Made by a program: the position numbers and the translations under genes. From IMG/VR virus record IMGVR_UViG_2737471827_000007, positions 1-8,284 of that record: a stretch of DNA of 8,284 bases, one strand, 5' to 3'. Numbering within the stretch: position 1 is the stretch's first letter; every line of letters starts with the position of its first letter. Below the pieces are notes generated by a model. That model had not been told where the DNA came from. It saw only the letters and a program-made list of their open reading frames with translations, and made no database searches. Positions 1-8,284 of this stretch are shown in pieces. This stretch comes from a virus (Duplodnaviria; Heunggongvirae; Uroviricota; Caudoviricetes).

Positions 1-642
1 TTAATCGGACGCTTTTAAATTTTTATTTTTCCCAGCAGAAAAATTAGCTTTCCCGCTGTTTTGCAACTCAACAAGAGGAGATAACCGTCGGTAAACAGCC
101 AAAAGTATCTTTAACTGAACCAGTTCATCTGCCCCCGATAGTTGAACCAAGTTTTTACGTTGTTCTTCACTAAGTGCCATCACAGATTCAAGTGATTTAA
201 CTGCGTCAGAAACAAGTTCAATCTCTTTAATTTGATTCTGTATACGCAGCTTCTCTGATTTCAACTTTGCCCATTCTCTTTGTCGATATGTACGCATCAC
301 CTGATCGTAAACTTTGTTGGCAGCCAGAATACTTCCACCAACAGCAGTAACTAACTCAGCAATCTGCCAAGAGATATCAATAAGAGCAGACAATTCAATA
401 AAGCCAGGAGAGGCATACTGAATTTTTTTCACTACAGGACGTAAATCTGGTGGAGTCGCACTGTAAGCCCCTCTAAAAAAGTTCACCACACTGTGCCCCC
501 CCTCCCAAGGCATTGTTGAATATCCTCTTGATCCTCCTTTTAGGCCATAAAAAAAACCATATAGCTGCAAATACTCTTTCGTTAAGACCGCGAAATCAGC
601 TAACTCCCAACGATTATCAAGCTCAATTATAACTTTTTCCAT
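1..642 (-). CDS. hypothetical protein (213 aa), AT-rich cargo gene downstream of ogr; hydrophobic central segment and coiled-coil-like C-terminal half
   Basis: Complete minus-strand ORF: ATG at 642-640, stop TAA at 3-1. Weak SD-like GGTGGAAA just upstream. The first 60 nt are about one-third GC by my count, clearly lower than the GC-rich P/Q/A genes. Protein has a hydrophobic stretch (SPGFIELSALIDISWQIAELVTAVGGSILAA) followed by a charged heptad-like region (KLKSEKLRIQNQIKEIELVSDAVKSLESV). I do not recognise the family. Confidence 0.7.
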   Translation of the reverse strand: MEKVIIELDNRWELADFAVLTKEYLQLYGFFYGLKGGSRGYSTMPWEGGHSVVNFFRGAYSATPPDLRPVVKKIQYASPGFIELSALIDISWQIAELVTAVGGSILAANKVYDQVMRTYRQREWAKLKSEKLRIQNQIKEIELVSDAVKSLESVMALSEEQRKNLVQLSGADELVQLKILLAVYRRLSPLVELQNSGKANFSAGKNKNLKASD

Positions 643-736
643 TTTCCACCAACCTGTCCAACTTTAAAGATTGACTTTTAAGTATATGATAAACATAGTT
701 TATTAAACGTGATCCACTACTTTTAATGAAGAATAT

Positions 737-775
737 TCCCCAAAACAGAAAGCCCCTCGACTGAGGGGCTTTCTG
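737..775 (-). terminator. intrinsic terminator downstream of ogr (also hairpin-forming on + strand)
   Basis: Perfect 13-bp inverted repeat CAGAAAGCCCCTC (745-757) / GAGGGGCTTTCTG (763-775) with 4-nt loop GACT. On the minus strand the stem is followed by TTTTGGGG (complement of 737-744), directly after the ogr stop at 783. Confidence 0.6.
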
Positions 776-782
776 TTTGTAA

Positions 783-1001
783 TTACATCCACATAATTTG
801 CTGCCCTGACGGCAACGGGTGCGGCCTTACGGCGTGGACTTCTCCCGGCTTCACAATGTATCGCTGTACCGACTCATAAGTGATGAACGTGGCGCTGCAA
901 TTCACGTTCTGACACTGGTGATAACGCTCTTTTGTCGTGTCAGTGATATAGCGACTTGTACGCGCATGTGCGGCATGCTGGCATAAAGGACAATGAAACA
1001 T
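783..1001 (-). CDS. ogr: Ogr/Delta-family zinc-finger late-gene transcriptional activator (72 aa)
   Basis: Translation MFHCPLCQHAAHARTSRYITDTTKERYHQCQNVNCSATFITYESVQRYIVKPGEVHAVRPHPLPSGQQIMWM has the C-X2-C-X22-C-X4-C spacing characteristic of P2 Ogr / P4 Delta. It matches P2 Ogr as far as I can recall, and the 72-aa length matches. Start ATG at 1001-999 has SD AGAGG about 8 nt upstream. The six-frame track opens further upstream at a TTG (1064), which I consider non-coding. Confidence 0.9.
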   Translation of the reverse strand: MFHCPLCQHAAHARTSRYITDTTKERYHQCQNVNCSATFITYESVQRYIVKPGEVHAVRPHPLPSGQQIMWM

Positions 1002-1146
1002 CGCGAGCACCTCTTCCGGTTTTGTTGATGGTGCCATTTTAGTTAATTTATCCTTATAAAACAAATAGATAAAATAAAAACATCACTCATCATCTTCTGT
1101 TTCGTACTCCACATCAGAAAGCCTGACCTCAAGCTCCAGGGACGTC
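1002..1146. promoter_or_regulatory. AT-rich divergent intergenic region expected to carry the ogr promoter and an Ogr-dependent late promoter for P-Q
   Basis: About 145 bp of AT-rich sequence between divergent ogr and P. It contains a partial dyad TGT-N10-ACA (1098-1113), whereas the P2 late-promoter element as I remember it is TGT-N12-ACA, so the match is inexact. Transcription start sites cannot be determined from sequence alone. Confidence 0.3.
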
Positions 1147-1206
1147 GTGAAGCCGCTATTATTCAGAAAATGTGTCACCTTAGTGATTGTCCAGTCCTGC
1201 TCGTCT

Positions 1207-2961
1207 ATGACGCGCTTACACGACCCGCGTCGTCAGGCGGCGCTGCTGTACTGGCAGGGGTTTTCCGTGCCGCAGATTGCCGCCATGTTGCAGATGAAAC
1301 GCCCGACGGTGCAGAGCTGGAAACAGCGCGACGGCTGGGACAGCGTTGCCCCCATCAGCCGTGTCGAAATGAGTCTGGAAGCGCGGCTGACCCAGCTCAT
1401 CATCAAACCGCAGAAAACCGGCGGTGACTTCAAGGAAATTGACCTGCTGGGACGCCAGATTGAACGACTGGCACGGGTAAACCGTTACAGTCAGACCGGC
1501 AACGAGGCAGACCTTAATCCGAACGTCGCTAACCGCAACAAAGGCGGACGGCGCAAACCGAAAAAGAATTTTTTCAGTGACGAGGCCATCGAAAAGCTGG
1601 AGCAGATTTTCTTTGAGCAGTCTTTCGATTATCAGTTGCACTGGTATCGCGCCGGGCTTGAGCACCGCATCCGCGATATCCTGAAATCCCGCCAGATTGG
1701 CGCAACGTTTTATTTTTCCCGCGAGGCGCTGCTGCGCGCCCTGAAAACCGGTCATAACCAGATTTTTCTGTCGGCCAGTAAAACGCAGGCGTATGTGTTC
1801 CGCGAATACATCATCGCCTTTGCCCGGCTGGTTGACGTTGACCTGACCGGTGACCCGATTGTCCTGGGCAATAACGGCGCAAAACTGATTTTTCTCGGCA
1901 CCAACTCCAACACCGCGCAGAGTCATAACGGCGACCTGTATGTCGACGAGATTTTCTGGATCCCGAATTTTCAGGTACTGCGTAAGGTGGCATCAGGTAT
2001 GGCCTCACAGAGTCACCTGCGCTCGACCTATTTCTCCACCCCGTCCACGCTGGCGCACGACGCCTACCCGTTCTGGTCGGGTGAACTGTTTAACCGGGGA
2101 CGCGCCAGCGCCGCTGAACGCGTGGAAATCGACGTCAGTCATAACGCCCTTGCCGGAGGTCTTCTCTGTGCGGACGGCCAGTGGCGGCAGATTGTCACCA
2201 TTGAGGACGCCCTGAAAGGTGGCTGCACATTGTTCGACATTGAGCAGCTTAAACGCGAAAACAGCGCCGACGATTTTAAAAACCTGTTCATGTGTGAATT
2301 TGTTGATGACAAGGCATCGGTATTCCCGTTCGAGGAGCTGCAACGCTGCATGGTCGACACGCTGGAAGAATGGGAAGACTATGCGCCGTTTGCCGCAAAT
2401 CCGTTCGGCTCCCGACCGGTATGGATTGGTTACGACCCGTCACACCGTGGCGACAGCGCCGGATGCGTGGTACTGGCACCGCCGGTGGTGGCCGGTGGCA
2501 AATTCAGAATACTTGAGCGTCACCAGTGGAAAGGTATGGACTTTGCCACCCAGGCGGAATCCATCCGCAAACTCACCGAAAAATACAACGTCGAATACAT
2601 CGGTATTGATGCCACCGGCCTCGGTGTCGGCGTGTTCCAGCTTGTGCGCTCGTTCTATCCCGCCGCGCGCGACATCCGCTACACGCCGGAAATGAAAACC
2701 GCAATGGTGCTCAAGGCAAAAGACGTTATCCGCCGTGGCTGTCTGGAATATGACGTCAGCGCCACCGACATCACCAGCTCGTTCATGGCTATCCGCAAGA
2801 CCATGACCAGCAGCGGACGCAGCGCCACCTATGAGGCCAGCCGCAGCGAGGAAGCCAGCCACGCCGACCTCGCCTGGGCGACCATGCACGCCCTGTTAAA
2901 TGAGCCACTCACCGCCGGTATCAGCACTCCGCTGACATCCACCATTCTGGAGTTTTACTGA
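1207..2961 (+). CDS. P: terminase large (ATPase) subunit, P2 gpP-like
   Basis: Long ORF of 584 aa from ATG 1207, or 604 aa from the alternative in-frame GTG at 1147, which has AGGGA 4 nt upstream. N-terminal region PRRQAALLYWQGFSVPQIAAMLQMKRPTVQSWKQRDGWD and overall length fit P2 gpP (about 590 aa from memory). Stop TGA 2959-2961 overlaps the Q start by 1 nt, as in P2. Confidence 0.9.
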   Translation: MTRLHDPRRQAALLYWQGFSVPQIAAMLQMKRPTVQSWKQRDGWDSVAPISRVEMSLEARLTQLIIKPQKTGGDFKEIDLLGRQIERLARVNRYSQTGNEADLNPNVANRNKGGRRKPKKNFFSDEAIEKLEQIFFEQSFDYQLHWYRAGLEHRIRDILKSRQIGATFYFSREALLRALKTGHNQIFLSASKTQAYVFREYIIAFARLVDVDLTGDPIVLGNNGAKLIFLGTNSNTAQSHNGDLYVDEIFWIPNFQVLRKVASGMASQSHLRSTYFSTPSTLAHDAYPFWSGELFNRGRASAAERVEIDVSHNALAGGLLCADGQWRQIVTIEDALKGGCTLFDIEQLKRENSADDFKNLFMCEFVDDKASVFPFEELQRCMVDTLEEWEDYAPFAANPFGSRPVWIGYDPSHRGDSAGCVVLAPPVVAGGKFRILERHQWKGMDFATQAESIRKLTEKYNVEYIGIDATGLGVGVFQLVRSFYPAARDIRYTPEMKTAMVLKAKDVIRRGCLEYDVSATDITSSFMAIRKTMTSSGRSATYEASRSEEASHADLAWATMHALLNEPLTAGISTPLTSTILEFY

Positions 2962-3995
2962 TGAGCAAGAAAAAAGGGAAAACACCGCAACCTGCGGCAA
3001 AAACAATGACCGCCAGCGCCCCGAAAATGGAGGCATTCACCTTTGGTGAGCCGGTGCCGGTACTCGACCGCCGTGACATTCTGGATTACGTCGAATGCAT
3101 CAGTAACGGCAGATGGTATGAGCCACCAGTCAGCTTTACCGGTCTGGCAAAAAGCCTGCGTGCTGCCGTGCATCACAGCTCCCCGATTTACGTCAAACGT
3201 AATATTCTGGCTTCAACGTTTATCCCGCACCCGTGGCTTTCCCAGCAGGATTTCAGCCGTTTTGTGCTGGATTTTCTGGTGTTCGGTAATGCGTTTCTGG
3301 AAAAGCGTTACAGCACCACCGGTAAGGTCATCAGACTGGAAACCTCACCGGCAAAATATACCCGCCGTGGCGTGGAGGAGGATGTTTACTGGTGGGTGCC
3401 GTCCTTCAACGAGCCGACAGCCTTCACGCCCGGCTCCGTGTTTCACCTGCTGGAGCCGGATATTAATCAGGAGCTGTACGGCCTGCCGGAATATCTCAGC
3501 GCCCTTAACTCTGCCTGGCTGAATGAGTCGGCCACGCTGTTCCGCCGCAAGTATTACGAAAACGGCGCACATGCCGGATACATCATGTACGTCACCGATG
3601 CCGTGCAGGACCGCAACGATATCGAAATGCTTCGCGAAAACATGGTTAAGTCGAAAGGCCGCAACAACTTTAAAAACCTGTTTCTCTATGCCCCGCAGGG
3701 GAAAGCTGACGGCATTAAAATTATCCCGCTCAGTGAAGTGGCAACGAAGGACGATTTTTTTAATATCAAAAAAGCCAGTGCCGCAGACCTGCTGGATGCG
3801 CACCGCATCCCCTTTCAGTTGATGGGCGGCAAGCCGGAGAACGTCGGGTCGTTGGGTGATATTGAGAAAGTGGCAAAGGTCTTTGTCCGCAATGAGCTTA
3901 TCCCGTTACAGGACAGGATCCGCGAGATAAACGGCTGGCTCGGTCAGGAGGTCATCCGCTTTAAAAACTACTCACTGGACACTGACAACGGCTAA
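2961..3995 (+). CDS. Q: portal (capsid portal vertex) protein, P2 gpQ-like (344 aa)
   Basis: 344-aa ORF, the same length as P2 gpQ. ATG at 2961 overlaps the P stop (TGATG). It is immediately upstream of a terminator and the cos site, matching P2 Q-cos synteny. Confidence 0.9.
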   Translation: MSKKKGKTPQPAAKTMTASAPKMEAFTFGEPVPVLDRRDILDYVECISNGRWYEPPVSFTGLAKSLRAAVHHSSPIYVKRNILASTFIPHPWLSQQDFSRFVLDFLVFGNAFLEKRYSTTGKVIRLETSPAKYTRRGVEEDVYWWVPSFNEPTAFTPGSVFHLLEPDINQELYGLPEYLSALNSAWLNESATLFRRKYYENGAHAGYIMYVTDAVQDRNDIEMLRENMVKSKGRNNFKNLFLYAPQGKADGIKIIPLSEVATKDDFFNIKKASAADLLDAHRIPFQLMGGKPENVGSLGDIEKVAKVFVRNELIPLQDRIREINGWLGQEVIRFKNYSLDTDNG

Positions 3996-4000
3996 ACATC

Positions 4001-4022
4001 GCCGCCTGCGGGCGGCTTTTTT
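4001..4022 (+). terminator. rho-independent terminator of the P-Q operon
   Basis: GCCGCC (4001-4006), loop TGCG, GGCGGC (4011-4016), followed by TTTTTT (4017-4022), 6 nt after the Q stop codon. Confidence 0.75.
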
Positions 4023-4164
4023 ACACCCCGTCATCACGCCCTCACACACTCACCACCGCACAAAACAGCCCGCAGACACACCAACGCCCCGGTGCACAAT
4101 CTAAACGCCATCAAGACGCGCTCAGACGCTGAAAAAATAAAATCAGCACCACCGCCAGCGCGCA

Positions 4165-4183
4165 GTGCTTTCCCCGCCTCGCC
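4165..4183 (-). other. P2/P4-type cos cohesive-end sequence (19 nt)
   Basis: Plus strand reads GTGCTTTCCCCGCCTCGCC; its reverse complement GGCGAGGCGGGGAAAGCAC is the 19-nt P2 cohesive end as I remember it. It lies about 170 bp beyond the Q stop, consistent with the P2 left-end arrangement (cos-Q-P). Confidence 0.75.
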
Positions 4184-4468
4184 CGCCCGCTTCACGGGGC
4201 GGTTTTAATGCAGTTGCATAGATACTATGGATCCGCACCAGTCCTGACCGCACGCAGCCTGAACGGACATCCCCAACGCATGCAAAAACATTCACTTGTT
4301 GCATGCATAGCTTTTTAAGTACGCCATACCGCAACTGTACATTTTTAAGCAATTGGCAACTTTAAAAAATTTACATTGCTTTCAAGACCTTATCATCCGT
4401 AGTCTCTGTTTTTTACTTTGAGCTACATCAATAAAATCTCAAACATGTTTAATGCAAAGCCCTTGTTA

Positions 4469-4521
4469 CACAACATAGAATGTATGTCTAGAAACAACGA
4501 CATACTATATGTTGTGTTTTT
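4469..4521 (+). terminator. candidate intrinsic terminator or structured RNA element (interrupted 16-bp hairpin plus T5)
   Basis: CACAACATA (4469-4477) pairs with TATGTTGTG (4508-4516) and GTATGTC (4482-4488) pairs with GACATAC (4499-4505), with a 10-nt apical loop, followed immediately by TTTTT (4517-4521). The stem is AU-rich, so this could equally be a 5' leader structure. Confidence 0.35.
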
Positions 4522-4583
4522 CCGGCTCTCTGTTCGGTGATATGCCAAATCACTTTGCGTTTAAACAGAGCATTATTTCAGGG

Positions 4584-4598
4584 CAAGACTTCGCTCAA
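4584..4598 (+). repeat. 15-bp exact direct repeat, copy 1 (CAAGACTTCGCTCAA)
   Basis: Identical 15-mer recurs at 4848-4862. The two copies bracket the small peptide gene and its terminator. Confidence 0.7.
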
Positions 4599-4661
4599 AA
4601 GTCATTCCACCTAAGAAGCGCATATACCGGTGGAAGTTGCCCTCTACTTACAGGAGGCAAT

Positions 4662-4775
4662 ATGAAGAAATGCTATTACTGCATTCTCGTTCTGGCCCTC
4701 TTTGGCTATCCAAACGGTAGTCCGAGTGGTTTGTCAGTAAACGTCAGTAATATCAATGTCAGCATTATGCTTTAA
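4662..4775 (+). CDS. small hydrophobic peptide (37 aa): MKKCYYCILVLALFGYPNGSPSGLSVNVSNINVSIML
   Basis: Consensus SD AGGAGG (4652-4657) 4 nt before ATG 4662; stop TAA 4773-4775; intrinsic terminator follows 12 nt later. N-terminus is KK plus a 12-13 residue hydrophobic stretch, then a Ser/Asn-rich tail. The six-frame track shows a longer in-frame 88-aa ORF from 4509, but that ATG sits inside a hairpin and has no RBS. Confidence 0.45.
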   Translation: MKKCYYCILVLALFGYPNGSPSGLSVNVSNINVSIML

Positions 4776-4787
4776 TATGCTTCAAAC

Positions 4788-4817
4788 AAAAAAACCACCT
4801 GCCAGGGTGGTTTTTTT
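4788..4817. terminator. bidirectional intrinsic terminator (A7-CCACC-loop-GGTGG-T7)
   Basis: AAAAAAACCACC (4788-4799) and GGTGGTTTTTTT (4806-4817) are perfectly complementary, with loop TGCCAG. The T-run on the plus strand and A-run (T-run on minus) let it terminate both the peptide transcript and the convergent A operon. Confidence 0.6.
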
Positions 4818-4847
4818 GCGCCCATCATCAATACGATGAAAGACTGA

Positions 4848-4862
4848 CAAGACTTCGCTCAA
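4848..4862 (+). repeat. 15-bp exact direct repeat, copy 2 (CAAGACTTCGCTCAA)
   Basis: Identical to 4584-4598. It is embedded in a short reiteration of AAGAC(T/G) at 4841-4846, 4849-4854 and 4861-4866. Confidence 0.7.
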
Positions 4863-4958
4863 GACGAATTATGCGTCGACATAAGGTTACCCGCAATGAT
4901 TTTATTAGACTAAATGGATGGCCTTTTATGACCCGGATCAAACGGCTGTCCTTACCGA

Positions 4959-5009
4959 CATGCTAGTCACTCAATAGCATTTAGCCTTCTAATTCAGCAT
5001 GCTATTGAC
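4959..5009. repeat. operator-like repeat cluster: CATGCTA direct copies with an inverted TAGCAT between them
   Basis: CATGCTAGTCAC (4959-4970) and CATGCTATTGAC (4998-5009) match at 10 of 12 positions, 39 bp apart. The inverted hexamer TAGCAT sits at 4975-4980. The cluster lies in non-coding DNA just 3' of A. Confidence 0.35.
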
Positions 5010-5077
5010 CTTCTGCTGCCCCATAACTGCTCCGCATAAGCCATTCAATGCCATATCAAATCACGTTGTGTTTTTAC

Positions 5078-7354
5078 TCAAATGGGTAACGAGAACCCCG
5101 GCCACTCATCAGCAACCGGATACGTGAATTTTTTCCCGTCATAATTTACGGTCGCGCCACGCGCCAGCGCCTCAAGCTCCCATCGTTGCGGCCTGATACC
5201 GTTCTGAGCGAGGTCAACGCGGATACGGGTAATTTGCAATCGTTCAGACCTGGTCAGTCTGGCAGATGGTGCAATTTCATGCGGTTTTAACGGGATTCCG
5301 TTTCTTTGCTGACGATTTGGTGTTCTCAGTCCGTGTTTTAATGCGCCCCTGAGCGCCATCACGACCTCCGGGTCACTCCATTCGATAACACCGTCATCTA
5401 CCAGATTAAGCACTGCTGCGGCGTGCTCAGAAGGTGTGGGAGCCGGTAACGAAGTATCACCACCGGTGAGCTTTCCACAGTTATTGACAGGACTCCGAGG
5501 CGCGGCGATGCCGCTTTTTAAAGTCAAAGGCTCAACGACCGGCACTTTCGGAACAATGCGCCAGTCCGTCGTTCTGGTGATATGAATATGACGCGCGCCG
5601 AGATGCGGCGCGTAAATGCCGACCACTCTCTCGACTTCTTCCTCGTACTCGTTAACGTCATCCGACGGACTACGGGCGACCCTGACAGTCTGACAATCGC
5701 GCGGGACATTTGCCCCACCCTGCGCGCTGATATACAACGCAAAATCACCACTGTCTGCGGCAGCGCGAGCAGCCTCGACGCGTTCGTCAAACTCATCAGC
5801 AATACTGACGCCGCGAGGCAATTTGCGTAGTTCACGGTAAGCCCCCATTGTCGGCAGTCCAACCGTTTTAAATTGCGGGATGCGCCACGTTGACGCCCAT
5901 GCGGTAACAGCCGCGGCAGTATCTTTAAGCGGCTTACCGGTATCGTTATCGAGCTGACCATCCAGTGCATAGCCGTCGATATTTTTTGAAATGTATTTCG
6001 CGATATATCCCGCAGCACCGCCCCGGTTAAGGTGCTTTGCCTGAAAACGGTTTCGCGCGGCTCCTCTTTCGTCACCATCCTCTTTGAGCGCATAGCGACG
6101 CATGATTTCGATAATCTGGTTACGCTGGCGTGGATTACAAAAAAGCATCATATGCCAGTGCGGCGTTCCGTCGTGGTGTGGCTCGACGACACGCAAACCG
6201 TAGACCTGTAAATCATTATCCTTGAATGCCGTGCGCATCAGGCTCCAGATGCGGCAGAGATAACGCTGCGCATCCTTTGGATTAAATGCCTCATCGTTCC
6301 AGCCGTGATTAAGCTGAACGGTTTTACTTTCGCCTTTTCTGACCTGACGAGTCGGGTGATACTTTGACGGCGCGGTCAGCGTGATAAACATCCCCACATC
6401 ACCCTCTGCGGCGGCGTAACGCTCAATACCGGCAATGGTGTTCATCAGCTCCATCCGGCGAATTTCAGGATTAGAAATACTGCCCATCACCTTACTGATA
6501 AGGTCGATGCGCTCGCCGGTTTCCCTGTTTTCAAGGTCACACGATTTAAGAAATTCCAGATTTGCCTGGCGGCGCGCACGCACATCACGAATGGCGTGTT
6601 TACTGGCATAAGGAGAACGGTCTTTATTGACCTCCCCGACAGCTATCAGTAACGCTTCATGCCAGCGCATACGCTGGCCTTTAAGCTGATGAGTCCACCA
6701 CTCATCGTTAAACAGACGGGCAATGGCAGAATATGCCTGCCTCGTGGTCATCTGCCCTTTACGGTATTTTTTCCAGTAGAGCGGGGAAATATTGAAAGCA
6801 CGTGCAGCGCCAGCAACATGACCATAGAGGTGAGCCTGCGCCTCATCCGTAAACAGCGATTCTTTTTCGCCATGCGCATCCACCCAGGCATCGCTGAGTT
6901 CCTCATACATCATGAAAAGCTGCGATGAGATACGGGCAGCAAACTTTTTCAGCTCCTTGTCATTCATTCCCGGCAGGCGCGCATAGTGGTCACGCTCTGC
7001 CAGAAACAGTAACGACGCGTCGGTGTTCATTTCATGGCGCTGATTCACACGCTCAATGCGCGGCCATAAACGACGCTGAAAAGTGGATGTGAGGAAATAA
7101 AACCCGTGCACCGGGCTTTTATTGCGCCGGATGTAGTCATAGCGTGAAGTAAACAGCGAGCGCAAAAAGTAAGGCAGGCGGTTAATCGTGGATAAAACAC
7201 CTTGCACCTGACGCATCTCGTCACGTGTAAGGGGTCTTTCGCGCCCGACGGCCTCGCGTGGCGCGTTCCATGCATAAGCACCGGTAAACGCCTTACCGGT
7301 GCCTGCAGCAAATGCTGACGGAGGGACAAAACGCCCGGAGGCTTTAACGGCCAT
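5078..7354 (-). CDS. A: rolling-circle replication initiation endonuclease, P2 gpA-like (HUH/Y-X3-Y)
   Basis: 758 aa from ATG 7354 (the ORF opens at TTG 7396, giving 772 aa); P2 gpA is about 761 aa from memory. Contains HUH-type motif PHWHMM and paired catalytic tyrosines in YIAKYISKNIDGY. Confidence 0.9.
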   Translation of the reverse strand: MAVKASGRFVPPSAFAAGTGKAFTGAYAWNAPREAVGRERPLTRDEMRQVQGVLSTINRLPYFLRSLFTSRYDYIRRNKSPVHGFYFLTSTFQRRLWPRIERVNQRHEMNTDASLLFLAERDHYARLPGMNDKELKKFAARISSQLFMMYEELSDAWVDAHGEKESLFTDEAQAHLYGHVAGAARAFNISPLYWKKYRKGQMTTRQAYSAIARLFNDEWWTHQLKGQRMRWHEALLIAVGEVNKDRSPYASKHAIRDVRARRQANLEFLKSCDLENRETGERIDLISKVMGSISNPEIRRMELMNTIAGIERYAAAEGDVGMFITLTAPSKYHPTRQVRKGESKTVQLNHGWNDEAFNPKDAQRYLCRIWSLMRTAFKDNDLQVYGLRVVEPHHDGTPHWHMMLFCNPRQRNQIIEIMRRYALKEDGDERGAARNRFQAKHLNRGGAAGYIAKYISKNIDGYALDGQLDNDTGKPLKDTAAAVTAWASTWRIPQFKTVGLPTMGAYRELRKLPRGVSIADEFDERVEAARAAADSGDFALYISAQGGANVPRDCQTVRVARSPSDDVNEYEEEVERVVGIYAPHLGARHIHITRTTDWRIVPKVPVVEPLTLKSGIAAPRSPVNNCGKLTGGDTSLPAPTPSEHAAAVLNLVDDGVIEWSDPEVVMALRGALKHGLRTPNRQQRNGIPLKPHEIAPSARLTRSERLQITRIRVDLAQNGIRPQRWELEALARGATVNYDGKKFTYPVADEWPGFSLPI
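5484..5503 (-). other. candidate replication origin / gpA nick site inside the A coding sequence
   Basis: Minus strand reads GCGCCTCGGAGTCCTGTCAA. This matches what I recall as the P2 ori sequence cleaved by gpA, and P2 ori is known to lie within the 3' part of gene A. The match is to memory only. Confidence 0.3.
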
Positions 7355-7619
7355 ATGAGCCAAAAGCCTCTGAACAACGCCTGCTGAGTTGCTCAACCTG
7401 CGCGTTTAAATCAGCAAAAGACTTTGCGCTTCCGGTCAGAATATCGTGATGCATCAGGCTGGAAACGAGCTGGCTTAATTTCGGATAATAACCAACCACC
7501 GCCAGCCATTCCTGACCGGCGTTTTTACCGCTTTCCGCTCTCTTTTTCTCGTGGAGAATAAACTGAAAGCTGTCACTGGTAACGACATAACGTTCGCCAA
7601 TTTCAATACGAATACTCAT
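7344..7619 (-). CDS. hypothetical small protein (91 aa) upstream of and overlapping A; early-operon small ORF
   Basis: ATG at 7619 with SD GGAG 6 nt upstream; stop overlaps the A start (7354) by 11 nt, suggesting coupled expression. Translation MSIRIEIGERYVVTSDSFQFILHEKK... has no motif I recognise and no Cys cluster, so it is not an Ogr- or DksA-like finger. Confidence 0.6.
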   Translation of the reverse strand: MSIRIEIGERYVVTSDSFQFILHEKKRAESGKNAGQEWLAVVGYYPKLSQLVSSLMHHDILTGSAKSFADLNAQVEQLSRRCSEAFGSYGR

Positions 7620-7699
7620 GCCGTTCTCCGGTAATGTTTGTTTTTTGCTTCAAAGACTGACTGGCAGGAAACACAACGCGTGGCTGACGGATATCCGGC

Positions 7700-8284
7700 A
7701 TGTTCACAAAATTAATTCAATTGGATGAATTTTCCGGGCAACACCCAATTCACGGACTGCCGCCACTGGCGGAGGCCAACCCTGAAATGACGTTCCTGGA
7801 AAAAGCAGAAATCGAAAAACTGTTAAATGTTTTGGCTGGTGATGACTTACTTGTCGCGCTTTTATGTCTGAGCACTGGAGGAAGATGGACGGAAGTTGCC
7901 ACGCTAAAACCAGCACAGATTACAAATTGCAGGGTTACCTTCCTGAAAACCAAAAACGGTAAAAAGCGAACCGTGCCGATTTCTGAGGAACTGGAGAAAA
8001 AAGTTAAAGAGGAGGCCAGCGCCAAATTATTCAAAGTTGATTATGAGAAATTTTGCGGGATTTTACGCAGAGTGAAACCTGATATACCACCCAATCAGGC
8101 AACCCACATCCTGCGGCATACATTCGCAAGCCATTTCATGATGAATGGGGGCAATATAATCGCACTGCAACAGATTCTGGGACATGCGAGCATTCAGCAG
8201 ACGATGGCCTATGCGCACCTTGCGCCTGACTATCTGCAAAATGCCGTCGCTCTGAATCCACTAAAAGGCGGAGTGACGTTATAA
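7700..8284 (+). CDS. tyrosine recombinase (phage integrase family), catalytic domain only, 194 aa
   Basis: Box I TGGRWTE, box II HILRHTFASHF, and LGHASIQQTMAYAHL with the catalytic Tyr. An in-frame TGA at 7685-7687 limits any N-terminal extension to 4 codons, so the protein lacks the usual arm- and core-binding N-terminal domains of full integrases (330-400 aa). There is no obvious SD. Confidence 0.8.
   Translation: MFTKLIQLDEFSGQHPIHGLPPLAEANPEMTFLEKAEIEKLLNVLAGDDLLVALLCLSTGGRWTEVATLKPAQITNCRVTFLKTKNGKKRTVPISEELEKKVKEEASAKLFKVDYEKFCGILRRVKPDIPPNQATHILRHTFASHFMMNGGNIIALQQILGHASIQQTMAYAHLAPDYLQNAVALNPLKGGVTL

Follow-up and report, generated by a model that had tools for sequence, protein, structure and literature searches.

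Does this 8,284-nucleotide stretch of viral DNA (the window) carry an organised, reduced replicon, or is it what is left of an ordinary prophage? The initial annotation had leaned towards the first view, with a satellite of a P2-like helper or a deletion derivative as possible identities. Sequence homology, the deletion breakpoints, the regulatory regions that are gone, the restriction to one clone and the secondary lesions observed at this locus lead us, with high confidence, to the second view. The window covers the inner part of a defective P2-like (Peduovirus) prophage remnant, an element of a known kind, cut by two deletions.

Gene content of the window

The gene set comprises ogr, P (large terminase), Q (portal), an exact P2 cos, A with its ori, orf83 and a short recombinase. 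Domain searches and exact matches to cos and ori bear out the content first proposed. No capsid, tail, lysis, C or cox gene lies within the window or adjoins it (ORF list and domain search, identical locus). Over the whole element, the ORFs, Pfam matches and identical loci show that O, N, M, L, tail, lysis, C, cox and B genes are all missing. The features are as follows.

1-642, minus strand: 213-aa low-GC cargo ORF, between the ogr terminator and attR (ORF call; PADLOC PD-T4-10_B match)
749-772, minus strand: rho-independent terminator of the ogr / F operon (homology to P2 24265-24288)
783-1001, minus strand: ogr, zinc-finger late-gene activator, intact, 72 aa (Pfam Ogr_Delta, E=1.1e-21)
1035-1064, minus strand: putative sigma-70 promoter of ogr itself (mapped from the annotated P2 -35/-10, 23973-24002)
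1083-1218, minus strand: 3' stub of the tail gene D, pseudogene, last ~44 codons, 136 nt (PGAP and junction alignment)
1207-2961, plus strand: chimeric large terminase gene P, 584 aa (Terminase_5/6N/6C domains; comparison with P2 gpP)
1216-1218, no strand: junction of deletion 1, TTA 3-bp microhomology (alignment to sister prophage L002)
2961-3995, plus strand: portal gene Q, intact, 344 aa (ORF and domain search; 97% nucleotide identity to P2)
4001-4024, plus strand: tQ, terminator of the P-Q operon, with hairpin GCCGCCTGCGGGCGGC and then a T run (maps to P2 160-181)
4165-4183, minus strand: cos, exact P2 19-nt cohesive end (cosL- and cosR-side homology on both flanks)
4213-5090, plus strand: non-P2 cargo in the cos-proximal hotspot (no P2 backbone; P2 has old/tin here)
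5078-7354, minus strand: replication initiator gene A, intact, 758 aa (Pfam Phage_GPA, E=1.3e-122)
7344-7619, minus strand: orf83 homologue (DUF5405), 91 aa (maps to P2 27769-28044)
7616-7693, minus strand: 3' stub of orf82, a traR/dksA-like zinc-finger gene, pseudogene, 78 nt (PGAP and junction alignment)
7692-7693, no strand: junction of deletion 2, 2-bp microhomology (alignment to L002)
7694-8284, plus strand: truncated integrase, ORF from ATG 7700, 194 aa (Pfam Phage_integrase; comparison with full-length Int)

Compared with the P2 reference (NC_001895), identity is 97-98% over ogr/D', P-Q-cosL, cosR and orf82'-orf83-A. Region 749-1218 aligns with P2 24288-23819 at 98%, and region 4165-4212 with P2 33593-33546 at the cos flank. 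In identical loci ogr is annotated as OgrK (WP_000468308.1). Its promoter was placed by mapping of P2 coordinates and was not picked up by a generic sigma-70 scan. The cos site, the terminator and the coupled P-Q overlap had been described as intact, and they are: the 19-nt cohesive end of P2 has one exact match (0.01 expected by chance), the tQ hairpin itself occupies 4001-4016 and the P and Q ORFs share one nucleotide at 2961. The P2 ori nick-site 30-mer is found exactly at about 5481-5510, inside A, with the nick at about 5496. An Rfam scan of the entire window returned no family at gathering score. A reading of the locus as a tRNA-targeting island was dropped because the tRNA/tmRNA scan of the window was empty.

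The gene order had been taken as a sign of reorganisation. This premise survives in part. The ogr-P and orf83-int adjacencies are indeed abnormal, but the A-cos-Q-P order is canonical in circular or prophage P2 (PMC9122126). Moreover, ogr does not strictly abut P, since the 136-nt D stub lies between them and the start of P is chimeric. Likewise, the 91-aa ORF between A and the recombinase is confirmed as orf83, but it shares that interval with the 78-nt orf82 stub.

Two deletions in a P2-like prophage

The reading as a deletion derivative could be made precise with a full-length sister prophage located at the same att site in E. coli strain 1613 (L002), which has the canonical P2 gene order. 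The window aligns with it in three colinear blocks, with breakpoints at 1216-1218 (3-bp microhomology) and 7692-7693 (2-bp). Deletion 1 spans 18,841 bp (L002 coordinates 1160-20000). Lost with it are the genes from D (most of it) to O, the first nine codons of P, the P_P and P_O promoters and the Ogr-binding site. Deletion 2 spans 2,547 bp (L002 26479-29025). Along with the 5' part of orf82, it took out orf81, orf80, B, orf78, cox, Pe/Pc and C, and int lost its codons 1-123. On the P2 map, the deleted intervals include P_P, the Ogr-binding site, Pe, Pc, C, cox, B and M; the small terminase M was thus lost as well.

Both breakpoints fall inside genes and leave stubs of D and orf82, so that the boundaries are non-modular. 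In identical loci, PGAP annotates what is left of D, traR and int as partial pseudogenes, labelled respectively as an incomplete phage late control D family protein, an incomplete TraR/DksA family protein and an incomplete integrase, all missing the N-terminus. An IS-mediated or site-specific (Hin/Cin-type invertase) origin of the deletions was rejected because neither junction bears an IS scar or a repeat; the microhomology there is 2-3 bp. The alignments with the sister prophage show that the element arose by two illegitimate-recombination deletions in an ordinary P2-like prophage.

The most probable course is the following. A P2-like phage (Peduovirus) integrated between fieF and cpxP of E. 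coli by means of its own tyrosine integrase. The deletions then cost it 18.8 kb that began close to the 3' end of D and reached codon 9 of P, and 2.55 kb between the interior of orf82 and about codon 123 of int. The leftover would be passive, with P-Q and A promoterless, P also without a ribosome-binding site, and Int reduced to a fragment of its catalytic domain. cos, ori and the att repeats survived simply because they lay outside the deletions. The remnant has been passed on vertically in one clone, where it is still eroding.

State of P, Q, A and the integrase

The native N-terminus of P, MTITTDTTL (first 9 codons), is swapped for MTR, which is encoded by DNA antisense to D; by chance, P thus has a new in-frame ATG and a reading frame again. 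Beyond residue 3, the gpP of the window is 99-100% identical to that of P2. The start of P has neither a Shine-Dalgarno sequence nor a promoter. The native P-Q promoter (P_P with its Ogr-binding site) and the native A promoter (Pe) were all removed by the deletions. The generic sigma-70 scan of the window gave 6 sites (8.1 expected), none of them positioned for P-Q or A. A search for the Ogr-type motif TGT-N12-ACA gave a single match, at 4485-4502 (1.9 expected by chance), and none upstream of P. The A protein itself is identical to that of an intact phage (Logan contig L010). Transcription of A by read-through from cpxP was rejected because the att core, which holds a strong terminator hairpin and U-tract on the cpxP-reading strand, insulates the element. 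From this arrangement of signals, P, Q and A are predicted to be silent in the remnant. ogr and the cargo genes may well still be expressed, since these regions have signals of their own (a promoter and a terminator for ogr).

The short recombinase is a real ORF. It is, however, a fragment, residues 133-326 of a 326-aa Int, with residues 1-132 gone. The Phage_integrase match covers profile positions 2-169 of 172, and the catalytic R...HxxR...H...Y signature is kept (R62, H136, R139, H162 and Y171, conserved with P2 Int). What it lacks is its promoter and the N-terminal part for arm and core binding; Int_N is found only in full-length homologues (L010). With Int truncated, cox absent, Pe/Pc deleted and A promoterless, the element does not encode regulated excision and replication of its own.

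Integration site, distribution and further erosion

The flanks had been singled out as the place where structural and lysogeny genes might still be found. In a 100%-identical locus (L007) and in three complete E. coli genomes, the neighbours of the element are fieF and cpxP, which are host genes; intact att direct repeats of 47 bp lie on either side of it in an identical locus. Full-length prophages occupy the same fieF-cpxP att site, for example in strain 1613.

Of 5,426 complete E. coli genomes, only 3 have both junctions, though about 2,000 genomes carry component sequences; dozens of draft assemblies with identical chromosomal flanks have them too. Carriers number about 60-70 assemblies, GCA_037039635.1 being one with the version of the window. 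On these grounds, the element is confined to one E. coli clone (pig-associated), at a single locus. All carriers share 100%-identical 5.8-kb flanks; the corresponding identity of the strain with the intact prophage is 98.8%. Horizontal spread would place the same architecture in other backgrounds, sites or hosts, and the flanks are identical in all carriers. Exact-junction scans gave no match in IMG/VR viral contigs and none in 100,044 species-representative genomes.

Among copies that are at least 99.95% identical, four independent secondary lesions were found within the clone. Two are different deletions in A (5226-6023 and 6047-7285), one is a frameshifting deletion in P (1221-1806) and one is an insertion of ISVsa5 at about 4453-4463, near cos and inside the cargo region. 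In addition, E. coli strain H2 (NZ_CP028733, L018) carries an independent ogr-O'-P fusion with other breakpoints and a frameshifted Q.

These observations run against an organised reduced replicon as opposed to random decay. The breakpoints lie in ORFs, the promoters and the N-terminus of Int are lost, the element belongs to one clone in which A and P are eroding and an IS sits next to cos, and the H2 fusion has other breakpoints. On the other side of the balance, the version present in the window has an intact Q, A, ori and cos, two intact att repeats and a P that is intact beyond residue 3, and from its sequence some residual activity or mobilisation of this version by a helper is conceivable.

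Cargo ORFs and possible domestication

The 213-aa ORF is not P2 backbone and, by profile search, resembles the PD-T4-10_B toxin family (PADLOC, E=1.3e-34, with only profile positions 139-346 of 353 covered). Its homologues, of 209-235 aa, are stand-alone genes. Sister prophage L002 has another ORF in this position. PD-T4-10 is a toxin-antitoxin defence system in which the PD-T4-10A antitoxin gene lies upstream of PD-T4-10B and overlaps it (PMC9519451). The PD-T4-10_A partner is absent here, with just 140 bp of ORF-free DNA from the 213-aa ORF to the ogr stop codon. The cos-proximal cargo, in a slot known as a defence hotspot (PMC9122126), contains a 37-aa ORF (4662-4775) with an AGGAGG ribosome-binding site, as well as a terminator at 4787-4818 and a repeat at 4848-4862 that is a candidate source of an antisense RNA. 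Neither ORF had a match in Pfam and PHROG searches.

These ORFs raise the possibility that selection acts on ogr, the 213-aa ORF and the small cos-proximal ORF while the phage backbone hitch-hikes. Such domestication is compatible with the remnant explanation and bears only on why the remnant persists. The 213-aa ORF, ogr and the 37-aa ORF are unaffected in every variant examined, while A and P are hit, and the 37-aa ORF is conserved in 86-88%-identical phages with mostly synonymous changes. The match to a defence-toxin family and the location in a defence hotspot point in the same direction. Against it, the toxin-like ORF lacks its partner, the IS insertion falls inside the cargo region, and the variants are too few and their divergence too low to tell selection from chance; the carrier copies are also too alike for a dN/dS test. 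We consider this idea tentatively, as having a minor chance of being right.

Could the element be mobilised by a helper?

A helper-dependent mini-element would supply its own cos, TerL, portal, A/ori, Ogr and recombinase, and would take capsid, tail and small terminase from a P2-like phage. The exact cos, the intact A, ori and att repeats of the window, and an intact ogr with its own promoter region are what such an element would need, and helpers of the same Int/Cox specificity occur in nature (L002, L010). However, the genes it would rely on have lost the P-Q and A promoters and the Ogr-binding site near P, its Int is without the N-terminal 132 residues and cox is missing. Its boundaries are breakpoints inside genes with 2-3 bp of microhomology, A and P are undergoing deletion inside the clone, and it is known from one clonal background and one locus, being absent from viral contigs and from other species. 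In P2, moreover, A works preferentially in cis; and since P2 terminase takes up circles of about genome length, an 8.6-kb circle should, as a monomer, fit neither a P2-sized nor a P4-sized head. The satellite-like reading is thus unsupported, given the non-modular breakpoints, the loss of promoters and of part of Int, the clonality, the erosion within the clone and the independent H2 fusion. We regard it as very improbable.

An accidental form of mobilisation may also be envisaged for the window version. A sister phage of the same Int/Cox specificity, whether co-resident or superinfecting, would excise the circle of 8.6 kb, and part of the copies would enter particles as multimers, about four copies amounting to one P2 genome length. 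If true, the remnant would be mobilisable, an accidental hitchhiker resembling a proto-satellite and caught at birth. Here too the likelihood appears very small.

Finally, chimeric assembly of the ogr-P and orf83-int joins has a negligible probability: no evidence supports it, and the same junctions, which are thus genuine, recur in dozens of independent drafts and in three closed genomes that were assembled independently and come from different countries.

For the defective prophage remnant, the value of the case lies mainly in annotation, as a well-resolved example of P2-like prophage erosion. Structural and lethal genes go in two microhomology deletions, after which the clone acquires more deletions and an IS insertion. 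It also calls for caution: a short stretch in which cos, ori and terminase look intact is not a satellite on that account, and adjacency of A, cos, Q and P is normal for P2. Interesting accessory genes may persist in such remnants; those of this one are an orphan PD-T4-10B-like ORF and a small conserved ORF of the cos hotspot. Prophage remnants can also donate sequence to incoming P2-like phages through recombination.

Comparison with known systems

Capsid-forming PICIs are also small elements with portal and terminase genes. They have a complete and coherent head and packaging module and their own regulation, and they are widespread. In contrast, the element described here has no capsid, scaffold or small terminase ORF, and its genes are promoterless leftovers.

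P4-like satellites share with it a P2-type cos, an activator of the Ogr/Delta family and an integrase-mediated chromosomal site. Their core set consists of psu, sid, delta, alpA, epsilon, alpha and int (PMC8628076). Of this set, the present element has just an Ogr/Delta homologue and a truncated int, and it lacks psu, sid, alpA, epsilon and the alpha primase; the rest of the DNA is P2 backbone or belongs to the two small cargo slots. Its clonality and its P2 P, Q and A genes at 97% identity to the helper also set it apart from P4.

The strain H2 derivative uses the same att site, and a morphogenetic deletion of about 18.8 kb also joins ogr to P with P-Q-cos-A kept. It differs in that codon ~5 of ogr is fused to codon ~28 of O and that P_P, the early region, C, cox and full int are kept. 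Q is frameshifted and the defence cargo is another one.

Full-length Peduovirus prophages at fieF-cpxP are represented by strain 1613 (L002), Logan contig L010 and Escherichia phage 899. The att site and the cos-proximal cargo are the same, the C-terminus of Int is 100% identical over residues 133-326, P/Q are 98-99% identical and A is identical to that of L010. In contrast to the window, they retain the late genes of the 18.8-kb interval and the immunity and early genes of the 2.55-kb one.

A literature search for a described remnant of the same architecture, or for any remnant at fieF-cpxP, returned nothing specific. The ogrK-yegZ remnant of K-12 and the cryptic P2-related prophage of E. coli B are other defective P2-like remnants. 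The ogrK locus of K-12 is mentioned in PMC3708739. With such remnants of E. coli, the present element shares a P2 backbone at 97-98%, an att site of the P2 family, internal deletions leaving partial genes, and an intact ogr kept with its own promoter. It differs from them in that it also keeps P, Q, cos and A/ori, has its own breakpoints and belongs to one pig-associated clone.

Gene content and P2 backbone

The element is a passive, defective P2-like prophage remnant. Listing the window's ORFs in all six frames and scanning them with Pfam bears out the genes named in the initial annotation. Scans of the whole window detected no tRNA genes and no Rfam families.

Backbone features of the window (genes from the ORF list and Pfam)
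783-1001, minus strand, ogr
1207-2961, plus strand, large-terminase gene (P)
2961-3995, plus strand, portal gene Q, 1-nt overlap with the terminase gene
4001-4016, tQ terminator
4165-4183, cos, exact 19-nt P2 cohesive end
5078-7354, minus strand, replication initiator A
about 5481-5510, P2 ori nick site, surrounding 30-mer exact
7344-7619, minus strand, DUF5405 ORF, 91 aa
7700-8284, plus strand, Phage_integrase ORF, 194 aa

The P2 reference and the window share 97-98% identity across three blocks. The first contains the last 136 nt of D and ogr with its terminator and promoter region. The second contains P from nucleotide 28, Q, tQ and cos, and the third the last 78 nt of orf82, orf83 and A. 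Outside this backbone are positions 1-748, 4213-5090 and the integrase, whose similarity to P2 int is limited to a short stretch of only ~70% identity. The A-cos-Q-P order, first counted as abnormal, is the usual P2 order across the cohesive ends (PMC9122126).

Chromosomal location

Among 5,426 complete E. coli genomes searched by megablast, three pig-associated strains have near-identical copies; in these, fieF and cpxP, both host genes, lie on either side of the element. A 47-bp direct repeat holding the cpxP terminator hairpin marks its ends. In locus L001, the copies of this att core, which fall just outside the window, are located at 19872-19918 and 27597-27643. Because the att core with the cpxP rho-independent terminator is duplicated at both ends, the host terminator is restored on integration. 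Beside both att ends of L001, repeated TGTCCACATAG(C/T)GTCCACA motifs resemble Int arm-type binding sites.

All 8,284 bases of the window are matched at 100% identity by a draft locus, L007, whose host neighbours are also fieF and cpxP. No structural genes are found just outside the window; fieF and cpxP flank it instead, and the element is thus truly reduced. Its presence in three complete genomes and in the L007 draft excludes artefactual junctions.

Origin by two deletions

A full-length P2-like prophage occupies the same att site in E. coli strain 1613, with the canonical gene order ogr-D-U-T-...-O / P-Q-cos-A-orf83-orf82-orf81-orf80-B-orf78-cox-C-int. The window aligns with it in three colinear blocks, and the junction alignments show two deletions. 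The element is therefore a deletion derivative, as the initial annotation had allowed.

The first deletion, of 18,841 bp, runs from a point 136 nt ahead of the D stop codon to P codon 9, with only TTA in common at the joint (window 1216-1218). According to positions in the P2 annotation, it took all capsid, small-terminase, lysis and tail genes, as well as the P_P/P_O promoters, their Ogr-binding site and the P ribosome-binding site. P now starts at a chance ATG within D-antisense DNA, MTR replacing MTITTDTTL, and no Shine-Dalgarno sequence precedes this start.

The second deletion, of 2,547 bp, begins within orf82 and extends to int codon ~123; its joint has a 2-bp microhomology (window 7692-7693). 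orf81, orf80, B, orf78, cox, Pe, Pc and C were lost. What had been called a short recombinase is an integrase fragment (residues 133-326 of 326) that keeps the catalytic residues but lacks the arm-binding and core-binding N-terminus. The D, traR-like and int pieces are partial pseudogenes in the PGAP annotation of identical loci.

One further genome, E. coli strain H2 (NZ_CP028733), emerged from a search for any ogr-P adjacency; it has a defective prophage at the same fieF-cpxP site (locus L018, 11999-23791). There, an independent deletion of ~18.8 kb fused ogr codon ~5 to O codon ~28. The early/immunity region and int of this prophage are intact, and its Q gene is frameshifted. Since all late genes sit between P and ogr in the prophage form, any large late-gene deletion yields ogr-P adjacency. 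The cos hotspot of this prophage bears a pair formed by a HIRAN-domain protein and a 3'-5' exonuclease.

Clonality and further lesions

The component sequences occur in normal prophages of about 2,000 of the complete E. coli genomes, and both junctions together in only 3 of the 5,426. Some dozens of draft assemblies encode the chimeric P protein, and its context is the same in every case. The exact junction gave no hit in IMG/VR viral contigs or in 100,044 species-representative genomes. Chromosomal flanks (5.8 kb each side) are 100% identical, with at most one SNP, among all carriers examined; the intact-prophage strain differs from them at 70 of 5,857 flank sites. The identical flanks therefore point to one clone and one locus, with vertical inheritance. 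Inside this near-identical clone, four independent further lesions are observed.

Further lesions (window coordinates)
5226-6023, 798-bp deletion in A with loss of ori, three complete genomes
6047-7285, a different deletion in A, 1,239 bp, variant L005
1221-1806, 586-bp frameshifting deletion in P, variant L006 and four similar assemblies
about 4453-4463, ISVsa5 insertion beside cos, locus L003

The genes being lost are exactly those that a satellite would require. The clonal distribution, these lesions, the absence of the exact junction from viral contigs and species-representative genomes, and the independent deletion in strain H2 argue against the organised or satellite-like element initially proposed.

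The ISVsa5 copy (IS10 family) occupies 7463-8791 of L003 (strain CUPS TF 6/1_01) in the cos-proximal cargo, just upstream of a hairpin and small-ORF locus. The IS is therefore active in this clone. In L006, 15545-15548 corresponds to window 1216-1220 joined to 1807. The left end of this deletion is within 4 bp of the first-deletion junction, a proximity with a chance of roughly 1-2%. That junction created a 6-bp inverted repeat, GACGCG/CGCGTC, which might have promoted slippage.

Cargo slots

The slot between attR and the ogr terminator is filled by ORF 1-642 (minus strand), a low-GC cargo gene of 213 aa with no match in Pfam or PHROG. In PADLOC, this ORF matches PD-T4-10_B (E=1.3e-34); the match covers ~60% of the longest model, at its C-terminal end. 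PD-T4-10_B acts as toxin in an abortive-infection TA system of two genes (PMC9519451). Its antitoxin partner PD-T4-10_A cannot fit, because the ORF is separated from ogr by just 140 bp and from att by ~80 bp. In Vibrio, Pseudomonas and Enterobacter, homologues of 209-235 aa stand alone; one adjoins another Ogr_Delta gene (locus L015). In the sister prophage another ORF takes this place, a difference suggesting a third variable 'moron' site of these phages.

In the cos-proximal hotspot, 4213-5090, most records annotate no gene.

Features of the cos-proximal hotspot
4468-4517, stable hairpin, -21 kcal/mol, z=-4.6
4584-4598 and 4848-4862, exact 15-nt direct repeat CAAGACTTCGCTCAA, one copy before and one after the 37-aa ORF
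4662-4775, plus strand, conserved 37-aa hydrophobic ORF, MKKCYYCILVLALFGY..., strong AGGAGG RBS
4787-4818, perfect terminator after the 37-aa ORF

The 5' leader of the 37-aa ORF, ~130 nt, is highly conserved, and changes in the ORF are mostly synonymous in two phages at 86-88% identity. The layout of this locus (4468-4862) is reminiscent of type I toxin-antitoxin loci.

Proposed state of the remnant

The native promoters of P-Q and A were deleted, and the window shows no evident substitute for either. A would also be insulated from host read-through by the cpxP terminator in the att core. Without M the terminase would be inoperative, with nothing to package into, and excision would lack both Cox and a working Int. 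Both deletions missed cos, ori and att, which is why these are still present. ogr could still be made, as its own promoter region and terminator are kept; in K-12 and B, the cryptic ogr genes are functional. Both cargo slots likewise carry expression signals of their own. From the sequence, we infer that P, Q and A are silent and that ogr and the cargo are expressed.

The version in the window keeps A, ori, cos and att intact, and a sister phage with matching Int and Cox could conceivably excise the element. We consider this very improbable because A is promoterless, the size is unsuitable for packaging, the distribution is strictly clonal and P2 A shows cis-preference.

Comparison with known elements

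The passive remnant differs from P4-like satellites, which are defined by core genes that it lacks (PMC8628076), and from capsid-forming PICIs in their defining features. Identical sequences already carry a defective-remnant annotation in RefSeq, and P2-like remnants of this kind have long been known.

Follow-up and report, generated by a model that had tools for sequence, protein, structure and literature searches.

A P2-like prophage of E. coli carries, between ogr and its attachment site, an AT-rich gene of 213 codons that is foreign cargo. The product of this gene is, as judged by profile comparison, a stand-alone homologue of the C-terminal domain (about 205 aa) of the abortive infection (Abi) toxin PD-T4-10B. 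The gene occupies one end of the window, by which we mean the whole stretch of viral DNA analysed here (8,284 nucleotides, IMG/VR record IMGVR_UViG_2737471827_000007). It is foreign, compact and mobile and forms a single functional unit. Taking its relatives and their surroundings into account, it is plausibly an anti-phage gene.

The gene and its 5' region

The features at this end of the window are as follows (positions are those of the window).

1-642, minus strand: coding sequence of 213 aa with an ATG start and its stop at the window edge (from the ORF list)
643-749, minus strand: AT-rich 5' region (about 30% GC) acquired together with the gene, delimited by the insertion boundaries against the attP of phage 899
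743-778, no strand assigned: terminator of ogr, which folds as RNA into a perfect palindromic hairpin of 16 bp (-28.3 kcal/mol, z -6.9)
783-1001, minus strand: ogr, 72 aa, Ogr/Delta zinc finger (Pfam PF04606, E 2e-21; RefSeq ogrK)

According to the ORF list the 213-aa reading frame cannot be extended upstream, and no other ORF of at least 40 aa overlaps it. When the limit was lowered to 20 aa, none of the ORFs overlapping or surrounding the gene carried a family signal, and no partner candidate was found among them.

The GC content of the gene is 40.0% (GC3 32%), as against 51-57% in the P2 backbone. The values for individual backbone genes were 53.4% for the replication gene A, 53.0% for the portal gene Q, 57.0% for the terminase gene P (GC3 70%) and 50.7% for ogr. 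A first-pass annotation, which was made from the sequence alone, had described the gene as far more AT-rich than the P2 backbone and as lying behind the ogr terminator, and both descriptions proved accurate. The terminator hairpin sits directly past the ogr stop codon at 783, and none of 200 shuffled sequences folded into an equally stable structure. It lies in the 140 bp separating the gene from ogr and marks the border between P2 backbone and insertion, P2-like homology resuming at window position 748-750. The final backbone gene ahead of the insertion is ogr. The 213-aa gene has terminators on both sides, the ogr hairpin upstream and an att-core hairpin downstream. The latter (CCCCCACAUGAUGUGGGGG), which is followed by a U8 tract and is located 83-128 nt 3' of the gene in the lysogen, reads as a canonical intrinsic terminator.

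The same annotation had credited the gene with an upstream region of its own. This was borne out in so far as the insertion includes 107 AT-rich bases 5' of the gene (29.9% GC), with a GGTGG Shine-Dalgarno-like motif at 646-650, but a consensus scan of 643-749 detected no sigma-70-like site on the coding strand. The region is not conserved among the nearest homologues and RNA folding revealed no structure in it (z +0.8). The gene could plausibly have a dedicated promoter within 643-749. The lack of a promoter by consensus scan and of upstream conservation is an observation that speaks against a defence reading of the gene.

The insertion between ogr and the attachment site

Positions 1-1100 of the window are 100% identical to a segment of the E. 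coli Res13-Lact-PEB01-20 genome (NZ_CP062868.1, locus L001), where the gene is labelled 'hypothetical protein' in RefSeq (WP_000416606.1). There it is flanked by fieF and ogrK and marks one edge of a P2-like prophage that has undergone extensive deletion and whose other edge is at cpxP; the carrier is a decayed P2-like element at the fieF-cpxP site. The flanks of the gene were read in this very close relative rather than in the source strain. The best complete-genome matches span 90% of the window, with about 804 bp missing or ISVsa5 inserted.

The att sites were recognised in L001 as a direct repeat of 43-46 bp (AAAAAAACCCCCACATCATGTGGGGGAAGACAGGGATGGTGTC) that constitutes the attL/attR core and occurs at positions 11873-11918 and 19603-19645. 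Just inside each copy there are paired GTCCACA motifs, which we take to be the arm-type motif of P2 Int (consensus TGTGGACA). The gene is located at 12001-12642 of L001, between the att repeats, and is therefore inside the prophage; no other prophage gene lies closer to fieF in the lysogen.

In phage 899 (PV533660) the distance from the ogr stop to the int stop is 272 bp. When this interval was compared with the attP reconstituted from the prophage, a single gap of 761 bp appeared, corresponding to window positions -11 to 749. The inserted unit is thus made up of the gene (642 bp) with 107 bp on its 5' side and 12 bp on its 3' side. It separates the ogr terminator from the P arm of attP, which starts 12 bp past the stop codon of the gene. 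The 761-bp insertion is missing from related P2-like phages, and in about a dozen cargo-free prophages at the fieF site ogr is followed directly by fieF. The gene is thus present or absent on a collinear backbone, deviates from it in composition and lies within the prophage boundaries. These data confirm the earlier placement of the gene between ogr and att, beside the site of integrase action, and they bear out its description as a horizontally acquired moron.

Distribution and the ogr-att junction

Of 5426 complete E. coli genomes, 160 have the gene, in every case on the chromosome and at the fieF end of a P2-like prophage, with at least 99% DNA identity and an identical protein. In AR_451 the carrier prophage is apparently intact and has the full set of late genes. 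Elsewhere it occurs in at least five different states of internal deletion, and the gene has been retained in each of them. A tblastn search of plasmids gave two hits, one of which is a mis-assigned chromosomal contig of Salmonella. In this record, labelled 'plasmid', the same phage occupies the fieF site of Salmonella and encodes an identical protein, which argues for recent mobility of the carrier phage. No homologue was detected by tblastn in 50,697 deposited phage genomes, and this is a second observation that does not favour a defence reading.

To see what occupies the ogr-att junction elsewhere, 47 IMG/VR prophages with sequence beyond ogr were surveyed. In most of them ogr is followed by a host gene (a yegQ-type U32 peptidase gene, fieF or a pyruvate formate-lyase gene). 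The 213-aa gene was present at the junction in one prophage (L084), and a different ORF of 133 aa without any family hit in two others (L107 and L114). The ogr-att junction is an occasional cargo site. The notion that it might be a high-turnover defence hotspot was dropped because the junction is mostly empty. The first-pass annotation had spoken of a cargo position; the insertion at ogr-att is real, but the site is used only occasionally.

Like the exclusion or defence morons tin, old and fun of P2, the gene is an AT-rich foreign gene in a P2-like prophage, and, as with them, expression by the lysogen is probable and a role against other phages likely. It differs from them in location. The hotspots known in P2 (PMC9122126; Vassallo et al. 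2022) are at the A-Q interval (tin/old) and at Z/fun, whereas the 213-aa gene is between ogr and att. The A-Q interval and the fun locus are the only P2 hotspots described by Vassallo et al. 2022 (PMC9519451), and the word ogr is absent from the text of Rousset et al. 2022 (PMC9122126). The A-Q interval of the window (3996-5077) contains no intact gene.

Homology to the C-terminal domain of PD-T4-10B

Searches of Pfam, PHROGs and NCBIfam with the 213-aa protein yielded nothing meaningful, and in Pfam and NCBIfam there was no homology to a housekeeping family, which would have contradicted the moron interpretation of the first-pass annotation. The statement that no family could be recognised has to be revised. 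The protein clearly matches the PADLOC model PD-T4-10_B (PDLC04024) with an E value of 1.3e-34, residues 3-201 aligning with positions 139-346 of the 353-position profile; two further PADLOC models, PDLC04025 (E 7.1e-23) and PDLC04026 (E 3.2e-19), were also matched. When a profile of the short proteins was aligned with that of the long, PD-T4-10B-like proteins using hhalign, the whole short protein was covered (probability 100%, E 5.8e-60), and in BLASTP the 213-aa protein showed 29% identity to the full-length long form P0198 (E 4e-25). The likeness extends over all 213 aa and includes the shared motifs PW-GG-S-VNFF, IQYASPG and LKILL-YRR. On the side of PD-T4-10B it is confined to the C-terminal domain.

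PD-T4-10 is a two-gene system of E. coli ECOR65, in which the B protein is toxic and the A protein neutralises it (PMC9519451). It is active against T-even phages, and deletion of B abolishes resistance to T4 (PMC9519451). The authors classed it as abortive infection of the toxin-antitoxin (TA) type and reported the B protein as largely without predicted domains, DUF6575 being the only predicted feature (PMC9519451). The toxic component of this Abi system is the sole characterised relative that the similarity searches indicate for the 213-aa protein. PD-T4-10 and the window gene are also alike in being carried by mobile elements of E. coli.

The family was searched for exhaustively with HMMER, using a profile built from 115 sequences, and 797 clusters at 50% identity were detected (E ≤0.001). 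The short architecture (205-245 aa) accounts for the majority of the clusters. Proteins of the long architecture (320-400 aa) have about 130 additional N-terminal residues that match DUF6575 (PF20215), and their genes have an abutting or overlapping upstream ORF of 114-145 aa. This ORF matched PD-T4-10_A at loci L071 (E 2.9e-27) and L075 (E 1.7e-21) and, weakly, at L062; the upstream ORFs of L054 and L064 cluster with that of L062 and have no PADLOC hit of their own. The window gene differs from the long forms in having neither of these elements. Pfam gave no DUF6575 hit with the 213-aa protein, no ORF of at least 20 aa qualified as an adjacent, overlapping upstream A gene, and there is physically no room for an A gene in the window. 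With A and DUF6575 missing, the locus is not a complete PD-T4-10 system despite the homology to B. Since both elements make PD-T4-10 a regulated system, their absence is a further observation against a defence reading.

The 213 aa correspond to only a part of PD-T4-10B and the prophage around the gene is decayed, as would be expected if the gene were a non-functional remnant of a truncated PD-T4-10 operon. This explanation is effectively refuted and we give it hardly any weight. Hundreds of clusters from different phyla share both this domain boundary as the start of the protein and the invariant motifs; the 761-bp unit is clean, with no leftovers of A or DUF6575 at its flanks; and the protein is identical in the 160 genomes, those with intact prophages included. 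The idea of a truncated pseudogene was rejected because the short architecture is conserved throughout the family.

A third architecture is rare. The cluster representatives P0208 and P0233 share a different N-terminal region, which in P0233, the one that was scanned, matched a TRADD-like N domain (E 3.2e-5) and, below threshold, EAD1 (E 0.0086). In this region P0233 resembles the EAD1-TRADD-N conflict proteins (PMC8195603), whereas the window protein has no adaptor domains. The fusion in P0233 ties the domain to counter-invader systems. In TRADD-N proteins the C-terminal slot is usually occupied by sensor, repeat or adaptor modules, effectors and EADs being N-terminal (Kaur et al. 2021, PMC8195603), and the position of the domain C-terminal to TRADD-N therefore makes it ambiguous whether it acts as an effector or as a sensor or adaptor. 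That the domain occupies the C-terminal slot in two TRADD-N fusions speaks against simply transferring the term 'toxin' to it from PD-T4-10B.

Genomic contexts of the homologues

Clustering of the neighbouring genes revealed no conserved neighbour among 47 short-form loci. Pseudomonas sp. G34 (L016), Vibrio penaeicida (L020) and Alicycliphilus (L035) carry the gene between attC-type repeats (TAAC...GTTA), as one of a series of ORFs that run in the same direction and are separated by such repeats; the layout of the Vibrio loci L007-L009 is likewise cassette-like. Ad hoc scans placed an attC-like element directly past the stop codon at roughly 12 of the 47 short-form loci, a count that is approximate only, since one of the two detectors was overly stringent and the other overly permissive, scoring 9% of control windows as positive. 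Integron cassettes encoding phage defence have been reported (bioRxiv 10.1101/2024.07.02.601719). The short-form homologues of Pseudomonas, Vibrio and Alicycliphilus are similar in being attC-bounded single-gene cassettes, whereas the E. coli copy is phage-borne and lacks attC. No attC-like element was found on either side of the E. coli copy; an integron cassette structure, with attC directly downstream, is thus seen in several homologues but not in the window gene. Solo short forms are the majority architecture of the family and are mobile as integron cassettes and as prophage cargo.

The survey of homologue neighbourhoods that the first-pass annotation had proposed found some of them among defence genes. 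In Pseudomonas GM80 and a relative the gene is in a prophage, beside a PDC-S21/DUF4917 (SIR2-like) candidate defence gene and a CI-type repressor gene. Genes no more than two positions away from short forms matched 183 PADLOC families (E ≤1e-5), as against 49 for genes at least six positions away; this comparison is crude, and redundancy among the models inflates the counts. The matches close to short forms include PifA, ThsB, AbiU, GajA, HmaC, PD-Lambda-4_A and restriction-modification enzymes. The comparison points towards a defence context for a part of the family. Among the long forms, P0198 and its A gene are in a defence island, where they adjoin NurA/HerA-like and DruA genes.

PD-T4-10B, to which the protein is homologous, is toxic and requires its partner A, and small ORFs of 44-51 aa adjoin some homologues. 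A toxin held in check by a partner that has escaped recognition was therefore considered, such as an antisense or 5'-UTR RNA (type I or III TA), a tiny peptide or a distantly encoded antitoxin. We regard such a partner as improbable. No small ORF is conserved across the short-form loci, the 5' region is neither conserved nor structured, and the search for a partner RNA of the 213-aa gene gave no match in Rfam. Moreover, single-gene cassettes bounded by attC sites leave no space for a partner.

Predicted structure and the hydrophobic helix

An AlphaFold2 model was computed from the 115-sequence alignment (mean pLDDT 85.3, pTM 0.57). It comprises an N-terminal alpha/beta part with strands at residues 2-8, 70-75 and 80-86 and helices at 14-36 and 49-61; the remainder consists of a helix at 88-103, a 50-residue helix at 105-154 and helices at 159-168 and 173-195. 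The long helices, including 105-154, correspond to what had been noticed earlier as a coiled-coil-like C-terminus. The residues invariant in the family are Y28, G48, G49, S51, Y76, S78, P79, G80, K178 and R185, among which no classical catalytic constellation is evident. Identification of the fold by structure prediction and Foldseek, as suggested in the first-pass annotation, did not succeed: the model had no hit in PDB or BFVD at E ≤0.001. Sequence-profile searches of PDB gave only chance hits, with short and long forms alike.

The failure of fold and family searches to provide any hint of an enzymatic defence activity would suit a factor serving lysogenic conversion or fitness rather than defence; such a factor might be a protein of the envelope or of the stress response, or a module that stabilises the element in the manner of an addiction system. 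Such a role would also be in keeping with the retention of the gene through many independent prophage decays and with the many non-defence functions that integron cassettes bring. However, the lone characterised relative is a defence toxin, several homologues adjoin defence genes, and no homology to housekeeping families was found. We consider a non-defence factor unlikely, though less so than an overlooked partner.

The most hydrophobic stretch of the 213-aa protein is at residues 80-108, with a maximum of 1.35 (Kyte-Doolittle, 19-residue window), the usual threshold for transmembrane segments being 1.6. The hydrophobic segment noted earlier is thus real but does not reach this threshold. The maximum for the helix following the YASPG motif was compared between the groups.

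Short forms: median 2.11, with 106 of 115 at 1.6 or above
Long forms: median 0.67, with 1 of 39 at 1.6 or above
E. coli protein: 1.35

The helix of the E. coli protein contains D88 and E96, and only one of the 115 aligned short forms has a lower hydrophobicity. In a typical short form the helix (LLLVAGTVAGIVAAVCAAI) shows small-xxx-small, GxxxG-like spacing. Membrane association, another suggestion of the first-pass annotation, is accordingly below threshold for the window protein itself but predicted for most of its short-form relatives. In the long, PD-T4-10B-like forms the helix after YASPG is less hydrophobic than in the short forms. As the helix is polar in the long forms and the value of the E. 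coli copy is low, a membrane mechanism cannot be the shared ancestral one. The lack of a hydrophobic helix in the long forms is a second observation against simple transfer of the term 'toxin' from PD-T4-10B.

The hydrophobic helix of the short forms, which is missing from the long ones, argues for a function of their own. This bears on the possibility that the 213-aa protein is a counter-defence decoy, a toxin-less regulatory or oligomerisation domain of PD-T4-10B that would poison or titrate PD-T4-10-type systems, or their trigger, in the hosts entered by the phage. A decoy would be expected to lack DUF6575 and the antitoxin, as this protein does; the TRADD-N fusions place the domain in a slot of the sensor or adaptor type, and the carrier is a temperate phage. 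On the other hand, besides the helix that long forms do not have, short forms outnumber long ones and are mostly found in cassette arrays or chromosomes without an adjacent long form. A lysogen-expressed gene at the att end is in the classic position of a host-benefit moron, and the gene is absent from the deposited phage genomes. On balance the decoy is a poor candidate, about as improbable as the overlooked partner.

Proposed function

The reading that we prefer is that the 213-aa protein, expressed in the lysogen, acts as an anti-phage or exclusion factor of the abortive infection type that needs only this one gene; on the relationships described above we give this an even chance of being correct. 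We infer a defence function, an Abi mode of action and a membrane target for the protein. The guess of the first-pass annotation that the gene encodes an abortive-infection or exclusion protein gains support from the homology to the validated Abi toxin PD-T4-10B and from the defence genes near some homologues, but the complete PD-T4-10 system is absent.

In the envisaged sequence of events, a P2-like temperate phage would have acquired the compact 761-bp moron, with the ogr terminator on one side of it and the P arm of attP on the other. The lysogen would then express the 213-aa protein as an anti-phage or superinfection-exclusion factor, and the protein would be harmless without a dedicated antitoxin until activated by infection. 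For the effector step the most likely guess is that it would be directed at the membrane, through the conserved helix after YASPG and the long helical hairpin. If the short forms do act in defence, their hydrophobic helix might insert into membranes or form oligomeric pores, a suggestion that we put forward tentatively.

A broader model can be formulated, which we regard as speculative and less probable than the anti-phage role as such. In this model the domain of about 205 aa would be a self-sufficient, antitoxin-free suicide or exclusion effector representing the minimal core of PD-T4-10; the glycine-zipper-like helix of the short forms would attack the membrane; the domain would spread in the form of cassettes and morons; and the ogr-att junction would be a third, hitherto undescribed cargo site of P2-like phages.

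Significance

The gene sequence was already known, as a RefSeq hypothetical protein, and so was prophage-borne defence cargo as a kind. What is new is that the part of PD-T4-10B remaining beside DUF6575 is an autonomous and widespread domain, with about 800 clusters at 50% identity. Also new is that in its dominant form it stands alone, without an antitoxin, and is disseminated by integron cassettes and prophages, and that a P2-like phage carries a domain of the PD-T4-10B type at ogr-att, outside the two described P2 hotspots.

The role of PD-T4-10 in defence has been validated by experiment. If the solo form fails to protect, the toxicity of PD-T4-10B would be expected to reside in DUF6575, and the solo forms would have to be explained in another way. 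If it does protect, the 213-aa protein would offer a minimal system for dissecting the toxic or sensing activity, it would become a question how a toxin-related protein stays silent without an antitoxin, and the ogr-att junction would add a third cargo site to the defence map of P2.

Decay of the prophage

The prophage that occupies the window and the corresponding locus L001 of E. coli NZ_CP062868.1 is a deletion remnant, in which truncated genes are recognizable at two places:

Window 1065-1217; L001 13083-13217: 3' fragment of gene D, 135 bp, adjoining the terminase gene P
Window 7619-7700; L001 18812-18895: TraR/DksA fragment, adjoining an integrase without its N-terminus (194 aa)

Because the gene D fragment directly adjoins P, genes O through most of D have been lost. 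The deletions suffered by this same prophage differ between strains, and ogr and the 213-aa gene were kept in all of them.

The site at which P2 relatives classically carry defence genes was located as well:

Window 3996-5077: tin/old defence hotspot, between the portal gene Q and the replication gene A

This interval is AT-rich (GC 37-45%), and it contains no ORF longer than 88 aa and no family match. Approximately positions 4340-5090 of the window are 86-88% identical to a region annotated as 'hypothetical protein' in other P2-like phages. In related strains this part of the prophage shows either a deletion of about 804 bp or an ISVsa5 insertion.

The attachment site as a transcription terminator

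The att core consists of the terminator located 3' of cpxP, and it is duplicated on integration. Both copies lie outside the window:

L001 11873-11918 and 19603-19645: att core copies, each a hairpin followed by U8

Transcription of the 213-aa gene would end at the fieF-side copy. The att core terminator presumably corresponds to the 3' terminus of the CpxQ sRNA, although a comparison with Rfam gave no hit to CpxQ at the att core. The fieF-side copy could supply the transcript of the 213-aa gene with a CpxQ-like 3' end.

Other occupants of the ogr-fieF junction and homologues in other hosts

Two P2-like prophages from IMG/VR (L107 and L114) possess a different ORF between ogr and fieF, which has no match in Pfam or PADLOC and is an alternative cargo for this site:

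L114 4271-4672, minus strand: 133-aa ORF, also present in L107

In Salmonella enterica the same P2-like prophage, encoding an identical 213-aa protein, was found in NZ_CP092913.1 (locus L164). This record, named 'plasmid unnamed1', is linear and 80 kb long, and chromosomal genes, among them fieF and pfkA, are present on it; it is therefore a mis-assigned chromosomal contig.

In two Pseudomonas prophages (L013 and L018) the homologue is directly followed by a candidate defence gene (PDC-S21/DUF4917, E 2.5e-97) and then by a CI-type S24 repressor, an arrangement that resembles a small cluster of prophage-borne defence genes:

L013 8649-9656; L018 8636-9637: place where the PDC-S21/DUF4917 (SIR2-like) gene follows the homologue

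Architectures of the family

The hydrophobicity of the helix that directly follows the invariant YASPG motif differs systematically between the short and the long architectures. In the short solo forms (alignment A2) this helix is strongly hydrophobic (median Kyte-Doolittle 19-residue maximum 2.11), whereas in the long, DUF6575-fused forms (alignment A4) it is polar or amphipathic (median 0.67).

In the cluster representatives P0233 (401 aa) and P0208 a common N-terminal region precedes the domain in place of DUF6575. When scanned in P0233, this region gave a match to TRADD-like N (E 3.2e-5); its match to EAD1 was weak (E 0.0086). This architecture connects the family with the conflict systems under NTPase regulation that Kaur et al. 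(PMC8195603) described.

A long-form gene was also found in split form:

L070 659-1653: 123-aa ORF followed by a 205-aa ORF

PD-T4-10_B is matched in its N-terminal portion by the 123-aa ORF (E 7.5e-21); the 205-aa ORF, which encodes the C-terminal domain, starts six bases further on. Either the split is natural, in which case it may show how the solo forms originated, or it is an artefact caused by a frameshift or stop codon.

Follow-up and report, generated by a model that had tools for sequence, protein, structure and literature searches.

Leader, small ORF, and distribution of the cassette

At positions 4662 to 4775 of the window (the whole stretch of DNA analyzed, 8,284 bp), the plus strand carries an ORF of 37 codons plus a stop, MKKCYYCILVLALFGYPNGSPSGLSVNVSNINVSIML, which encodes a conserved small protein and candidate toxin. 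The protein has 37 to 38 amino acids in 15 aligned variants and 39 in the variant from a Salmonella plasmid, its homologues detected with phmmer are 56 to 69% identical to it, and six aligned peptides share the invariant core CILVL..L..GYP. With dN/dS values of 0.08 to 0.35, indicating purifying selection, the locus has the kind of small, hydrophobic, and conserved ORF found in type I toxin-antitoxin systems. The hydrophobic stretch of the peptide spans just ca. 13 residues. Neither the peptide nor the cassette around it matched Pfam, NCBIfam, PHROGs, PADLOC, or Rfam, the peptide had no similarity to TimP and no homology to any known type I toxin, and no paper containing the cassette sequences was found in the literature searched.

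The predicted 5′ untranslated region (UTR) of the ORF is structured and ca. 174 nt long (4489 to 4661, plus strand). It contains a hairpin at 4528 to 4570, a second one in which 4605 to 4611 pairs with 4629 to 4635 and where an A-U pair is replaced by G-C in a compensatory manner, and a third (4636 to 4661) that would sequester the Shine-Dalgarno sequence AGGAGG (4652 to 4657). This last pairing is conserved, and across the family four pairs of the leader have changed on both sides in a compensatory way.

The leader and the ORF are part of a segment of ca. 585 bp (about 4362 to 4945), referred to here as the cassette, which was present in 158 of 5,426 complete Escherichia coli genomes (ca. 3%). 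In every E. coli locus inspected, it adjoined the gpA gene of a P2-like prophage. E. coli W carries the same allele as the window, at 2327521 to 2328121 of NC_017664.1. The cassette was also present in filamentous-prophage loci, and a tblastn search matched 393 plasmids, 388 of them with most of the cassette and mostly large conjugative plasmids of Klebsiella. Pattern scans of IMG/VR and metagenomes recovered nothing beyond the two haplotypes of E. coli and recombinants between them. This pattern of spread fits a mobile addiction or defense cassette.

Promoter region and FNR and NrdR sites

The region upstream of the leader (4362 to 4517) was collinear with the chromosomal nrdDG promoter, in an alignment spanning TTAAAAAATTTACAT to ATATGTTGT, and positions 4393 to 4460 were 88% identical to the E. 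coli intergenic region between treC and nrdD. The published nrdDG probes for FNR and NrdR also align to it. Judged by its sequence, this region is a paralogous copy of the enterobacterial nrdDG promoter and not an sRNA gene; the stretch from 4370 to 4521, which the preliminary description had proposed as such a gene, would be the promoter and operator of the peptide gene. Cassette promoters were 76 to 88% identical to a chromosomal nrdD promoter over ca. 87 nt. The P2 copies had 77 to 82% identity to E. coli nrdD and those on Klebsiella plasmids 83 to 88% to Klebsiella nrdD, so that, for both the E. coli P2 copies and the Klebsiella plasmid copies, the nearest nrdD promoter was that of their own genus.

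The left edge of cassette homology is marked by a conserved block, AAAAATTTACAT (4364 to 4376, plus strand), common to chromosomal nrdD promoters. FNR site 2, TTGAGCTACATCAA (4418 to 4431), has 9 of the 10 positions of TTGAT-N4-ATCAA, is identical to site 2 of E. coli nrdDG, and was the sole FNR-like site in the window. In nrdDG, the two FNR sites are located at −64.5 and −33.5, and site 2 has been reported as necessary and sufficient (PMC10425943). From the conserved spacing to these positions, we predict that the peptide mRNA starts at 4489 (±2 nt, plus strand), which would center site 2 at −64.5. Only a remnant of FNR site 1 is found in the window, TTAATGCAAAGCCC (4449 to 4462), in which the critical G of TTGAT has become A (TTAAT). 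All other variants read TTGATGCAAA or ATGATGCAAA there, and the half-site at −33.5 lacking in the window is kept by the other P2 allele and by most relatives. The −10 element, TAGAAT (4476 to 4481, plus strand), lies 27 nt past the start of site 1, a spacing common to the whole family and to the nrdD promoters of E. coli, Klebsiella, and Salmonella. A pattern scan for FNR site pairs in genome contigs retrieved Escherichia nrdD promoters only.

NrdR binds two 16-bp boxes with C4, A6, A8, T9, T11, and G13 as key positions, G13 being critical in vitro (PMC13584703), and E. coli NrdR represses in vivo when the linker between the boxes follows the rule of 15 to 17 bp or 26 ± 1 bp (PMC12051234, PMC13584703). 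In the window, box 2, ATACTATATGTTGTGT (4502 to 4517), has all six key positions and 14 of the 16 consensus positions, and contains ATATGTTGT, as does its counterpart in E. coli nrdDG. Box 1, ACACAACATAGAATGT (4468 to 4483), is degenerate; its left half is the consensus ACACAACAT, and it overlaps the −10 element, but it retains four of six key positions because T11 and G13 are missing. These two were the only 16-mers with at least 13 of 16 consensus positions in 8,284 bp (0.05 expected per shuffled window; 0.003 for a score like that of box 2). The linker is 18 bp long, within the range that is derepressed in vivo, while that of the other P2 allele is 16 bp.

Relatives have better-preserved pairs. 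Both boxes have six of six key positions in L056, L057, and L062, the counts are six and five in L061 and L069, and the linkers of these five are 15, 15, 25, 26, and 26 bp, with 15 bp in L056 and 26 bp in L062, all of them permitting repression by E. coli NrdR in vivo; such a pair of boxes appeared in a random 105-mer once in 20,000. The main lineage of K. pneumoniae plasmids has lost recognizable NrdR boxes and kept the rest of the cassette, so NrdR control would not be universal in the family.

Compared with the nrdDG promoter, the cassette has FNR site 2, FNR site 1, the −10 element, and the NrdR boxes in the same order and at the same spacing, but it drives a 37-codon ORF on mobile elements instead of nrdDG. 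In the P2 copies, the half-site of box 1 is shifted by ca. 9 to 10 bp onto the −10 element, and the left half of box 2 was formed anew by a 10-bp insertion. The copy in the window differs further in its mutated FNR site 1 and its 18-bp linker. An insertion of 2 bp, together with a few substitutions, would have lengthened the hairpin described below, broken the NrdR spacing, and destroyed FNR site 1. With box 1 lacking T11 and G13 and a linker of 18 bp, it is doubtful that this copy is under NrdR control, and these changes suggest that it is probably dependent on FNR site 2 and poorly repressed by NrdR.

The hairpin in the promoter region

An interrupted hairpin of 16 to 17 bp followed by five T residues is indeed present at 4468 to 4521 (plus strand), and all of the sequence features listed in the preliminary description were found in the window. 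The outer arms, ACACAACATA (4468 to 4477) and TATGTTGTGT (4508 to 4517), are complementary at 10 of 10 positions, the inner arms are GTATGTC (4482 to 4488) and GACATAC (4499 to 4505), and the T run occupies 4517 to 4521. The 10-bp palindrome AAACATGTTT is located at 4441 to 4450. The RNA folds at −20.6 kcal/mol, against a mean of −9.3 for shuffled sequences (z = −4.55), and since none of 200 shuffles folded as well, the hairpin is more than a product of chance. In the window, a stem-loop is thus directly followed by a U tract, as in intrinsic terminators; the consensus terminator scan did not list it because the stem is A+T rich and the loop has 10 nt.

The reason for this structure lies in the operator. 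One motif, partly palindromic, underlies both NrdR boxes, and the outer arms, invariant in the family, are NrdR half-boxes, with box 2 invariant as a whole. What makes the hairpin resemble a terminator is specific to one allele. E. coli has two alleles, carried by 81 and 66 genomes, and the inner stem, the uninterrupted T run, and the palindrome AAACATGTTT belong to the first alone; none of the ca. 10 other family variants compared had them. The allele of the 66 genomes, carried by strains such as EC12 and ETEC1717, reads ...ACATAAAATGCA--ACCAGAAAC... and GTGTTGTTCAGG; there, the T run is broken (TTGTT), and the fold of the hairpin region reaches −10.5 kcal/mol (z = −0.9). The hairpin with its U tract is therefore not conserved at homologous loci. 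A convincing hairpin with a T run can be two adjacent palindromic operator boxes, a lesson for annotation.

The best surviving alternative to a working operator is a relic. The FNR and NrdR sites would then be vestigial, the hairpin and T5 would have been selected, or have arisen by template switching at a quasi-palindrome, as an insulator against read-through from the cos/hot-spot side, and the peptide gene would use a simple, largely unregulated promoter. In its favor, both the inner stem and AAACATGTTT are palindromes perfected by clustered allele-specific changes, the allele is common (81 genomes), and FNR site 1 is destroyed, box 1 reduced to four key positions, and the linker 18 bp long. 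However, FNR site 2 is intact and identical to that of the host, box 2 does not vary, and the terminator scan already places two strong terminators upstream (4001 to 4016 and 4183 to 4202). We regard a relic as unlikely.

Considerably less probable is the original proposal of an independent plus-strand sRNA of 110 to 130 nt, transcribed from a promoter at about 4370 to 4405, ending at the hairpin and T5 at 4521, and acting on the peptide mRNA in cis or in trans. The hairpin of the window allele is stable and is followed by T5, and TTTACA (4370 to 4375) and TATCAT (4391 to 4396) are present as claimed and are good hexamers, TATCAT being better than the CGTCAT found at the equivalent position of E. 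coli nrdD. Their spacer, however, is 15 bp. In the second proposed pair, TAGTCT is at 4400 to 4405 as reported, but TTGCTT lies at 4376 to 4381 and not at 4377 to 4382, so the spacer is 18 bp instead of 17, and the hexamers match at three of six positions. The consensus promoter scan of 3950 to 5150 (one site versus 2.2 expected) listed none on the plus strand at 4370 to 4410, and the hexamers do not exceed chance expectation. Besides, the inner stem and T run are missing from the other allele and all other family members, and in the homologous known promoter the −10 element and the start are inside the hairpin; the start predicted by homology, ca. 4489, falls in its loop. The expected pairing with the leader also did not stand out. 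A hypothetical RNA from 4400 to 4521 gives a helix of 9 bp, and 777 of 1,000 shuffles do as well (a longest-helix test, which replaced RNAduplex since its energies are inflated on long sequences), and Rfam gave no match.

Two other explanations for the palindromic sequences were considered. A match to the Ogr-type pattern TGT-N12-ACA within the hairpin (4485 to 4502) was rejected: it is found in the window allele only, chance alone predicts ca. two per window, and it is not followed by a fitting −10 element. As for ACACAACATA serving as an operator elsewhere in the prophage, there was no second copy in the window.

Candidate antisense RNA and proposed type I-like organization

Downstream of the ORF, the minus strand carries a candidate antisense sRNA of ca. 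72 nt (4789 to 4860), with a 5′ seed, GAGCGAAGUCUUGUC (4860 to 4846), a middle hairpin (4843 to 4819), and a terminator (fold z = −4.7). Its predicted promoter (4868 to 4896, minus strand) has a −35 element TTGCGG (4896 to 4891), a 17-nt spacer, and a −10 element CATAAT (4873 to 4868). In the family, the hexamers of this promoter (TTGCGR-N17-CATAAT) are conserved and the spacer is 17 bp (18 in one variant), with its sequence free to vary. The intrinsic terminator, A7-CCACC-TGCCAG-GGTGG-T7 (4788 to 4817), is an inverted repeat, invariant in the family, that would work in both directions and serve the convergent mRNA and sRNA. Each variant's sRNA folds as a seed, a hairpin of changing sequence, and the terminator, in folds of single sequences (the variable middle hairpin could not be aligned with MAFFT/RNAalifold).

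The 5′ end of the sRNA is complementary to a target in the leader, GGCAAGACTTCGCTCAA (4582 to 4598, plus strand), the two copies forming an exact direct repeat of 15 nt. In the window, the resulting helix has 15 bp, a length reached by none of 1,000 shuffles in the longest-helix test. In 12 of 12 variants, the helix has 14 to 20 bp and ends 65 to 67 nt before the ATG. L069, from a Salmonella plasmid, has the same two substitutions in both seed and target copies, a natural pair of A-to-G and C-to-T changes is seen in pCFSAN008899, and at the helix flanks the changes across variants form G-C, G·U, and A-U series. The core of seed and target is invariant in most variants, so that the case is built largely on conservation, on L069 with its paired substitutions, and on what changes at the flanks; gene conversion may also have made the seed and target copies alike. 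On this comparative evidence, the cassette has a putative adjacent sRNA gene with promoter and terminator, and a covarying pairing. The RNA partner of the peptide gene is then likely the minus-strand RNA from ca. 4860 to 4789 and not one from 4370 to 4521. Of the type I layout proposed initially, a gene for a small hydrophobic peptide, an RNA partner, and a structured leader hold on comparative grounds, but the likely sRNA lies on the other strand, downstream of the ORF.

Among described systems, timP/timR (ryfA locus) is similar in protein size (TimP has 38 amino acids in Salmonella and 41 as annotated in E. coli K-12), in the hydrophobic, signal-like N terminus, and in an sRNA whose 5′ end pairs over ca. 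18 nt with the 5′ UTR, far before the start codon and at a conserved position. However, there is no sequence similarity between them, the cassette has no Rfam match to ryfA, and the timR sRNA is divergent and upstream, whereas that of the cassette is convergent and downstream and has its terminator in common with the mRNA. The location on mobile elements and the nrdDG-type promoter are further differences. The E. coli pairs tisB/istR-1, zorO/orzO, shoB/ohsC, and dinQ/agrB, type I systems of limited complementarity, resemble the cassette in that the ribosome-binding site is hidden within a long structured 5′ UTR and the sRNA complementarity is short and far upstream of the AUG. The cassette differs from them in being convergent and in its unrelated peptide, which is only a candidate toxin. 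The promoters of tisB and dinQ are wired to the host stress regulator LexA, while the regulators of the cassette would be FNR and NrdR, responding to oxygen and dNTP status. In Gram-positive bacteria, the type I genes txpA/ratA and bsrG/SR4 are convergent and their RNAs overlap at the 3′ ends, the overlap being the regulatory contact. The genes of the cassette are likewise convergent with a 3′ overlap, but only the terminator is involved, and it is the sRNA 5′ end and the mRNA 5′ UTR that form the conserved, covarying contact.

With permissive E values, Rfam searches of the window and three relatives gave sub-threshold, terminator-driven matches only (RNAI and Phe leader). The terminator AAAAAAACCACC...GGTGGTTTTTTT is shared with ColE1 RNA I (RF00106), for which the scores were 24 to 45 bits against a gathering score of 47. 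Nothing beyond the terminator matches, and the best match covered the 3′ end of the ORF in the orientation of the mRNA. With scores below the curated threshold, membership of the cassette in RF00106 was rejected.

The homology and motif content observed, together with conservation, covariation, and selection on the coding sequence, make it likely, in our judgment, that the segment from ca. 4362 to 4945 is a single mobile cassette with an nrdDG-type promoter-operator, a leader, the 37-codon ORF, a terminator, and a convergent antisense sRNA. We interpret it as type I toxin-antitoxin-like, with the toxicity of the peptide and the binding of FNR and NrdR as predictions from sequence comparison. 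The two FNR sites of the nrdDG-type promoter would activate transcription without oxygen, and the NrdR box pair around the start site would repress it once dATP and ATP load NrdR. The transcript from ca. 4489, ca. 330 nt long, would include the folded leader of 174 nt hiding the ribosome-binding site, the ORF, and the bidirectional terminator. The sRNA, produced from its own sigma-70 promoter, would pair by its 5′ end with the leader at 4582 to 4598 and presumably stop translation or set off decay, following the logic of timP/timR, zorO/orzO, and tisB/istR-1.

It might be argued that the FNR and NrdR sites work chiefly at the DNA level, with replicating copies titrating NrdR, derepressing the host reductase genes, and raising dNTPs while the transcript is secondary; canonical NrdR pairs at functional spacings are kept on multicopy or replicating elements, and P2-like phages are not known to carry a ribonucleotide reductase of their own, but the promoter geometry, leader, selected ORF, terminator, and sRNA gene are conserved together, and lineages without boxes retain the remaining cassette, which leaves such a decoy hardly credible.

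A more specific version of the type I-like reading, which we put forward only tentatively and hold to be less probable than not, is that these cassettes are an undescribed mobile family wired to host NrdR (dATP/ATP) and FNR (oxygen), and that recombination keeps their copied nrdDG promoter in step with that of the resident host. Production of the small protein would follow a collapse of dNTPs under low oxygen, for example upon lytic phage infection or loss of the element, and the protein would act as an abortive-infection or addiction factor. According to published descriptions, NrdR represses ribonucleotide reductase operons specifically. If the operator is bona fide, a gene on mobile elements would extend its regulon beyond ribonucleotide reductase, and phages and plasmids would read the dNTP and oxygen status of the host via a copied host promoter. 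This unannotated cassette could affect plasmid maintenance, persistence, or phage defense in clinically important strains. The natural variants, with linkers of 15, 16, 18, 25, and 26 bp and decayed boxes, suit a direct in vivo test of the NrdR spacing rules.

At the far end of the cassette, 31 nt upstream of the −35 element of the sRNA, there is a motif, ATGAC-N4-ATCAA (4928 to 4941, centered at ca. −73.5), that looks like a site for a factor of the FNR/CRP family. It was present at the same position in five of the seven variants scanned, with the N4 varying.

The flagged hairpin and its alleles

The stretch at 4370-4521 had been read in the preliminary description as a + strand small RNA or structured leader. 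All the motifs listed for it were found in the window sequence, with TTGCTT displaced by one base, to 4376-4381. The hairpin arms pair 4468-4477 with 4508-4517 and 4482-4488 with 4499-4505, T5 follows, and the fold reaches -20.6 kcal/mol (z = -4.55). The + strand promoters proposed for the transcript are weak, and none passed the consensus scan. Among E. coli genomes, the stretch exists as two discrete alleles without intermediates, the window's version (n = 81) and another (n = 66) that lacks the inner stem (...AAAATGCA--ACCAG...) and the AAACATGTTT palindrome, has a broken T-run (GTGTTGTTCAGG), and folds no better than shuffles. The structure proposed as the terminator of the small RNA is missing from the other allele, and it appeared in none of about 10 more distant members of the family of cassette copies on prophages and plasmids. 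An RNA covering 4400-4521 is complementary to the leader at chance level only, and Rfam gave no match for the stretch. The allele comparison, the absence from the family, the chance-level pairing, and the lack of an Rfam match argue strongly against a terminator or sRNA here. The hairpin would be a by-product of two neighbouring partial palindromes, extended in the window allele by clustered changes that, speculatively, resemble quasi-palindrome correction. Strain EC12 (L005), compared over 4414-4553, is a recombinant that has the promoter core of the other allele between flanks matching the window allele exactly.

An nrdDG-type promoter with FNR and NrdR sites

By alignment, the promoter of the cassette (a mobile element at ~4362-4945) is a paralogue of the well-known nrdDG promoter. 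A 68-bp piece (4393-4460) matches the E. coli treC-nrdD intergenic region at 88%, and the nrdD promoters of E. coli, E. albertii, K. pneumoniae, and S. enterica align collinearly with the window between TTAAAAAATTTACAT (~4362) and ATATGTTGT (4507-4515). In nrdDG probes, site 2 for the oxygen sensor FNR (TTGAGCTACATCAA) lies at -64.5 and site 1 (TTGATGCAAAGCAC) at -33.5 (PMC10425943). The window's site 2 (4418-4431) is identical to the published one, and its site 1 carries a mutation (TTAAT). The -10 element TAGAAT (4476-4481) starts 27 nt past the start of FNR site 1, a spacing common to the three chromosomal promoters of E. coli, Klebsiella, and Salmonella and to every family member, so that the start site would fall at ~4489, inside the hairpin loop. 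When window 4362-4470 was compared with L039, L068, and L070, the promoter of the P2 copies was nearest to E. coli nrdD (77 to 82%) and that of the Klebsiella plasmid copies to K. pneumoniae nrdD (83 to 88%, with an identical FNR site 2), while the Salmonella plasmid copy was not host-matched. The host-tracking promoters suggest recombination with the resident promoter, either by gene conversion or by recapture.

The outer hairpin arms, which do not vary, are half-boxes for NrdR, the dATP/ATP-sensing repressor of ribonucleotide reductase genes. In nrdDG the boxes are GCACTATATATAGACT and ACCCAATATGTTGTAT, separated by 15 bp (PMC12176259), and the key box positions are C4, A6, A8, T9, T11, and G13 (PMC13584703). 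Box 2 of the window (4502-4517, ATACTATATGTTGTGT) keeps six of these six; box 1 (4468-4483) has the consensus ACACAACAT as its left half, and its right half is the -10 element, without T11 and G13. They are the only 16-mers with ≥13/16 of the NrdR consensus in the 8,284-bp window (0.05 expected per shuffled window). Both boxes score 6/6 in two filamentous-prophage loci, L056 (metagenome; 15-bp linker) and L057 (GCA_001654985.1; 26 bp), and in a K. variicola plasmid (L062; 26 bp). Scores of 6/6 and 5/6 were found in an E. hormaechei plasmid (L061; 25 bp) and a Salmonella plasmid (L069; 15 bp), the latter sharing its box 2 core with box 2 of E. coli nrdAB. Both P2 alleles score 4/6 and 6/6, with linkers of 18 bp in the window and 16 bp in the other. 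No recognisable boxes are left in the main plasmid lineage of K. pneumoniae. In vivo, E. coli NrdR represses at linkers of 15 to 17 and 26 ± 1 bp and not at 18 to 24 bp (PMC12051234); by this rule, all recognisable pairs stand at functional spacing with the sole exception of the window's. The spacings in the relatives, together with the rarity of a canonical pair at functional spacing (1 in 20,000 random 105-mers), argue for NrdR control as a trait ancestral to the cassette and kept by selection. Such control of the window copy is doubtful, and this allele is probably free of it.

The small protein and its predicted antisense RNA

The ORF at 4662-4775 (37 aa; Shine-Dalgarno [SD] sequence at 4652-4657) is, judging by its conservation, a real coding gene. 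The protein is 37 to 39 aa long in all copies, with pairwise dN/dS of 0.08 to 0.35. When 1.84 billion representatives were scanned in full with phmmer, relatives at 56 to 69% identity were retrieved, and no family in Pfam, PHROGs, NCBIfam, or PADLOC matched. Using tblastn, unannotated copies were found on 393 plasmids, 390 of Klebsiella (mostly conjugative IncFIB/FII) and the others of Enterobacter, and most of the cassette was present on 388 of them. Further copies sit beside filamentous-prophage secretin, Zot, and DUF2523 genes, and Salmonella plasmids carry a more divergent form of the protein. All copies share the order nrdDG-like promoter, leader of ~160 to 180 nt, ORF, terminator, second leader-motif copy, and minus-strand promoter.

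The terminator is bidirectional (A7-CCACC-TGCCAG-GGTGG-T7, 4788-4817). It resembles that of ColE1 RNA I; Rfam RNAI matches were sub-threshold (window 4788-4817 and L057 1075-1174; 44.9 bits at most, the gathering score being 47), and ~1000 plasmid records matched the query in blastn over the terminator segment only. A 15-nt direct repeat, CAAGACTTCGCTCAA, occurs in the leader (4584-4598) and past the terminator (4848-4862), where it is preceded by minus-strand TTGCGG-N17-CATAAT (4896-4868) with an A/T-rich block upstream. Throughout the family the hexamers and spacer length of this promoter are kept and the spacer sequence is free. For the predicted sRNA of ~72 nt (about 4860 to 4789, minus strand), all variants give the same fold, with a 5' seed, a hairpin whose sequence varies, and the terminator. 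Its 5' end and the leader form a contiguous helix of 14 to 20 bp in each of 12 variants, always ending 65 to 67 nt 5' of the ATG; in the window, the 15 bp from the likely +1 were matched by 0 of 1000 shuffles. The pairing covaries, with AAGGCTTTGCTCA in both copies of the Salmonella plasmid variant (two mirrored substitutions) and G-C, G.U, and A-U states at the 5' flank, in few events because the seed core is mostly invariant. The leader fold is also conserved, with four doubly changed pairs. In it the SD AGGAGG is base-paired to an anti-SD segment, and the E. coli alleles have the start codon enclosed as well, in a long-range helix.

The conserved motif ATGAC-N4-ATCAA lies at 4928-4941, centred near -73.5. 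It precedes the sRNA -35 by 31 nt and was found at the same position in five of the seven variants scanned, with N4 variable. One possible reading is a class I site for a factor of the FNR/CRP family, in which case the antisense RNA might be under control too. The first leader hairpin (4533-4562) recurs as an imperfect 30-nt direct repeat (73% identity) at 5044-5073, just past the gene A stop.

Transcription from ~4489 would be activated by FNR and repressed by NrdR, the leader would close the mRNA to translation, and the sRNA, constitutive or separately regulated, would pair at 4582-4598 and so prevent synthesis of the peptide. If timP/timR and other type I systems are a guide, the peptide may be a toxin or modulator active at the membrane, produced at low oxygen and a falling dATP/ATP ratio. 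The type I toxin-antitoxin layout first proposed fits the cassette as a whole, in a working mode read from sequence, but not 4370-4521 as its sRNA. The cassette belongs to none of the described families; its layout is convergent with a shared terminator, and its putative regulatory input is unprecedented. In the literature searched, no paper mentioned NrdR boxes in P2-like phages or the cassette sequences.

Prophage setting

The window represents a P2-like (Peduovirus) prophage with extensive deletions. Next to ogr (783-1064, minus), a 213-aa ORF (1-642, minus) matches PADLOC PD-T4-10_B (E = 1.3e-34) over profile positions 139-346 of 353 only, and looks like an anti-phage defence gene truncated at its N terminus; nothing significant was found for it in Pfam, PHROGs, or NCBIfam. 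The Ogr/Delta zinc finger itself (783-1064, minus) gave a weak, below-threshold match to Pfam Zn_ribbon_NrdR (E = 0.013), the NrdR boxes being 3.4 kb away. The capsid and tail genes are absent between ogr and terminase P (1147-2961), which abut (783-2961). Portal Q (2961-3995), the cos region (about 4000-4230), and the conserved intergenic element follow, the latter containing the flagged stretch and adjoining the 3' end of replication gene A (5078-7396, minus). PGAP, the NCBI annotation pipeline, left this element unannotated in all 158 E. coli genomes. Within 7344-8284, the integrase ORF retains only its C-terminal 194 aa and comes directly after the DUF5405 gene, so the cox/C/B region is missing. 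Comparable deletion derivatives occur elsewhere (L010 and L043). In the window, the P2 defence hot-spot that separates the cassette from the portal/cos side (4000-4310) is empty by comparison with L003 and L006 to L010, and in other genomes it holds an AAA ATPase pair, an ImmA/IrrE gene, a SIR2 gene, or other cargo. The constant neighbour of gene A across the compared genomes is the cassette.

What the first reader, a model, noticed from the sequence alone, without database searches (positions are those of the whole stretch)
4184..5077. The cos-to-A interval is only about 0.9 kb and lacks old/tin-type genes
In P2 this interval is about 3 kb and encodes orf91, tin and old; in relatives it is reported to hold diverse defence systems. 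Here it is AT-rich and mostly non-coding, with many short palindromes and repeats (GCATGC twice, TGCATGCA 4300-4307, TTTTTAAG twice at 4312 and 4342). The locus may be an emptied hotspot, or may carry a non-canonical RNA- or peptide-based cargo that size-thresholded gene callers would miss.
Basis: partly seen in the sequence, partly recalled or inferred. Interest (0 to 1): 0.5.

Follow-up and report, generated by a model that had tools for sequence, protein, structure and literature searches.

The report
Hidden small-gene/sRNA cassette beside P2 cos
The apparently empty 0.9-kb gap between the packaging site and the replication gene of this P2-type prophage holds an unannotated cassette, a 37-amino-acid membrane peptide gene plus a small RNA that pairs with its messenger, which also occurs on hundreds of Klebsiella and Salmonella plasmids and looks like a new RNA-controlled toxin-antitoxin module.

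Summary
The part at 4311-5077 is AT-rich (40% GC).

The interval is not empty. Positions 4184-4310 are cos-flanking P2/186 backbone. Positions 4364-4950 are a discrete cassette, found in about 150 of 5,426 complete E. coli genomes and never annotated by PGAP. Diverged copies sit on 416 plasmids, mostly Klebsiella.

The cassette contains:
- a promoter homologous to the E. coli nrdDG control region, with FNR-like and NrdR-like boxes;
- a structured 5' UTR;
- a 37-codon ORF (4662-4775) under purifying selection (dN/dS 0.13-0.3);
- an invariant bidirectional terminator;
- a convergent ~75-nt sRNA candidate with its own conserved promoter.

The sRNA's 5' end is complementary to the mRNA 5' UTR (4582-4598). 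This pairing is kept in 14 variants through compensatory changes at four positions.

The best reading is a new type I toxin-antitoxin-like module. Its layout resembles par/Fst of pAD1. Toxicity, transcription and any defence role are untested.

The parts
4165..4183 (.). P2 cos 19-nt cohesive-end sequence
   Evidence: A unique exact match. The same 19-mer lies at or near the ends of linear phage records L001 and L002. Phage genome records terminate on either side of it.
4184..4310 (.). cos-flanking backbone; contains the GCATGC/TGCATGCA palindromes
   Evidence: 73-98% identical to the genome ends of P2-, 186-, PSP3- and Fels-2-type phages of Escherichia, Yersinia, Salmonella, Erwinia and Klebsiella. 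Inverted repeat I5 is at 4278-4306. GC is 0.535.
4311..4363 (.). Variable junction; in relatives, protein-coding cargo is inserted to its left
   Evidence: The most variable part of alignment A1. In L005, L006 and L002, three genes lie between cos and this point.
4364..4488 (+). Promoter region homologous to the E. coli nrdDG control region. FNR-2-like TTGAGCTACATCAA at 4418-4431; FNR-1-like TTAATGCAAAGCCC at 4449-4462; -10 TAGAAT at 4476-4481; NrdR-box-like ACACAACATAGAATGT at 4468-4483.
   Evidence: The local alignment to the treC-nrdD intergenic region (L010) scores 106-119, against a shuffle mean of 19 and maximum of 35. The nrdDG NrdR-box probe sequence is given in PMC12176259, and FNR activation of nrdDG in PMC2892513. 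The same elements are conserved across the plasmid lineages. TF binding and the transcription start (~4489) are inferred.
4502..4517 (+). Second NrdR-box-like sequence, ATACTATATGTTGTGT
   Evidence: 14 of 16 matches to the NrdR-box consensus as I recall it. It lies 18 nt from box 1 in this window and 16 nt in the other E. coli variants. 15-16 nt is the canonical spacing (abstract of PMC13584703). Binding was not tested.
4489..4818 (+). Inferred ~330-nt mRNA: structured 5' UTR, SD AGGAGG at 4652-4657, ORF, terminator
   Evidence: Fold z-score is -5.7 for 4403-4822. A compensatory change CCACC/GGTGG to CCGCC/GGCGG occurs in a 5' UTR helix. The SD is mostly paired in predicted ensembles.
4582..4598 (+). 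5' UTR target site GGCAAGACTTCGCTCAA (repeat copy 1), partly in a hairpin loop
   Evidence: An exact 15-nt direct repeat with 4848-4862. The pairing with the sRNA 5' end covaries.
4662..4775 (+). 37-codon ORF: MKKCYYCILVLALFGYPNGSPSGLSVNVSNINVSIML
   Evidence: Of 13 variable sites among E. coli variants, 10 are at codon position 3 and none at position 2. dN/dS is 0.13-0.3 across lineages, and the length stays at 37-39 aa at about 75% nucleotide identity or below. The upstream 88-aa extension is open only in this lineage. In databases it appears only as 'hypothetical protein', e.g. ECW_m2278.
4787..4818 (.). Bidirectional intrinsic terminator CAAAAAAACCACCTGCCAGGGTGGTTTTTTTG
   Evidence: 13-nt perfect inverted repeat I2. 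Its core was part of the search pattern behind, so that call says nothing about conservation. Independently, it is identical in the E. coli, Klebsiella and Salmonella lineages found by BLAST or by the ORF pattern.
4786..4862 (-). Candidate ~75-nt sRNA: 5' single-stranded seed (4862 to 4846), middle hairpin, terminator hairpin
   Evidence: Fold z-score is -4.0. The same three-part structure appears in 8 lineages, with 8 pairs changed on both sides in the middle hairpin. 70 of 83 hairpin cells pair on this strand against 58 of 83 on the other. Duplex energy with the 5' UTR is -31 to -44 kcal/mol, against -20 to -29 for shuffles.
4868..4896 (-). sRNA promoter: -35 TTGCGG (4896 to 4891), 17-nt spacer, -10 CATAAT (4873 to 4868)
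   Evidence: In all lineages both hexamers and the 17-18-nt spacing are kept while the spacer sequence diverges, and the seed always begins 6-7 nt after the -10. The -10 was part of the metagenome search pattern but not of the BLAST or ORF searches.
4897..4950 (.). Right-hand part of the cassette: A/T-rich region upstream of the sRNA promoter
   Evidence: Still alignable with the Klebsiella plasmid copy up to about 4950.
4951..5077 (-). A-proximal spacer. With the cassette it forms the 3' untranslated tail of the early (A) transcript up to the terminator.
   Evidence: The least conserved part among E. coli variants and absent from the plasmid copies. No convincing terminator lies between the A stop codon and 4818 on the minus strand.

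Best explanation
The interval has three layers: cos-flanking packaging backbone (4184-4310), a self-contained ~590-bp cassette (4364-4950), and a short A-proximal spacer.

The cassette carries two convergent transcription units that share one bidirectional terminator.

1. On the plus strand, a promoter derived from the nrdDG control region drives a ~330-nt mRNA. The promoter has FNR-like activator sites and NrdR-like operator boxes, so it is probably switched on by anaerobiosis and by low dATP. The mRNA has a long structured 5' UTR with a sequestered Shine-Dalgarno and encodes a 37-aa peptide. The peptide has a basic N-terminus, a short hydrophobic helix with a conserved Cys, and a polar C-terminus in which hydrophobic and polar residues alternate.

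2. On the minus strand, a sigma-70 promoter that looks constitutive drives a ~75-nt sRNA. Its first 15-17 nt pair with a hairpin-loop region of the mRNA 5' UTR, 64 nt upstream of the start codon.

I infer that the sRNA keeps the peptide mRNA silent, by a change in mRNA structure and/or by cleavage of the duplex. I also infer that the peptide is a membrane-active toxin, which would make this a type I toxin-antitoxin module. Such a module would stabilise its carrier (prophage, prophage remnant or IncF plasmid) and might abort infections that shut off host transcription.

In P2-type phages the early A transcript reads into the sRNA region, so the phage's own lytic transcription would supply extra antitoxin sequence.

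Shown by comparison: the ORF is coding, the sRNA structure and promoter are conserved, the pairing covaries, and the promoter is homologous to nrdDG.

Inferred: both transcripts exist with these ends, FNR and NrdR bind, the sRNA represses, the peptide is toxic, and any role in stabilisation or defence.
For: Coding:
- 10 of 13 variable sites are at codon position 3 and none at position 2.
- dN/dS is 0.13-0.3 where synonymous sites are not saturated.
- The ORF stays at 37-39 aa with a conserved SD in E. coli, Klebsiella, Salmonella and metagenome lineages.

sRNA:
- The seed/hairpin/terminator architecture is conserved, with 8 hairpin pairs changed on both sides.
- Strand asymmetry from G.U pairs favours the minus strand.
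- The -35 and -10 hexamers are conserved with a diverged 17-18-nt spacer, and the seed sits at +1.

Pairing:
- The 16-bp core is paired in 97.8% of cells across 14 variants.
- 4 pairs show double-sided changes, and 0 of 500 shuffles reach the covariation score.
- Pairing falls to 28-41% when the register is slid. The flanks do not pair.
- All three asymmetric differences between the two copies are G.U-compatible.

Promoter: homology to nrdDG is far above shuffles, and the FNR and NrdR-type boxes are kept in lineages whose synonymous sites are saturated.

Distribution typical of addiction or defence modules:
- about 150 E. coli P2-type prophages and 416 mostly conjugative IncF plasmids;
- neighbours include a dinQ type I toxin, Abi_2 genes, a CBASS-like set, resolvases and IS elements;
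- a toxin-less deletion derivative exists (L043).

No known family matches: Rfam; Pfam, NCBIfam, PHROGs and PADLOC.
Against: - There are no expression data. Both transcription starts are inferred.
- Toxicity is untested. The hydrophobic stretch is only about 13-15 residues, short for a classic type I toxin helix.
- Blocking the seed in silico does not change predicted SD accessibility, so how pairing 64 nt upstream would repress translation is unresolved.
- The three compensatory positions in the Salmonella-type clade may be one historical event.
- The two repeat copies do recombine (L043), so concerted evolution by gene conversion cannot be excluded.
- In this window's own variant the FNR-1 half-site is TTAAT rather than TTGAT, and the NrdR-like boxes are 18 nt apart rather than 15-16. 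Its regulation may therefore differ from the family norm.
- The -10 of the sRNA promoter and the terminator were part of the metagenome search pattern, so their conservation in those loci is by construction.
Confidence: 0.6

Rival explanations
1. The cassette is real, but the peptide is not a toxin. It would be a conditionally expressed small membrane protein, a lysogenic- or plasmid-conversion factor tied to anaerobic growth or nucleotide supply. The sRNA would be its ordinary post-transcriptional regulator.
For: All the evidence for coding, sRNA and pairing fits this equally well. The nrdDG-type promoter points to a physiological signal. The hydrophobic segment is short and the C-terminus is polar and conserved, as in several regulatory small proteins. 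There is no similarity to any known toxin family.
Against: A dedicated cis-encoded sRNA with a strong promoter, a translationally closed mRNA, carriage on plasmids and prophages, and neighbours that are type I toxins or Abi genes are all more typical of TA modules. Only a toxin-less derivative was seen; no sRNA-less derivative was found.
Confidence: 0.28
2. The two 13-18-nt repeat copies are recombination or insertion scars. They would be kept identical by gene conversion, or both would bind the same factor. The minus-strand 'sRNA' would then be no more than the terminator-proximal tail of upstream transcription.
For: A deletion lies exactly between the two copies in L043. Most of the covariation sits in one clade.
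Against: - Differences between the copies are all G.U-compatible in the mRNA:sRNA orientation.
- The repeat always starts 6-7 nt after a conserved -10 with a matching -35, including on plasmids that have no upstream A gene.
- The middle hairpin is conserved in structure but not in sequence, and it favours the minus strand.
- L071 changes G to A in both copies and also changes the intramolecular partner in the mRNA, as read directly from the sequences.
Confidence: 0.08
3. The interval is simply an emptied hotspot. Everything left is backbone (cos flank, A 3' UTR, terminator), conserved only through recent common descent.
For: No annotated genes are present. The interval is AT-rich. 58 genomes share the gene-free layout.
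Against: Only 4184-4310 is general backbone. The remainder is absent from P2 itself and from most P2-type prophages: about 150 carriers among 2,167 genomes with P2-type Q/cos/A sequence. It recurs on unrelated plasmids at about 75% identity or below, with the ORF, the promoters and the pairing all preserved.
Confidence: 0.04

Closest known systems
par (Fst / RNA I - RNA II) type I toxin-antitoxin locus of Enterococcus faecalis plasmid pAD1 (recalled from the literature; not tested here)
   Same: A small hydrophobic peptide mRNA and an antitoxin RNA are transcribed convergently. They share one bidirectional intrinsic terminator, and further complementarity comes from direct DNA repeats near the 5' ends. 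The locus is carried on a plasmid.
   Different: There is no sequence similarity. Here there is one repeat, 64 nt upstream of the start codon, rather than two overlapping the initiation region. The hosts are Gram-negative, the carriers include a prophage, and the toxin promoter is of the nrdDG type.
tisB/istR-1, zorO/orzO, shoB/ohsC and dinQ/agrB of E. coli (type I TA with short trans-type complementarity; from memory and abstracts)
   Same: A long structured 5' UTR; an sRNA that pairs over about 15-20 nt far upstream of the ribosome-binding site; a stress-regulated toxin promoter against a constitutive sRNA; a peptide under 40 aa.
   Different: Those pairs are divergent or overlapping rather than convergent with a shared terminator. 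Their toxins are unrelated single helices, and their control is through LexA or is unknown, not through FNR/NrdR-like sites. None of their Rfam or NCBIfam models matches here.
P2 TO-region / gpA-gpQ defence hotspot (old, tin, orf91; Rousset et al. 2022, PMC9122126; PMC13586616; PMC3091744)
   Same: The same genomic position next to cos. Relatives with this cassette also carry retron Ec48, SIR2, AAA-ATPase or ImmA/IrrE cargo in the same Q-A region.
   Different: No protein-coding defence gene is present here. The cassette adjoins A, is semi-conserved, and co-occurs with varied cargo. It is invisible to protein-based hotspot surveys, which collect annotated genes between gpA and gpQ.
E. coli nrdDG promoter (FNR-activated, NrdR-repressed; PMC2892513, PMC12176259)
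   Same: About 100-125 nt of clear sequence homology, including both FNR-type sites, the -10, and NrdR-box-like sequences.
   Different: It drives a 37-codon ORF on mobile elements rather than a ribonucleotide reductase. In this window's lineage one FNR half-site and the box spacing have drifted.
hok/sok family
   Same: A type I TA on plasmids and prophages. A role in phage exclusion has been reported (recalled).
   Different: The Hok NCBIfam and Pfam models do not match. Sok overlaps the hok leader in antisense, whereas here the sRNA gene lies downstream of the ORF.

Membership tests
Type I toxin-antitoxin system | Small (<60 aa) hydrophobic protein encoded by a stable, poorly translated mRNA | tested here: met
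   A 37-aa ORF under purifying selection, with a hydrophobic residue 4-16 segment. The SD is predicted to be about 80% paired. mRNA stability is not testable here.
Type I toxin-antitoxin system | A cognate RNA antitoxin that base-pairs with the toxin mRNA | tested here: met
   A conserved sRNA candidate with its own promoter. A 14-17-bp pairing is kept by compensatory changes, and 0 of 500 shuffles reach the observed score. The evidence is computational only.
Type I toxin-antitoxin system | The protein is toxic when expressed without the RNA, and the RNA neutralises it | not testable with these tools
   Needs expression experiments. The only indirect hint is a natural derivative that lost the ORF but kept the sRNA promoter (L043).
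Known type I toxin or antitoxin families (Hok, Ldr, Ibs, TisB, ShoB, ZorO, DinQ, SymE, Fst; Sok, Sib, Rdl, IstR, OhsC, OrzO) | A match to the family's protein or RNA model | tested here: not met
   No Pfam, NCBIfam, PHROGs or PADLOC hit for three peptide variants. No Rfam hit other than sub-threshold terminator-driven RNAI and Phe_leader matches. The search of 5.8 billion protein clusters found only near-identical E. coli proteins.
par/Fst-type architecture | Convergent toxin and antitoxin transcripts that share a bidirectional terminator, with direct repeats supplying 5' complementarity | tested here: met
   The layout is read directly from the sequence and is conserved in all lineages. The comparison with par rests on memory of the literature.
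P2 old/tin/orf91 cargo | Presence of an Old (ATPase-TOPRIM), Tin or Orf91 coding sequence between A and cos | tested here: not met
   No ORF over 88 aa and no domain hit. The P2 reference does not align beyond the cos flank.
FNR/NrdR-regulated nrdDG-type promoter | Two FNR sites, a -10, and a pair of 16-bp NrdR boxes with a 15-16-bp linker | tested here: inconclusive
   Sequence homology is strong. FNR-type sites are conserved family-wide, and box pairs with 15-16-nt linkers occur in the other E. coli variants and in L064/L040. In this window FNR-1 reads TTAAT and the linker is 18 nt. Binding was not tested.
P2 cos site | The 19-nt cohesive-end sequence with conserved flanks, between Q and the right end of the genome | tested here: met
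   An exact 19-mer, with flanks conserved and coinciding with the termini of linear phage records.

The most novel reading that the evidence does not exclude
The cassette is a nucleotide-pool- and oxygen-gated abortive-infection module.
- NrdR and FNR sites borrowed from the host nrdDG promoter would let a mobile element read dNTP depletion or replication stress caused by an invading phage.
- Loss of the labile sRNA after host transcription shut-off would release a membrane toxin.
- P2's own early transcript, which reads through the sRNA region as its 3' UTR, would protect the resident phage's lytic cycle from self-killing.

This would make many 'gene-free' P2 hotspots, and hundreds of Klebsiella plasmids, carriers of a defence system that protein-based surveys cannot see.
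Probability: 0.15. Interest if true: 0.85.

Novelty: new variant of a known kind. Interest (0 to 1): 0.6.

Why it matters
Surveys of P2 and P4 defence hotspots collect annotated proteins between gpA and gpQ (PMC9122126). One recent survey reports that no P2 was found with both main hotspots gene-free (PMC13586616).

This locus shows that an apparently gene-free hotspot can still carry a conserved, selected cassette built from a 37-codon gene and an sRNA. NCBI's pipeline does not annotate it in any of the records listed.

The same cassette sits on 416 plasmids, mostly conjugative Klebsiella IncF. If it is an addiction or defence module, it bears on the persistence of plasmids that also carry resistance and virulence genes.

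It would also be the first type I TA-like module I know of whose toxin promoter is borrowed from a ribonucleotide reductase operon. That would link RNA-controlled toxins to nucleotide supply rather than to the SOS response.

The comparative evidence gives exact positions for mutagenesis, so the hypothesis can be tested directly.

Tried and rejected
- The inverted repeat at 4466-4520 first looked like an RNA hairpin or terminator. I rejected that reading: it is two palindromic NrdR-box-like sequences inside a region homologous to the nrdDG promoter.
- I first guessed a promoter TTTACA-15-TATCAT at 4370-4396 with a start near 4404. I replaced it with the nrdDG-homologous -10 at 4476-4481. The upstream piece is conserved nrdD-upstream sequence.
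- Rfam at E <= 1 gave only sub-threshold Phe_leader and RNAI hits caused by the terminator.
- Pfam, NCBIfam, PHROGs and PADLOC gave nothing for the peptides.
The 88-aa extended ORF found only near-identical E. coli clusters.
- Two genome-contig scans (N-terminal back-translation; a 5' UTR motif) found nothing among one-genome-per-species representatives.
- A literature search for peptide strings found no paper.
- I looked for experimental TSS or Hfq data in K. pneumoniae MGH 78578 (PMC10907235). The first 150 kb of pKPN3 lack the cassette, so I dropped this route.
- RNAalifold on a MAFFT alignment of the SD-proximal domain gave only a weak consensus.
- Constraint folding did not show that blocking the seed changes SD accessibility, so a specific switch mechanism is not supported.
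- The 10-nt inverted repeat at 4971-5008 is not kept by compensatory changes.
- No further seed match occurs in the window.
Full report
**Context of the window**

The window is a reduced P2-type prophage. Its layout is:
- a 213-aa ORF (1-642, minus strand);
- ogr (783-1064, minus strand; Ogr_Delta, E = 2e-21);
- terminase P (1147-2961);
- portal Q (2961-3995);
- cos;
- the interval under study;
- replication gene A (5078-7396, minus strand);
- a DUF5405 gene;
- an integrase fragment.

The same layout lies between fieF and cpxP in E. coli Res13-Lact-PEB01-20, where PGAP marks D, TraR and int as fragments. The structural genes are gone, so this is a remnant and not a viable phage.

**Checking the observation**

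The P2 cohesive-end 19-mer is at 4165-4183. It is unique in the window, with none expected by chance. Deposited linear genomes of P2-, 186- and Yersinia-type phages end on either side of it. Gene A stops at 5078, so the interval is 894 nt.

No ORF in the interval exceeds 88 aa, and none matches Pfam, NCBIfam, PHROGs or PADLOC. GC is 0.40 over 4311-5077, against 0.53-0.55 in the neighbouring genes. P2's own order, Old-Tin-Orf91-A, and the name 'TO-region' are given in PMC3091744. The gpA-gpQ hotspot is described in PMC9122126.

Six-base palindromes, however, are no more frequent than in shuffles: 14 against 14.5 +/- 3.9. The GCATGC pair lies in conserved backbone.

**Layers of the interval**

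Sensitive BLAST against 50,697 phage records shows that only 4184 to about 4310 is general backbone. That stretch is 73-98% identical to the genome ends of phages of five genera.

The rest, from about 4311/4341 to 5077, is found in only three phage records. It is also found in about 150 of 5,426 complete E. coli genomes, which is about 7% of the 2,167 genomes that hold P2-type Q/cos/A sequence. PGAP annotates nothing there in any of the records listed.

The same segment co-occurs with different protein cargo placed on either side of cos:
- an AAA ATPase plus a hypothetical protein in E. coli W;
- retron Ec48;
- a SIR2 protein;
- an ImmA/IrrE set.

58 genomes have the fully gene-free Q-cos-A layout seen in this window. 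One of them is an otherwise complete prophage (L007).

**The small ORF**

Within the segment, AGGAGG (4652-4657) precedes a 37-codon ORF at 4662-4775. A perfect 13-bp-stem terminator flanked by A7 and T7 follows it.

Among 27 distinct E. coli and IMG/VR variants, 13 ORF sites vary. Ten are at codon position 3, three at position 1 and none at position 2. By my own binomial calculation, that skew has a probability of about 0.002.

Diverged copies keep a 37-39-aa ORF with a conserved SD. They come from Klebsiella IncF plasmids (about 75% nucleotide identity), a Salmonella IncF plasmid, and metagenome contigs. dN/dS is 0.13-0.3 wherever synonymous sites are not saturated.

The 88-aa in-frame extension that gene callers sometimes report is open only in this window's lineage. 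I conclude that the 37-aa protein is real.

The peptide has a basic N-terminus, an invariant Cys within a 13-15-residue hydrophobic stretch, a Gly-rich turn, and a C-terminal segment in which hydrophobic and polar residues alternate. Public databases know it only as 'hypothetical protein', for example ECW_m2278 of E. coli W. No distant relatives turned up among 5.8 billion protein clusters.

**The promoter**

A weak E. coli hit led to the treC-nrdD intergenic region. Window 4362-4463, and up to about 4485 in the sister variant, aligns to the nrdDG control region. The score is 106-119, against a shuffle mean of 19 and a maximum of 35.

The shared elements are:
- the upstream FNR-type site TTGAGCTACATCAA (4418-4431);
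- the downstream FNR-type site (4449-4462);
- the -10 (TAGAAT, 4476-4481);
- NrdR-box-like sequences.

The experimentally used nrdDG NrdR probe is printed in PMC12176259. FNR activation and the overlap of the NrdR1 box with an FNR site are described in PMC2892513.

By homology I place the transcription start near 4489. This uses my recollection that the nrdDG FNR sites are centred at -64.5 and -33.5.

The plasmid lineages keep TTGATGCAAATCAC, an nrdD-like box 1 (TCACTATATATAGAAC), and in some cases an nrdD-like box 2 at a 15-nt spacing. Their synonymous sites are saturated, so the promoter is under constraint.

This window's own variant has drifted. FNR-1 reads TTAAT, and the two NrdR-like boxes (4468-4483 and 4502-4517) are 18 nt apart rather than 16.

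The inverted repeat that looked like a hairpin at 4466-4520 is therefore a pair of operator-like boxes. Binding by FNR and NrdR is inferred, not shown.

**The sRNA and the pairing**

CAAGACTTCGCTCAA occurs at 4584 in the 5' UTR and again at 4848, just beyond the terminator. By my estimate, the expected number of exact 15-nt repeats in 893 nt is about 4e-4.

Read on the minus strand, the second copy begins 6-7 nt after CATAAT (4873 to 4868). TTGCGG lies 17 nt further upstream (4896 to 4891). In every lineage these hexamers and the 17-18-nt spacing are kept while the spacer sequence is unrelated.

The -10 was part of the metagenome search pattern. It was not part of the ORF-based or BLAST-based retrievals.

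The resulting 72-76-nt RNA folds in all eight lineages into an unpaired 5' seed, a middle hairpin and the terminator hairpin. Eight hairpin pairs have changed on both sides. 70 of 83 hairpin cells pair on the minus-strand RNA, 16 of them as G.U, against 58 of 83 on the plus strand.

I tested the intermolecular pairing on 14 distinct variants, joining the 5' UTR site to the sRNA 5' end:
- Columns 8-22 pair in essentially every sequence, while both flanks do not.
- For the 16-pair core, 97.8% of cells pair.
- Four pairs show compensatory double changes: C-G to U-A twice, A-U to G-C, and G-C to A-U.
- 0 of 500 shuffles reach the observed covariation score.
- Sliding the register drops pairing to 28-41%.

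The Salmonella-type lineages read TAAGGCTTTGCTCA at both sites, where E. coli and Klebsiella read CAAGACTTCGCTCA. L071 has GTGACAAG at both sites. L047 is an intermediate whose single difference gives a G.U pair.

All three asymmetric differences between the copies are G.U-compatible in the mRNA:sRNA orientation. RNA pairing predicts this; gene conversion or a shared protein-binding site does not. With three events, though, the probability is only 0.125.

Duplex energies are -31 to -44 kcal/mol, against -20 to -29 for shuffled seeds.

In the mRNA, the target lies partly in the loop of a small conserved hairpin. It overlaps the 5' strand of a helix whose 3' strand sits next to an anti-SD-like CCCUC.

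Predicted SD accessibility is low (about 0.2) whether or not the seed is blocked. I therefore cannot say how pairing would repress translation.

**Extent and distribution of the cassette**

Homology with the plasmid copies runs from about 4364 to about 4950. The cassette is thus a discrete unit of about 590 bp.

It is on 416 PLSDB plasmids, 395 of them Klebsiella and 352 conjugative. It is also on a few Salmonella IncF plasmids and on non-P2 metagenome contigs.

Its neighbours include an annotated dinQ type I toxin and a CBASS-like gene set, Abi_2 genes in two different lineages, a resolvase and a Tn3 transposase.

One Klebsiella plasmid has a deletion exactly between the two repeat copies. 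It lost the ORF and the terminator but kept both promoters (L043). I saw no derivative that keeps the ORF without the sRNA, but the sample is small and its members are related.

**Interpretation**

The anatomy is that of a type I toxin-antitoxin module. Its layout (convergent RNAs, a shared bidirectional terminator, and complementarity supplied by direct repeats) matches what I recall of par/Fst from pAD1. Pairing far upstream of the RBS resembles what I recall of tisB/istR-1 and zorO/orzO.

It matches none of the known toxin or antitoxin families that were tested.

In P2-type phages no other terminator lies between the A stop codon and 4818. The early transcript should therefore end with the sRNA sequence as its 3' UTR.

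Toxicity, repression, FNR and NrdR control, and any stabilisation or anti-phage role are inferences. A non-toxic, conditionally expressed small membrane protein with a dedicated sRNA is the main rival.

**Verdict**

Its second interpretation, a peptide- or RNA-based cargo missed by gene callers, is supported. The elements it pointed to were not the relevant ones.

The cassette appears to be undescribed. There are no family models for it, only 'hypothetical protein' names, and no paper containing the peptide. I rate it a new variant of a known kind, of moderate to high interest, pending simple experiments.

Noticed in passing
window 1-642 (-): The 213-aa ORF beside ogr, at the prophage edge, matches the PADLOC profile PD-T4-10_B (E = 1.3e-34, profile positions 139-346 of 353). 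It has no Pfam or PHROGs hit, and PGAP calls it hypothetical. The remnant therefore seems to carry a defence-type gene, possibly truncated, outside the A-Q hotspot.
   Followed up: partly
window 783-3995 and 7344-8284; L009: The window is a prophage remnant. ogr is joined through a D fragment to P, every gene from O to D is missing, and a TraR fragment is joined to an integrase fragment. The same scar lies between fieF and cpxP in another strain. P, Q, cos, the cassette and A have been retained together.
   Followed up: partly
L003, L004, L008 versus L002, L005, L006: In relatives the variable defence cargo lies on either side of cos. AAA ATPase, retron Ec48 and SIR2 sit between Q and cos. The ImmA/IrrE set sits between cos and the cassette. 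The 'hotspot' is therefore two insertion zones flanking the packaging site.
   Followed up: partly
window 4789-4816; small plasmids: The cassette's terminator core is 100% identical over 27-28 nt to a sequence in hundreds of small ColE1-like plasmids of several genera. It gives sub-threshold Rfam RNAI hits (24-27 bits; gathering score 47). Whether this reflects shared origin or convergence was not examined.
   Followed up: no
L044 and L045 at about 1500-2040; L039 3818-3955: Some Klebsiella plasmids share only the upstream part of the nrdD-like promoter region. It is followed by unrelated sequence and a DinQ/ZorO-like ORF (METLTKVIQTLKALIVLLELIRWFF). An annotated dinQ also lies about 1 kb from the cassette in L039. 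Type I toxin genes seem to cluster around this promoter fragment.
   Followed up: no
L043 at about 1700-1745: A Klebsiella plasmid has a clean deletion between the two repeat copies. It removed the ORF and the terminator and kept both promoters.
   Followed up: yes
E. coli records: Many 'complete' E. coli assemblies place the interval at record positions 2278-3170. Those chromosomes therefore start at the P2 gene A, which is probably an artefact of automatic rotation to a 'replication' gene.
   Followed up: no
L049 11625-12641 and L066 9721-10662: Abi_2 (Abi-like) genes lie within about 1 kb of the cassette in two different cassette lineages on non-P2 metagenome contigs.
   Followed up: no
window 4533-4562 and 5044-5073: A 30-nt imperfect direct repeat (73% identity) links the 5' UTR to the sequence just before the A stop codon. 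It is unexplained and may be chance.
   Followed up: no

Follow-up and report, generated by a model that had tools for sequence, protein, structure and literature searches.

The window (the whole stretch of DNA analysed, 8284 nt) carries the P2 cos 19-mer at 4165-4183 and the end of gene A at 5078, so that nothing but the cassette described here occupies the interval between them; the position is as claimed in the original prediction. An exact pair of the 15-mer CAAGACTTCGCTCAA was found at both of the predicted positions, 4584-4598 and 4848-4862, each on the plus strand. When all 8284 nt were searched with this sequence, allowing up to three mismatches, the two sites were the only matches, the mean for shuffled sequences being 0.29. 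By our own arithmetic approximately 4e-4 exact 15-mer pairs are expected in the 894-bp cos-to-A interval, in agreement with the earlier chance estimate (of the order of 1e-3). The extent of the conserved region was determined by aligning 10 copies, 74-100% identical, and its features are as follows.

4410-4945 (approximate): whole conserved module of about 540 bp, delimited by the homology of the E. coli P2-prophage copies with plasmid, Citrobacter, Kluyvera and metagenome copies
4452-4481, plus strand: candidate promoter of the peptide mRNA (ATGCAA at 4452-4457, 18-nt spacer, TAGAAT at 4476-4481)
4490-4817, plus strand: predicted peptide mRNA of about 330 nt, deduced from the candidate promoter and the terminator
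4528-4570, plus strand: 5'UTR stem-loop 1, with helix A (4528-4534/4564-4570) around helix B (4536-4541/4549-4554)
4584-4598, plus strand: direct repeat 1, predicted target of the antisense RNA, in the linker between stem-loops 1 and 2
4605-4635, plus strand: 5'UTR stem-loop 2 (helix C), with the conserved loop A(G/A)AAGCGCA(U/G)AUA
4652-4657, plus strand: Shine-Dalgarno (SD) sequence AGGAGG, 4 nt 5' of the ATG at 4662
4662-4775, plus strand: 37-codon ORF encoding MKKCYYCILVLALFGYPNGSPSGLSVNVSNINVSIML
4787-4818, both strands: bidirectional intrinsic terminator (A7, CCACC, 6-nt loop, GGTGG, T7)
4788-4861, minus strand: predicted antisense small RNA of about 74 nt (seed, hairpin, A-rich linker, terminator)
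4848-4862, minus strand: direct repeat 2, predicted to encode the 5' seed of the antisense RNA as the reverse complement of repeat 1
4868-4907, minus strand: candidate promoter of the antisense RNA (TAATAAA at 4907-4901, -35 TTGCGG at 4896-4891, -10 CATAAT at 4873-4868)

Among 5426 complete E. coli genomes, 152 (approximately 3%) carry the module, always next to the replication gene, gene A, of P2-like prophages and independently of which defence cargo is present; in E. coli W it lies at about 2,327,630-2,328,165 of NC_017664.1. At about 75% identity it was also found on 408 plasmids, with no phage context; 392 of these are from Klebsiella, mostly conjugative IncFIB/FII plasmids, with pKN-LS6-type plasmids among the carriers, and the plasmid BLAST matches span window positions 4500-4874. 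Further copies were found in Citrobacter, Kluyvera, IMG/VR contigs and metagenome contigs. The carriers comprise prophages, one decayed prophage remnant and large conjugative plasmids. The pattern scans gave 24 metagenome and 30 viral matches; four in each set were chance matches in unrelated genes and were excluded. The related copies thus back the view of the cassette as an accessory element at the P2 cos-to-A position, and show that it recurs at this locus in P2-like prophages, although as the module of about 540 bp and not as the 264-bp unit first proposed. The suggestion that it is itself the variable cargo was not upheld, as it was found together with differing cargos (SIR2, AAA ATPase and ImmA/IrrE sets).

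A promoter and terminator scan missed the terminator and both promoters, and conservation, repeats and folding were therefore used instead. The strong terminator predicted downstream of the ORF is indeed present as a 13-nt perfect inverted repeat (4787-4799/4806-4818), which folds as a terminator hairpin and varies between copies at a single loop base only; with a run of A on its left and a run of T on its right it can act on both strands. On the plus strand, the hexamers of the candidate promoter are invariant (TA[GA]AAT) in 13 of 13 copies, with a spacer of fixed length and variable sequence. Transcription from it would start at about 4490 and give the peptide mRNA a 5'UTR of about 170 nt. 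On the minus strand, TTGCG[GA] and CATAAT are likewise invariant, separated by exactly 17 nt of diverging sequence in 13/13 copies, and seven variable nucleotides lie between this -10 element and GAGCGAAG. Agreement with the sigma-70 consensus is limited to 8 of 12 positions in each candidate promoter, below the threshold of the promoter scan.

The 5'UTR displays covariation of the kind seen in structured RNA. In stem-loop 1, 100% of the cells are paired across 12 sequences; helix A has three pairs compensated on both sides (in copies L031 and L072), and an invariant G.U pair in helix B favours the plus strand. The inverted repeat TTCCACC/GGTGGAA (4605-4611/4629-4635), originally described as weak, turned out to be a real, covarying RNA stem: it forms helix C, in which both sides have changed in five of eight pairs and the stem sequence is wholly different in L072, L031 and the plasmids. 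Over the three helices 94.4% of the cells are paired and eight pairs have changed on both sides, in a sample of some six to seven independent lineages; this score was reached by none of 500 shuffles, and slid controls were 39-47% paired. Sequestration of the ribosome binding site is usual in type I systems. The CCTCT stretch at 4641-4645, upstream of the SD, may play this role, as had been proposed; across the copies local pairing of the SD (CCUCU/GGAGG or UUGCC/GGCAA) was no better than in slid controls. A long-range pairing of a 5' CCUCU with the SD, put forward by RNAalifold, was rejected: it displayed no covariation and was broken in L072, and the competing helix A is doubly compensated.

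The predicted small RNA would begin with the seed UGAGCGAAGUCUUG, continue through a middle hairpin (4844-4820) and end at the terminator, the only part at which it would overlap the predicted mRNA. Its fold z-scores range from -1.6 to -4.0. The middle hairpin is present in 13/13 copies, in which it is built from different sequences, and in all 13 it is more stable as minus-strand RNA (mean of -8.2 versus -4.7 kcal/mol), an advantage owed to G.U pairs. Since the 15-mers have the same orientation in the DNA but would be read from opposite strands, the small RNA would, over its first 14-17 nt, be perfectly complementary to repeat 1. In 12/12 copies the duplex between the seed and repeat 1 is uninterrupted over 14-18 bp, starting from nucleotide 1-2 of the predicted RNA, and in every copy it ends 62 to 65 nt before the AUG (63 nt in the window). 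The core of repeat 1, GCAAGACTTCGCTC, is conserved across all copies with only two substitutions, C to U in Kluyvera and A to G in L072, in both of which pairing is retained as G.U; in the E. coli variant L008 a C to A change in repeat 1 at the edge of the duplex leaves 13 bp. For K. pneumoniae MGH 78578, dRNA-seq, RIP-seq and RIL-seq datasets are available (PMC10907235); the module is absent from its plasmid pKPN3, which was checked in its entirety. KpnR_124, KpnR_127 and KpnR_128 are other loci.

The consensus SD and the 37-codon ORF were found as predicted, and the latter, at 37-38 codons, is the sole ORF common to all copies. All true modules examined retain its start and stop, even that of Kluyvera, which has an in-frame insertion of one codon; the ORFs of the window and of the plasmids differ by 8-10 synonymous codons, and the SD reads GGAGG in 11 of 12 copies and GGUGG in L072. 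Judged from these alignments, the conservation of the ORF is of the coding type. The peptide has a basic N-terminus, a hydrophobic core of 11-12 residues (residues 4-14), an invariant middle segment (G-Y-P-x-G-S-x-S-G) and an uncharged tail of 14 residues, rich in Ser and Asn, in which hydrophobic and polar residues alternate. The transmembrane helix of classical type I toxins is longer than this core, and the Kyte-Doolittle mean over 19 residues is 0.9-1.6. The core resembles a signal sequence or a membrane anchor, and the basic end, short core and strand-like tail would suit a small peptide targeted to the inner membrane. The related copies support the original prediction of a self-contained small-peptide gene in the style of type I toxins. 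A minus-strand ORF of 37 aa (4828-4941) was discarded; it starts with TTG, is missing in Kluyvera, L031 and L072, and overlaps the candidate small-RNA promoter.

The sequence features described above and their co-conservation suggest that the module is probably a new type I toxin-antitoxin-like family, which combines a layout similar to that of par (Fst/RNA II) with a TimP-style peptide. According to the proposed mechanism, an mRNA of about 330 nt, with its structured 5'UTR of about 170 nt and the 37-codon ORF, would be transcribed on the plus strand from about 4490 to about 4817, while on the minus strand a promoter just to the right of repeat 2, directed at the ORF, would yield an RNA of about 74 nt ending at the common terminator. 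The seed of this RNA would pair with repeat 1 in the unpaired linker between the two conserved stem-loops, and this pairing, possibly helped by the complementary terminator hairpins, would prevent synthesis of the peptide, either because a ribosome standby or entry site is blocked or because the duplex is cleaved. Loss of the small RNA, which is presumed to be unstable, would allow the peptide to be made, leading to cell damage or arrest; the carrier prophage or plasmid would thereby be stabilised, and an abortive-infection switch would be possible in principle. We consider the chances to be evenly divided for the fuller proposal, namely that this is a new type I family of the Enterobacterales, with a convergent architecture (common terminator, direct repeats) hitherto described for Gram-positive par/Fst systems only and a signal-anchor-type peptide unrelated to known toxins, which stabilises its carrier and may serve as an RNA-gated abortive-infection switch.

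The module is unannotated in databases and belongs to none of the known families tested. With Rfam, no known antitoxin RNA was found in the whole window, including Sok and, at E<=1, ryfA (RF00126); sub-threshold matches to Phe_leader and RNAI fell on the terminator. The peptides had no match in Pfam or NCBIfam at E<=10, the peptide matched 0 families in PADLOC, and PHROGs returned only noise (E=0.2-0.3). A phmmer search against 1.84 billion representatives recovered seven family members and nothing else; TimP was not among the matches. A C-x-C-I motif at the N-terminus was suggestive of the peptide being TimP itself, but this identity was rejected: the TimP model NF040796 matched none of six family members at E<=10, while TimP, as a positive control, scored 86.8 bits (7.8e-25), and alignment of the peptide family with TimP by hhalign gave a probability of 10% over 11 residues. 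A full-text literature search for the peptide, the repeat sequences and a description of such a module returned nothing relevant.

In its layout the module is most readily compared to par of the E. faecalis plasmid pAD1, which is defined by convergent promoters, a bidirectional terminator in common and direct repeats that give complementarity (PMC7472228). Both have convergent units (with candidate promoters in the present case) and one bidirectional intrinsic terminator, both derive RNA-RNA complementarity from DNA direct repeats read from opposite strands, and par likewise has stem-loops in the toxin leader and is found on plasmids and phages (PMC7472228; PMC8594479). They differ in that par has two repeat pairs (DRa and DRb) and the module one; the par target covers the initiation region, whereas that predicted for the module lies 63-78 nt upstream of the AUG; and Fst consists of a transmembrane helix and a charged tail, while the module peptide has no Fst-like helix and no Pfam match. 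The hosts of par and its relatives are Gram-positive and those of the module are Enterobacterales; in the T1TAdb paper, antisense RNAs that are encoded on the 3' side and interact outside the overlap belong to Gram-positive families only (PMC8594479).

The peptide and its leader are closer to TimP/TimR (ryfA/ryfB) of Salmonella and E. coli. TimP, a peptide of 38-41 aa, has a signal-like N-terminus and is repressed when the 5' end of a small RNA pairs within the 5'UTR (PMC7667032). The likeness to the module extends to a length of about 40 residues, a basic N-terminus, Cys-x-Cys-Ile, a short signal-like core and a polar tail rich in Asn and Ser, to the size of the mRNA (about 300 nt) and of its 5'UTR (about 145-170 nt), to pairing of the small-RNA 5' end in that 5'UTR, all three predicted in the case of the module, and to a complementarity that is again a DNA direct repeat read from opposite strands. 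The TimR gene, however, is divergent and upstream, whereas the predicted small-RNA gene of the module is convergent and downstream, and the timP mRNA has no strong SD and uses a pseudoknot (PMC11228461), in contrast to the AGGAGG of the module mRNA. In TisB/IstR-1, ZorO/OrzO, ShoB/OhsC and DinQ/AgrB a short pairing also occurs in the 5'UTR, upstream of the ribosome binding site and not antisense to the coding sequence (PMC8594479). Their small-RNA genes are 5' and divergent, as opposed to the predicted one of the module, which is 3' and convergent with a terminator in common, and no NCBIfam, Pfam or Rfam match to these families was obtained. Hok/Sok, named in the original prediction as a precedent for phage exclusion, shares with the module a small peptide gene, control by RNA (predicted for the module) and an association with mobile elements, but the module has no Hok/Gef domain, no overlapping mok-like frame and no Sok match; Sok overlaps the hok leader in cis, whereas the RNAs of the module would overlap at the terminator only.

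One alternative, which we regard as unlikely though worth serious thought, is that the peptide is not a toxin but a small membrane or periplasmic protein under antisense control, a lysogenic-conversion or plasmid accessory factor with a role such as envelope modulation or superinfection exclusion, the level of which the small RNA merely tunes. The structural evidence for a peptide gene and an antisense RNA applies equally to such a protein, the short core and conserved alternating tail are unlike those of pore-forming type I toxins, and TimP at its native expression also permits growth (PMC7667032). Set against this are the carriage of the module on prophages, a decayed remnant and large conjugative plasmids, the convergent layout, common terminator and repeats that give it the appearance of an addiction module (PMC7472228), and a predicted tight, multi-layer RNA control that would be unusual for a harmless peptide of 37 residues.

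An improbable scenario is that the minus-strand RNA acts in trans on host or phage mRNAs, or is the 3' end of an early transcript of gene A, with repeat 1 and the ORF being secondary (e.g., a decoy or sponge). Its predicted anatomy, a 5' seed followed by a hairpin, an A/U-rich linker and a Rho-independent terminator, is indeed that of trans-acting enterobacterial small RNAs, and in the prophages it has the orientation of gene A, some 215 nt downstream of that gene. Yet the plasmid copies, which have no gene A, retain the promoter footprint, no further match to the seed exists in the window with up to three mismatches allowed, and the ORF shows coding-type conservation of its own, a conserved SD and a fixed length.

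The original prediction had regarded the 15-mers as brackets of a mobile unit and as marks of insertion, duplication or site-specific exchange. That they are scars or substrates of such events, delimiting a 264-bp cassette, now appears highly improbable, even though the locus is a known recombination hotspot and the 15-bp direct repeat is exact. Homology between the prophage and plasmid copies runs about 170 bp to the left of repeat 1 and about 80 bp to the right of repeat 2, which renders the repeats internal, and no empty site with a single repeat was seen among the copies found. The repeat cores are kept over a sequence divergence of 25% while their flanks diverge, unlike scars; such a pattern would follow from one repeat being the mRNA target and the other encoding a 5' end complementary to it, on a convergent antisense RNA.

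It is scarcely credible that the ORF is a chance reading frame or the 3' remnant of a larger deleted gene, followed by a terminator that merely belongs to an early operon: the window frame is open for 61 codons upstream of the ATG, giving an 88-aa ORF from 4509 that gene callers occasionally predict, but in the other copies this upstream frame is stopped after 5-33 codons at varying positions, the ATG, SD and length of 37-38 codons are constant, and neither form of the ORF matches any protein family. The 88-aa ORF was thus rejected as the true gene, and the alignments contradict the remnant origin that had been named beforehand as a possible refutation. A protein database search with this extended ORF returned near-identical calls only.

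Should the interpretation of the module as a type I system be correct, the enterobacterial type I toxin-antitoxin systems would gain a new family of toxins as well as a new gene layout, and the convergent design of par would not be confined to Gram-positive bacteria. This would also mean that a large class of clinically important Klebsiella plasmids, as well as some 3% of complete E. coli genomes, harbour an unannotated maintenance or stress module, carried beside the P2-like defence hotspot and on IncF resistance and virulence plasmids of Klebsiella, which number in the hundreds. In surveys of the P2 hotspot only annotated proteins between gpA and gpQ were taken (PMC9122126), and a module made up of a peptide and an RNA would therefore go unseen there. 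With a seed of 15 nt, a single target site and a product of 37 residues, the module offers a clean experimental system.

A decayed prophage of the P2-like type makes up the window. Besides a DUF5405 gene and a fragment of an integrase, it contains the following features:

783-1064, minus strand: ogr
1147-2961: terminase P gene
2961-3995: portal gene Q
4165-4183: P2 cos 19-mer
5078-7396, minus strand: replication gene A

The deletion is heavy: ogr and a D fragment are fused straight to terminase P, with loss of all head, tail and lysis genes, and a truncated integrase is joined to the group formed by A, DUF5405 and a TraR fragment. A near-identical relative in E. coli is located between fieF and cpxP; its annotation marks D, TraR and int as fragments. 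A 213-aa hypothetical protein (window 1-642, minus strand; WP_000416606.1 in the relative) adjoins ogr at the prophage edge. The 19-mer GTGCTTTCCCCGCCTCGCC, which matches the reverse complement of the P2 19-nt cohesive end (GGCGAGGCGGGGAAAGCAC), was found in 60 of the P2-like loci retrieved and places cos between Q and A, about 170 bp from the former and 900 bp from the latter. In P2 the cos-to-A interval houses orf91-tin-old. Given the positions of cos and A, the cassette falls in this interval (4184-5077) and is its sole occupant in the window; the peptide-and-RNA module persists despite the decay of the prophage.

All of the features described in the original prediction were found where it had placed them, including the 15-mer CAAGACTTCGCTCAA, which has only two matches in the window even when three mismatches are allowed. 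The cassette and its leader comprise:

4528-4570: leader helices A and B
4584-4598: 15-mer, repeat 1
4605-4635: leader helix C
4605-4611 and 4629-4635: inverted repeat of the original prediction
4652-4657: Shine-Dalgarno sequence AGGAGG
4662-4775: 37-codon ORF
4787-4799 and 4806-4818: perfect 13-nt inverted repeat with A7 and T7 flanks, a terminator usable by both strands
4848-4862: 15-mer, repeat 2

The 15-mers had been interpreted as scars of insertion or exchange. This was refuted by alignment of the copies, in which homology extends from about 4410 to about 4945, past both repeats, which are thus internal and not terminal. The unit extends beyond the cassette and forms a module in its own right.

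Window positions 4200-5077 were matched at a coverage of at least 80% in 149 of 5426 complete E. coli genomes, and positions 4500-4900 in 152 of them. In the E. coli copies the P2-like gene A adjoins the module every time, and PGAP gave no annotation over the locus in these genomes. The neighboring cargo varies by genome (a SIR2 protein, an AAA ATPase pair, or ImmA/IrrE sets). Prophages of E. coli W and the O121 strain GTVSS-020 carry it between Q and cos, and the module then has the cos-to-A interval to itself; in strains 447, EC1 and O121 201805972 the cargo lies between cos and the module. As cargo is found on either side of cos in different prophages, two insertion zones appear to flank it. 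The cargo occupies 3716-5984 in locus L001, 6431-8984 in L004 and about 1010-3441 in L005-L007, all of them prophage loci. Copies of about 75% identity were present on 408 of 72,556 plasmids, 392 of the 408 being Klebsiella plasmids, mostly conjugative IncFIB/FII, and their surroundings are non-phage (IS elements, ABC transporters, a dinQ gene). Additional copies were found in Citrobacter and Kluyvera genomes, metagenomes and IMG/VR; the comparative sample amounts to approximately six or seven independent lineages. The module is absent from the one well-profiled Klebsiella strain, MGH 78578, whose plasmid pKPN3 was covered in full.

Judged by its conservation, the 37-codon ORF is a gene. Every true module retained the ATG and the Shine-Dalgarno sequence, and the ORF was always 37 codons long or, through an in-frame insertion in Kluyvera, 38. 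The window and plasmid versions differ by 8-10 synonymous codons, and no other ORF on either strand is common to all copies. An 88-aa upstream extension, open in the window, is closed by stop codons in other copies. The peptides begin with a basic N-terminus; next come a hydrophobic core of 11-12 residues and an invariant segment, with the joint pattern C-I-[LI]-[VL]-L-x-L-x-G-Y-P-x-G-S-x-S-G; in the 14-residue tail, hydrophobic and polar residues alternate strictly. One phage record lists the ORF as a "hypothetical protein". No family match was obtained in Pfam, NCBIfam, PHROGs or PADLOC, and phmmer against 1.84 billion representative proteins returned seven family members and nothing else. 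The sole disrupted or extended copy seen was an E. coli variant (P0003, from an NCBI genome), in which loss of the stop codon extends the peptide to 68 aa by readthrough.

On the minus strand, the series TAATAAA, TTGCG[GA], 17 nt, CATAAT, 7 nt and GAGCGAAG abuts repeat 2 upstream in 13/13 non-redundant copies. The 17-nt spacer is exact in length and variable in sequence, and the 7 nt also vary, a pattern by which we identify the element as the phylogenetic footprint of a candidate promoter. The predicted small RNA, of about 74 nt, would run from about 4861, in the reverse complement of repeat 2, to the shared terminator at about 4788. In each copy its computed fold (z-scores -1.6 to -4.0) begins with a 5' seed that is unpaired or weakly paired, and continues with a middle hairpin, an A-rich linker and the terminator. 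The middle hairpin was re-formed from unrelated sequence in each lineage and, owing to its G.U pairs, is more stable in the minus-strand RNA in all 13 copies (mean -8.2 versus -4.7 kcal/mol). Reading the two direct repeats from opposite strands makes the seed a perfect complement of repeat 1. The duplex has 14-18 uninterrupted bp, always starts from small-RNA nucleotide 1-2 and ends 62-65 nt upstream of the AUG. The core of repeat 1 showed only two substitutions (Kluyvera, C to U; locus L072, A to G), each turning a Watson-Crick pair into G.U.

The plus-strand footprint ATGCAA, 18 nt, TA[GA]AAT was invariant, with fixed spacing, in 13/13 copies; from it, transcription is predicted to start near 4490 and to yield an mRNA of about 330 nt. 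Comparative support for two predicted leader stem-loops was good: across 12 sequences, 94.4% of cells were paired and 8 pairs had changed on both sides. These values were not attained in any of 500 column shuffles, and pairing in slid controls was 39-47%. Because it lies in the linker between these stem-loops, repeat 1 is predicted to be an accessible target. The local sequestration of the Shine-Dalgarno sequence proposed earlier does form in the minimum-energy fold of the window; family-wide, it fared no better than controls. A long-range pairing of 5' CCUCU with the Shine-Dalgarno sequence, suggested by RNAalifold, is not supported, as it is broken in L072, where helix A is doubly compensated.

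The layout resembles that of par (Fst/RNA II) of pAD1, in which the promoters converge on one shared bidirectional terminator and direct repeats provide a second complementary region (PMC7472228); the promoters here are predicted, and the repeat, unlike that of par, does not cover the initiation region. T1TAdb lists 3'-side antisense RNAs interacting outside the overlap for Gram-positive families only (PMC8594479). TimP/TimR (PMC7667032) is similar in peptide style and in pairing of the sRNA 5' end with the 5'UTR, and TisB/IstR-1 and ZorO/OrzO in the position of the target, a long way upstream of the ribosome-binding site. All family membership tests were negative: the Fst, Hok and TimP models did not match the peptide (a TimP positive control scored 7.8e-25 against the TimP model), hhalign against TimP gave 10% probability, and Rfam had no match for the module. 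Full-text literature searches found neither its sequences nor a description of such a module; the P2 hotspot surveys took annotated proteins only, or annotated genes and pseudogenes only.

At the level of sequence comparison, the copies share a conserved peptide gene, a structured leader and complementarity at a fixed position, together with a conserved minus-strand promoter-like element with its hairpin and terminator. The favored reading is that both RNAs would be made, that pairing of the small RNA with the leader would repress translation or stability of the peptide mRNA, and that the de-repressed peptide would be harmful. In the prophage copy the small RNA and gene A have the same orientation, so that readthrough of the early operon would supply additional antisense sequence. 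We consider it highly probable that this is a real peptide-plus-antisense-RNA module, and reasonably likely that it behaves as a toxin-antitoxin pair.

Several smaller features were also observed. The loop of the second stem-loop (4612-4628), A(G/A)AAGCGCA(U/G)AUA, is near-invariant on a wholly changed stem, and RNAalifold pairs its GCGCA with the invariant UGCGU (4556-4560) of the first, a pairing suggestive of some tertiary or alternative contact. A perfect 10-nt inverted repeat, ACACAACATA / TATGTTGTGT (4468-4477 / 4508-4517), spans the peptide mRNA's putative start site and -10 element; its core, ACAACAT...ATGTTGT, is also present in Kluyvera and L072 and is deleted in locus L031. It may serve as an operator or, should transcription begin further upstream, form a 5' hairpin. 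The module edges hold blocks kept between prophage and plasmid copies: TTTTTACYTTG, ATCAATAAAA and AAACAT on the left (4410-4447), and TTGAT-N5-GTCATAAAAG on the right (4922-4941, minus strand). A 30-nt direct repeat of 73% identity links 4533-4562, in the helix B region, to 5044-5073, directly after the A stop; it could be what is left of a second module copy that decayed, or chance. On plasmid pJ53-KPC_Vir (locus L009, 2818-2955) an annotated dinQ type I toxin gene lies about 1 kb from the module copy, and two RNA-controlled small-toxin loci may be clustered there.
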